From Magallana gigas (taxonomy: Eukaryota): a stretch of DNA of 64,000 nucleotides. The position numbers were made by a program, and so were the translations under genes. The stretch covers positions 42,532,001 to 42,596,000 of the forward strand of contig NC_088857.1 in NCBI RefSeq assembly GCF_963853765.1, given 5' to 3'. Under the pieces are notes generated by a model, which was given only the letters and a program-made list of their open reading frames with translations, searched no databases and was not told the DNA's origin. Shown piece by piece: positions 1-64,000 of the stretch (position 1 is the first letter of the stretch; every line of letters begins with the position of its first letter).

Positions 1-990
1 TCACTTGTAAAAGAGTTCCATAAGTGCTCATTAATACACTCATTTGGGAGAACTATTTTCGGGTGACCCAATGTCCTAGTTGAGCGTACGTTTTATCCTT
101 TATCAAAACATGGCTGATGGAAAATAATTCCAGAATTCCCCTTCGTTTTTAGGAGTTTTCCGCCAGCGACAGGGACTGTACTTTTTTATGAGATGAAAAA
201 CAACGCGTAAAATGCCTGATTTTCCCAACTTTGTAAAAATACGAGGTCACTTGAATTTTTTATGCCAGTTGTTTCGGCAGGGGGGGGGGGGTGAAAGGGC
301 TCGGACATGATTTTCAAGCACATGTGTAACTTTGATGTAAACAAACTCTCGTGCCTTTGTGGATGGCTGTGTGTTTTTGCTAGCGCTTTCGAGCGCTAGC
401 AACTACGTTAGTCCTTTTCACTGGAATACGCATGCTCGACTCCATAGAAAGGGATTCTGGGAATACTGTACTACTGTAGATTAACTGTACCGTTTTATTT
501 CGTTTTATCATCTTCACGTGAAATTTTGTGTTTTATCGTTAAAGTCAAAAAGTAACAGTAGCTTCTGTCTTATAATGCAAAGTTAATTTCAATATTATAA
601 TAAATAACATGTAGCTATAGCTTTATCTTAAATTCCTTCAAGTTCGGAAGACAACTTCGAATATGTTTTCCGAGCTTGCCGGAAAGGCCCGAGAAGATAC
701 GATTTCTACAATACAAGTACCAATGGTTCCTGAAAAAAATTCACCTCGAAATTGATATTACAGGAGATACATTATGATTAAGGCACAGCCAATGAGCTAT
801 GTCATTGCCGATGTGTAGCCCACTCTAGATTCACAATTTCAAATTGAGACCCCACTCCAGCACACTTCCAGTACACCACTGTGCCTTCCTATTGTTAATT
901 AATCGATTCAGAAAATTAAACCAATGTTTTAGAAATCTGCTTCTGTGTTTTATGATTGCTACAGCGCTAGCTCACCAATCTTTTTTAAAA

Positions 991-1622
991 GATAAGCTTG
1001 TTTGCTACTAAATTGGTTAGGAACAATTGTTTTAAAAGTTGTAAAGAGGAATTTTCCCAGAGGTTTGTTTAAAACTCGCTATCTGTATCTAAAGTTGCGT
1101 AATTTTGGTAAGAATATATAGTAAAAATTAATAGTGGTGTGCAACCTTCTGGTGTCACTACTACAGTATTAGTTTTTACTGTATATTCTTAACAAAATTG
1201 CACAACTTTAGATACAGATTTAAAATTCAAAATGAACTTCTGGAAAAAATCCTCTTGACATCTTTTTAAACAACGCTTCATTTACATTTTTCTAGCAAAA
1301 TACACACGTGCATCCAGCAAGGCGTGAGACTTTGTTTACCTCGAAGTTACACACGTGCTTGAAAATCAAGCCCGGGCCTTTTCACAACCCCTCCGGAAAC
1401 AACTCGCATCAAAAATTCGAATGACCTCGCATTACTACAAAATTGGGATAGTTAGACCTCTTACATTTGAATTTTTCATGCGTGTTGTTTCCGGAGGGGT
1501 GTGTGAAAAGGTTCAAGCACGTGTGTAACTTCGAGGTAAACAAAGTCTCACGCCTTGCTGGATGCACGTGTGTATTTTGCTAGAAAATTGTAAATGAAGC
1601 GTTGTTTAAAAAGATGTCAAGA
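991..1622. repeat. Compound foldback (nested inverted repeat), MITE-like
   Basis: About 1254-1420 is the near-perfect reverse complement of about 1460-1622 (e.g. tacacacgtgcatccagcaaggcgtgagactttgtttacctcgaagttacacacgtgcttgaa). About 991-1140 is a more diverged reverse complement of about 1160-1300. A diverged inverted copy of the same arm lies at about 215-385. Confidence 0.8.
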
Positions 1623-2132
1623 CAAAAAGGCGATAGTTACATCATACATTGTTCATTGTTAGCCGACTTGAAATTTTTAAAATCGGCACGGCGCGTGTCG
1701 CGTTCCTCATTTTATCAACCCTTTACAATATCCTTTACGTCACGATATCGGAAACAACCGAGTAGCGTTACGAAAATATTCCGGTCACGTTTTTTGACTC
1801 GAGATAAACAAGCGCAAGTTGCGCAACTATCAGACGACAACAGAGAGAAGATTTATGTAAGTTAATAGCTTTGCTCGTTAATATATGTTTAATTTGTATT
1901 TAAACGGTAAAATTAAATCTTTTATAAACAAAATAATGTTCGGTGTTGGGGCATCTTGACTGACAGCTAGATCGGCTTTATTTACTCAGTGACGTTGTGT
2001 GTTGAACATCAGGCAGTGTGGGAATAATTTTCTTTTATAGTTTTAATTGTTTTATTATTATAGTTAATTTGTTATGTTTTTCTTATCTACACTTTGTGTG
2101 TTTGTTTTGTTTATACGGCCTGGGAAGTATTT

Positions 2133-2163
2133 GTGTGTGTGTGTGGGGGGGGGGGGGGGGGGT
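2133..2163. repeat. (TG)n microsatellite followed by a poly-G run
   Basis: tgtgtgtgtgtgtg followed by about 18 G. Confidence 0.85.
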
Positions 2164-3063
2164 GTAACAGACCATGATCTATATGGTCAACTATATAGAT
2201 CAGCAAGTAGATCTATCTCATAAAGATCAAGTATGCGTTTACATTTATGGCCCTATTGCATTACAGTGATTGTGGTGTGCCCTCAAGAAAATATTTGTAT
2301 ATATTCATCTTATTTGCAAGTGAACAGACTTGCATCTATAAGCTAAAATCGTAACAATGATCAAACAATCATGCAGATCTAGCCTTAATGTTGGCTGTAC
2401 TTAAACAATAAACAACGTTAACAATAACAAAAGCTGATTTTTTGAAGATGCATATATTGATTCAATAATAATAGGCTATGTTTTCATTGTTAAAAAAAAA
2501 GTACACACTGACACACCCTGTTTGACCTGTCCTGAGTAGAAAAAAATGTGAACAGTTATAAAGCTGTCATGTATGGACACTTTCGCGACCCACACACCAC
2601 TTTCTTACATTTACAGAAAACTCACCTGATTGGAATCACATGTATTTATCTATAAGAAAATGAACACATTGATTTCTATTGGGATGGGATGGGTGGGTAG
2701 GGGGGCATGTTGGGAAGGGAGGAGGTTAGTGTTTAATAAACTTAACTGAAGTAAATGCATGAGATGAACTTGATGAACAACAGAGTTCTACTGAAAGTAG
2801 AATCTAATAGTGAAGTCCTAAACAAAGGAGAATTACAAAGATGCGTAGATCCAGAAAATTTTTCTGGGGTTGGAGGTTCCAAGTAAACTTTACTTTTAGA
2901 AACCTATTTGACATTGCATGTGGTCATTCAGTGACCCCAATATAGACAATAACAAGCTATGAAGTCTTCATCAGCTCCAGCTATTACCTTTATTAATTTC
3001 ATGAACTGAAACTTTTTTAAATGTAAAGAAATGATGAAACCTCTTGTTGATCTTTGCAGAACC

Positions 3064-5168
3064 ATGAAGGGCCACAGAGGGGGATGGATCTTTCTGATTG
3101 TACTGACATGCCTGGTTTGGACTGTTATGGTCGCATTCAATGCCCTGGCAGGAGGGGAGGGGCAGAAACTTGGTGAGATTTGATTGTTTATATTGTGATT
3201 CATAAATGCAGAAAAAATCTTTGTTCATCTTTGATGATGATCAGAGGTTTTTGATTTTAATCAAATGAATGTAATTTGTCTTGGTCAGGCTTGACTGAAT
3301 GGATTTTACAAAATGATATAATTTTTATATAAAACTAAGTAACTAAAATACTTATGTGACAATCTAATGAGATAATGCTAATTTTCCCCCTTGAAAACTA
3401 TCATAAATCATGTAGCAGTATTGATATACATGTAACTGGACTTATTGCTACTATAAATGGGGTATACCTTGGCAATAACATTCCTCCCTGGTTTATCTTA
3501 GTAATTTACAAGGGTGGTCAACAATGAAGATGTTTGTAACCTGGCTATCAGTCTGCAGTGTTGTCCAAGCTTTTAAATTGAGAATTTCTTCGGTTGTATC
3601 TTGTAAATGAAACAAACCTAGTAAATTTTAGATAACAACTTTGAGTCAAAATTGGTTACATAATCTCAGAAGTTTTGAAAGGTGAATTTTTTTTTTATCA
3701 AAAGTCATTTTTAATGCAGTATACAGTAGAGGTGTCATGCTTTGGCAAAAAATTTGGAAAGTAGAAACTGTCAATCATTATACAAAGCCAAAAAGGTGTC
3801 TTTTTGAGGGCATTCAGAAATGATTGATGGAGCCAAATTATGTTCAGATTTACATATGTCCTGTTCTAGATGATAGTATAATGTAGATGTAAAGGAATAT
3901 GCATGTAATTAACCAATTGTCATTGCACACAATAATCATAAGAGTTATAGATGTACTGAATATCTTAATTGCTGGCACACAGTGCTTAGAATTAGTAACA
4001 AAGCAGCATAAGAAACCCCACTTTATAAATTTAGACAATGATATCTAAAACACTGTGTGCTGAAAAATAATTTTCAGAATTATATGCAACACTGTTATCA
4101 AGATCATGAAGTTCTACATTGTAGTTGATTTTGGAATCAAATTTGATGACTATTAGAGATATATCCTTTTCATGAAGATTGAATTCAATAAACACAAAAT
4201 GGAACCTTCACTGCATTAACAGTAAATGGAAATATTCATTTATACAACATGTAGCCTTAAAGCTGCAGCTTTAAACATGTCATTCTACCTTTATAAACAT
4301 TCCTGATAATTTTCAGTTGTTCATCAGTAATTAACAAGTTTTTTCTTGTTTTTATACAGGAATATTCAAAAACACTACTGGAGATATTTCAGATGTTTTT
4401 AACCTTGAAATAACCCCAGCAGGATGGACATTTAGTATTTGGGGCTTTATCTATGCGTGGCAGGCTCTATGGTTGGTATACGCATTATCCACGATATGTC
4501 GCAAGACTCGAGAGGGCCACTACATCTACACCCTTCCCATCATGCCGCCAGTGATTTATGCAGTATACATCATCAACAACCTGGCAAACATCGCTTGGTT
4601 GTTTGTCTGGGACAGACAAGAGATCATTGCATCCTTAGTTGTCATAGCACTGACTCCACTCACTTTGTATGTCTGTCTGTTCTTCTCCTTTAAACGTCTA
4701 TACAATAACTTAGGCCTTCTTGTCAGAGCAAATGCCACCAAGGAAATTTGGTTGATTCGCTTTTTGGTTCAGAATGGTCTGGCCATCTATGCTACGTGGA
4801 CCACTGTGGCAACCTTGCTAAATGTTGCCATGGTGATGATTTATAAAGGAGGTGTTGAAAATAGCCTGGCCTGCACAATCATCCTTGGAGTTCTGTCTTT
4901 TGTTATCGTGTTGTGGTTTGTTCTTGACAACTTTGTTTTAGACAACTATACAAGGTACACTTTCACTCCTAACATTGTCTTCGTTGTTGCCCTGGCAGGT
5001 TCAGTTTCCAAAAACTTCAATCTAGACACTAGGGAGACAATCTCAATCTTCCTGGTGGTCATGTTGAGTGTTGCTTCTCTCCTGCTGCTTCTGAAGTTGC
5101 TTATCATGGTATACAGGCACATAAGAACTCCCATTAATCCAAACACCGAGTATGAACCAACTCTTTAG
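3064..5168 (+). CDS. Uncharacterised multi-pass membrane protein (TPAGWTFSIWG-x-IY family, distantly TspO-like)
   Basis: Exons 3064-3172 (ATG MKGHRGGWIFLIVLTCLVWTVMVAFNALAGG.., donor gtgaga, phase 1) and 4360-5168 (acceptor ttttatacag) join in frame: ..GIFKNTTGDISDVFNLEITPAGWTFSIWGFIYAWQALWLVY.. About 305 aa with many hydrophobic helices. Family assignment is from motif recall. Confidence 0.85.
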
Positions 5169-6429
5169 TTTGACAAGAAAAACCTTGTCTTAAAGCTTGG
5201 CTAAACAATGCCAGTTTCAATCTGTATAGTTAAAGCATGTACAGTTTTCAATATGAAGAATCTGATAGGATGAATTGAAGCAATCACGACTAATATCAGT
5301 TATTAAGCAGAGAGACAATTATCCATGATTTGGTTGGTTTTGGTACTAAAAAATGAACAACGAATTTTTGTGACGCCTTAGTGGTCTTCCATAAGTTATG
5401 TGAACCATTTGTTTTACTTGGTGTTTGTAAATACATGTATCCTATATTTTCTATGTATTTCATTGTACCAGACTTAAAAGTTGTGATATCATATCGCCAT
5501 GTGTATATAGTGAAACAATTATTTACTTGTACTTTGTTTTATAAAATTCATTTCTACATATTTTTTCAATTGGTCGTCTTTTATATCAATTTGAAAGAAC
5601 CCATTGCAGTTCAGATGTTTACCATTTGCATTTTTGAAATGTAATGAATTAAGCAGATACATGTTATTACAAATTAAAAGTTAAACTCAAATGTACATAA
5701 ATCTTTTATTAAATTCAGGGTAAATGATATTAGTCCCCTCATTTTGCCATTTGATTGTACCTATAGGTATATGTCTACAGAATTTGGTCTTTATTTAACA
5801 GCATGCTTTTGCTAAGTAAAAAAAAATATAATTCAGTGCTTTTGATTCACAAGAAATACATACATTGTACATACATGTTTATTTTTTTGGTTGGATTTGA
5901 GTTTTGAATTTCTTTTCACTTTTGTTGAGTGTTACACATGTAACAGGATTTTCATTTAAAACGTTTTTATTTTTCAATGTTCTATTAGAATGTCTATATT
6001 TTATATTTTTCTATCTGAACATAATATTAATTAGATCTAGTCATGTTCTTTGGCTGAATAATAAATAAAACCAGCAAGTCTTGCAGAGTTGACTTAAATT
6101 TTGTTAATAGTAGAAATTACCGAAATTCAATAAGCTATATGAAGTTTGATGATAAGTATCCCATGGAGAAGCTTTGTGCAATACATCAGGGCAACTGAAA
6201 CCCCTGAATGGATTAGCATTGATTGAGAGCCACTTGATGACTTCTCTGTACTTTTCCTGTGTGAAATGGGTTTCGGATATTATAGGTCATGAGTTTGCCA
6301 GTCACAAGGTTCGAAATATCCTTCCGTGTTAAAGTTTAAGTGAAACGCTTATCAGATTATAAAACAGAATTTTTTTCTCAGATATTTTAAACAAACGTTA
6401 GCTTGCATACCTTTCACATAACGGACCCT

Positions 6430-6930
6430 TTAAAGGGGCATGGTCACGATTTTGGTCAAATTTTATTTTTCGATTTCTATTGTTTATAATACTTCAGTAA
6501 GGCATTTCTAATAATCAGTTAAAATTTGAGAGTGATTCGTAGAGTTATAAGCAAGTTAATGGGCTCACAATTGTTTGCCATGTAAACAAGGCTCGTGCCC
6601 TGTTTTTGTTTACATAGGTTCAATATACCAGTATAAAATCTATTTCCAGCTTATTTCTCTATCTTTTTATTTATTTTAGACATGAATAAACAGTTTCTAA
6701 CGTATAACACATTCGTTTTAAGTTTTAAAATGAAATTTTTACTTTAACGTTCAAAATGTAAACAAACACTTTGTTTACATAGCGAAGAATTTCAAGCTCT
6801 GTAACTCGCTTATAACTCAACAAATGATACTCAAATTTTGGTTGCCTATTAAATATGCCTTTCTGAAGCATTGTAAATATTAAAATCGGAAAAATAATTT
6901 TTGACCAAAATCGCGACCATGCCCCTTTAA
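6430..6930. mobile_element. Non-autonomous TIR DNA transposon (MITE), TTAA-flanked, Kolobok-like
   Basis: ttaa|AGGGGCATGGTCACGATTTTGGTCAAA ... TTTGACCAAAATCGCGACCATGCCCCT|ttaa. About 500 bp, non-coding. TTAA target with purine-purine termini matches Kolobok-type elements. Confidence 0.85.
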
Positions 6931-7535
6931 ACTGCCAAGAACAATGTTTAGAATGCATGTTGTATAACATGTTATCGTATTGATTAATTGGACAATCTCC
7001 CAAATTAACTGCATGTTTGCGAATAAAATGCAGTGGTCTTAGAGTGAGATGAAGACATTACTGAAAAGGGAAAAAACCCCAAGATATTGACATAAAAATG
7101 TGTAAATATCTGAAAAAACCACCCCAAAAAAGCACAAAAAAAACAGCGGTAAAAATCTTTTAATATAATGATTTGAAAATGCATCATTCATAAGACATGG
7201 AACATTACGAACAATGGATAACAATTTAATAAAGATAAAGTAGATATATAGTAATTATTAGTGGTAAAATACCCGTGCACAAGTATTCCAGGAGCGTTAA
7301 GTAAACAAAACAATCAAAATGTGGTGTTGAGTATATAATTGAAATATTATGAAACAGTTTGCTGCAAGAAATATTTGGTTATAAACATAAATATTATAAT
7401 CACATGGTAAAGCAATGGGGCATGAAAAAGCAATTTCAATCATATACAAAGTGTTTCCCTGAAAACTCGCAATCAAAGATGTAAAAATGATACTTCAATA
7501 CTTTATGCAACTCATACAATGGTACATGACATTTG

Positions 7536-10500
7536 CTACTCATAGTCAGGTTTAGGAATTATTGGCCCACTAGATTCCCTGGGTGGTGGGAGTTGGGGCG
7601 CCGGGGCATGTCGATCAAACAGAGAAATTCTGAAACTCCTCCTGTGGTCGAACTCCTCGGGCCCGTCTCTCTCTGGGGGATACCTGTCTAGACTACTTTC
7701 AAAACTGGTACTGCTACAAATCAAATGTATATCGTGGGAAATGTTGAAGATTTGACACAAGTTTAACTAATGCTTTTTTATTAACCTAATCATCAATTGA
7801 ATATGAATTTAAAAATTTAAAAAAAACCCCAGACAATTATTTGCTTTAAAAAATCATGAAAAGTACTTCCTCTCTTGTATTTATATAAACATTCTAATAT
7901 ATATGGAAACTAAACACAGTCGGAGGGTCTTGTATATGTACTTACTCAGAGCTAAAGCCTGTTCTTCTTTGTGCCTAAATCGGTAATAGAAATGATTATT
8001 TCATGACTAAAAATATCATAATATCTTTTCTAATTAATGGTCATATGAGAGAAAGAGAGAGAGCGAGAATGACCAAAATTAATAAATCTTTATAAAATTA
8101 CATATACATGTACATGTACCACTAATAAATTCATTATGAATTTTACCCGTTCTGATACTTGTAGTCATGATAGTTGAATTGAATATAGTGCACGTAAAGC
8201 TGACTTACGTTAGTGTCTGTCCGATCCTGCTGTAACAGGTGCATCTGTGGCATGTTGACACCGTAGCTCACGTTATGCTTCAGACCATTGAAAGTCCTCC
8301 GATTGTCGTCATATAACTCAGAATCCCTATGGGCCTTTATACGGGACTGGCAAAACCTACTCATATAAAGCAGAGTAAAAAATGCAATTTTAGGTATAAC
8401 TTGAAAGAAATATCTCTATTTAATATACCTATATCATGCGCGGACCCAAACAATTCCAAGGGGGTGGGGGGGGGGGGGGGTGTTTGTCCAAGGGATAACT
8501 TGTTTGCAAAAGGGATATCGATCCGATGCCCGTTTTTGGTAACTATTTAAAGTAAGTACATGTATTTCCTATATATGGGCGTTAAATGAGTTTGAGTTTA
8601 GATCCATGCATGTGTATGATTTGAACACCAATAGACACGCATACGAAAAGCCTGTGAGCCTAAACAGTCACAGAGCTATTCATTTCCTCTGCGGATGAAA
8701 ATGTTCAGTTTCCAACTACCAAAATGGTATATTCATTTTTTGCAATTTGATTGTCTGCGATATCTGAATTGATAACTCGATGGAAAACACATTTTTGCCA
8801 TCAAATATTCTGTAGTCGTGATGAAACTGTGAAATTAGGATTTCTATGTATTGGATCAATCAACTAAATTTTTATGTACTCTAGTGGTTGCCAAAAAAAG
8901 CATTGCTTCTGAGGGATAGGGATCAAGAATTTCAAAATGTACGCTCTCCTTTCTTTACGGGTGATAAAAACCTAGTTTATTCATGAATGGCTATGTAGTT
9001 TATGAAAAGTAAGAAAGTTTATTAACAATAACACATGACAAACGGCACACGACAACAGATAACCACAGATCAATTGAAAATGAAATTCAATGAATCTTTA
9101 TCGAGATGTAATGTTTGTTGATACAATTCAATTTAGGAAGAATTTAATATAATTTAGTAACAAGTCAATGCAGTATTAACTTAGTTAAAAAATTGGTTCG
9201 TAGAATATTTTTGTTTAAGATGGGGTGAAAATTAGCTCACCCGAAAACCGCAGCCGCCGTGACTAGGATGAGGAAGCAGGCAACGCCCACTAGCGACCAC
9301 GTGTAGGTCATAAACTCTTCTGCGGATTTGACTTTATCAGCGATGTAGCTCTCCTTTTCACCTTCCAAGGTCAAATTGAGCGTCAAAGTGCTGAAAATGG
9401 GGTTTGAAACCATTAAGATGGAAATATCATTCTTTTTGTTTTAGAATCTAAATATTTACATCGCAAAGGTATTTTTTTAGGATTATGAATTGAATGGATC
9501 CAAATTTTAAAGTACAGCTTCTTAAAATAATAAAATTATATTTATAAGTTTAAGGATATGAGATGCATGTAACTAGCAGACACCTTGATTTTGGATGGAC
9601 ACCCTTGTCCGTAGCTTGAACAGTTAAATAGACTGGATGGCTCCCAATCATCGTAATCTTACTGCTGAACGACAGGGCGCCCGTATCTCTGTCTATCGTG
9701 AACATGTCCTAAAAAGAAAGCGCGAACATCTTATTAGCACATCATTGTTCAGGTTTACATTCAAACGTTTTTCAGTATTTAAAATGAATTTCGAACGATA
9801 TAAATAGCGTTGTTACCAGAACGTTTCCTTCCAGTATGCTGAACTCCACCTCGCCGTCCTTCCCCTCGTCAAGGTCATTTGCTCTCAAGGTCGTGACAGG
9901 TATATTCGTTTGACGACTCTTCAGACTGATTGGTTCAATATCTGCAAGGTTACATAGAGCAAATAGAGTCAAGCTTCCTTTGCTTAAAGAATCTTCTCTA
10001 CTAAACCAAAACAACGAAGTACAAGTTAATCTTTGCTGATAAGTAGGATTTGAAAGTACTACTGAATTTTTCAGTTGTAATCCACACAATTGTATACATA
10101 AAACCCCTAAAATCAACCCCCTCGCCATCCACTATTATTCCAATATTTTCACACATCTCATTATCTTAAAGATAAAAAAGGTTGCACTCCAAGACGAACA
10201 AAACATAAAGTATATACTTGTAACTACATTGTCATGCAGTTCGATGAAGCTGAGATAAAAAAAAAATAAAGTAAAAAGGAGAGGAATGAAGTCAGTTCAC
10301 ATACCGCCTTGTTTGACCAGGGTGATGTTAGGGTGGTGTTGGTTTGTGTCCTTGTATTTGATTATCACAGACACAGTCACTCTGTTTCTCCTGTTGCGGT
10401 CACCTTTATCAATAGCTTCCACCCTTACCTGAAAGTTACAGGTTATGTAGAGGGGAAATGTAAAAAATGTAGTTGAAACCATTTGCAAAGGGCAAAAGTC

Positions 10501-13500
10501 ATCACCAAAATAAACCCATACGTATATAAAGAGAATTAATCTTAATTTTGAAATATGTTTCCCCCTTGCATAACTGCATCTAGGGAACTACTTCGTAACG
10601 ATATATTAACAATAAGAGGCTATTAGACCTTAACGGTCACCTGAGTAGCATATTACCCATACACAAACTTGTCGAGGAGTCTCATATATGCATTTAATTA
10701 GGTTTCATTCTGGAGTAGAAAAATTATAAATTTGTAATGACGACCACCTCCCTGCCTGAAAATTTTCAAAAAGAACTATGAAACCAATAATTTTGGGAAA
10801 AAACGTAAAGATCTGTTATACAAAATCATGAATTCAGTTTTCCTTTCAGGTGTGTGGGAGTAAAGAAGATAATTTTTAAACATTATATGCATCAACACCT
10901 AAACATCCATTTTGGCCCTGCCCTAGAGTCAAAACACATACTCTAGGGGGCAGAAACTTTAAAATTTAGTACAGGACTTCCTGGTAAACATAATTATGAT
11001 GTCAGTTTTTCATACAGATGTGTGAGAGTAGAGAAGAAGATTTTTAAACATTATATGCATTAACACTGTATTGCCACCCCCCCCCCCCATGTCTGGAACC
11101 CCTGACCCTGGGGCGATGCATTTCACAACTTTGGTAGAGGAGTTAGTGGACTTCATAACCATGTCTTCAGTTTTTTGCCCACATGTGTGGGAGTAAAGAA
11201 GAAGGTTTTTTAAAAGATATAATACATTTTTATTATATGGCCATATTGGCCCCACCCTAGAGCATGAATCCCTGACACAGGGGTCATGAATTTCACAATT
11301 TTGGTAGAGGGCTTCATGGACATTATAACCAGACATTTAGTATTTAACAAATATATATGGGAGTAGAGAAGACGATTTTCTAAGATTTAATACATTTTAA
11401 CTACATGTATATGACCATATTGGCCCCACCCTAGAGCCTGAACCCCTGACACAGGCGTCATGAATTTTACAATTTTGGTAGAGGGCTTCATTGACATCAT
11501 AATCATGCATTTAGTTTTTAACAAACATATATGGGAATAGAGAAGTAGATTTTCTAAGATTTAATACATTTTTACTATATGGCCATATTGGCACCACCCT
11601 AGAGCCTGAACCCCTGACCCAGAGGCCATGAATTTCATAATTTTGATAGACGGCTTCATGGATATCATAACCATGCAACTAGTTTTTCCTCACATGTGTG
11701 GGAGTAAAGAATAAGATTTTTGAAATTTTTGGCTTTTTTGCATATTTGGCCCCACCTGTGGCGCCCCAGTGTGGTAGAGCCATGAATCCTCTTACCATAG
11801 AGATGCCTCACACCAAAAATGGTAACAATTACTCTTGTAGTTTTTAAGAAGAAGTTAAAAATGTAAAATTGTTAACGCCCGACGGACGACGCACGACGAC
11901 AGATAGCAATAGGTCACCTGAGTTTACTTAGGTGACCTAAAAATAGATGGAGTTTTAAGGTCGTAAAACGCGAAACACCAATAAAATTAATGCTGATTTT
12001 TTTTCAATAAAAGGTACATATATTTCATATATAATGTATGTTCTCTTAAGCATACGTGTTCCGTGAAGTCTCTAACTGCCCCAATGTTCAGGGATTCATT
12101 GCTACACAGTTCTCCAGTGGTTTCTTTTATGACGATCACGCTATCGTTGTAGTTACTGGAAGTGATGGAATCCCTGATGATCTTGTACAGTGTGACGGCA
12201 TTCATTCCCTCATCCTTGTCCTCTGCTGTAACCATACCAAAGCACGTGCCGACAGGGGCCTCCTAAAACAATACAAAAAACACAACGTATTCAACCTCTG
12301 CAGGTATATGTTCTTTTGGCTCCTTTTTTACACGGATAGAATTAATTTATCATTTTAAATCAATCCTTTCAAAGCCCTTTTAATCCATTAGCATACATTA
12401 CTAGTATATGGGAACAGTTTCTTCAAAATAACATTGTCAGTTACTGTAGCCCAACTCTCGATTGATCCTACCTGATAGACTTCAAACTGGAAATCCTCCA
12501 GAAACTTTGGGTCATTGTCGTTCTGGTCCAGCACTGTGATATTGACCCTGGCGCTGGTCTCCTTCCCTCCCTCGTCCCTCGCCACCACCGTCAGGGTGAT
12601 AAATGGCTCCTCCTCTCTATCATACCCACTCACATTTACAATCAAATCCCCGGTGACACCGTCTATCGTGTAAGAATTATCGTTGGAATTATCACTGATA
12701 TCTGAAATGCAAAAGTATCATTTTAAAAAAAATATATAGACAAAGAAAAAACATTTATTTGCTTATAAGTATATATAATACACACCAATAAGTCGGTAAG
12801 TGCAATTGCATGCAGTTATATTTTCCTTCTGCCGGTCCTGCGCAGTCACTGTCATAAGCACGCCTTCTAACTTGGAGTTCTCTTCAACTTTCTCCCGATA
12901 TTCAGCTTGAGAGAAGAAAGGGCGCTCGTTGTCATCAGTAATATTAATTTTGACCTGTAAGAAAAATCAATATAGATCATCATGTCTTATTTGTTTAAAA
13001 ATCATATTCGTCTTCGGAAGAGAAATAACTATCGATTCAAATGAATAAAAATATATTCGTGTTTTTAAATTTTGATTTTCATAAAATACTTTATCATCAA
13101 TCATAACACAAAAACACCAAATGTCCTTGATGCTCCTTAAAAAGAAATGAAAAGTAAGGAAAGGAAAAACAAACACACCATGACTGAGGTGGAGAGCGGT
13201 TTGGGGAGACCATCGTCGCTAACAATGACTGTAAGCTCTACCGAGTCCAACTGAAGAGTCGTCAAATTCTCTGCGATAGATATTTTTCCATTTGTAGCAT
13301 CTATTTTAAAGTAAGAATATCCATCATCGTTGGTGCTGAAATCTTAAAAAAAAAAACGTTTTGTAAAATGAAGGTAATGAGCAATTTAATGAAACCTACA
13401 GTACATGTACATGCTTAGGAATAAATGAAAAAGGAAGAAGTAAGTTTAATTATCATTGTGCAAAAAAGTATTTATTACTAAATGATAATAAAGCATTTCT

Positions 13501-16500
13501 GCCGCTGTCTCTGTCAGTAGCGTTTATTTGGCTAACAATCACGTAGTCGATCTTCGAACTTCGCGGGATTTCTCTCTCAATGACGTCATCTGCCTCTGGC
13601 GAGTTGTCATTTATGTCAAGTAGTTCGATTTCCAAAAGTGCAGTTGATGACAAATTACCTACCAAACATATTTTAAAGCCAAGTAAAAAAAAAATGAAAA
13701 TTGGACAAAACAGTCCGAAATTCTTTTATTACAACCGTATATCTCTGTTGAAAACTCTGGTTAAGAGAGCTCGACAGTCGTTGCCATTTGTAGACTATTT
13801 TAATCTCCTTTAGAAGAAGAGTTCAATAAAATATAAAAAAAAAAATCCAAATTCAAAAGGAAAAATCGATGGACTATTTCTTTACTAAATGATTTGTTAT
13901 AGATAAACAAACCATATCTTAAAATTCAGATAGATCTGATGTTTACTTTTGTTGACCACCGAGCCTCCTTAGTAAGCCTTCTGTAATTAATGTGTGCTAT
14001 TTTTTGTAAAGTAGCCTATATTGTTGTAAATATTGATACTAAAGCATTTTAAGACATTCATTATTGATTATTTACTTTGTGCTTTTGGCTAAGAATTGAA
14101 TATTTTTTTAAAGCTAGATTATCAATTGATATACCCAGTATATATATGCTAAATAACATTTATACAGTAGTACAGATCTATACATCAGTATACAAGACCA
14201 ATAATTGTGACTCCTCTCTCTGTCTCACCTCCATCCGTCGCTCTCAATGTACAGTTAAAGTTGATGGTAGACTCATAGTCTAATGTCATACTCTGGTTAA
14301 TCATCAGAACAAAATTGTCAACTGCAATTTTAAAAAAATATGTGAAAATCATGATCAAGATGTATGATAACTAGAATGTTAACCTAAATAATAACTATGA
14401 AATTCAAATTAATGAAGAAGTGGCGAACCTTTGTGTTCTTTAACTAATAGAGGACATTCGGATGGTCTTTCGATGGAAATTCGAACACCCTTTACTCCGA
14501 ATTGTCTGGAATCTCGATCGGTTACATTTAACCCATTGATATATACCAACACTTCTTCCTCTACCTAGTTTTGTAAATAATTTAGAAAACAGAAAAGGAC
14601 TTCATTAATTTAATAAGTTGATTAAAATTAAATTTGGTGTTCCCGCGAGAACGTTATACATATGGTCAAAATCCACAAACGTATGATGCTAACTTTCTAC
14701 GGCAATTTTCTTTCATCTTTCAATCTAAACTTTGTGAAATGAATAATTTTGGAACAATTGAAATGGATTTTATTCTGCCTTTACTCATTTATTACATATA
14801 TTATGTCTTAAATCATGAAATAAGTGTATTGATGAAAATGTCGGAAACTATAGCTGCAATATTACCTGGTCTTTGATCGACTCATTAATGGATACATTGT
14901 AAACTGACTGATCAAATGACGGCGAGTTATCGTTGACATCTTCAATCTCGATATGAACATCGACGGAAGACTGCATTGTTTCATTATTCGGGTTGAATAC
15001 CTGAAACAAAACGAAGCCATTTTCAAACTTATATCAATCTAGTTTTAGACAACTAAAGCAATGATGTTAAATACTATACATTTTCAATACTAGTATTTAC
15101 CGTAAGGGTCAACTTGCAGGTCTTTTTATCTTCATAGTCCAGTTTTCCAATTAGAATTATGTTTCCGGAATTAGCATTGTCAAGTTTGAAAACATCATCA
15201 CAATCTGTAAAATGGGCAATACGTGTATAAACATACTTAGAAATCTTGCTTTAAAAATAGTATCCAATTGTATGGTAAGAAAAGCAAGATACACACCAGA
15301 ACGTGTGTTAGGGGATCGACTTACTCTCGTTTGAAATCTTATAAGCTATCTCGGCATTTTCACCCTCATCACTGTCCGTTGCATTAAACATAAGGCCTAG
15401 AGACGTGCCGTTGGTGGCATTCTCTTTGATGACAGCTACCTGTGCTATGTCAGATTGGAATCGAGGTGGATTATCATTGACATCAATGATGTTAATGGTT
15501 AACTAAAATAAAAATAAATGTACCAAAGAACATCATTCCGCACATTAATGAAATCTGTAAACTAAATCGTTCTTTAACAAAAAGAAAAAGCCTAAACATT
15601 TTCAGGATAAAGTACCGTAATATGTATTTTACCTCAGCAAGCATGCTGTAGAGAGGAAGTTTTGCTTGGATAATAAACCTGTACTGGTGTTGTATTTCTC
15701 GGTCGAAAAACGTTGAATGTTTGGTTCTGTTCACGTAAAGAAATTCTTGCTTAGAACCATTTAGGTAGAAATCCCCAATGTTGTAGTTGGGCAAAACAAA
15801 TTTCTCAATGGCCGGGTTTATTGTGAAATTTTTAACAACAATGAAAGGTGAAGGAAAAGCAACATTCTCAGGCCAATTAAATATTAGTTTGTCCTCGTTA
15901 AAAACTCTAGAAATTTGAGTGTTCATTAATACAGCAACATTAAATGAGAGAGTGACTGTTGTACCACGGGACGGAGTGCCCTTATCGGTAATATTCACGA
16001 TATACAGGTAAGTTCCGTTAGACAAACTCATATCATTAGTTGGTGCTTCAATTAATCCACTGTTCGTGTTTATTATGAGAAAATCACTGGCATTACCACC
16101 ACTTTCTTGAAATTCTATTTCTCCATTGCTACCAGAATCCTTGTCTGTTGCGGTAATTAGTGCCACCAGTTTAGAGCAGTTTGGACATGCCCCGCTGAGA
16201 AAAAAATGTTAATATAAAGCATTTTAATACATAAATTTCCTTTTTTATCGAGAAGATTTGCTTTCTTGACTTTACTTTAAAAAAATGACGTTTAAGTAAT
16301 AGGAAAACACATTCAATAATAAAAAACCCATGATGAATTACATGTAAATATTACCTGTAAAACGCAATTTTGAAGTGTGTATCATCAGTAGGTATGGGGG
16401 CGTTATCGTTAACATCCTCAACAACGATGATTATGGTACCATTCGTAAACAAGGGAGGGTCTCCTCTGTCAGTAGCCTGGATAGTTAATTCATACACCTT

Positions 16501-19500
16501 ATTCAAGCTATCGTCGAAGTCTAAGTCGGGACAGGAAAGTTTACCATTGGAATCGATGTGAAATGTATCAAACTCGCTACAGAAATAAAACAATCAACAA
16601 ACACATGACGACGGTTTTTTTATATGCTTTGATTAGCTTGTTATAAAAGTAAAATCGAATTTAAGCCTTAAATTCGAATTTCAAAGAATGCATAATTTTC
16701 TATTTAATATCTTATCTTAGGCTTAGAATTCTAGGAGTTTTTACATAATGTTAAAAACAAAACTATAATAGCTGATGCTTTCAAAACTATAAACATAAAC
16801 TCCCGTTTTTTATAATCAAGCGCTAACCTCAAAACGCTGAAGTCAAGCTCTCTGTTGACACCAAGATCCCCGTCTAAAAAAAATTCTGTCAGATCTGATA
16901 TTGAAGAACAGTTGGAATTCTCTGGTATACGAAAAACAGGTACTTCTTTATTATATTTAAAACTAGGCGCTTCGTTTACGTCCGTTATATTGACAGTGAT
17001 CCAGGACCTTGTACACAATGATATGTCCCTTCCACTGTCACAGACCCTGACAGTGAAAACATCCTCATCTTTTGTCTCTCTATCTAACAATCGGTTGACT
17101 TTCAAGAATCCAGTGGTATTCACTTCAAAGTATCCAGAGCTTGCGTCTGTAAAGATGAGCTGCGCATTTATTCCTATGTCTGCATCTGTTGCAAAGACCT
17201 GTCCAATGTCTGTGTCTTCTGTTGCGTTTTCTAAAACTGAGAATCTGTATCAAGAGAAAACGAAAGGTTTGTTTATAAATTTGACAAAATGCATGTACTA
17301 ATCAACATCATATTGAAGTTCTGATATATCATAGTATATCAGACCAATTATCTAGTATATCAATAATCAATCTCTAGCTATTTAGATAAATCTCTACTGC
17401 ATACGTCATGTTAGAAGCCATTGGCGGATTATCGTTCATGTCTTCCACTAAAATCTCCACGATGGAAGAATTATTATGTTTTCCATCCTTGACCATCACA
17501 GATAAGTTATAGCTGGAGTGTGTCTCCCTGTCTATAGTCTCGTCCGATGAGAAAATCTCTCCAGTGGAACTGATAGTAAAAGCAGTTCCAGAGATATTGA
17601 ATGTGAAGGTGGAATTCAAATCTTTGTCCGTTACTTTTAATGGGGTTTCAAACTGAAAGAATGATTTCAAAATTTTTGATGAAGATGCATTGTCAAAATA
17701 ACGCCCATAAATTTATTTTAGACTGATATTAAAGTAAACAGAGAATTCGAAAAGTGTAATTACCGTAACTTTGGTACCATTCGCATTTTCTCGAATTTTT
17801 CCTCTATATACCGGTTGATCAAACATTGGTGTTTCGTCATTTTCATCCAGAACCGAGATTTTCACTGGAATGGTCTAAAATAAGAGATAAATAAAATAGG
17901 GACACTAGTGCTCAGTTTATCATCTGTAAATTAACTTTGAACATAAAGCCTTAATAAGCCTTTGGTTGGAATATCTTACTGCGAATTTACAGGGGTTTTT
18001 GCTTTGTATTGCTATTACGGAGTAGTCGTAATGGTCAATATCTTCCCTATCCAGTGGAGCGTTCGTAGTAATATTTCCCTACAAAAAATTGCTTCAAATA
18101 AATTATATGTACATTCATAACTTTTATTGTTGTAATATACCAAAAGCGCCGGTAAACTTAACCTTTTTTTAAGTACAATACGATTCCTACCGTAGTGCTA
18201 TTCAAAATGAATTTAGTCCGGTCACTCAGAGGGTCAAAAGTATAATCGACATATCCTTCTTTAAAGACGCTGCAGAAAGATGTCCCTTTATCTTTGTTTT
18301 CAAATATAGAACAATTAGAGACATTAAAATGTTCGTGAGTATCATTGGTCTCTCCAGACACGACATTAACCTTGACGGAAGCGTTGACGTAGAACACGCC
18401 GTCCGTCACAGTAACGATGGCGTTACCTCCCCTCCTTGTGTTCACCATGGACACCTCACCGAAAGAACCTATCAGGAATCTGGAATCTCCGCCCTCATCT
18501 GTGATACTGTAGTTCAGTACTCCAATGGTGTCTGGATCAGTCGCCGGGACCACGCCCACAATGGCACGGAGCTGTGAGTTGGTTACAGTGAACATGTAAT
18601 TATTGTCGAGAACAGGTGGATTGTCGTTTACGTCCAAAATATTTAAAGTTATTTTAATCGTAAAGTTTTTATCGTCAACCTGACCGAACAATTCAAACAT
18701 GTATTCTTTAATCATTTCATAATCAAACGGTTCTTTCACTACTATTGACCCGTCGGGCAGTAACAGCAAAAAGTCCTTAGTCTGTAATAACGCACTGTCA
18801 ACCCTTTGATCAGTTTTGCAAATAACAGTACCATTTGTGTTCTCGTTAATGCTTATTTGATGAGACAGCTTATATACTACAATGTTAAGGAAGATATTAT
18901 CATAGACAATTGCTGTAAACATTTGAGAGACGAAATCTGTGTCTAGCAATGTCGTTTGATTCGTCTTCACTAGTCCATTGGAGTCCATGCTCAAGAAGTG
19001 GGCGTTTCCTTGTATTGATGGATTGGTGTCATTTACTTTTAGATCTACCGTGGTTATCAGTGTATCTTTTAATGTTCCTTCGGCAATAAGTATAGTCTGA
19101 TTCTGTTGAGTCGCCTGGACCTCAAATAATATCGAGAGTGTATCTTCAACTTCTGCATTTTCCGACCCAATTTGTAAAGTAACGTGTACTATCACGTGAT
19201 ATAATGCACTGTCAAGGACTTTGTTAACACCGACAATAATTCCTGAACTGTTTAAGGAGCAATTAAATCCGGAATTGAAGGTCCTGATCACACAATTACT
19301 ACTATTGCTGTTAACATCTTCAACAGCATCTCCGAATTCAAACAAATGTTCTGTAGAAACAATTATAACCATATAACGTAATACTTAGTATCAGGAAACT
19401 TAACGATCAGCATAAAATGTTAATATTTAGATGTAATAACTGCTACATACCTGAATTATTTGTATCTTCCTGTGATAGTAAAACAATCCTGTCAGATTTA

Positions 19501-19882
19501 AGACTGCCCAAAGCCATAACCTTGTGTTCGAAAAGGGAACTTGGAACTAGAATAGAAAATGAACACGTGTTCAATGTCTCAATTTTATAAAGAAACATGC
19601 TGTCCTGTTGGAATACTTAAAGTACCTGAATCAAAATTATATTTTACACAAGTCAGTCTAAAAATTGAATACATGAACATGCCAGGACGTCAGTACCTGG
19701 AACACACGACGAGTTGTGGTTGTAATGGCTATGGATACATCTACAAGTCCAGTCCAAGCTGTCCTCGGAAGGCAGACATGCGCTGTTGCTTTGCGCGCAG
19801 TATCCGGTGCTGCTATGGTTTCCACAATCGTCGGATAGATAACGAGCATCTCGATACTCCAGACAAGGATTGGGAGTGGTTG
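7536..19882 (-). CDS. Large atypical cadherin (protocadherin/Fat-like ectodomain, single TM, short tail); 5' end unresolved
   Basis: 26 phase-consistent GT-AG exons: 19882-19697, 19546-19451, 19350-18191, 18078-17980, 17874-17764, 17652-17405, 17244-16828, 16576-16355, 16194-15633, 15502-15325, 15204-15101, 15000-14866, 14564-14429, 14321-14229, 13658-13479, 13342-13179, 12954-12786, 12701-12472, 12262-12056, 10428-10305, 9941-9817, 9708-9584, 9390-9241, 8356-8209, 7974-7946, 7713-7536 (about 1860 codons). At least 11 DxND-type linkers (LDVNDNPP, LDENDETP, EDMNDNPP, TDVNEAP, EDVNDNAP, IDVNDNPP, EDVNDNSP, LDINDNSP, TDDNERP, LDQNDNDP, KDTNQHHP), plus LDRE/DYE and AxDxDxG motifs. TM helix WSLVGVACFLILVTAAAVFGFC; tail ends IIPKPDYE*. 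Confidence 0.92.
10608..11943 (+). mobile_element. Non-autonomous Helentron/HINE-like element carrying a ~165-bp tandem array (in a cadherin intron)
   Basis: 5' aacaataagaggc..ggtcacctgag. About 5-6 diverged monomers of 158-174 bp (ccatattggccccaccctagagcctgaacccctgac..), then a gacg microsatellite. The 3' end has a subterminal palindrome aggtcacctgag-tttactt-aggtgacct sharing ggtcacctgag with the 5' end. This organisation is typical of bivalve HINEs. Confidence 0.8.
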
Positions 19883-20003
19883 CTGCAATTTTTGTTTTAC
19901 AAAATTAGTAATTAAGGTGTATGGTCCTAATAAAAATTATCCCTGAAAAAAAAGTAATTACTGAGGCAATGCTGTTCAACTTCCTCTCATTCCTCACTCA
20001 TAC

Positions 20004-20515
20004 TGCGCACACGGAAAAAGCAGACGACAAAGCCAAAAGAGACGCGGACAACCGCAGACACCACAAACAAAAAACCTACATTTGTCAGGACCTGAAAATT
20101 GAGTTAATTTAAAGACGTGGACATTGCAAGCAGACGCCACAAATGCAGACAACAGCGACTTTTGATACGTTACCTCCGGTCTTCAATACTAAGTACCCAA
20201 TTACTCTTAAAAATACCCACCATATCGGAATATTTATTTTGTGGTACTAAAAGCGTAAACCTGAAAAAGACGTACAAGTTTAAGTATGTTGTATTGCGAA
20301 TTGGCGCTATATAAGAAGAGTACAAATGCGTGTATCTTACCATTCAGATATTGCTGGGAAAAGAACGGTATGGCTGTTATGACATTCAGAAGTTGTCAAG
20401 TCTGCCAGCAGCGAATAAAAGGCTTGTATTTTCACTTCCTCCTTGCCGTAGCATATCAAATTCCCTTTGTTGCGATTTCCAAGGATAAGAAAAACTAAAG
20501 TCAATACGATGAATT
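20004..20515 (-). other. Candidate 5' coding exons of the cadherin (or a small adjacent gene)
   Basis: Exon-like blocks 20515-20341 ((E)FIVLTLVFLILGNRNKGNLICY.., signal-like), 20260-20174 (FTLLVPQNKYSDMVGIFKSNW..) and 20091-20004 (VLTNVGFLFVVSAVVRVSFGFVVCFFRVR). The first two chain together, and the third chains to exon 19882. The 20174-to-20091 junction is out of phase, and no start ATG was found. Confidence 0.45.
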
Positions 20516-21269
20516 CTTAGAGAATTTAAATTGCTTTAATGTCTTATAATGTATCATATCAGACATTTAGGAACACGTTTTTTATTTCACTTTTACTGTA
20601 AATTAACTCTAACATCAGTAATCACATACGTTATAATATACATATAAGGCATACACATACTCAAAAAAATATATCTATACAATGTATGAAATTTAGCCGA
20701 GATCGTTTTAATACCTTTCTCATTTTATTATGTTCCTTGCATGTTATGTTCACTCTTCTTCGTATCTTGTTACCAACTTCTTCTTATGTAATGGATGGGT
20801 ATTTAAAGCGTCTATGTATTCGTACACTTCGTCAACTTTTTATTCTCTACAAATTGAATAGTATGCATTAGCAACCCCGACGGAAACGCTATAAACATAG
20901 CAAGAAAATGGCGTTAATTCTCTTCTTTTCCCTACAGACGTAAATAATAATAGTAAGCAAAATATGCCCCACATAAATGTTAAAATAATTCTAAGATTAC
21001 AAACATTATTTTTCATAACATTAATGATATTGAAATGACAAATTTTAAACAGTGTCTAAATGTCACGAAACGTAAAGAAAATGATATGCGACCATTGTTT
21101 GAACAATTCACACAGCAGACAAAGCTATTCCGACTGACAGATACTATTAAATGTAGTTAACCAGTAATACATGTATAATACAATCTAAACAATAGGCGGA
21201 TGGGAGACATATAAATGGTGTTTTTTTCATTCCTAAAATAAAAGCATTTATAAAATAGTCTATGCACTA

Positions 21270-21400
21270 TTTGTGACCGAGAGACTGTAAGAATTTAAAG
21301 GCGCTTCATTCACGTCCAGTATATTGACGGTGATCCGAGGTTTAACCATACAATGATGAAGACTATGCCTATGATACTGGTGAATATGATTTCGCGGTTA
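21270..21400 (-). pseudogene. Decayed duplicate of a cadherin exon segment
   Basis: cgcttcattcacgtccagtatattgacggtgatcc resembles cgcttcgtttacgtccgttatattgacagtgatcc at about 16967-17001. It reads ITVNILDVNEAP versus ITVNITDVNEAP, but is flanked by a frameshift and stops. Confidence 0.6.
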
Positions 21401-24400
21401 CAAAGAATTTCAAATTGTTAATTACCTATGAAATTTAAGATTCATGACCAAAACTGAAGGGGGTGTCATCTACGATTCAATCCGGAGGTTTCCGATGAAG
21501 AAAGAATTTGCTTTCCAGTAATGCATTATTTTACATTGATTTTAAGAAAAAATATTTTGTCGAAACTTGGAATCGTTTAGAGTTCAATCCTGGAAACCAA
21601 CCCCAGAATTCCCTCCTTTTCTGCAGGCGTGCTTTTAAACGCAACAGTATTAATTTTAAATCATTTTTATTTTTAGGCAATATTGGTCAAAAGAAAATGG
21701 GGCTTAATTCCATGAATTTGCTTATACATGTAATTTTGCTTGGATGCACACAAGTTGCGGTAAACTTTAAACTTTGAATTACATGAACACATCAGCCTTG
21801 TTCTTTCATACAGATAATAACATGAATATCTTTAACTAGTCCATGTCTTTTTGAAACAATTACTAGACAACAGCATCCATGCAAATCATATGGTATGGAG
21901 AACAAAATCCCAAACATCCCTATGGAAAATTGCATGAAAAAAGGTGGGAAAAAACCCCCAAAACCACAACCAAACAAACAAACGGTTTCTATTTGATTCG
22001 TTGTTGTGTCTAGTATGTTAATAAGGAGCGCGTACATCAAGCTTTATGCATGTAAATATGCATATCAATTATTTATATTAATCGTACCGTTAATTTCAGT
22101 CTGTAAATAAACATTGTATCAATGTACTACATATCTCTTTTATCACCTTACTATGTCTTACCAGAAGCAGCGATAAAATTTTCCGTATTCACCAGAAAAA
22201 ATCTACAAGCAAAACGTTGCATAGTTATTTTGTAAATGAAATAGTATACTTGTTCATAAATACGTTCATAGCAAATTAAGGACATTCGTCGACTTTGATA
22301 TTTGGCAAAGAATGCATAACTCCAAAAAAACCCAAAAAGAAACAAAAACAAAAAAAATCATAAAAACCTTAAATGCGTCCCAGCGCTGATTGGTGACCAT
22401 TGATACCAGGAGACGAAGTGTGGCTTTAAACTTGGCACAGTTCTTAAAATGCATCGGAATTGCGGAAGTTTTATTTGCTTCGGTGGTTTCTGCGTTCTTG
22501 GTAAACCACATTGCATCTTCATTTCAGAAATTTCTTGAGCGGGTTAATCATCATGGAACAGCATTGGAAAGTTCTAATATGTACAAATCTATCTGTATAA
22601 TTATACTTCATTTCATACGAACTACATGAAGATTTTTTTTTTTTCGAAAATAAACTGAGGATTCAAATAAAAGTTATCATATATCCTTTTGTCAACACGG
22701 TATTTTTAACCAAATCTTTACCTTCTCTATTAGTTTTTTCTTTCCATTCAAAATCTTTACACAAATGTAGATCATGGATGTAAATTTAAAACCGCTTTGC
22801 AATTAGCCCCACAAAACATGATTCTTGTGCCAAACTCCATTGTGCAGACTTTGAAAAGCGCCAAATTAGATATGGGTTTATGTATAAAACTTATCTAGTG
22901 GCATTATATCAACTCGAGCAAATTATGTAATTACGTATTACAAAGCTAAAGCTCATGGACGTGAACAAGACAGATTATTGATTGAAGTTGTCTTGTTAAT
23001 CTAACATGAAAGAAATCAAATCTAACGTACAGATTCCAACAATATGAAAATTTAAGATAGATAAAATACTAATAATGTATTTTGAACAAAAATTGAATAA
23101 CCATAAATAGAATAAATAAAGATACCGGTATTGCAGCACCGGATAGTACATTTTCAAACGAATATTTGGAAATGCAAGTCCACTAGCTGCTGCAGTTACA
23201 AACTTTTTTTCTCCGATTTGGCTGAAACTGCACAAATTCCACCGGTATTAAATGAAAGCTATTTACTTCCACATCTTTATATCTATTTCTACATTAAAGC
23301 ATTCTGTACGGGATATGGACATTGTAAACTGCTTCGTATCGAGTTTCCAGTTTTCCGTAATTATATTGGATAATTTTTTGCAATTCCAAACGTACAATAA
23401 AACATGCCCGCTCAGTGTTGTATATATCGTATAGTTGTATATAACTAATTTACAGAATGTGGCAAAATAAAAACAACAAAAAACAACTCGAGTTGACAAA
23501 AGCTTTGGTTGTGTCTTTAATGACTAGGTCACACCTTGAGATTCAATTATGTAACTACCAATATAAAGTTCACATGGACAGTCAATGCTCGTTTGTACCA
23601 GAGAAAGTACATTGTATTATCTTGAGTTCCAATTTCAGCTTATAATTTGAGGCACCAGCATCATGTTCATACATCTTTTAAACAATGGATTTGATAAATA
23701 CCTATTTAGAAAGTAACGTAATATTTGATAAATTCAAAATAAAAATATGAAATTCATACTCAGTGCAATTATGCTACATGTACAAATGTGCCAGTACACA
23801 AGTACCCGGTATAAGCGTGTTTCAAACACTCATCATTTAAGATTACGATGAATGACAACGTATATCTCATTTTTAAAAATCCATAGATAATAATATAATG
23901 CATGTGCCGGTAAAACCTGTTTGTTTACTTGTATCATCATGTAACAGGATCGAGCATTACATATCATGGTTATTATAAATTCCTCGTACATATAAATGAT
24001 ATACACGCAGGTGTATGAATGTACCAAGTTTTTTATTAGTCAATACCAACTTTTAAAAATATCCAGTTCTAAAACTTTCATCACGCGATATCTGTCTTTA
24101 ATCTGTATCACCTTATCAAGGTCATAAATTAAATATCACTGCATTTCTTAACCACTAATATGAACATGGAGATATCTAGTTTATTCTAGTTTTTCTACGA
24201 CTTGACTTTTCTATGGTTCTTTGTGTATAAACACCTTCAACACCCTATCCCTTTGTAAGGGTCAACAATGACAGCCTAAACTATTATTTAATGAATATTC
24301 ATTTATGTTTAATAGAACACTGCTTTGCGGTTAATATTCAACTAATTTAGAACTGTAAGTTCTGAATTGTTACTAGATTATTTTTCTATACATAATACTG

Positions 24401-24672
24401 AATGTTTTTGTTCTACTTTGGTTGCAGACTCTCTGTAAAAAGTTGGATCCATGCGATAAAATTAGGATCTATATGATATGAGTACCCCAGGGATTCCTAT
24501 CACCGATATCTACCAAATGTTTGAAGTTGTCGTTTTTACTTCGTGATATCCGATTCGGCTTGGCTGTCTAAGAAGTAAGTCCTTTTGCTGTAGACTCCCT
24601 AAACCTATGCAGATAGCAAGCAAGACAACAATATGCAGGAATTTTCTAGACTTCCTACATTCGGACATGTTT

Positions 24673-27600
24673 CTAGTCCTCTTTATTGTAGTGGTTGGAC
24701 TCGGCATACAGTGTGTCATAAATGTCATGATGCAGTGTTCCACGGGCCCAGTCCAGAAGTATTGAGTTCACGCCGAAGTTGACGTCTTTGTACCTACAAG
24801 TCAATAGTGTCAGCATTATACCATTGATGTAGGGGATAGTTTAGTATGTTTATTACGAATGGGATGAGTATAATTGACTGCCTTACTTTCTATGGTTCTG
24901 TTGAAATGAACTATCACTCGAGTGAAACATTAGGTCATTATACATGGTGACCATAGTCAGGAACAAGTAAACCCCTTGAAATAAAAATGTTAGAAGTTCA
25001 ATATATAACGGATGGACTGTTAGTTTGATAACAAACTTACTGTTGCAGAGACGGTACGAAAGAGCAAAACGGTGATTTATGATATCAATAATCTGTTATG
25101 AAAAATGAAAGACAATTTATTGGTAAAACTCGTTTGTTTTGTTATAAGAACTTGATATTGAATTTAGTTTTTATTACTATATAAAACCAAAACGTTTATC
25201 CGATTTTTCTCCATGACAATTGCTGAAAAACTGTTGTTACCTATGTGTGTAGGAAACATGTACATAGGTAGTAGACTCTGCAACAACATCGCCACACACT
25301 CCACTGGGTGCATCACCATTAAACTCCACGTGGTCTCCTTGGGCCGATGGCGCCAGAAGTGGATATTTTTATACAGCATTGGCGAATGAAAAGTACGATG
25401 GCGATAGTATGAGGAGACTTCGTAATACAAAAATAGCGCGGGAACTGACACGGCAAAATACAACCAACCCCAATCTGACACATCATTATAGAGGCGGGAA
25501 TAACCTGGAATACAGGGAAATGAAGAATACTTAACTTAGGCTTTAGATTTTTTACATGTTCATCGATGTCCTTTATCACTTTAAAATTTTTATTAGAGCC
25601 ACTAAGTACATAGTGCTATTCTGTTTCATCTTTCAATACCAATTTCTTTTTAGGGAGGAGCTTAAGTTTATACTTAGCTCAGACATGGTCAATATTTTCA
25701 ATAATTATACAAATCTGTGATTTCTGTCGAAAGTTTGTGTATAATAGTTACAATGTAGCATGAATAAACCGCGGGCCTGTGGTTCATAACTGTGACAACG
25801 AAATTTTCAAAAAATTGGTATTTTATACAAACAAGAAATGTTTATAAGCAAAAACACTTATAACATTTTTCTTAGGAAAAAGGATCAAATAAGCTCGAGG
25901 AAGCTCAAATAAGAAGGATATTTCGTAACGTGTGTAAAGGTGTATAATCACATAAGTTCAAACACAAACCATTGCAAATTTTAGTTGACATTTAGTAAAT
26001 GTATCTCAATACCTTTATTTGATGTGAACCAGGCCAGTAGAGCAGAAACAATGGACATCACTGCGACATTAAAGGAACTGAACATTGCGTCATTGAAGAG
26101 TGAAGAATCTTCCTCGATGTCACCATATCCCTTCAACAAATATAAAGTATTGTACATGCAACTTAAAAATTACTACTATACAGTGAAAATAATATATGGA
26201 ATGTTTTATGTCATATCATATCATACAAGTATTCGTGGTAGATGAATGTGAAACAGAAACTTATGTTCTTATTCGTTCCACTCAACAGAACATAAATTAT
26301 TTACAATAATAACAAAACACATGATTAGTGAAGGAAGCGCTTATTTTGCTGCATTTATTTACACGTACAAATACATATAAAGATTCTTCAAACTTCTTTC
26401 TGAAATAAAACATTTTACATAGTGCACAGTCCTTGATTTTTAAATGTCACTAAAAAAGTGGGTGGGTGGGGATTGTGCAAATGCGACAAAGAAAGGATTT
26501 CGAATGAGTGAAAATCGTGCTTAACTTGAATACATGTTCTACAGGTTATATGCTATAAATAGTAGCCAATGGCTACAGGTTTAAATATATATAACCAAAA
26601 CATATAACATGTGTTCTAGTACCTATGATAAATTAATCAAACGTGGACTACCTTTTTCCGCTTTGCACTCCCGAAGAGCCAGTACCAGACTCCAGCTATG
26701 ACATTGTACGATGTTACAGAAAGTATGACCGAATAAAATAGAAACTTGGGCAAGCTCTGGACTCTCTTAAACTCCGGCCATTGTATGGAGGGTAACCAGT
26801 CATCGAGGACCGGTATCTGTGAGGTGATGTTGTTTTTGTTTTGGAAATACCTGATGACGTCAAGGATCCATTCTCCTACATTGAAAGTATATTAGAACCA
26901 TTTTAACAAGAGCTTGGACTTTGGATAGTTGTGTCAAACAGTAATGTGATGCAGGCCTGTCTATTTCATTGCTGGCCACTCAGCCACGACTATCTGAAAT
27001 CAACAAGATTTGTCTGGCTTTTGAGCTAAGACTACGCAATCGGTGCTTATTTCGCTTGAAACTGCGTCAATTTTAACTTGTTTTGACGCAAGAAATAGAC
27101 AGCTACATCCAACCGAAAGTCCAAGGTCTTGTTATAATGGTTCTAATATTACAGCATCATACTATAATCGTTACAGTATTTAAGACTATGAAATAGAGAA
27201 TGATAATTAAAAAGCTGGATACAATGAAAACATCATAACGCTTGTCTTCTAAAAGACTTCAAACAGAAACCATTAATTGGTCTGCTACATGTATGTTGGG
27301 TTTTTCCTGCATATAGATTTTTGCCAGCTTGCTTCACTTTTGGATAGTCCCGTAGCTCCTTCCCATTCTTTTCATCATTTAAACTAAAACCCAGAATAAA
27401 AAGAAACCCAGAGCAAATTCTCAGCATGTGTCTAGGCTATCTGTTCGGTTTTTATTCAGCGTTGTGTTCATTCCAGTCTCGATCGATTTGCATGTTCCGT
27501 CAATTATTTATTCACTCTCGGGCCGCAACGACCCATATTGACGATCTGTTTATTACCCCAATCCATGAATACATGCAAATACAATTCGCACAAACTTACA

Positions 27601-28125
27601 AAAGATCACCGAATTAGTGTAATATTGTATAAGCATATAGTATACTACAATATCACCGGAATTTTATTTTTTATCTCTTGAGCAAGTTTAGTATGTAGTT
27701 CTACTTCTAACTCACGTTATTTAAATTTTTTTTCCAATGTTTGTTCTCTCCTTTACCAAACAAACGTCTTTTAAAAGAATCATTGAATTTTGTCACCGTA
27801 AACAGCATCACGTATATATATAGATGCCTACAGACTAGATCTTGTAATTGAACTTTCAACTTGGCTAAAGCATATAGGACTTCGTCCGACAAATATCAGT
27901 GGATTGTGTTTCTACCCGCCAATTTTAACATAAATTGATAAAAACCATATTACCCTCCGCATTTCAACAGAAACTGTTATAGGTACCCGTGTGTAGTAAG
28001 TACACTGTACCCGAGTACAACACTGTACAACTCAGAAGGCATTGATCTCACATACCTTTGGTCGATGCAATTATAAAAACAAGAACAATGAAGCCCATGT
28101 TAAGTGAGGTCTGGAATATTCCCAT
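24673..28125 (-). CDS. Divergent sterol desaturase / fatty-acid hydroxylase family paralog with degenerate His boxes (probable pseudoenzyme)
   Basis: Exons 28125-28056, 26875-26652, 26130-26013, 25504-25241, 24974-24887, 24793-24673 (294 aa), with the same six-exon phase pattern as the upstream paralog. Motifs are HRTFH, HFWRH, FHSS, QQNHR, VNFG..LLDW. Confidence 0.82.
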
Positions 28126-28458
28126 ACAAAGGCCTTCATCATTCTCTGAAGGCGGGGATCGCTTAATCCTTTTCCGCCGGACTTTTCGTTCAGGTGGTTG
28201 AAAGAAAATCATGTCGGTTCTGCTACCAATGTAAACAACTGTAAAGGGAGGTCACTCGCAATCTTTTTTCTGGTTGAGCGCACTTTGTGTGTTGTATCCG
28301 AACAAAAAAAATCTTTTATTATCAAAAATTTGATCGGGTCAGGGTTTTCAGAAAATTTAAAGACCGAATATAATTTATAGAAGAATCCCAGATTCTCGTC
28401 TTTACATGGGATATGGATTTTATTTATCAAATACCAAAATCAATATCGATACTGAAAT

Positions 28459-28526
28459 TGTATTCTCTTTTGAGAAGTGGACAGGCATAGCCTACTATGC
28501 CTGTCCACTTCTCAAAAGAGAATACA
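28459..28526. repeat. Perfect 32-bp inverted repeat with a 4-nt loop
   Basis: tgtattctcttttgagaagtggacaggcatag-ccta-ctatgcctgtccacttctcaaaagagaataca. Confidence 0.9.
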
Positions 28527-29220
28527 GGAATTGATGAATGTTCTTGATATACTTACAGTGTATTTTATTAGGAACGTAGACAAAGAACAAATACTTAAAA
28601 TTCTGAAATTAATCATTTTATTGACAACAAATGTTTGAAAAACAAAATTTAACAAAATTCCATATAATGTAAACCATTGATTTGGCGCTGACTAGTGTTA
28701 AGACTACATAAATCTCTACTTAATCAAAATTAAAATTGAAGCTCAGAATAACTCAGAAAGAAAGTACTTTAAAATTATCTATTAAAATAGACATAAGCAT
28801 AAAAGCGACTACACATCAAGCGCTAGGTATCAGGTTCCTTAGCACCGTCATATGCGTAGAGGGGAAAAAATATTTGTCAATTAAATAGCGACACATAACA
28901 ATTCTATTTAAATTTATGTATACATACAAATACCCCATATCCACATACACTCTACTCGGGGGAATTAATTTTGAATGGTCGTGCTGTGGGAAAAAAATCC
29001 TATTATGATTTTGATTTAGTTGAACTTTAAATTTAAATTCCACAAATAGAGCTAAACTTTTTCAAACTACAAATTCAATGTACATGTATTGAATTTAACA
29101 ATCTATCTTGTGTTTTAAAAAAAATAGATATCTTTGTTGGAGTTTTAACAATATAATATCGGTCGGTCAAAATACTCTGACCTCTGATTGGGGGTGGGGG
29201 TGGGTGTCCTTCATAACCAT

Positions 29221-29519
29221 AACTCTCATCAAGCAATACATCTGAGATAGTACTGTATTAGCTGTCATTTGATGTTTTGGTGACTATGATTGGGGTAGGG
29301 AATAAGAGGGGTGGGTTGATGCTAGAATCCCTTAACCTCATCCTTGGCACCCGTCAAGCAATACAAATGGGATGTCGTTGTATTCGCTGTCATTTGGGCG
29401 CGGGAGAGGACTGGGATGTGTCCATGTAAATATATTGTGTAAATACTGCCAATACGGACCACTCCATATACCCATCAAGTAATGCGATCGTATAAATCGT
29501 ATTAACTGTCATATGGGTA
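29221..29519 (-). ncRNA. Three tandem structured-RNA hairpins with kink-turn / SECIS-core-like motif (putative cis-element or small RNA cluster)
   Basis: Copies at about 29221-29276, 29347-29401 and 29469-29519 (spacing 125 and 121 nt). On the minus strand each reads stem-[AAU/UAU]-GAC-stem-loop-stem-UGA-stem, with compensatory changes. No expression evidence is available. Confidence 0.5.
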
Positions 29520-30147
29520 CGTGGACAGAGATCTTAGCGTAAAATAAAAAAAAAACCCATAACTACAACGAAAATAAGTTACTAGCACAGTTAACAAAAT
29601 ACAACTACAGTCAGTGAAAACAAATAAATATCAGCACTCTCCTGTGGCTGGTCACGACTGAGTATCAGTGAAATCTGTGTCACAGATTACACGTCATAGT
29701 GGATTATCAATACCTGACCAGCCCAGATCGGGCCCTCACACAGACTCTGTTCTTTGGTGTGTACCTGGTTACGTGTTAATGTTCATACCAACATCACAAT
29801 CACACACAGTTACACGCACACAGTACGTGCCAATCTTATATACAAACAGAAAATATTTATCTCTTTTAAAATAACAGTTTGATGTCCTTGCATTTCAATC
29901 AAGTTGAAATAGACTTAAATAATATTTCTGACCCCCCCCCAAAAAAAAAATATCCCCATTTATCTCTAAATTCCTATATATAAACATTCTCTTACGTTCT
30001 TGAAGTACCCTTGAAAAGTTACATTGATAAAAAGTATTCATTAATATTTCAACAGAACATTATCTTCACAATTAACCATTTTCACAAACAACAGAATCTT
30101 ATGGTCATACAGTGGCACCAACAGGAAGACTGCTTTGTTCTAAATGA

Positions 30148-33100
30148 CTATTCCGATTTCTGGCTTTGTTTTCCTCGTCCCCCAAAAACCTCTTCCCCAT
30201 ATACTCTGCTCTCTTTCCTCAGAGTATCATGGAACCAGTCAAAAAAGTACGTGTTGAATCCAAAATTGACGTGAAAATGTCTGGTAAACAAAGAAAAAAT
30301 AAATATAATTCCAATGCCTGTTTTGTAAGTCATATAAAATCATGACTGTTTACTAGTATTATTGATTTTATTCATTATGGTTCTTACTTGTGGTGGTTGT
30401 CATGGAAATAGGAATGCGGTTGCCATGGCCAGATGGCGCCCATCTTGATTCCGGAATGGTCGCAGAGTCCGTAGTAGTAGGAGTAAAGCAACACAAACAG
30501 GAAGGGGACTGGAAAAAGGACAAGGTCACCGATATAGCCCATTGAAACCCCATCCTTTTATATAATTTTACAGATGTGATATAAGCAATTTCCAAAAAAA
30601 ATAATTAAACATGACAACGTTACTCGTATTATTTTTTCTCTTCCTTCTATATTCAAGATGATAAAACATCATTGTGACTTCGCCATGACTAATGCTGAAA
30701 TATGGTTTGGAAACTTTTCTTCGAGACGTATACTGCTCTTTTCATTTTAACTTACAGGCATGGATTGGAACAAGGAAGGGCGTGGCCGCCAGATACCCTT
30801 GGTACATGATAAATTCCAGAGGATGCATTGCCACTGCGCTCCAGGCCGTGGGCTGGTGGTACCGGTGGTGCATTTTGTGGATCTTTTTATACAGCCAAGG
30901 GTTGTGGAACAGACGGTGAAGGTAGTAGGCCATTGTCTCGTTATAAACAAAGAACGCCACTAGAGAGAAAAGGAAGTATGCCCAGCCTCGCTCTGGTACA
31001 CTGTAGTACATTTTAGAATGCCCTGAAGTTCAAAGAAGAAACCATGGTGAAACCAATCGAGACCCTACCTACTGAGAGATTTAAAAATGCATTCAAATTA
31101 AAAAACAATAATTGCATAATTTAAATGAAAAATTTGCAGTTCTATAAAACACTGTTGATGATGTTGAATGCATGTAAACTATTGTACCGCCGTTCATGAT
31201 GTAACAGGCAATGACCCCAGAAGCCGTTGACCCTATTAACATGTTCATGGAGCCAAGGAGAATCTCGTGTCTTTCGTTCTCGGGGGTCAAGAACTTGTCC
31301 GGCTGACACTTCCACTCCTTGGCCTGTACAGGAAAACAATAAGTCGACTATGTTACAACACAGCACACCATTCGAACATATGTAACAGAAATTCTTTATA
31401 TTCAAGCACTCTATCTTTTTATCGTTTATAAATATGATTATTACTGTATTTTCAAAGAAATGAATTTTATGGGTTTTTCTGTTTTTGTTTGTTGTTTGTT
31501 GTTTTTTGTTTCACTAGTTTCACATTGTTATGCGTGAAGGAAATGTAATTCATGCTAAAGTTTTACTCATGGACAGCTACAATGTCTAGAATCTCACAAT
31601 GTTTACCTCAGTGCCAAATTTAGTTTGAGATACCAAAAGCTAACCATAACATATAAAACTATGTAAATAATGTTCCTACATTTAAGTAGCGCAATAAGTC
31701 CTCACGTCCACGTGAAAAGACCCCCGATATAACAATATAGCATTCCGCTATGATGGGTACATCCTGAGGTATCGTAAGTGTAAATTTAGTACAGATGCAT
31801 GCTAGATATTGTCTTGTATGGAGTTTTAGGAACGATTACATATCGACTGATAATATGGAGAGATCTGTATATTTTGCTACAGATAAAAGTAACCAAGGAA
31901 TCGATAGTTACCCAAAGGTGCTATTAGACCTTAGATATTAGAACATACAATTCCTAGACATAAATCGATTTCCTACCTGCCCGACTGTTAGAAAAAGAAG
32001 GATTTCTTGTAAAACTGCAAAACATGTTCATAAAAACAATTTCTCTAATATAACAAAAAAGAATGATGATTTATACAGCCATGTGAGTATCTGCTAACAG
32101 AAATCTAGTGCAGACCTTAGGATCATAACCAAGGGTGTGTAACTAATTTATTTAAATAAATGCTTAATTACCAAGTGCCTGCGGTTGACATAGTAGTAAT
32201 AGTGCCACCCATACGCCATGCCATAGTACATAATGAAAGACGTGGACACGGCCATCAGAACGAACCAGTGCACGTTCTGGAGGTGGTGGGATTCCAGCAG
32301 GAATTGGGGAGGGTGGGTGGTGCCATTGTCAGCGCTCACAGTAGGCACCTGCTCATCCAGTCCTAAGCCCGTTATTTGTTGAAGCTGGTCCCTGAACATG
32401 TATACTATCACCAGGAGCCATTCTCCTACAATAGTGTCACAGATGATTAATGTGTTCGTTTCATTCTATAAATAGATGATATTCAAAGTAAAATCTTGAT
32501 AATAAGCTGCTTTGATAACACAACCCACAGCTCTGGAAAATTAAAAAAAAAGCTCCTTAGGTTTTACAAAGACGCTATAGTTTCTAACTGAACATATTTA
32601 GGAAAGAACCTCTATTCAAGGCGTTTCTAAAATTATAACAAAATAGAGCGTAAAAATAGAGATTTTCATTTCTATTTCCATCCATATTAAACGAACAACC
32701 ATAGTATCTATTCTGTCAGGTAATCCATCTATTGTGCAATTTATTGCATCTATGAATCATCTATAAATTGTTCTATTGTTGAAAAGGCCGGTCTACTCAA
32801 TATTTAGTAATAAAAAGGTATATGAATGTTCTATATGGTTTGTAATATTACAAAACATCATCTTGCATGAAATAAAGAATATGCCATTGTCAAAAACTAC
32901 CAGTAAAATGATTTGAAGCAATGTTCAAGCCTGGAAAAGGGCTCTCCATTGGTGGAGGCAGGATGGGTTCTAAGCTATATTACATCGATTAAAATATATG
33001 AGAAAAAAAACAATCTTCAAGTCAGGGAGACATGCTAAAGAAAGCGCATTGAATTCGAATCTTTATTAAATTCATTGTCTCCCTCTTGCTCAACAAATAT

Positions 33101-33643
33101 CAGCAGGTCAGAAACATTCAGTGGCATGTAATTAAATTAAATATTGGGCGTCTAAATTCAATATTGTATTATAAGACCACAAACAATAACTTTAAGTTGA
33201 TGAAATTTATTGAATAAATATTTTGTTATCCAATTAGAAACTAGAGCACGTATCGATAATCCTACTGGGTCTTTGACTCAATATATATGTCAAATCGATA
33301 AAATTTAAATACCCTAACTCTCCGTCGATGCAGTTTTAGTGAGAGATAAAAGAATTTATGTTTATCTAAGTACAAAATCAGGAAAAATCAAGAATTTTGT
33401 AGAATTTTCCCTGAATCATTCTAACAATAACATGTAAATTTAACGTTGTAGTTTTATAAACATTCCATAAATTTGAAAATGAACACTTATGCTCATTATT
33501 TATGAATGAAAATATATTATTTATAAAATTATTAGCATGGAAAATAAACACAAACCTCTTGTAGCAGTCGCCAAAAAGAAAACAATGACCATGAATGCAA
33601 ACTTGGAGAACGATTCCGACATGTTTTCTCCTATTAGCCCCAT
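30148..33643 (-). CDS. Lathosterol oxidase-like sterol desaturase (SC5D/ERG3-like, fatty-acid hydroxylase superfamily)
   Basis: Exons 33643-33556, 32425-32172, 31323-31188, 31022-30756, 30508-30388, 30280-30148 (332 aa). His boxes are intact: YYLHRLFH, HKMHH, DHSG, HDNHH. It also has AMHPLE and HVNFGFNTYFFDWFHDT. Confidence 0.9.
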
Positions 33644-35084
33644 CTTTTTTTATTAATGAGTCCACCTTTTCTATGTATAGTATTTGGCCGGATGAGGTTT
33701 TCTTCCTGTATTCACCAGTAAATACCACTTGTATCACATCCTCGAAATATTGCTTGTCTTTAGCGTCCGTCAAGTCAAAAACTGGGCCCAATGTTGCTGA
33801 TACCGGTGTTTATCGCCAATGCTCTGGGGGCAAGAAGCGATCAAAACTAAATGGGGCGAACGAAGGGGAAATTTTCTCTGTATAGTAATATCATCACTAT
33901 TATGTTGTATTGCCACTTACGTCCTCAGCAAAATATGTCTCATTTAAAAAAATATTTATAACATACTCGGTACATTAAATACAAACATTAACATTTTAAA
34001 CAAATGTTGATATATATATATATGGTTCACTGTAAGGTAAAGTTGGTACTATTGATCGAGACTATTTATAAAAGAGGATTACAAGGAATTTTCCTTAGCG
34101 ATAACGTACGTACGCGTACGGTGGTTACTTGCAATACCGATGCTTAGTGTAAGATTGTTTATAAATAGATTTTCCCCATCGTAATAAAATGCATATTTTT
34201 TTCTCAAAATAAATAAATACATGTATAGGGTATCTGCCACAAAACTTGATACGGGTCAATAAATAATTAAAAAAGATCTGCCACTAGTACACAATTAAAT
34301 CTCTAGATCTAGACTAGACGTAAAATTTGAAACTCAATAAAACGTTCCAAAAATATTTTTATAAGTTTAAACAGTATGGAATTTTTAAAGTTAAAGAACA
34401 TAAAATATTTCAATTTTAGTAGATTCGGCGGATGAGAAGTTTGGGGGGGGGGGGGGGCGGGTGCTGGACCAGGACGTAGTGAAACCTGTTAATAATTTCA
34501 GCAAACTTCACTTAAATTGCACTATTATTATCTTTTCACAATAGTTACATAATCTTAACTTAAAAGAAAAAACCCAACATAATTACTTTTCATCATCAAA
34601 TCATTATTGTGTTCTGGAATGTCACCCAACAATTATTGTGATCGAATTCCACATTATAATTATTGTGCGATTACAAGTCTATGGAATATACAAATATCTA
34701 TGATATTCATATCTCTACTTTGAAATCCTCGGTAGCCATTGGTAACACAGAGATTAATAGTATATAATACAAAATCATGCTATTTTTTAATTTGACCTGC
34801 GAAAAACAATAATATTGAAATGTTTCGATACTATTATTCGGAACTGTCAGTCGCTTTAATCGCATATTTTTCCGAGTCTTTCCGGCATAGGTTTCCCGAA
34901 TATGAGAAAGACCCAGGAAGTTGAGATTGTCGGTTGTTTATCATCAGAAAATTTGTTTGTACAGTCTCTACATCTCGCTTATAACACGATGATTTACACT
35001 TAAAATATGGTTACTAAAAATAGTTCAATAAGACATTCTTAAAATCATAAATGAGGAAGCAATTAGAATTTGAAATTTTTCAGC

Positions 35085-35108
35085 TCAAATCATGACCATG
35101 TCCCTTAA
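35085..35108. mobile_element. Solo terminal remnant of the 6430-6930 MITE family
   Basis: aaatcatgaccatgtcccttaa matches the right TIR aaatcgtgaccatgcccctttaa. I could not find the matching left end. Confidence 0.5.
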
Positions 35109-35164
35109 CAGGGTTTGGGCGCAATACATCCATTGGGTTAATATGGTTTTAAACAAACGACAAT

Positions 35165-35684
35165 ATATGGTATGGGCCTATTATGGCCCCGTAAAATGAA
35201 CATCATCCATTTTCTGTAATTCTTTGCTTTTTTGTACGGATATTTATGTGCAGTTTTTTGTTAATTTTCATTTTGATCCAAATGTCCACAATTTTGAAAT
35301 ATGACATCATAAAGTAAACCTTCTCCCGCCATTTTTGCATTTTTAGCATAAAAGGTTTGTTTTCAAATATTTTTTTCTTTAGAAAACCTTAATTATTAAT
35401 GTTTGAACAAACAAAATTTTTCATCAAAGATGTATTTACCCAAGACTTAAGTGACAAAAAAATGTTCCTTTTCAAAGCGTCGCTATTTATTTCCATTAAA
35501 AAAAAAGATAAGATATATGTCAATTTGGGACTGATTATGATTGAAATTCAAAAATAGCGTCATATATGACGTTATATACTGCAAGCGAGTGCAAATAAAC
35601 TAAATAAACGGGTAACAATTTAATATACCTGACACACTTTTAAAAGTTGCGAATGACGGGGGCCATATTAGGCCCATATCATAT
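35165..35684. mobile_element. MITE with ~28-bp TIRs
   Basis: atatggtatgggcctattatggccccgt ... acgggggccatattaggcccatatcatat. About 520 bp, non-coding interior. Confidence 0.7.
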
Positions 35685-36305
35685 CAAATCCTTTGACTAT
35701 TTTCTTTAATTGTCTTTCTTCCTTTAACTGAACCATCTTTTCAAATACTTTTAAAAAACTATAAAACTTCAGCGGTTATCTTCCCTTGTCTCAGGTAAGC
35801 AGGTAAATACTTTAAAAACTTTGCATATCTGTGCACCGTAACTCAGGTGTGTCAGTGATACAAGTTTCACCTGTGAACGCCATTTTTGTCTTATCTCCTC
35901 CCTACAGGTAGGTTGTTGTGTTTTCGTTTTATCTTTTGTTTATTGTATGTGAACATATTTGTACATGTGGGATTTGTAATGATTATGTACACAAATCTAA
36001 CATTTTCTAAAATTTAGCAGTAAAAGGTCAGGTTGTCATTAAGAGAAAAAATAAAGGTAGCTAATTAAGAAAACCCGGGTACAGGGGTTTCGTAAAGTAT
36101 GACAAACGTGACCCTGCATAACTTCTGACTATTGAGATGATACCGGTATAACGCATACACTATATAGAATTTTTCATACGTATCTATCTTCAGTGTGTGT
36201 TGCAACTTATATTACCATGTCTTTAATTTATTCAGTTTGTAGATATGAGCAAGTCATACAATATAGAACCTCTAGCATACAAGCCTTCGTCAAATGATAA
36301 GTTTG

Positions 36306-36433
36306 NNNNNNNNNNNNNNNNNNNNNNNNNNNNNNNNNNNNNNNNNNNNNNNNNNNNNNNNNNNNNNNNNNNNNNNNNNNNNNNNNNNNNNNNNNNNNNN
36401 NNNNNNNNNNNNNNNNNNNNNNNNNNNNNNNNN
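36306..36433. other. Assembly gap (128 N)
   Basis: Run of n. Confidence 1.
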
Positions 36434-36878
36434 GGACCAAGCCCGTTTTAACATTAATTTCAATGTAACCATAAATAAAGTTGGTTACATTGAAATTAAT
36501 GTTAAAACGGGCTTGGCCCCTGTGGTAAAAAGTAGAAAATACAATGCCTTCGTATGATTTACCACTGACGTCGAATGTTCAGGTAAGTGTTTAAAATAAG
36601 CTATACAACAGACCCGCAACCAATTGACCGCCCTTTTATTGCTCTGGCAGCCTACCTGGGTAAACCTTACATCTCTTTGTTACTTGCGATAAAATCTAAA
36701 ATACCATGTAAGTAAATGCAAGGTGAAGGAATCGAAGATATAAATACACACTGTTCATTTACATTTAATGACTAACACAAATCAGAATTGGCAATTACAA
36801 AAAGGAGCAAAACCAGACGAAATGGATAATTTAAATTAGAGTGGAAGAGCATAGAAAAAAGACATCTACATCCACCCA

Positions 36879-38104
36879 TTACACATTATTCGCTCGATGC
36901 ATGGCATTCTGGGATCTACCGCCTCCTAGCGGTACGTTTCGCCTCCTGAGGTTGGACAGAGAAGGATCTTTCATCCTTTGAGAACACTCTCGTTTTCTCT
37001 CTATGGTATTTGTTAAGCTTTTGACCCGTTTGTCTAAAATGAAAAAAAAACGGAGCACTTATATACCCGGTATATGATATTAACATTCACAGACATGCAT
37101 TTCTTCACATACTACATTTAAGTAAACGAGTTTGCTGAAAATTCTATACTTACATTCACTGGTCAAAAGGCTTGCTTTTGTTCCTCTTTGACCACAGAGG
37201 CCAGAACTTTCCTGGGCATAGCTTGGTACTGGTCGCTGTCTAGTCTTGTCTATGGACGGTAGACTCGGTGTACTGTGAGAGTCCCTGGCCCAGAGGGAAG
37301 ACTGCCTCTGACCTCGGGGATTCTGTGAGTCATGGTCCCTGAGGACTTGGGCTCCCCTCCGGTGTAGATCTGGAAGAGTGGCACAGCCGCCGAGCTCTAA
37401 GGGATTCTGCGTGGCCAATCGTGGTTTCAGGGACTGATTTAGCCTCATGATCTCTTTCAACAATTTATTACGTTCATTCAGATCGGTGAATTCTTCTTTC
37501 AATTTGGTGATGTTTGATTGAACAATTGCACATTCCTTACGCTTCATCTGTAAAAAGAAAGTTGTATGCGCAGACTGCCAGTTGTATTGAACGAGGTTCA
37601 TTTCCATTAACGCCCATTTATATTTCGAGTTTCAAAATTTCATACCAAGATGCCCCTGGTCGCCTGCGGGATTTCCGCTTCTAGTCGTCTTCTGTCTCTT
37701 TTCATGTCGGCAATCTCAGCAGAAGTCCGCGTGTAGAATTCGTACAGGAGATCTTCAGGGCTGCAATAATAATATAGCACATAGAAGGTTTAATACATTT
37801 AAAAAATGATACATACAGAAAATGAATAAATGATAAATATTCTGTATAAATATCAAAATATTTAAAGAACTACTGAATATAGATTTACTAGTATTAACAT
37901 CATAATCATATTGAAACTAAACCGTTTATAGGGGTTTTTTTGTATATTAAAACCAGATAAAAACTTTTACAAAAAATTTATAAAAGGGACTTACGTGAAG
38001 TCCCCCAGATCAGCAGCCATTAACGCCCTCACGTTAATTTCTCCGTTGTTCTTTATAAACATTTCCAACCGGAATGGAAATTCATCGGAACCAATCTCAG
38101 CCAT
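36879..38104 (-). CDS. Uncharacterised coiled-coil protein (~257 aa)
   Basis: Phase-consistent exons 38104-37995, 37760-37646, 37547-37154, 37033-36879: MAEIGSDEFPFRLEMF..PEDLLYEFYTRTSAEIADMKRDRRRLEAEI..MKRKECAIVQSNITKLKEEFTDLNERNKLLKEIMRLNQ.. This is a heptad pattern followed by a low-complexity basic tail. Confidence 0.75.
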
Positions 38105-39059
38105 CTTTAATAAGTCTCCCCAAAACAATCTAATAAAGTATTTGGACCGATTATTAAGCTTAAAACGACATCTTATTTAATCAAATTACATTCACTTCAC
38201 AAAATATTATGCATCTTTTCTATCATTCACACTAAAAATGTCAATTATTGTTTAAACAGATGAGAGAATTTCATCAACATACCTCTGTGTGCAGCTAACA
38301 ATGCAGCAATGCCTTCGTTACGGCGTGTTTATGACGTAACAATCCAGACCTTTTTGATTGTGACGTTACTTTTACGTTTATCGAGGGTCCTTTGCCAAAT
38401 GACGTCACAATTATATGTTTTAGACATGTATCCCATTCCGTTGTTTTCCCTCAATTTTTATTGTTTGTGTTCCCCATGAAACGATTGGTTTTTTTCCATA
38501 CATTTTGAACTATTTTGTTGCACTTATAAGAGCAAATCGTTCATTTGAATAAAAAAATTAAAGGTTAATTGGGTATCACATTCTAACCAATTTTACTTCT
38601 ATATAAATCTTCATGTCTTTTAAGTAGCATACTTTGTATACTCTTAAACTGTTCTTAGCAGTGCATTAACCCTTACGTAGCGCAATTTATAAATTCCCAA
38701 AGTCGTATTGTTTACACATGTACATGTGTAAACTAAGATGACATGGTTTAAATGCCAAACAAGTCTGAATTATCTTGTCATTTCTTAATCAGATTTCTGA
38801 CGCAAATGTTTCACTGATAAATACCGATAAACAAATAGTTAATACATCATATAATATACACATGTGTATCTTATTCACGTGATAGTACCCCAGTTGTGTA
38901 TGCGGCCGGCAAACGGGACTAACTTTTTAACAGTCTGCATGGTCTAGACTACATAGCTGGGTTTCCTAGGACTTGTTTGCCTTCTGTGATTTGGAGAACT
39001 CTTCTATCTAAAGGTTAACCTTTAAGATAAGCACTTGCTTTGTAAGTTGGGTGGAAATC

Positions 39060-42000
39060 ATGCCTGAAATATCTACTATTTCATATGCACCAGAAAAACC
39101 TTCGTAAGTATTATCTCTACATGTACTGTACTCTCATGACGTTTACAATACTGATCATTGAGTAATTGGCTCGCAAAACTAACTTACTAAATCCAAAGTC
39201 TGACTATATACGAGTTATGTTGCAAATAAATCCGTACAAGATGTAGTCACTTTATGGATGACATAGAAACTTTAAGTCAAGACTTGTACATATGCATATG
39301 GTTTTAAAGGGACTTTCGCACGATTTGTAATGAAAAAATTTCTTTTATTGTTTGGTATAAAATGGTTTACTCATGTACTAGTATTTTGAATGATTTACCA
39401 AAACTTGAATGTTCGAAGTCAAGTTACAAGCGAGATACGGAGGGAAAAGTTTGTAGTCAAAGCTCAGGTCTTAAATTTGTTTATAAATAATGCAAAGAAA
39501 TTGTTTTTCACCATATATATATAACTTGTGGTCAAAAGGATAAACTTATTGAATGTGTTCATAAATGATTTCATCAACAACAAAAACCAATTAACATTGG
39601 ATTGAAACTTATACATGTACAATCCAACACATACTAGTATATAAACAATAACAGGACTCGATATTTATTTACAAAACAAAGACTTATAACATCTATTACT
39701 CGCTTTGACTTACATATATATTTTGACAAATAATATAAAATAAACACCATAATACCTATTCTGGATAAAATGAAAAAATAAATATGGAAATATTTGAGCT
39801 TAAATCGTGTCTAAGTCCCTTTAAATTAGCAATTCACAGTTTACGAATTTTTAAAGGTACATGTATATATCAATTATTTGCCCGTGTACTAATTCGCTCT
39901 TCATTCTCTCTTTAAGATCACCAGAGAGCATTGATGTCAAGCTCTCAGATAACAATGGCAGCCCTTTCCGCGGCATGGGAAAGGATGAGTTATTGGTACA
40001 CTCCTCCAAACCGTTCTGGAGGCGTCTGCGCATGATATGCATCTCCATCATCCTCTTGGGCTGGCTGGCGCTGATCATAACCGTGGTGGCGCTGGTGTTG
40101 GTTTACCCGAAATGCAAATCCCCGGATTCCAGATCCTGGTGGCAAAACGAGGTCATTTACCGAATTTACGTACGGAGCTACAAGGACAGCGATGGAAACG
40201 GCGAAGGAGACTTAGATGGTAATGACTGTTAATCTGGATATATTTTATTGCTTGACCATTATATGAGGAAAGAGTGTGCGAAAGTTGCATGGTTGGACCA
40301 TCTTGTAATTCATGAAAGAGGCCTTCCATAAAACATTGGGTAACTGTACACTATGCCATTCATACGGTGCATTATGTTCTGTATCGATATCATTGTCAAA
40401 CATACCTTTCATATTGTTCTTTCCAGGAGTGGCATCTAAATTGGACTACATCAAGGACCTTGGGGTCGGTGTAATATCACTGAGTCCCGACTACGAAGAT
40501 GACGGAACTGATGGCGACTTCCACATCAAGAACCACATGAAGATTGCCGGATCCGTTGGCGGGGACGACGCATTGCAAAGACTTATCACGCATGCGCACG
40601 GGAAAGGTTCAATAAATTCCTGTTCTCAAAACTCCATATTGTAATGTGATCTGAATGATATGAAATGATTTGAAAGATCTTGAATTGTGGTTCATTTCTA
40701 CATTCTGGAATAACATATTGTTTGTTGTAATTATTAGGTCTTAAAGTGATACTGGATTTCGTCCCTTCACAAACCAGCGACCAGAGTGAATGGTTTAAAT
40801 GGAGTCAAGAGGCGAGATTCAGGAACGATTCATACCGAAACTTCTATGTATGGACAAACACACCAACAAACTGGGTACGTTCAGATGTAGAAGAGAAATG
40901 ATCAAACCTGAAGACAAAATCGTAATGGCCAATTATTTCATTCTTTTCTTTATTCTTTTGCAGAAATCCATGTATGGGGGTGGCGCATGGAACACGTCTT
41001 CTGAGAGGTCAGGAGAATACTACCTACATCAATTTCTACACAACCAGCCTGACCTTAACCTTCGTAGTCCGCAGGTCAAGGAGAAACTCAATGTAAGATC
41101 AAGAAAATTCTATCAGAATGTTAGGAGTAGTTTGATCCTTGGTATTGTAGGATTAAAATTAAAGTTACACCGCGTCTATATGTATTTTGCAGGAAATTTT
41201 GACGCATTGGTTGAACAAGTCGGTGGACGGGTTCTACATTAGGAACAGCGCCTATCTCTTTACGGACTATGACCTACGGGATGAATCGAAAGTCCCAAGT
41301 GCTGCAGGAGATGTATGTTTCACCGATTTGTTTTAGAAGTGAATAATTATTATATACAATAGTTACAGTATTTCTATATAGTCCTTGTAATTTTTATATT
41401 TAACTATTTCAGGAATACGGTGACTACAACCATATTTACACAAAGAATCTCCCAGAAATTTATGACATGTTTGCAAGGTGGCGCACAACAACTGATGCAT
41501 ACACGGATAAGTACAGGCAGGATATTTAGAATTCACAAAAACCATTTAAAAACTCTGTAAATGAAAAGACGAGCTGTTTAGCAGACAACGTAGAATGCCA
41601 AAATTTAATTCAGGAGTTTCCCTCTTCACAGAGTTCTAATGGCTGACCCAGACCCTATGTCCAACAATGTAGAGATGATGAAGTATTACGGCCACTTCCA
41701 GAGAGACGGGGTTCATCTTCCCGTCAAGAGGAGACAGTTTCCTACAGACTGTGGCGGTCAGTGCATTAGGGAATATGTCAATGGCTGGATGGACAACCTA
41801 CCCTCAGGTCGCTGGCCGACGTGGTCCGTAAGTATCCAATCATATTTACACAACGCAAGTGGAATATACGTCTGTTTTGATCTTGATTTGAAGAAATTAT
41901 TGATGGAACCATGATATCGCCATCTTTATCATTGTCGTTTAAAGGTGTTTACTAAAAAATTGCACTTTTTTTACTTTTAATAACTTTAGCTTGGTGATGA

Positions 42001-42841
42001 GATGACAAAACGTTTTGCAACCAATCACAGCGAGAGTTTTATTCGATGCTTTGCAATGCTGTCAATGACACTACCCGGCACCCCGATCCTGTATTATGGG
42101 GACGAAATCAACTTGGTCGACCTTAGTATCCCACCCAGCAGCAGCACATCGCGGAATCAACCGATGAGGGGACTCATGCAGTGGGATAACACACTCAATG
42201 GGGGGTTCACCAACGGAACAAGTCCGTGGATCAGTGTTGGTGCTGACTATCAAACCAATAATGTGAAGGTAATGATTCCTGTGAACTCTTAATTTTCTCA
42301 GCCTTTGTCTGTTCTCTGCCAAATGTGGCTCAAAGAACTATCCTCTATTTTTGATAATTTTATTTTTCAGAATCAGAGTGCTAAAGGGGACTCTCTCATG
42401 TCTTTCTTCAAAAACCTTACCACTCTAAGATCAGACGACACCTTCCGTATAGGAGACTACTATCCAACCGTGGTTGATGATGCTGTGTTTTCTTTTGTTC
42501 GAGAATTTGATGGAAAGAAAGGGTATGATTCCCCTACCTCGTATAGATAAAAAAAAAACCTCGCTAACATTTTCAGCCAGTATTATTATAGCCAAACTGT
42601 ATATTATGTTGTTTTCTTCTATCATTGAAGGTATTTGGTGGCCATTAATTTTGCCAACACGGCACAGTCACGTGATTATGCGAAAGCCCACAGCACCATA
42701 CAGAGCAAAGCCTCGTTTGAGCTGACGACGGGCGGATCCGAGAGTTTTGACGCGGACACTGACGTGGACACAAGCAGTCTTACGCTAGGTCCCCAGCAAG
42801 GAGTGGTAGTTTCGTGGGACTACGTGGCCAAGGAACTCTGA
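39060..42841 (+). CDS. SLC3A1: SLC3A-type amino-acid transporter heavy chain (rBAT/4F2hc-like; type II TM plus inactive alpha-amylase/GH13 domain)
   Basis: Exons 39060-39103, 39917-40218, 40427-40606, 40738-40874, 40964-41092, 41193-41312, 41413-41510, 41632-41827, 41990-42268, 42371-42522, 42631-42841 (615 aa). Motifs: GMGKDEL..PFWRRLR, the TM helix, PKC (light-chain disulfide Cys), [39 protein letters not shown] and PMRGLMQW. The GH13 nucleophile is replaced (DGFYIRN). SLC3A1 versus SLC3A2 orthology is not resolved. Confidence 0.9.
39304..39824. mobile_element. TTAA-flanked MITE (Kolobok-like), related family, in SLC3A intron 1
   Basis: ttaa|AGGGACTTTCGCACGATTT ... AAATCGTGTCTAAGTCCCT|ttaa; about 520 bp. 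Confidence 0.75.
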
Positions 42842-43169
42842 TCCTCTTTAAACTTTTACGGCAAATATGATAATCAAGAGCGACTTTTTAATGTATGACC
42901 TCATTAATCAAGAAAAATTGGATACGTTGAAACAAATTCTACAACTCTTCTCTTGATACCTTTCTTCATTAAAAAAAATCAAATTGCAAATATGTTGTTT
43001 TATTGTATGAATTTATTCATATTTGGGTTGTTACAATAATCAATAAAAGAAATCTATAAAAACAACAAAATAAAACACAGATTATTATATCAAACAACAA
43101 TATCAATGAAATTGTGAATTAGTTATTGGTCAGCATCTGTATAAAGTTGACTTAAGACTACAAAATACA

Positions 43170-44999
43170 TCATTTAATGTCAATGCCCTGAATGACAGTA
43201 CGATACAGACGTCCATTGGTTGTACCAATCCACAGTGTGTCCCTGTCCATATAGAGAGCCCAAGGGGAGAAAAACCGGTCCATGTCGTTCTCGATGAAGC
43301 GAACAAATTTTCCCGAGCCATCCACTACATGAACCACATTGTTTCTAGCATCTGAAATATAGACGTTGTTAAATTCGTCACAGGCGAGACCCTGGGCTGC
43401 CATCAGTCGCGGGTACTTGGGAGAGATGTGTCCCCTGTAGGAACAGATCTCCTCGCCATCTTTTTTCATCCATATCACCCTGTCGTCCAGGTCTATGAAG
43501 TCCGCCACTACTATCTCTCCCCTGCTGTTCTCCACGGCCCGGTGTGGTCTGTTCAGTGTTCGCTTTCCTTGAAAGTACTCGATCTTTTTCAGGATTCGTC
43601 CTTTGGAAGATAAAATGTAAACTGCGCGGGTACTGCCCTCATTGGTCTCTAGCTCCTCGCTCTCTACGACGGACACAAGAATCGATCCGTCTGCTGTCTT
43701 CCACAAACTGACCGGAAACAGGGGAGCTAAATCCGTAAAAGACGCGATTTTGCCATTTACTTGATTGACGACCTTTATGGCACTTGTGCCTACAAAAGTA
43801 ACCAAAGTGATTTTGAGGTCATAGCAACAAACATCTGTGACCAACTTATCGAACTCTAACGGTTCCTTGATGTCCACTTTCGTTCCGTGTCTGATAAACA
43901 CCTTCTGAATACCTCTTGCAGTCTGCGGATCTCGCACTGTTATGGAGTGATCCACACCAACAGACAAACAGCTAATGCCGACCTTACACAGGATAAACCT
44001 ATCAAACTCCTCCTTTGGAATCTTTGGTTTGCTGCTTTCGGGTCTGACGGGTTCCTCTATTACTTCCTCCTCTTCTTCTTCCTCCTCCTCCTCTTCTTCT
44101 TTCACTATACTCGTGCATATCATTTTACTTAAAAGAGACCTATTGATTTGACCCTTTTCAAAATCAACTGGATGAACTGTAGGTTCTTTCGGAAATACCA
44201 TTCCTTCATTGAGGTGTGACATTTTCTCTTTAGCTTGATACACATTATAAATAGATGCATCCAAACTGTTCTCGCATATTGATATCGCTTCATTGACAAC
44301 GCCAATTGCTTCCTTAATTTCGGTTTCGGTTTTGCTAATTTCGGACTCGTTTCCAACGTGGACGGTTTTAAAATCATCGGTAACTTCATCTGCCACACTC
44401 CTTACCTCAGCAATAAGTTTTTCAATGTGTTCATTCAGTTCATCGTACGCTTTGTTCAATCCATTTTCTGATTCTTTCCTTTTCGCGGCACAGTTTTCAA
44501 GCATTGCATTCAATTCAACAAGATGAGTTTTCTTGACATCCGACGCTTCTTGTAGTAACTTATGTTTCTCGGTTTTTATAAACTGCTGTATCTTGATCAA
44601 GTCGTGCGTTTTATGTTCGTTTCGAACACACTCATCGCAAAGGGGCTTTGTGCAGGTATGACAATGATATAGAAGCGGGCCGTCATGGTCTTTGCAGGTT
44701 TCTCGTATCCTTAGATCTGTTACGGACTTTGTGGCTGACGGAGGCCGATCGGTAGGGCTGGAACAGTCTTGAGATTTATTTGATGTTGAATCCTCGTAGC
44801 CATTTTTTAGATTTTGTGCTTCCACAACTTTATGGGTCCGTGTTGACTCGTTTTTCGCGTGTAAAAACTTACAGTTGTAGCACAGAATTTTTCTGCAGTT
44901 TGTACAGTTCCACGCAATGTTAATCTTGCGCTGACAATTCCCACATAGCTGACGTACCTTGGCATCATTGATTTTGTGTGAACTACCATCTGAATCCAT
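43170..44999 (-). CDS. RING-less TRIM-like protein: two B-boxes, coiled coil, poly-Glu linker, NHL-type beta-propeller
   Basis: Single 609-aa ORF. B-box 1 is CGNC..CTNC..CYNC..H..H; B-box 2 is CKDH..CHTC..CDEC..H..H. It has an E12 run and NHL-like repeats (PHRAVENSRGEIVVAD, AQGLACDEFNNVYISD, SPWALYMD). An acceptor (ctgcag) lies 2 nt before the ATG. Confidence 0.9.
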   Translation of the reverse strand: MDSDGSSHKINDAKVRQLCGNCQRKINIAWNCTNCRKILCYNCKFLHAKNESTRTHKVVEAQNLKNGYEDSTSNKSQDCSSPTDRPPSATKSVTDLRIRETCKDHDGPLLYHCHTCTKPLCDECVRNEHKTHDLIKIQQFIKTEKHKLLQEASDVKKTHLVELNAMLENCAAKRKESENGLNKAYDELNEHIEKLIAEVRSVADEVTDDFKTVHVGNESEISKTETEIKEAIGVVNEAISICENSLDASIYNVYQAKEKMSHLNEGMVFPKEPTVHPVDFEKGQINRSLLSKMICTSIVKEEEEEEEEEEEEVIEEPVRPESSKPKIPKEEFDRFILCKVGISCLSVGVDHSITVRDPQTARGIQKVFIRHGTKVDIKEPLEFDKLVTDVCCYDLKITLVTFVGTSAIKVVNQVNGKIASFTDLAPLFPVSLWKTADGSILVSVVESEELETNEGSTRAVYILSSKGRILKKIEYFQGKRTLNRPHRAVENSRGEIVVADFIDLDDRVIWMKKDGEEICSYRGHISPKYPRLMAAQGLACDEFNNVYISDARNNVVHVVDGSGKFVRFIENDMDRFFSPWALYMDRDTLWIGTTNGRLYRTVIQGIDIK

Positions 45000-45739
45000 G
45001 GCTGCAGATGGTTTTTATATCCCCCTTCACAGATTATCACTGGTCATTCGCAGGTCATATTTGAACTGATATCACCAAATTGCATTTGTTTAAAGTTTAA
45101 ATACGCGTTGCTCGTTGGAAACCATTGTAATGACTTTTTGTGACCCAAAATGCAATGCTTCACTTGCGTTGTTTTTCTTCATTTGTAGTTGTTTAAAACC
45201 GTAAACAGAATCAGTGGTTTAAAATAACAGTAAGAGTTATTTGATAGTCTTGACTTGGGTTAGCATGATGTGCAAGGGAAGACTAATTCCGAAATAGTCC
45301 AAGAGCTCTTGTTTAAAGGACATTTAGTCTGAAGTATTTTTGTTGCTCTAAAAAAATTCTTTTCAAGTTCCATCAATTCATATATAAATTAAATAAATAT
45401 TTAAAAAATCTGAAATATAAGGAACTAATTTAATTATTTTTAAGCAGTTTAAGTATAAAATATGTATTTTTGCGTTGTAGTGCGAAAAAGTAAATACATA
45501 TAACGATATTCGACTAGCTACGAATAAAAAAGAGATTAATTCACACATATATGCAACAGAATGTCAGGTTTAATAAAGAGAATTTAAGGCAATGGTGTCA
45601 TTAAGAACTTCCCAGTGTATTAGAAAACAGCGGGTATGCACATTTCCTGGAGCATTCTGCAGACTTATGGGCGTTGTTTTGATACTTCATGTTTATCTTA
45701 TACTCGATCATACACGTAGCATCGTTCTGTCAAGTGTGT

Positions 45740-45776
45740 GTGGGGGGGGGGGAGGGGGGGGGGGTTGAATTTGAAC

Positions 45777-45812
<36 letters not shown>
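45740..45812. repeat. G-run and (TC)n microsatellite between the divergent TRIM-like and SHMT genes
   Basis: ggggggggggaggggggggggg and about 16 x tc (45781-45812). Confidence 0.85.
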
Positions 45813-45816
<4 letters not shown>

Positions 45817-46054
45817 AGAATCACATTTTTAGTTCATTGTACATAGTTTATTCTGTAAATAAAAAAAGAAATGAATATTCCTAATTTCCTGTCATACAAT
45901 TACAATTTCTCATTTTACTTAAACTCCTATAGGTAATTTTATCGGATGTCATTGCCTTTAAAGAAAGTCGAAAATTGTAGCAGGTACTGGATTCCGTAAT
46001 TTAGTCTTTGCTGGTTCCCGACTTTATTCCGAATGTGCAGACTACCAGTTTACA

Positions 46055-49000
46055 ATGGCTCGTGTCGGGATACTATCCTTCAGCATCAGAGATGTAAGTA
46101 TAAATAAGTTCAATAACATGAAGTGGACTCTAGGGAGAAAATGACGATTGGCTTGAAGATTAGTTTTTTTCCAAATAGAATATTTTTTAAACCCGCATGA
46201 TTGATAATATCAGTGCACATATTGAATCAAAACATAGGTTGTAGAAGTTTACGTAAGTAAATCATATTTCAGAAAAGAATGTTACAAAGGAATTCGATTC
46301 AAAGTCGGACATTTTCAGGATTTGTTTGCTTTTATTATCTTTCTTGCATGAATGTCACTGTGACATTTTGACAGAAAACTTAAAAGTTGGTCTGCTGCAC
46401 AATGGGAACTAAAAATCATTGACTGGTCTGTACTAGACCTATCTGGCATTGCAGACTGTAGGATTTTTTAGGATACAAATGACCTCAATTGAAAATTCAC
46501 CAGTTATTGCAAGGAAAGATTTATCAAGTCAATATTAAAAGATATTACTTGATTTAAGTATTTCTATCATCGGTATATTGTTTTACATAATAATGTGTGA
46601 CATAACGAATTTATGAACACTGTTTGCCTTAATATTGCAACTATATGCTAGTAATTTTAAGCATTTATAAATTAAAGATATGTAAATGTGTGTTAATGGT
46701 CATTCTAGAAGATTTAAAAATGTGAAAAATTCATTGTTCTTTTGTTAAATTTATAGACACCAGGATTTCAAAGCTGGCTCTTTATTTCTTTGGCATAGAA
46801 TGCATCATTCAGAATGTTGAACAAACCGGTATTTTGTCCTCGTTATATTTATATTAGTAAGAATATAAGTTTTTCATAAAACAATTTTTTTAATGTAATT
46901 CTTAAACTTGATTTAATACTTAACGCAAATACAAAAAATTAACATACAGCATAAAGGTAAAGTTTCATTTCTTGAAGTATTAATGTAAAAAAAATTCTGA
47001 CCATTGAAAAACCAATTTCAAGCTCTGATTCATAGTTTTGACCGAATGTTGTTTGGTTATAAATTGAATTTTATAAAATCAATGACTGCCCTTTGCCAGC
47101 ATTTTTGCTGGTCTTAGATAATCATCAAGGTCTAACCATCTAAGAATAACAATGAACATGATTAATGTCTAATTTACATATCAATCGGCATTCAACTTCC
47201 TTGTAATTGAGTGTATCAGTTTAAAGTCTCGATCTGAAAAGAATAAGATAGGAGACTTGGAGGTTATTAAAATTTTCTGTTCATAATTTAGTTATCACCT
47301 GTTATGAACCATTACTAAACATGCTAAAATGAATCTTAAATGTTAATGAAAAAGGTATAGATTGATGAGATAGAAGGAAGCTTCAATTTTTTAGTGCATG
47401 TGTTGCAAAAATGCAGGTGTGTTCATTCAGAAAAAGATTTTTTAAAGACACCTGGTGATTAAACAATATTTTATTTTTGTTTTCAGGAAAATACTGGTTT
47501 AAGAACTATAATTTCAGTAGATATTCTGATAATTCATTAGCTTTTGGAACATTTACTTGGAAATCTGAACATGCTGGAATACAATGAATAAGCACAAAGT
47601 GAAGAGATAAATGTAACTTGTTAAAAAAATCACCTTGTTGATCTATTTTATGGCAATATCAGTTACCAACTTACCATAGGAGCTGAACTTAGTAGCAGTT
47701 ATCAGTGACAAAACATCAATAAAAAATATGCCTTTAGTTAGCAATCTGTGTGTTATAGTGGAAATATTTTGCATCCAGATATAAAGAACTGGAAACATGC
47801 TCTTCTTGTGAGAGAATGCACTGATTTGCTGATTCTTGAATAGTTATGTTGGTTTATACAATTTAGATGCTGTCCCGGAGGCTTTTGACCAGGCAAGCTA
47901 TACGGACCTTATGGACTGGGAGAGAGAGTTTGGAGGAGGATGATCCGGAACTGATGTCCATCATCAAACAGGAGAAAAAGAGGCAGGTCAATGGTCTGGA
48001 ACTCATCGCCTCCGAGGTAATCCCTGAAGTTGTCAATGGTCCTGGTAGTAAATGGAGCTTGTCATGTGCCTCACTGTCTATAAATAACTCCTGTAAACTG
48101 AAATGTTGACAATGGTCTTGAACTCTACTGCTTTGTTAGGCATGTGATAGGTCATGTGAGCTCATGTGAATAGAGAGAGCATATGATGTAAATCAGGCCA
48201 GTGTACATGTATTATGTATAATTGGGCTCATTATGAATTCTGTTATTCATATTCACCTTGAGATAATGAATTTAAAAGAATTTTAAGTACAAAGGTCAGT
48301 GTTCTCCTTAAGATAGATGTTACTTATGAAATGTAATGATATCAAATTAAAAAAACCAAACAACATCAAATTAATTTTTATTAAGAAATGTGTAAACAAC
48401 ATAAAAGTATGTAACAACATCAAATCAATTTCAAGAAATGCTGTCAACAAACATGAAAATTATGTTAAGTAACCATGATAACCCAGAAGTATAGAACCAT
48501 GATAAACCAGAAGTATAGAACCATGATAAACTAGAAGTATAGAACCATGATAAACTAGAAGTATAGAACCATGATAAACTAGAAGTATAAAACCATGTTA
48601 AACCAGAAGTATAGAACCATGATAAACCAGAAGTATAGAACCATGATAAACTAGAAGTATAGAACCATGATAAACTAGAAGTATTGAACCATGATTAACC
48701 AGAAGTATAGAACCATGATTAACCAGAAGTATTGAACCGTGATGAACCTGAAGTATAGAACCATGATTAACCAGAAGTATAGAACTGCTCAGCTGTTAAT
48801 ATAAGACTATTCATTTTCACATCTCAGAACTTTGCGAGTCGATCAGTCCAGGAAGCATTGGGATCCTGTCTTACTAACAAATACTCCGAGGGTTACCCTG
48901 GTGCAAGGTCAGTCACCAATTCTGTAAACTCACTGTATTAACCATCCTGCAATCAATTTATTTAAAACACTGTATCATCTCACACATGTATATAAATTTG

Positions 49001-52000
49001 TTGACCTAAAGAAATGAGGCACTTTTACAGGTACTATGGAGGAAATGTATTCATTGACAAAGTCGAAAGTCTGTGTCAGACGAGAGCTTTGGAGGCCTTC
49101 CGCCTAGACCCTCATCAGTGGGGGGTGAATGTACAGCCATACTCTGGTAGTCCTGCTAACTTTGAGGCTTTTACTGCCTTACTGAAGCCACACGACAGAA
49201 TTATGGGCCTTGATCTACCAGATGGTGGACAGTGAGTATTGCTGATCATAATGAATTCACTTTTTCATGGTATATGTAATACTGAAAATTTAGCTTTCAC
49301 ATTGAGATACATGTATTTAGTATTTGAACTTGATTTAAAGGGACATGGTCACGATTTTGGTCAAAAATTATTTCCTCAATCTTAATGTTTACAATGCTTC
49401 ACTAAGGCATTTTTAATTGTCATTTCAAATTTGAGTGTCATTCCTTGATTAAAAGCGAGTTACAGAACTTACAATTCTTTGCTATGTAAACAAAGCTTTT
49501 GTTTACGTTTTGAATGTTGAAGTAAAAATTCCAGTTGTAGACCTAAAATGAATGCGTTAAATGTTAGGAACTGTTTATTCATGCTTAAAATGAATAAGCA
49601 TACAGACAAATCAACTTGAAAACGATTTTTGACTGGTATATTGAACATATGTAAACAAAAACAGGACACGAGCCTTGTTTACATCAATTACATGACAAAA
49701 ATTTATGAGCCCTGCATCTTGCTCATAACTCTACAACTGGCCCTCAGATTTGACTTGGTCACTAGAAATGCATTCCTGAAGCATTATAAATAATAAAAAC
49801 AGAAAAATAGAATTTGACTAAAATCGTGACCATGCCCCTTTAAGATTCGGTTAAAACAAGGTTATACATGTATTGGCAGTGTTCATGTTATTGATGGTCA
49901 TTTGAAGCTGTACTATATATTCCATTCTTGGCTGGTGTTACATATAGAAAAATTCATGTACATACAATGAAATAATAAAAACATATTGTTTTTGCTTTGG
50001 TTTTCAGTTTAACTCATGGATTTATGACTGATACCAGGAGGATCTCAGCTACTTCAGTGTTTTTTGAATCCATGCCATACAGAATAGATGTATGAAAATG
50101 CTAAGAGTAAAATTAGATAGAAAAATAGAATTCTACATGATTACATCTGCAGTTTTAAATTTTTGTTGATGAGAAGTGGTATGAAATTGGATCTTTGATT
50201 AGATACTGAATGTTAACATATATTAAACATTTATTTGAGTAAACAATATTCTTAGATAGCTTATTCATGAAGCATTTTTATTCCTTTAGCCCAAGACAGG
50301 GTACATTGATTACGACAAACTCAGGGAATCTGCTCGTCTTTTCCGTCCAAAGCTGATCATTGCAGGAACCACAGCCTACTCTCGCCTTCTGGATTACAAA
50401 GCTTATAGAGAGGTACTGATGTCTAAGGGAAATTCTTCGTCATAAAATGTTGTGTACTCTGTACCATTTAACCAACATATTCCCCATTGCTATCCTACTA
50501 TGATTCAATGAATGCTCTCTATATTAAGTCTCGTGCCAGAAGATCTTGGTTAACATTGATGGCGTGTGTTCTTTCTGTTTGTGACAGATCTGTGATGAGG
50601 TGAATGCCTACATGCTGGCTGACATGGCCCATATTTCAGGACTGGTGGCAGCTGATGTTATTCCTGGTCCATTTGAACATGCTGATGTTGTTACCTCCAC
50701 TACCCACAAAACACTGAGGGGACCCAGGTAAAGCATTCAGTCCAAGCATCAGAGGAGAGAGCTTTATACTTTGTCTGGTTATCTTAAATGTCTTCGAATT
50801 TAAAGATCCTTGAACTAAGGATTACGTAACATAATCCTTAGTTCAGAGGCTGCAGATGGAGAGTTGGACATACATATGTTTATCCATTTCTCCATCTGCA
50901 AACTTTACCATATATTATAGTTTGCTGCTGAAATGAAAATTTTATAGGAGAAATGTAAATTGGTTTAATTGTATTATTTCTTTAGATCTGGGATGATATT
51001 CTACCGTAAAGGCAAAAAAGGAGTGGACAAAAAAGGAAATGATGTCATGTATGACCTGGAAAAGAAGATAAACAACGCTGTGTTTCCTGCCCTACAGGGG
51101 GGACCTCATCAGCACCAGATCGGGGCTCTAGCAGTCGCCCTCAAACAGGTGATGACTTCTGTTGGGAAATGTTAGTCAGTCTCACAAAACAGAATTTTTA
51201 GAATTGATAGTAAATGATTTGATAAGCAGGGACAGATTACGGTATCTGATTGCTCTTCAAAGTTTTTTAATTGTGAAAAAAGTGCAATGTTGTAGACAGT
51301 GTTCTTTACTGTAATGCACAGCTTAAATTATGTACTTAATAATATTTCTTTATCAAATAAAAGGTGGTAACCAATATTAAGCTTGTCAAACTTATGCAGG
51401 AAATGTGTACCTGGTATGTTTGTGTTTATTTTATGGTTTTCTTTTAGGCCAAATCTCCAGAGTTCAAAGAGTATCAGCTGCAGGTGATCAAAAATGCCAA
51501 AGTCATGGCAAAAGTCTTATTGGATAAAGGATATAGTGTAGTTTCTGGTAAGTCATATCAAGTAGTGTTTTATATTGCTTAATGGGACATACAAACAGCC
51601 TGATGTTTTAAAGTACTGGTACTTTCTCACAATAAAGCTGACTGATTTTTCAGGGGGTACTGATAATCATCTTGTGTTGGTGGATCTGAAATCCAAGGGA
51701 ACGGATGGAGCTAGAGTGGAGCGGATTCTGGAGCTGTGTGAGATTTCTGTCAACAAGAACACCTGTGCTGGAGACAAAAGTCCCATGACTCCCGGAGGAC
51801 TCAGAATAGGTACAAATGTACTGTACAATCACCTGGGAAGATAACGTTATAGACTGCCATAACTGTATAATTTCAATTTATTTCATACATGTTCTTTTTT
51901 TAAAATGAAATAAAGCAGTGTCACAATATTGATGGGGATGTTAATTCTTAGGGAATCTTAAATGAAGTCTGGCAATTCCAATGCTTTGTTGCTCACAGAT

Positions 52001-52485
52001 AGAATTATCTGATCATTTGTTTGAGATATACCGTAACATGAATATGATAACCATTTTCTGTACATACATGTATATGGCTCTTGCATTTTGAACATTTGAA
52101 TCTTAGGTGCCCCTGCAATGACTTCCCGTGGAATGAAGGAGAAGGATTTTGAGAAAATCTGTGAATTCCTAGATCGAGGAGTGCAGATAGGAATAAATGC
52201 CAAAAAGTATTCAAGTAAGCTTTCAGTTTGTGAAGTATTTTGTTATTGAATGAAACTAATGAAAAAGTCTCTCATTTGTGATTTTAGATATGACACTTGT
52301 CCTGTTGAACATAGAAATATTAGTTCTTGATCATGTTTGGATTATATTTTTCCACAGAAACTTTGAAAGAGTTCCGCCATGCAGTGATAGAGAATGAGGA
52401 TATTCAGGGCCAGATCAACAAGCTGCGGGGAGAGGTGGAGAGCTTTGCCAGCCAGTTCCCCATGCCAGGACTAGAGGAACGATAA
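46055..52485 (+). CDS. SHMT2: Serine hydroxymethyltransferase, mitochondrial type
   Basis: Exons 46055-46093, 47867-48016, 48828-48907, 49031-49231, 50008-50089, 50290-50412, 50588-50727, 50986-51148, 51448-51547, 51654-51809, 52107-52214, 52358-52485 (489 aa). Motifs: [47 protein letters not shown], the PLP lysine [26 protein letters not shown] and SGGTDNH. The N-terminus is an Arg-rich, acid-poor presequence. Confidence 0.96.
48472..48785. repeat. 24-bp minisatellite, about 13 copies, in SHMT intron 2
   Basis: Unit accatgataaaccagaagtataga repeated head-to-tail with single substitutions and no spacers. Confidence 0.95.
49335..49843. mobile_element. Second copy of the 6430-6930 MITE family, opposite orientation, in a SHMT intron
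   Basis: ttaa|AGGGACATGGTCACGATTTTGGTCAAA ... TTTGACTAAAATCGTGACCATGCCCCT|ttaa. The interior matches the reverse complement of 6430-6930. Confidence 0.85.
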
Positions 52486-53738
52486 CTTCTTGTGTAGATC
52501 TGATTTGTCAAATGAATTGAAAAACAACCCAACATCTAAACATTCTTCAAAATTTTACCAAAGATGTTGATTTTGTTATAATGATGTTTTTAAACAATAA
52601 GAGAAATGATTCATCATTTTCTTAAAATGCAATTTTAAAATCCTTGACATTTGAATGCAAAGAATCTCACAACTGGAATTCTCTTATCAAAAGATCTGTT
52701 TGGATTTCCTTTTAAAAACTTTTGTTTTTGTAATTTTTTTTTCTTTTATTGACAACGCAACTGGTATTTTTTTCCCAAATTTTCATCATATGGATCAGAA
52801 ATTGAGTTGTTGAACAATTCCAAGAGTTAAGATGTGTTTTATTACAGTGAGATGATTTGTTTTTGGTGAATGTTTTTATTTTTTGTGTGAATATTTACAC
52901 CCATACCTGCAATTTTGTGATTCTTAAGGTTAGTTAAAAAGATAATGTTCTTTATTAATAAAATGCATATAGAATATGTAATTTTGAAGTGCTATGTTAT
53001 TCATTGTATTATATTGCAGTGCCAAAATGATGTTAAGATTCACAAGAGGTTAAACATTTTAGACATTGTTGGAAATCTGTGTTAATGAACTGATTTTGAG
53101 CATTTGATGAAAACTTTTCTCTCTTTGATACACACTTAGTATTGTTTATACCGGTAATTAATTTTTAATAATTCATGTATCCTGTACTATCTTTTAAAAG
53201 ACAATAATTAATAAGGAATCTCGGTAAAGTACAAGACCGGGTAACTAATGACTTTACATTGTGTGTATTGGACTTTCAGCAAAACATTGGTGCTTTAGAT
53301 CTGTTCTCAAAGAGGTACTGATTGTACCTTTCAGAGACTGCTCTTAAATTGAAGGAAAATAAAGTTAGTATGTACTAGTTTGTAAGTGATTTTATGTGGA
53401 AAATATTGGGGTTAAAATGTTATACATATATGGGCTGGAGTACTTTAAGACATGAACATCACAACTTTTCCATATTTATCTTTTCCACAATAAATCATAT
53501 GAAAAAGTACTACGTTTCACAGTGTGTTGTGATATACACACATGTATAGTGCAAGTGCATATGTTTCGTATGAATGTATGGTTTCATAAAAAAAAAAACA
53601 TGTCTAAAACTTGCATTTAATCCACCACCTCTTTATTAACTATTCCTTGTGCTCAGGTTGAATTCCTTTTGTCTGTTTGCCAGAATTGCCAAACTTCGTA
53701 ACAATGATGATTTGATTACCCATTTTGTTCACATATGT

Positions 53739-54301
53739 TTAAGGTGGTATGGGACACCTACATATTGTGACATACACTGTACTTCCAATTGAATCAAGCA
53801 TAATTTTATATACCTGTACTTTTTCTTGCCCGAAATTGTTACTTAAAAGCATAGTGCAATGGGTTTAAGTTTTAAGTCTTGATTTCCATTTTTTGGGGTC
53901 AAATATTTTAACCTTTCATAACTGTTAAAGTATTTTAATTATATAAGGAATAAGGAATCATTCTTTGAGTATTATGAGGTGATAATTTTGGTCGAGGCGT
54001 GATCAAATCCAATAAAGCCGGAAGGGCTTTATGATAGATTTGATCACGCCCCGACCGAAATTATCACCTCATAATATTCAAAGAATGATTCCTTATTACT
54101 TATATTTATATAATTTTAGGCCATCGTACGATTAAATTTTTAAATATAAATAAGCAAACCCTGCCATTTGTCATTTGTATTATGGGTTATATAGTACAAA
54201 ATCGATACAAGTAGTACATGTTTAACAGTTATGACAGACAGAGACACTGGATAATGTAAATATAATGTATTAATATCAACAGATGTCCCATACCACCTTA
54301 A
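53739..54301. mobile_element. TTAA-flanked MITE (Kolobok-like) containing an internal palindromic element
   Basis: ttaa|GGTGGTATGGGACACCT ... AGATGTCCCATACCACC|ttaa. Confidence 0.8.
53942..54104. mobile_element. Short near-perfect palindromic MITE nested in 53739-54301
   Basis: tataaggaataaggaatcattctttgagtattatgaggtgataattttggtcgaggcgtgatcaaatc ... gatttgatcacgccccgaccgaaattatcacctcataatattcaaagaatgattccttattacttata. Confidence 0.8.
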
Positions 54302-55579
54302 TATACATGTATATGTGTATTTATTAATTTTGGATTCAACTAAAATTCTTTGCTGCTTTGCTTAGGTGTCATTATCACTAGCAAGTCCTTGGGTTACTTT
54401 TGTCATAATTGTTAGAGAACGTTATAGATAGTAAAATACTTGTAATTTAATGAGGAAAGCTGTACATGTATTACAGTATGACAAGATAAGAGTATAATTC
54501 ATTTAGTAGAACATATAGTCTGACAAAATTTAAATCATCCCCTTCTCTTACTCTGGCCAGACTACTGATGAGAGAAATGAAGAGAGTAAGAAGAATTTGG
54601 GGTGGTTAAATCAAACTGTAGTAAATATACATTTAAATTGCTGGTCACTTATTGATCACTGTAACATCTAGACCAAGCACAGAAACATAACCTGTTCTCT
54701 ATGTACTCGCTTACAATCCCATTTAAAGAGAACAAGGAATTTCCAAATCTCTTCTTTTTTTTTTTAAATTCTGCAGCATTTTTATTCATGAGTTAAAAAA
54801 TCGATTAGTTCTCTTCATGTACACTCTATGAGTAATGTACTAGAAGATGGTGTTAATTTTTTTTCTTGGAGTGGTATGACATGCTTGTATGTATGGGGTC
54901 ATTGGGGTGTGGTTTGAGGGCATCTTTATGTGCAGTTTATTGCCTAAATTTTTCTATTAAAAAGCTTTCCAACTGATTTTATTGCAAGGTTATGAATAAT
55001 TCTGTATATAGCTTACATTGTTTTCAATGATATGTACATGTAGATGGATAATTTAATTTGGTTTTAGACTGTATTTACCAATCCATGTAATTTAAAAGTA
55101 CATGTACATATCTATAGCTTAAATTAACATTTTCAATGAAAGTTGGACAATTGATCAGAATTCATGTTAGAAATACAAGTAAAGCAAATTCTTATTGTCA
55201 AGGGAGAGTCCTTAAAAATTTGTCTATAAATTATTATTTGATGGAGAGGTTGGTATTTTGTTACAATTGGATGGAATTTTATTTCAATTTATAGTCAGTG
55301 AAATCAAAACCATTTACTTGTATAATTGATTTTTTGGAATAAAATTTTGAATGCCCCAAATATTGTTTGGTTTTTTTCTTTAGTAGTTCAAATGCAGCAC
55401 AAATATTCAAGTAAGTTTTTTTCTGATAAGCACTTTCCCTTCATTCATTGTCTTTTAGTTTTTGACCCTTTCCAGAAATTGAAGGCTATTTCACTTGGAA
55501 TTATTGGGTGAAGGACTAATTTCACACCGCTTTCGTATGAGAGATCACCTTTTGTCAAGAAACTTTTTTTTTCATTTTA

Positions 55580-55720
55580 GACTTCTCCAGAACCACTGGC
55601 CCAATTTAAGAAAACTTGCACAAATCATGTTTGGGTAAAGGGTTTTTAAGTTTCTTTAAAAAAAAGAAACGGGCTTCTATTCATAGGGGAGATAATAAGG
55701 GAATGCTGAAAGGTATGGTG
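55580..55720. repeat. Degenerate monomer resembling the ~166-bp oyster satellite/HINE repeat
   Basis: cttctccagaaccactggcccaattt..aacttgcacaaatcat..ggggagataat resembles the recalled Cg170-type monomer. This is recall only, not aligned. Confidence 0.4.
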
Positions 55721-56429
55721 TTATAAAAATCCTATGACGAAAAATCAAATAAAAAACATCTAATAAATATGCATAAGCCATTGTATATAATTTCAAATAA
55801 TGGTCTCTAGGGGTCTGTAATTGGCTCCTTTGGGGTTTAAATTTTGTGACTGAAATGCATTAATATTCTTTCACAATCTACTGATGAACATACAGGTTTG
55901 AGTTTTGTCAAATCATTAAAAGAATATTCTAGATTCCCCCCTCCCCACTACCCCATGACGGTCATAGAATCTAGTCAAGTCTTAGTTTGACTTAGCTTAA
56001 TTAGGAACACTGGTGTAAACATTTTGTATAATGGTATATCAAGTACACCTTTATGGTGTAGTGTAGGGAAGATAGGTATAAAAATGGTGGACAAGGATGC
56101 AGATATTACAAATGACCCTGATGCTTAGCGACGATCTAAGGCTTTTCCCCAATATACCAGTAAATGCAATATAATAAAAACACTTCAAATATAATGGCTC
56201 TCATAAAAAGGAGAATATATATGGGACTTCTAATCCATTACATTACTTATAATCCCTTGTCAAGTTTCTAATCATTACGTTCACCCAACATACTGGTTTC
56301 AGTGTTACACGCAATAACAAATGCCTCGTACTGGTGTAGAAAACTGTACACTCGGTGTACTCCAGAATTGCTACACCACTTCACTTGATATACACAACTG
56401 TGCATAGGAGGCTACAATGGGGCATGCCA

Positions 56430-56869
56430 AACAAAATCTGTGCTCACTAGTAATACCCCTGCTCTGATGTACATATACAAAATAAGCAAAGGTGACATTT
56501 AATAGAAAGTTGACATCCGATTGGTACAAAAATAGATCCAAACATATGGCGTGTCTTAAAAAATAGTGTTTAAAAATTCAAGCATCTGCAATGAATCGTT
56601 GCTTTGACGAAAACTTGTATGAAAATATATGCAAAAAATAAACATTGTCCACATTAATTAAGAAATTGACATCCGATTCCTACAAAACGAGATCCCACCA
56701 TATGGCATGCCTAAACAAAAACTGCGTTAAAATTTCAAGCATCTGCTGAATAGTTGCTGAGAAAAATGCGGCAGATATTTTTGTTACGGACAGACAGATG
56801 GACAAACAGAGAAGGACATCAAGAGGTAAAACAGAACACCCCCCTTTTCCTTCAGAGCAGGGGTATAAA
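56430..56869 (+). mobile_element. Second, unrelated Helentron/HINE-like element with two ~157-bp internal repeats
   Basis: Sub-terminal inverted repeat atacccctgctctga (~56453) / tcagagcaggggtat (~56852). Two monomers start agaaagttgacatccgatt (56504) and agaaattgacatccgatt (56661). A gaca microsatellite and a 3' hairpin accccc..ggggt follow. Confidence 0.7.
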
Positions 56870-57090
56870 TGTATAGTGGTGATGTACATTAATATTGATC
56901 ATCAGCACATTTAACAGAAATGTCCATGATCAGTGGTTTTATTTCTTTAAAAACAAGAACTCTTAAGCTAAAAGAGATGCACTACAAAGTGATATTCTAT
57001 TCTCTTTTTAATTCAAACCTTTACTCTCTACTCTAGATAACATGTTTAAGTATTTATTGGTAACAAAATATGTGAATTAGGTTTAAACAT

Positions 57091-59715
57091 TCAAGAGTCA
57101 TCAACGATAATTTCTTTTTTAACCTCCACTGGAAAGTTTTTTTCTTTGTCTTGTTTCTTCTGACCTTTCTTGTCCTCTTTACTAAACTTCATACTTGGTG
57201 CCTTTGAACCTATGGTATCTTTCATTCCAAACATTTCATCGGAATTGGGAATAGGGGTAATTTTCTCTCCCATGGTTGTCCATATATAACACAGCTCTGG
57301 CTCACGGGAAATAGTTAAGTACGGACCTGTGCGGCATTTGTAATAATCTGATGGAGCATGGCACACAAACTCTATGTATTCCATTCTTCTGGGGAGGTCC
57401 TCTTCAGGACCTGTGGACATGAAACATGACAAATAAAAAGAAAATATAAAACCAGGAAAATCTTGAAAATTCATACCAGTATTTAGGCAGCATAACTTTA
57501 ATAAAATGCATGTGTGTCGAGTGTTATATGTGTAAACTTAAGTAGTCTGGCTTTGACGCAATCATGAAGACAACTTACCCAAAATGTATGTTGAGGGGTC
57601 GAAACCAACTTTTGGACTATTTTGTGTGGGTAGTAACCATGACAAGACTGCACTTTTCTCATTGTATTGATCCTGCATGAATCCTCTGATCTGAGCATAG
57701 TATACTGATCCATCGTGGTCAACTAATGATACAATATCACCTGCCTGATAGTACATTCCCTGGAAAAGAAATCAAATTTAAAGATATAATAAATCTAGAA
57801 TAGGATTATGATTTAAGACTAAGAGGTTAAAAACCACCGAAATAATTTATTCATTAATCTTTCAAACTTACATCATAATAAATGCTCTCTCCAGTTACAA
57901 CTGTGGACACAGCAGTAGGGGCCTTAATTGGTTGCTGGAAAGAAAACAATGTACATATTTTAATCTCATCAAATGTTATTAAGTTTATTTAAATACATGC
58001 GGCATACAGTCTACTAAAAAAAATTTGATAAATAGGCCTAGGTAAAAATAAAATAAAATTAGGGTCTGGTATATTTTAAGTGGGTCAGTTTGCAACTGCA
58101 AACAGTTAATGACCAACAATATTTTATTTGGGCCTTACTTTAAAAGTTAACCAAATGAAATGAATATCAAACATACACATCATCTTATTTACTTATTCAC
58201 AATAGATTTAATGAACAGGTTGGAGCCAATTGCCCAGATGGGATGAAATAGTCTGTTTGGGAATATCCCAAATAAGGATATAAATTTCAACTGGAAACAA
58301 AAGGAAATTTTTCTTTTGCTCAAAATATGGTAAATCCAGTTTAGAATAGATTAAATGTAACAACTTTTAATAAACAACTTTTTTTATGACTATACTATTA
58401 TGGAGATTGATCCCTCAGTATATTCAAAACCTCTTGGGGTCTATAGGAAATCTTGTTAATCAAAGGTTGTTGCTTTGATATACATTAATGCAGATTTATA
58501 TCAAAAGTTACTAAATCAAAGAAATTTATTTTTTGCACTTTAAATTTATATCCCATTTGGGCTATTATATCCTGAACAGGCTACTGCAGATTCCTTATAA
58601 AACGTGAGGAATTAATATCTGCATAAAATTGCCAGAAGCACCTCTTGCAGATTTTAAAATCTCACTTTTATTTTCTGAGAGTTGAGAACTATAAGATAAA
58701 GGTTCAGTGATCAGGATTTTATATTCTTGTAATTTGATACGAAAACAGGGGCGTCGCAGAATAAAGTACTCGCATAAATATGGAATCTAAAGTAATGCAT
58801 CCCTTTTCAGCGATTGGTTCCAACCCTTAATCAGGTTGGGACCAATCTCCCAAATGGGGTATAATAGCCCGTTTGGGATATAATAGCCCAAATGGAATAT
58901 AAATTTAAAGTGCAAAAAATATTTTTCTTTTTTAAATTTTTGATACAAATCCGCATTAATGTGAATCAAATGCAACAACTTTTGGTTAAGAAGTTTTTTT
59001 TTATGTCTATAAGTTATAAGATTGAAGTTTTGGAAATACTGAGGGATCAATCTCCGTAATAGTACAGCTACAGAAAAAGTTGTTTACCAAAAGTTGTTGT
59101 TTCCATCTATTCAGATTTCTAATGCGGATTTATATCAAAAATTTCAAAATCAAAATTTTTTATTTTTTGCACTTTAAATTTATATCTCATTTTGGCTATT
59201 ATATCCCAAACGGGCTTATACCCCATTTGGGAGATTGGTCCCAACCTGTTAATTAGAAGAACCATGCAGTTGCTATCATTTTATTTTTTCCTTCAGATAA
59301 TGGTATGCCTATTGAATTTTGAAGTTGCCACTTTTTAAGGACACATTCCAAAAAACAAACTGTTGTTAAAAAAAAAATAAGGAAAAATATAAAGGATATT
59401 TACACTCTTTTTAAAAACCATCCGTCTGCTTTTTCCCTTAGTTGCCAATGCCTTGGCTGCTGTTATGTACTTGTGTTTCGCTGGCTTAATCCTTGCACTT
59501 TTTCTAAGCACTGGGCCCGCTAGACTATTGCTGCCGTTACTTTTCGTTCGCTCGGGGATGCTTCCATTGCTATCATTACCGTCCTTTTCGCCACCGGGGC
59601 AGCTTTGTTTCAGAAAACATGTATTGCAGATAACATCGCCATTGTTACCTTTCCTCCACATCGTAGAATTTGTGGATTTGCATAATTCACACGTTGGTTT
59701 ATTGCCGAGTGGCAT
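57091..59715 (-). CDS. GATAD1: GATA zinc finger domain-containing protein 1
   Basis: Exons 59715-59404, 57934-57872, 57759-57579, 57410-57091 (291 aa): MPLGNKPTCELCKSTNSTMWRK..CNTC, TKGKSRR.VFKK, PIKAPTAVST, GMYYQAGDIVSLVDHDG..YYAQIRGFMQDQYNEKSAVLSWLLPT..FDPSTYILGPEEDLPRRMEYIEFVCHAPSDYY. Confidence 0.95.
58217..59253. mobile_element. Two adjacent, oppositely oriented copies of a long-TIR MITE in GATAD1 intron 1
   Basis: Younger copy 58832-59248: ttaat|CAGGTTGGGACCAATCTCCC..GGGAGATTGGTCCCAACCTG|ttaat, with TIRs over 100 bp. Older copy about 58217-58826 has its internal segment reversed and its right TIR interrupted. Confidence 0.7.
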
Positions 59716-60406
59716 TTTTACTTTGAATTTGATCCAACTATACCCAAATCAACGTTAAAATATTTTCTACTTGAGAGTTTCAGTGTTTTGCCTCCATTTT
59801 TAGTTTCTTGGTCTTCTTGGTGCTTTTTTGTACGATCTTCATTAAAACCATAAAGCGTGCACACGAGAGAGACTGTTAAGCTAGGACTAATATTTGCCCG
59901 AAAAGGTGCAAAAATTATAATATTTTCCCAAAAGATCAAAAGCAATGCAAGTTTTCAAATGAAGTATATTGCAAATGAATAGTTGGAACAACACATTAAA
60001 AGTTCTAGCGACCTCTTATTTTATGCGGCATATTGTTACATTTACACCAGATGCCCATGGGCTTTTATGTTCACCCGAATCACGTCTCTGAATTTTTATC
60101 AATAAATTGTTTCATGTAAGGGTGATATATTATTTATATACCCTCTATATAATATTATTGTATACTATCTATAAATAAACATATAGAGGGGAACAGTATA
60201 TCATTTAAATGTTTATTGACATAAGGCTCATTGGGGACATAATTCATTTACCTATTTTTTTAACTCCCCTAATTTGGATTTGACATCAGTCATTAGGTTC
60301 TCCAGATATTAATGAACAATGTCATTTTGTCTGAGGTGATTGAATCTTGACAATGTGACTTTAAAATTAATAACTAGGATTTGTATTTTAATTATGTGGT
60401 TACATG

Positions 60407-60760
60407 NNNNNNNNNNNNNNNNNNNNNNNNNNNNNNNNNNNNNNNNNNNNNNNNNNNNNNNNNNNNNNNNNNNNNNNNNNNNNNNNNNNNNNNNNNNNNN
60501 NNNNNNNNNNNNNNNNNNNNNNNNNNNNNNNNNNNNNNNNNNNNNNNNNNNNNNNNNNNNNNNNNNNNNNNNNNNNNNNNNNNNNNNNNNNNNNNNNNNN
60601 NNNNNNNNNNNNNNNNNNNNNNNNNNNNNNNNNNNNNNNNNNNNNNNNNNNNNNNNNNNNNNNNNNNNNNNNNNNNNNNNNNNNNNNNNNNNNNNNNNNN
60701 NNNNNNNNNNNNNNNNNNNNNNNNNNNNNNNNNNNNNNNNNNNNNNNNNNNNNNNNNNNN
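60407..60760. other. Assembly gap (354 N)
   Basis: Run of n. Confidence 1.
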
Positions 60761-61447
60761 ATTTGATAACTATCATGCAAAGGGTTCTCAAAAAGATATT
60801 GAATGGTCAGTATTTAGATTAACGTGCGATATCTAAGGTGATTTGACCTTTGACCACATGACCTGGACATCAGTAAGTGCCCCTTTACTTTTGGGGCACA
60901 AGTATAAGTGTTTTCAAGCAAAGTAATTTCAAGATATTGAGTGGTTAATAATTAGTAATCTACCAGTGAATTTCTAGACCATTTTTACCTTTAACTTTAT
61001 TTTATCCTTTAACTACTAAAAAATCAGACTAAGCAGCTTTAAAAAATATCAAGCAACGTACAAATATATCAATATTTTATCTTAAGGCTGACAATAATAA
61101 ATCAAATGGAAAATTGCAATATCAAAGAAAATTTGACACCAATAATCTGGTGATAAAAAACCCTGATTAAATCAAAATTCTTTATTCATTGAAAACAATA
61201 ACAGCATGGCAATAAATTTGCTATAAAAATTGGAAAATATAATATAGATTGGTTATCTGAAACTTGAAATTACTTGTAAATATTCTATGGAGATTTTTCT
61301 CTTTTTTTTTTATTATTAACTCTATTCAAATATCTATTTCAGGTTCTAGACAGCCCATATAGCAAGCAAAATAAATAAGGCAACGTCATTAAATGGTGTT
61401 GTTAGATAGCTAGACACATTGTTCATAGCTGCCTCTGATTTTTACTT

Positions 61448-62687
61448 TCAATGGTCAACAGTCGGTAATTTTAGACCAACAAGATTTGCACTCTGTTCAA
61501 TAGATCTCTCTGTGGTTTTGTACATCTGAGCAAGTTCCTGAAATTAAATGAAAACAAATGGAATAAACCTCATAGATATCATTATAATTGTGTGTGAACT
61601 TCTTTAATCAAAGTACTGAAGAACTGACGGGAGTTGATTTTGTCAATGTTTATTTATTTTAAAATCAATGATATGTTTTTTTGCATGACAAGTACACGTA
61701 TACGTAGTTTCTAATTTGAATTACACATATTTTTATAATATGAATTTTTGAACTTTTTCGACTAGAATGTCGAGAAACCTCCATATGAATCATGTTAAAT
61801 AATATTTAAAGATAAAATCAATTCAATCAAAGTATGTATCAGTGGTAGAAATATTTCTCGAAAATTGTATGGATCCAAGCAATATTGAACTATGGTCTCG
61901 TTCAACCAAACGCTCGGCTGACACCGTAAATCTCCGACAAGGGTTTACGGAGACAGCCGAGCGTCGAGTTGAACGAGACTATATTGAACTCTGGCGTAGA
62001 AATACATACGACTACAAAAATATTTAAATTGTTCGTACCATTTAAAATCTGACTATTTTTAAGGTATTTGTAAATAAGTTTCCTTGAAAAACAATGCTTT
62101 AGCATACATCACATCGAATTCATCAATTATTTTCAAGAACTAAGTCTTGTCAGGAGCAATGATTTGTGCTGAGGTCCAAACACTGTTTCACTTTCGGTTT
62201 GTCCGAGTGACTGCATAGGAGAGTTGATTAAAAATCAACTCCCAAAAATGTAAAAAAAAAAATATACACTGTGTATCTATTTGGAATTAATAATAATAAG
62301 TGATCTGGTAAAAAAATATATAATCTACAGTCAATGTACATTTGTATTCACAATTTTTTTGTTTGTTTGGTGTTTTGATTGTTCTTCAAATCTGTTACCT
62401 GGTTTTTAAGTTTGCAATTTTTCAAACTGGCATCAAGATATCTGATTCATTAAACCATTGCATTAACAGGAAAGAAATTGATATCTTGATGTCAATAATT
62501 ACCTAGTAAGTCTAGGAGGAATAATGTGACATACCTCAGATTTTCGCAGACTCTCCAGCATACAAAGATAGGTCTGGCCTACCATCATCACTTCATTCTG
62601 TCCTTTGCATAATTTCTGGGTGGTAACTTGATGCTCTCTGAACTGATTTGCAATGTATTGAAATACTGGAGTGTCATACAATTTTTC
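61448..62687 (-). CDS. FMC1: Protein FMC1 homolog (ATP synthase assembly, LYR-like); 5' exon not identified in the window
   Basis: Exons 62687-62535 (EKLYDTPVFQYIANQFREHQVTTQKLCKGQNEVMMVGQTYLCMLESLRKSE) and 61537-61448 (ELAQMYKTTERSIEQSANLVGLKLPTVDH*). These match the FMC1 pattern YRDT..Y..F..H.VT..KLCR..E..A.TYLC.L.S.R..ERS.E.SA.LVGLKLP. Confidence 0.88.
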
Positions 62688-62912
62688 CTATTGAAGAAAA
62701 TGAGATTTTGGTCATACACACATTACATGTATAATATTTTTAGTATAACTAATAACTAAATATTATTTATATCCATATCATTTGCTTTCTACCTCTTATG
62801 GAATTGAAAACAATAATATTATTTAAATTTGTAAATCAAATATAGCTATATATAGGTATATGTGATATAGCCTTGGATATCTTTGAGGTGGCGAGTTGGT
62901 AATCATTGAAAC

Positions 62913-62943
<31 letters not shown>

Positions 62944-63419
62944 AACAAAAAAAAAAACCCAAAAAACTATCAAGATATAAGGAACTTAACTTCATTTTTA
63001 ATTTTGACATTGAAACTTTGTTCAAAATCAAGGTCACTTTACTATGGTTCTCTTTGGTTGAAGTATGAATCAAATAAAACAAACAAAGTATGCTAAAAAA
63101 TGATTTTGCACAGAAATTTGCTTTGACTTTAACATGTTTACTAACAGATAGTTTAAGGTTAAGCCCAAGTATGAAGGGAGAGAAAATTGTTTCAAAGGAT
63201 AAGGATTTTACTTTGAGATCTGCTTTGACCTTGACCTCTGACCAAAAACTGACATGTAACCTTAAAAATTGATACAAGTCCTCATAAAGAAATGATAACT
63301 AGGTACAAATTATACCCCTATAATAGTGAATGAGTTTACCTGGATAAGTTTTTAAGCATTATACAATGTGCGTATGGGTCAATGTCAAGGCCAGAAATTA
63401 GTCCTGACTTTTACCCCTT

Positions 63420-63630
63420 TCTATTTGTAACCAGTAACATTGGTTACTGAATGATTTACAAACCTTGGTGTCCTTATGAAAGGTTACAGTGGTTACTGGT
63501 AACATTGGTTACAAATTTGTTTCGGTTAGGATTAGGGTTAGGTTTGGTGTTATGGTAAGTTAGGGTCTGATTAGAGTTAGTTTAGGGTTAGGATTAGGGT
63601 TCATATAGGGCTAGGGTAACCATTGTAATC
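63420..63630. repeat. Degenerate TTAGGG-like tract flanked by short palindromic gtaacc/ggttac motifs (probably part of a transposon)
   Basis: ttaggattagggttaggtttgg..gttagggtctgattagagttagtttagggttaggattagggtt..gggctaggg (about 63525-63617). gtaaccagtaacattggttac motifs lie upstream. Confidence 0.55.
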
Positions 63631-64000
63631 AATGTGACCAAGTAAAATAAGCCCCTGTGTAAATCAAGAAAATTACTGTCACTACTGTTACCCTAATGTC
63701 ACAAAGAGAATATAGCTGTAGCCAAGACCTCCTGCTTAACAGAAAAAGGCTTGTCACCTATGTTACCTTTTGTCACCAAGAGAATACAGTTGTAACCACT
63801 GTACCACTGTATTACCAAATAAAATAAAACTCCCTGCTAAACTGAGCGAGGAAAAGACTAAAACTTAAAGCTTGTAAATCAAGCAATGTATTTTGATTTC
63901 ATAGTGCATTCGTCCTTCTATTGCATATATATATCATGCTATAGCTAAAACATGCAACTTATTTATGTTAACATGCAACTTCTTTATGTAGACATGCAAC

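Follow-up and report, generated by a model that had tools for sequence, protein, structure and literature searches.

The window analysed here is a 64,000-nt stretch of the Magallana gigas genome (GCF_963853765.1, NC_088857.1, 42,532,001-42,596,000, forward strand), whose minus strand carries a gene of the fatty-acid-hydroxylase superfamily followed 3′ by an array of similar hairpins (Table 1). The exons of this gene that were read are uninterrupted open reading frames (ORFs), one of which scores as Pfam FA_hydroxylase (exon 30745-31011, E 9.5e-15), and relatives of the gene are named sterol desaturase/sphingolipid hydroxylase in a public source. The last coding exon was located within a mechanical ORF whose first ~17 codons are probably intron. 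Two paralogues were found: a tandem neighbour at ~25245-25490 on the minus strand (41% identity over an 89-aa exon) and a third gene on another chromosome (G000:C2:9201775-9202005, plus strand; 38% identity over an 89-aa exon). The hairpin array is absent 3′ of both.

An earlier reading of this DNA (the original prediction) had placed a hairpin array 630-930 nt downstream of the desaturase stop on the sense strand and had seen no AATAAA in between. Measured from the TAG stop, the array as then described lies 626-930 nt 3′ on the minus strand, and this strand contains neither AATAAA nor ATTAAA between 30354 and 28622, bearing out both statements. Between the stop and hairpin 1, the minus strand also has no ORF of 50 aa or longer. 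The first two AATAAA hexamers lie beyond the last hairpin, and the downstream paralogue has its first exon farther on.

Table 1. Positions of the features of the hairpin locus within the window
Feature	Position	Strand	Remarks
Last coding exon of the fatty-acid-hydroxylase (sterol-desaturase-like) gene, within mechanical ORF	30148..30333	-	TAG stop 30150-30148
Hairpin 1 (copy 3 of the original prediction)	29464..29522	-	65-72 bits
Hairpin 2 (copy 2 of the original prediction)	29343..29403	-	69-76 bits
Hairpin 3 (copy 1 of the original prediction)	29218..29277	-	68-73 bits
Hairpin 4, newly found, much diverged	28806..28861	-	19.5 bits, E 0.003
First two AATAAA hexamers after the stop	28622-28617 and 28569-28564	-	start 184 and 237 nt after hairpin 4

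Hairpins of the 3′ flank

Three minus-strand units about 123 nt apart had been described, and they are present with their letters exactly as quoted and with motif starts 121 and 125 nt apart. Hairpin 1 is closed by the helix UACCCA/UGGGUA, followed by the bulge UAU, G-A and C, an upper helix of 11 pairs including one A.C, a 7-nt loop and then U-G-A. The closing helix of hairpin 2, GCGCCC/GGGUGC, includes a G.U pair and leads to the bulge AAU, with A.C at the bulge-adjacent pair, while hairpin 3 has a short closing helix (UCA/UGA) that is lengthened by AAC/GUU, the bulge AAU and a loop of 13 nt. All three fold as had been predicted, and in 106-nt folds they extend to long imperfect hairpins with arms of 35-40 nt. 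The units had been thought to have only the hairpin in common, with loops and spacers diverging. Divergence is indeed strong outside the arms and core (64-71% identical in arms and core, 10-50% in loops, 18-33% in spacers), but the spacers are still weakly alike and have a short motif (D3) in common. The three units are therefore a diverged tandem triplication.

The array had also been called triple, which is correct for these units but not for the total number. A covariance model built from hairpins 1-3 alone (R1) detected a fourth copy, which the model had not seen, at the score given in Table 1. The closing helix of hairpin 4 (CUACGCA/UGUGUAG) differs from those of the other copies, whereas the bulge UAU, G-A, C and the 3′ U-G-A are all present. 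Its upper helix has a wholly different sequence that still pairs (GGUGCUA../..UAGCGCU, with G.U pairs). In the fold of the minus strand (-18.1 kcal/mol, z -2.3), its arms are ~20 nt long and its flanks unpaired; the plus strand has no comparable fold (z +0.2).

The region is transcribed, as judged from strandless assembled contigs: 85-92% of sampled words from 28900-29900 occur in 14 transcriptome-sized assemblies (30-176 million letters) from at least seven studies, two of the assemblies being on record as RNA-Seq. The same interval also occurs in genome-sized assemblies. Based on this presence in transcriptomes, the position of the first AATAAA past hairpin 4 and the lack of AATAAA or ATTAAA in the 896 nt 3′ of the stop in a related species (see below), the simplest model is a ~1.55-kb 3′UTR that carries all four hairpins and probably ends at the first two AATAAA hexamers. 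As had been proposed, the array follows the desaturase-like gene on its sense strand. It comes ahead of the first canonical poly(A) signal and is most likely part of the 3′UTR of this one fatty-acid-hydroxylase-superfamily gene.

Conservation, covariation and strand

Conservation of the stem at the orthologous site had been named as a test of the original prediction. In one related species, four Logan contigs carry the last-exon ORF (80% protein identity; 80.6% identity of exon DNA) and, ~740 nt after its TAA stop, two copies of the hairpin 114 nt apart, the second of which is interrupted by the ends of the contigs. R1, built without them, detected the two hairpins (24.5 bits, E 1e-4). Co-linear alignment between the two species is limited to the coding exon and the hairpin (71% identity over 55 nt), and the remaining 3′ flank is unalignable, so the hairpin is an island of conservation. 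The relative's two copies (L035:934-1098) are nearly identical to each other and very different from the four in the window; the arrays have therefore expanded or been homogenised independently in each lineage.

Six copies were compared, namely the four in the window and the two in the related species. In the six-row model alignment, 89.3% of cells are in standard pairs, compared with 75.5% in shuffles (none of 500 reaches the observed value), and eight of the 18 pairs change on both sides (equalled in 2 of 500 shuffles); these figures lean towards structure, as related sequences were aligned by fitting them to the model. When partners were slid by 1-3 columns, pairing fell to 19-42%. Helix 1 is 89.7% paired and three of its pairs change on both sides. 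The compensatory changes originally named in the lower stem (C-G to U-A, A-U to G-C and U-A to C-G) can all be seen in the per-pair tables, and the proposed covariation is thereby upheld. In hairpin 4 and in the relative's copies, most letters of the stems are different and yet the pairing is kept; the cross-species part of this covariation comes from a single related species with two nearly identical copies. Selection thus keeps both helices through compensating changes and leaves the unpaired core unchanged.

The pairing favours the sense strand of the gene, as does the minus-strand fold of hairpin 4. Nine G.U cells, which read C.A on the other strand, pair only in sense, compared with four A.C cells that would pair only in antisense. 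The two copies in the relative differ from each other at the first pair of the upper helix, where an A-to-G change turns A-U into G.U. Very probably, the hairpins are a selected RNA structure of the sense strand.

The original prediction had also considered that the unit might be an abundant neutral repeat or part of a transposable element. A BLAST search of the array against the genome matched only the array itself, and the full hairpin pattern had three matches in the 564-Mb genome, all at this locus, with none for a reversed control pattern. A broader covariance model (R2) recovered only the four copies among the 150 scored of ~167,000 first-look candidates. The relaxed core pattern gave 53 matches, compared with 25 for its control, and the 27 off-locus loci that were rescored reached 14.4 bits at most. 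By these searches the unit is not an abundant repeat, although diverged copies may exist elsewhere. A perfect palindrome with arms of ~31 bp, located between the AATAAA signals, which it closely follows, and the downstream paralogue (28467-28533), served as a positive control for repeat detection. At least 80 copies of it, with 83-97% identity, were found among 606 first-look candidates and on all ten chromosome-sized contigs (C1-C10), and it is a dispersed miniature palindromic (MITE-like) repeat.

Kink-turn features and competing explanations

The layout is the same in all six copies: a closing helix of 6-8 pairs, an N-A-U bulge (AAU in four copies, UAU in two), G-A, C, a helix of 9-11 pairs, a variable loop, Y-G-A and the second strand of the closing helix. 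The 5′ G-A and the 3′ Y-G-A are invariant. At 3b.3n, an invariant C (3b) faces U in four copies and another C in two, and positions 4 and 5 of helix II are purine-pyrimidine pairs (A-U or G.U at 4, an invariant G-C at 5). The bulge is closed by A-U in five of the six copies and by A.C in hairpin 2.

Recognition by Snu13p/15.5K depends on a pair-closed 3-nt bulge with A or G at its second position and U at its third, followed by tandem G.A/A.G pairs and a non-Watson-Crick pair, and for SBP2 purine-pyrimidine pairs at positions 4 and 5 of helix II are an additional determinant (PMC1874613). A C at 3b confers ion-induced folding of the kink-turn (PMC6298567). Judged by their letters, the hairpins have these sequence features, including the N-A-U bulge closed by a pair, G-A/G-A and a non-Watson-Crick 3b.3n pair, and the stem, 3-nt bulge and tandem GA/GA that had been put forward as a kink-turn are present at sequence level in all six copies. 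Every invariant letter of the element is accounted for by the kink-turn rules as read here, and we prefer a kink-turn to an unspecified internal loop for this reason. The weak points of the putative fit concern the bulge-adjacent pair, which is A.C in hairpin 2 and, in the other copies, an A-U that is unstudied for folding.

In the mechanism that we propose, each hairpin would fold into a kink-turn and each kink-turn would recruit a protein of the L7Ae/L30 family, either of the SNU13/15.5K type or the SECIS-binding SBP2/SBP2L. With four such sites, this one mRNA would carry a multivalent platform controlling its translation, stability or localisation, in a role other than selenocysteine recoding. 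We tentatively put it slightly below an even chance that the hairpins are a 3′UTR kink-turn platform on which an L7Ae/L30-family protein acts on this mRNA. We know of no natural kink-turn array that regulates a non-selenoprotein animal mRNA, and the prior for such an array is therefore low. The more specific proposal, in which true kink-turns load an L7Ae/L30-family protein, possibly SNU13 or the invertebrate SBP2/SBP2L, onto the sterol-desaturase-like mRNA and would form the first natural array of this kind in a non-selenoprotein animal mRNA, is somewhat unlikely.

The evidence for a selected structure with an unpaired core would fit equally well with a 3′UTR element whose internal loop is not a kink-turn and which serves another RNA-binding protein, an RNA partner, or a stability or processing signal. 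Minimum-energy folds do pair part of the core, and in hairpins 3 and 4 they join the U of the bulge to the A of U-G-A. Such an element would owe its position-by-position match between invariant letters and kink-turn determinants to coincidence, and we consider it unlikely.

No hairpin is matched by an Rfam family, either at the gathering threshold or at E 10, in line with the original statement that the array is not a described element. Eight weak rows (E 1-9) were listed at E 10, none of which falls over a hairpin or belongs to a SECIS or mir family; three are snoRNA families (E 1.2-9) outside the hairpins. Hammerhead and other small ribozymes, the iron-responsive element (IRE) and Roquin or Smaug loops were rejected by eye, as their conserved cores or loops are absent. 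A literature search for the arm sequences returned primers and unrelated matches only, and keyword searches of a paper collection returned no description of a natural tandem array of kink-turns behind an animal gene that does not encode a selenoprotein.

Box C/D RNAs owe their stability to a terminal stem combined with a kink-turn, and tandem hairpins 114-125 nt apart with divergent loops, three of them with extended arms, resemble a polycistronic cluster from which C/D-like small RNPs or miRNA-like RNAs might be processed. Several observations make such precursors quite improbable. The boxes, AUGACRG and UYGA, are unlike the RUGAUGA/CUGA of box C/D snoRNAs, and the interior is a closed 35-40-nt hairpin rather than a guide with C′/D′ boxes, so a box C/D snoRNA was rejected. 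A miRNA cluster, our first guess, was rejected because conservation is confined to ~10 nt of the internal loop and includes no 22-nt arm or seed, the candidate 5p and 3p seeds differ among copies, and the arms of hairpin 4 are too short at ~20 nt, with unpaired flanks. No snoRNA or mir family matches the hairpins, and the spacers, too, are present in the transcriptome assemblies. The miRNA reading had been prompted by the long imperfect hairpins of the 106-nt folds and by UAUUGCUUGA, which the 3′ arm has in common with miR-137.

A neutral, decaying tandem duplication or an element acting at the DNA level, with its pairing a remnant of an ancestral inverted repeat, would agree with the triplication of hairpins 1-3 at 123-nt intervals and their weakly similar spacers, and related sequences may exceed shuffles without any structure. 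We hold this to be highly improbable: two-sided changes preserve the pairing and the slid controls collapse, pairing persists in hairpin 4 and in the relative's copies although nearly all of their stem letters are new, the hairpin is the sole alignable island in a saturated flank, and the use of G.U is asymmetric between the strands.

The original label had joined the kink-turn to a SECIS-like element, and the second half of this label is not supported. The AUGA (5′) and GA (3′) of a SECIS core are present and invariant in all copies of the 3′ flank, selenoprotein P sets a precedent for multiple SECIS elements, and in hairpins 2 and 4 the apical loop could present AA at its 5′ end, 10-11 nt downstream of AUGA. 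However, AAR/CC is absent from hairpins 1 and 3 and from both of the relative's copies, a closed 3-nt bulge takes the place of the SECIS internal loop, and SECIS models had no match at E values up to 10 (111-1001-nt searches). Upstream, no in-frame UGA was found in the exons that were read, the gene ending in TAG (TAA in the relative) with no minus-strand ORF of 50 aa or longer before hairpin 1. A non-canonical SECIS serving selenocysteine insertion in a nearby reading frame is thus a very remote prospect. The genome has a SECIS of its own (G000:C2:56415651-56415717; L078:1501-1567), which matches RF00031/SECIS_1 with 37.9 bits, above the gathering score, and reads AUGA, 12 nt, AAA, GA.

Relation to known systems and distribution

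Few RNA-protein modules are as well understood as the kink-turn, which has found wide use in synthetic switches of translation. To our knowledge, SECIS elements are essentially the only natural kink-turns in animal mRNAs. The motif type that we propose is a known one, while a natural tandem array of it behind an animal gene that encodes no selenoprotein is absent from Rfam and probably so far undescribed.

The closest structural parallels to the candidate kink-turns are the 5′ stem-loop of U4 snRNA and box C/D RNAs, which bind 15.5K/SNU13. These have the same pair-closed 3-nt bulge, whose second and third letters are A and U, tandem G.A/A.G pairs and a non-Watson-Crick pair. The bulge of the U4 kink-turn is AAU, as in four copies here, and a hairpin loop caps the non-canonical helix in U4 and in the array alike. 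In contrast, the array consists of four tandem copies in an mRNA flank, its 3b.3n pair is C.U or C.C instead of U.U, and its non-canonical helix has 9-11 pairs, compared with two in U4. Unlike box C/D RNAs, it has no consensus boxes, guide or Rfam match.

Eukaryotic SECIS elements, bound by SBP2 and eL30, resemble the array in their 3′UTR location and AUGA...GA core, and in that several may occur per mRNA, as in selenoprotein P. The purine-pyrimidine pairs at positions 4 and 5 of helix II, which SBP2 prefers, are a further likeness (PMC1874613). The array differs in having no conserved AAR/CC, in its closed 3-nt bulge where SECIS elements have a large internal loop, in a gene without an in-frame UGA and in being unmatched by SECIS covariance models.

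Kink-turn hairpins that bind an L7Ae/L30-family protein occur in the 5′ leader of archaeal L7Ae and in the pre-mRNA and mRNA of yeast L30 (PMC5539422, PMC6298567, PMC3706390). These operators parallel the candidate kink-turns of the array as hairpins inside an mRNA. They are single-copy, autoregulatory and situated in the 5′ region of the protein's own gene, whereas the array comprises four copies and lies 3′ of an unrelated gene for a lipid enzyme. In comparison with the archaeal switches, the C at 3b in the array predicts folding that would be independent of protein.

Another system with several similar hairpins per 3′UTR, whose stems are free to vary, is the transferrin-receptor mRNA, which carries five IREs that each bind protein. 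The hallmarks of an IRE are its CAGUGN loop and bulged C, while in the array the loops are not conserved and the internal loop is the conserved part. A further likeness is that the host gene of the array encodes a di-iron enzyme family.

If the kink-turn reading is true, the array would represent a new class of cis-regulatory element, a four-copy kink-turn-type array in a non-selenoprotein 3′UTR, and a new kind of client for the L7Ae/L30 family (SNU13, SBP2/SBP2L, eL30 and eL8). A lipid or sterol enzyme might then be coupled to the selenium or RNP-assembly machinery. Even without a kink-turn, the hairpins would be a structured RNA family of recent origin, enlarged by tandem duplication and maintained by selection in at least two species.

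As far as we could see, the array is restricted to this lineage. Further protein searches and exon look-ups yielded no additional 3′ flank, and a metagenome pattern scan gave chance matches only (up to 21 bits, no hairpin). In more distant homologues on mussel-like metagenome contigs, no convincing copy was found 0.2-1.7 kb after the stop. One such contig, from a hydrothermal-vent metagenome, carries an AT-rich tandem repeat with a unit of ~57 nt, which begins ~1.65 kb past the homologous stop (L043:2480-2597), and ends in the second unit. The repeat unit holds a kink-turn-like core, GAAUUC-AAU-GAC...UUGA-GAGUUC, scores 10.4 bits with R2 and has a weak fold (z -1.2); the resemblance could reflect distant kinship with the array or chance.
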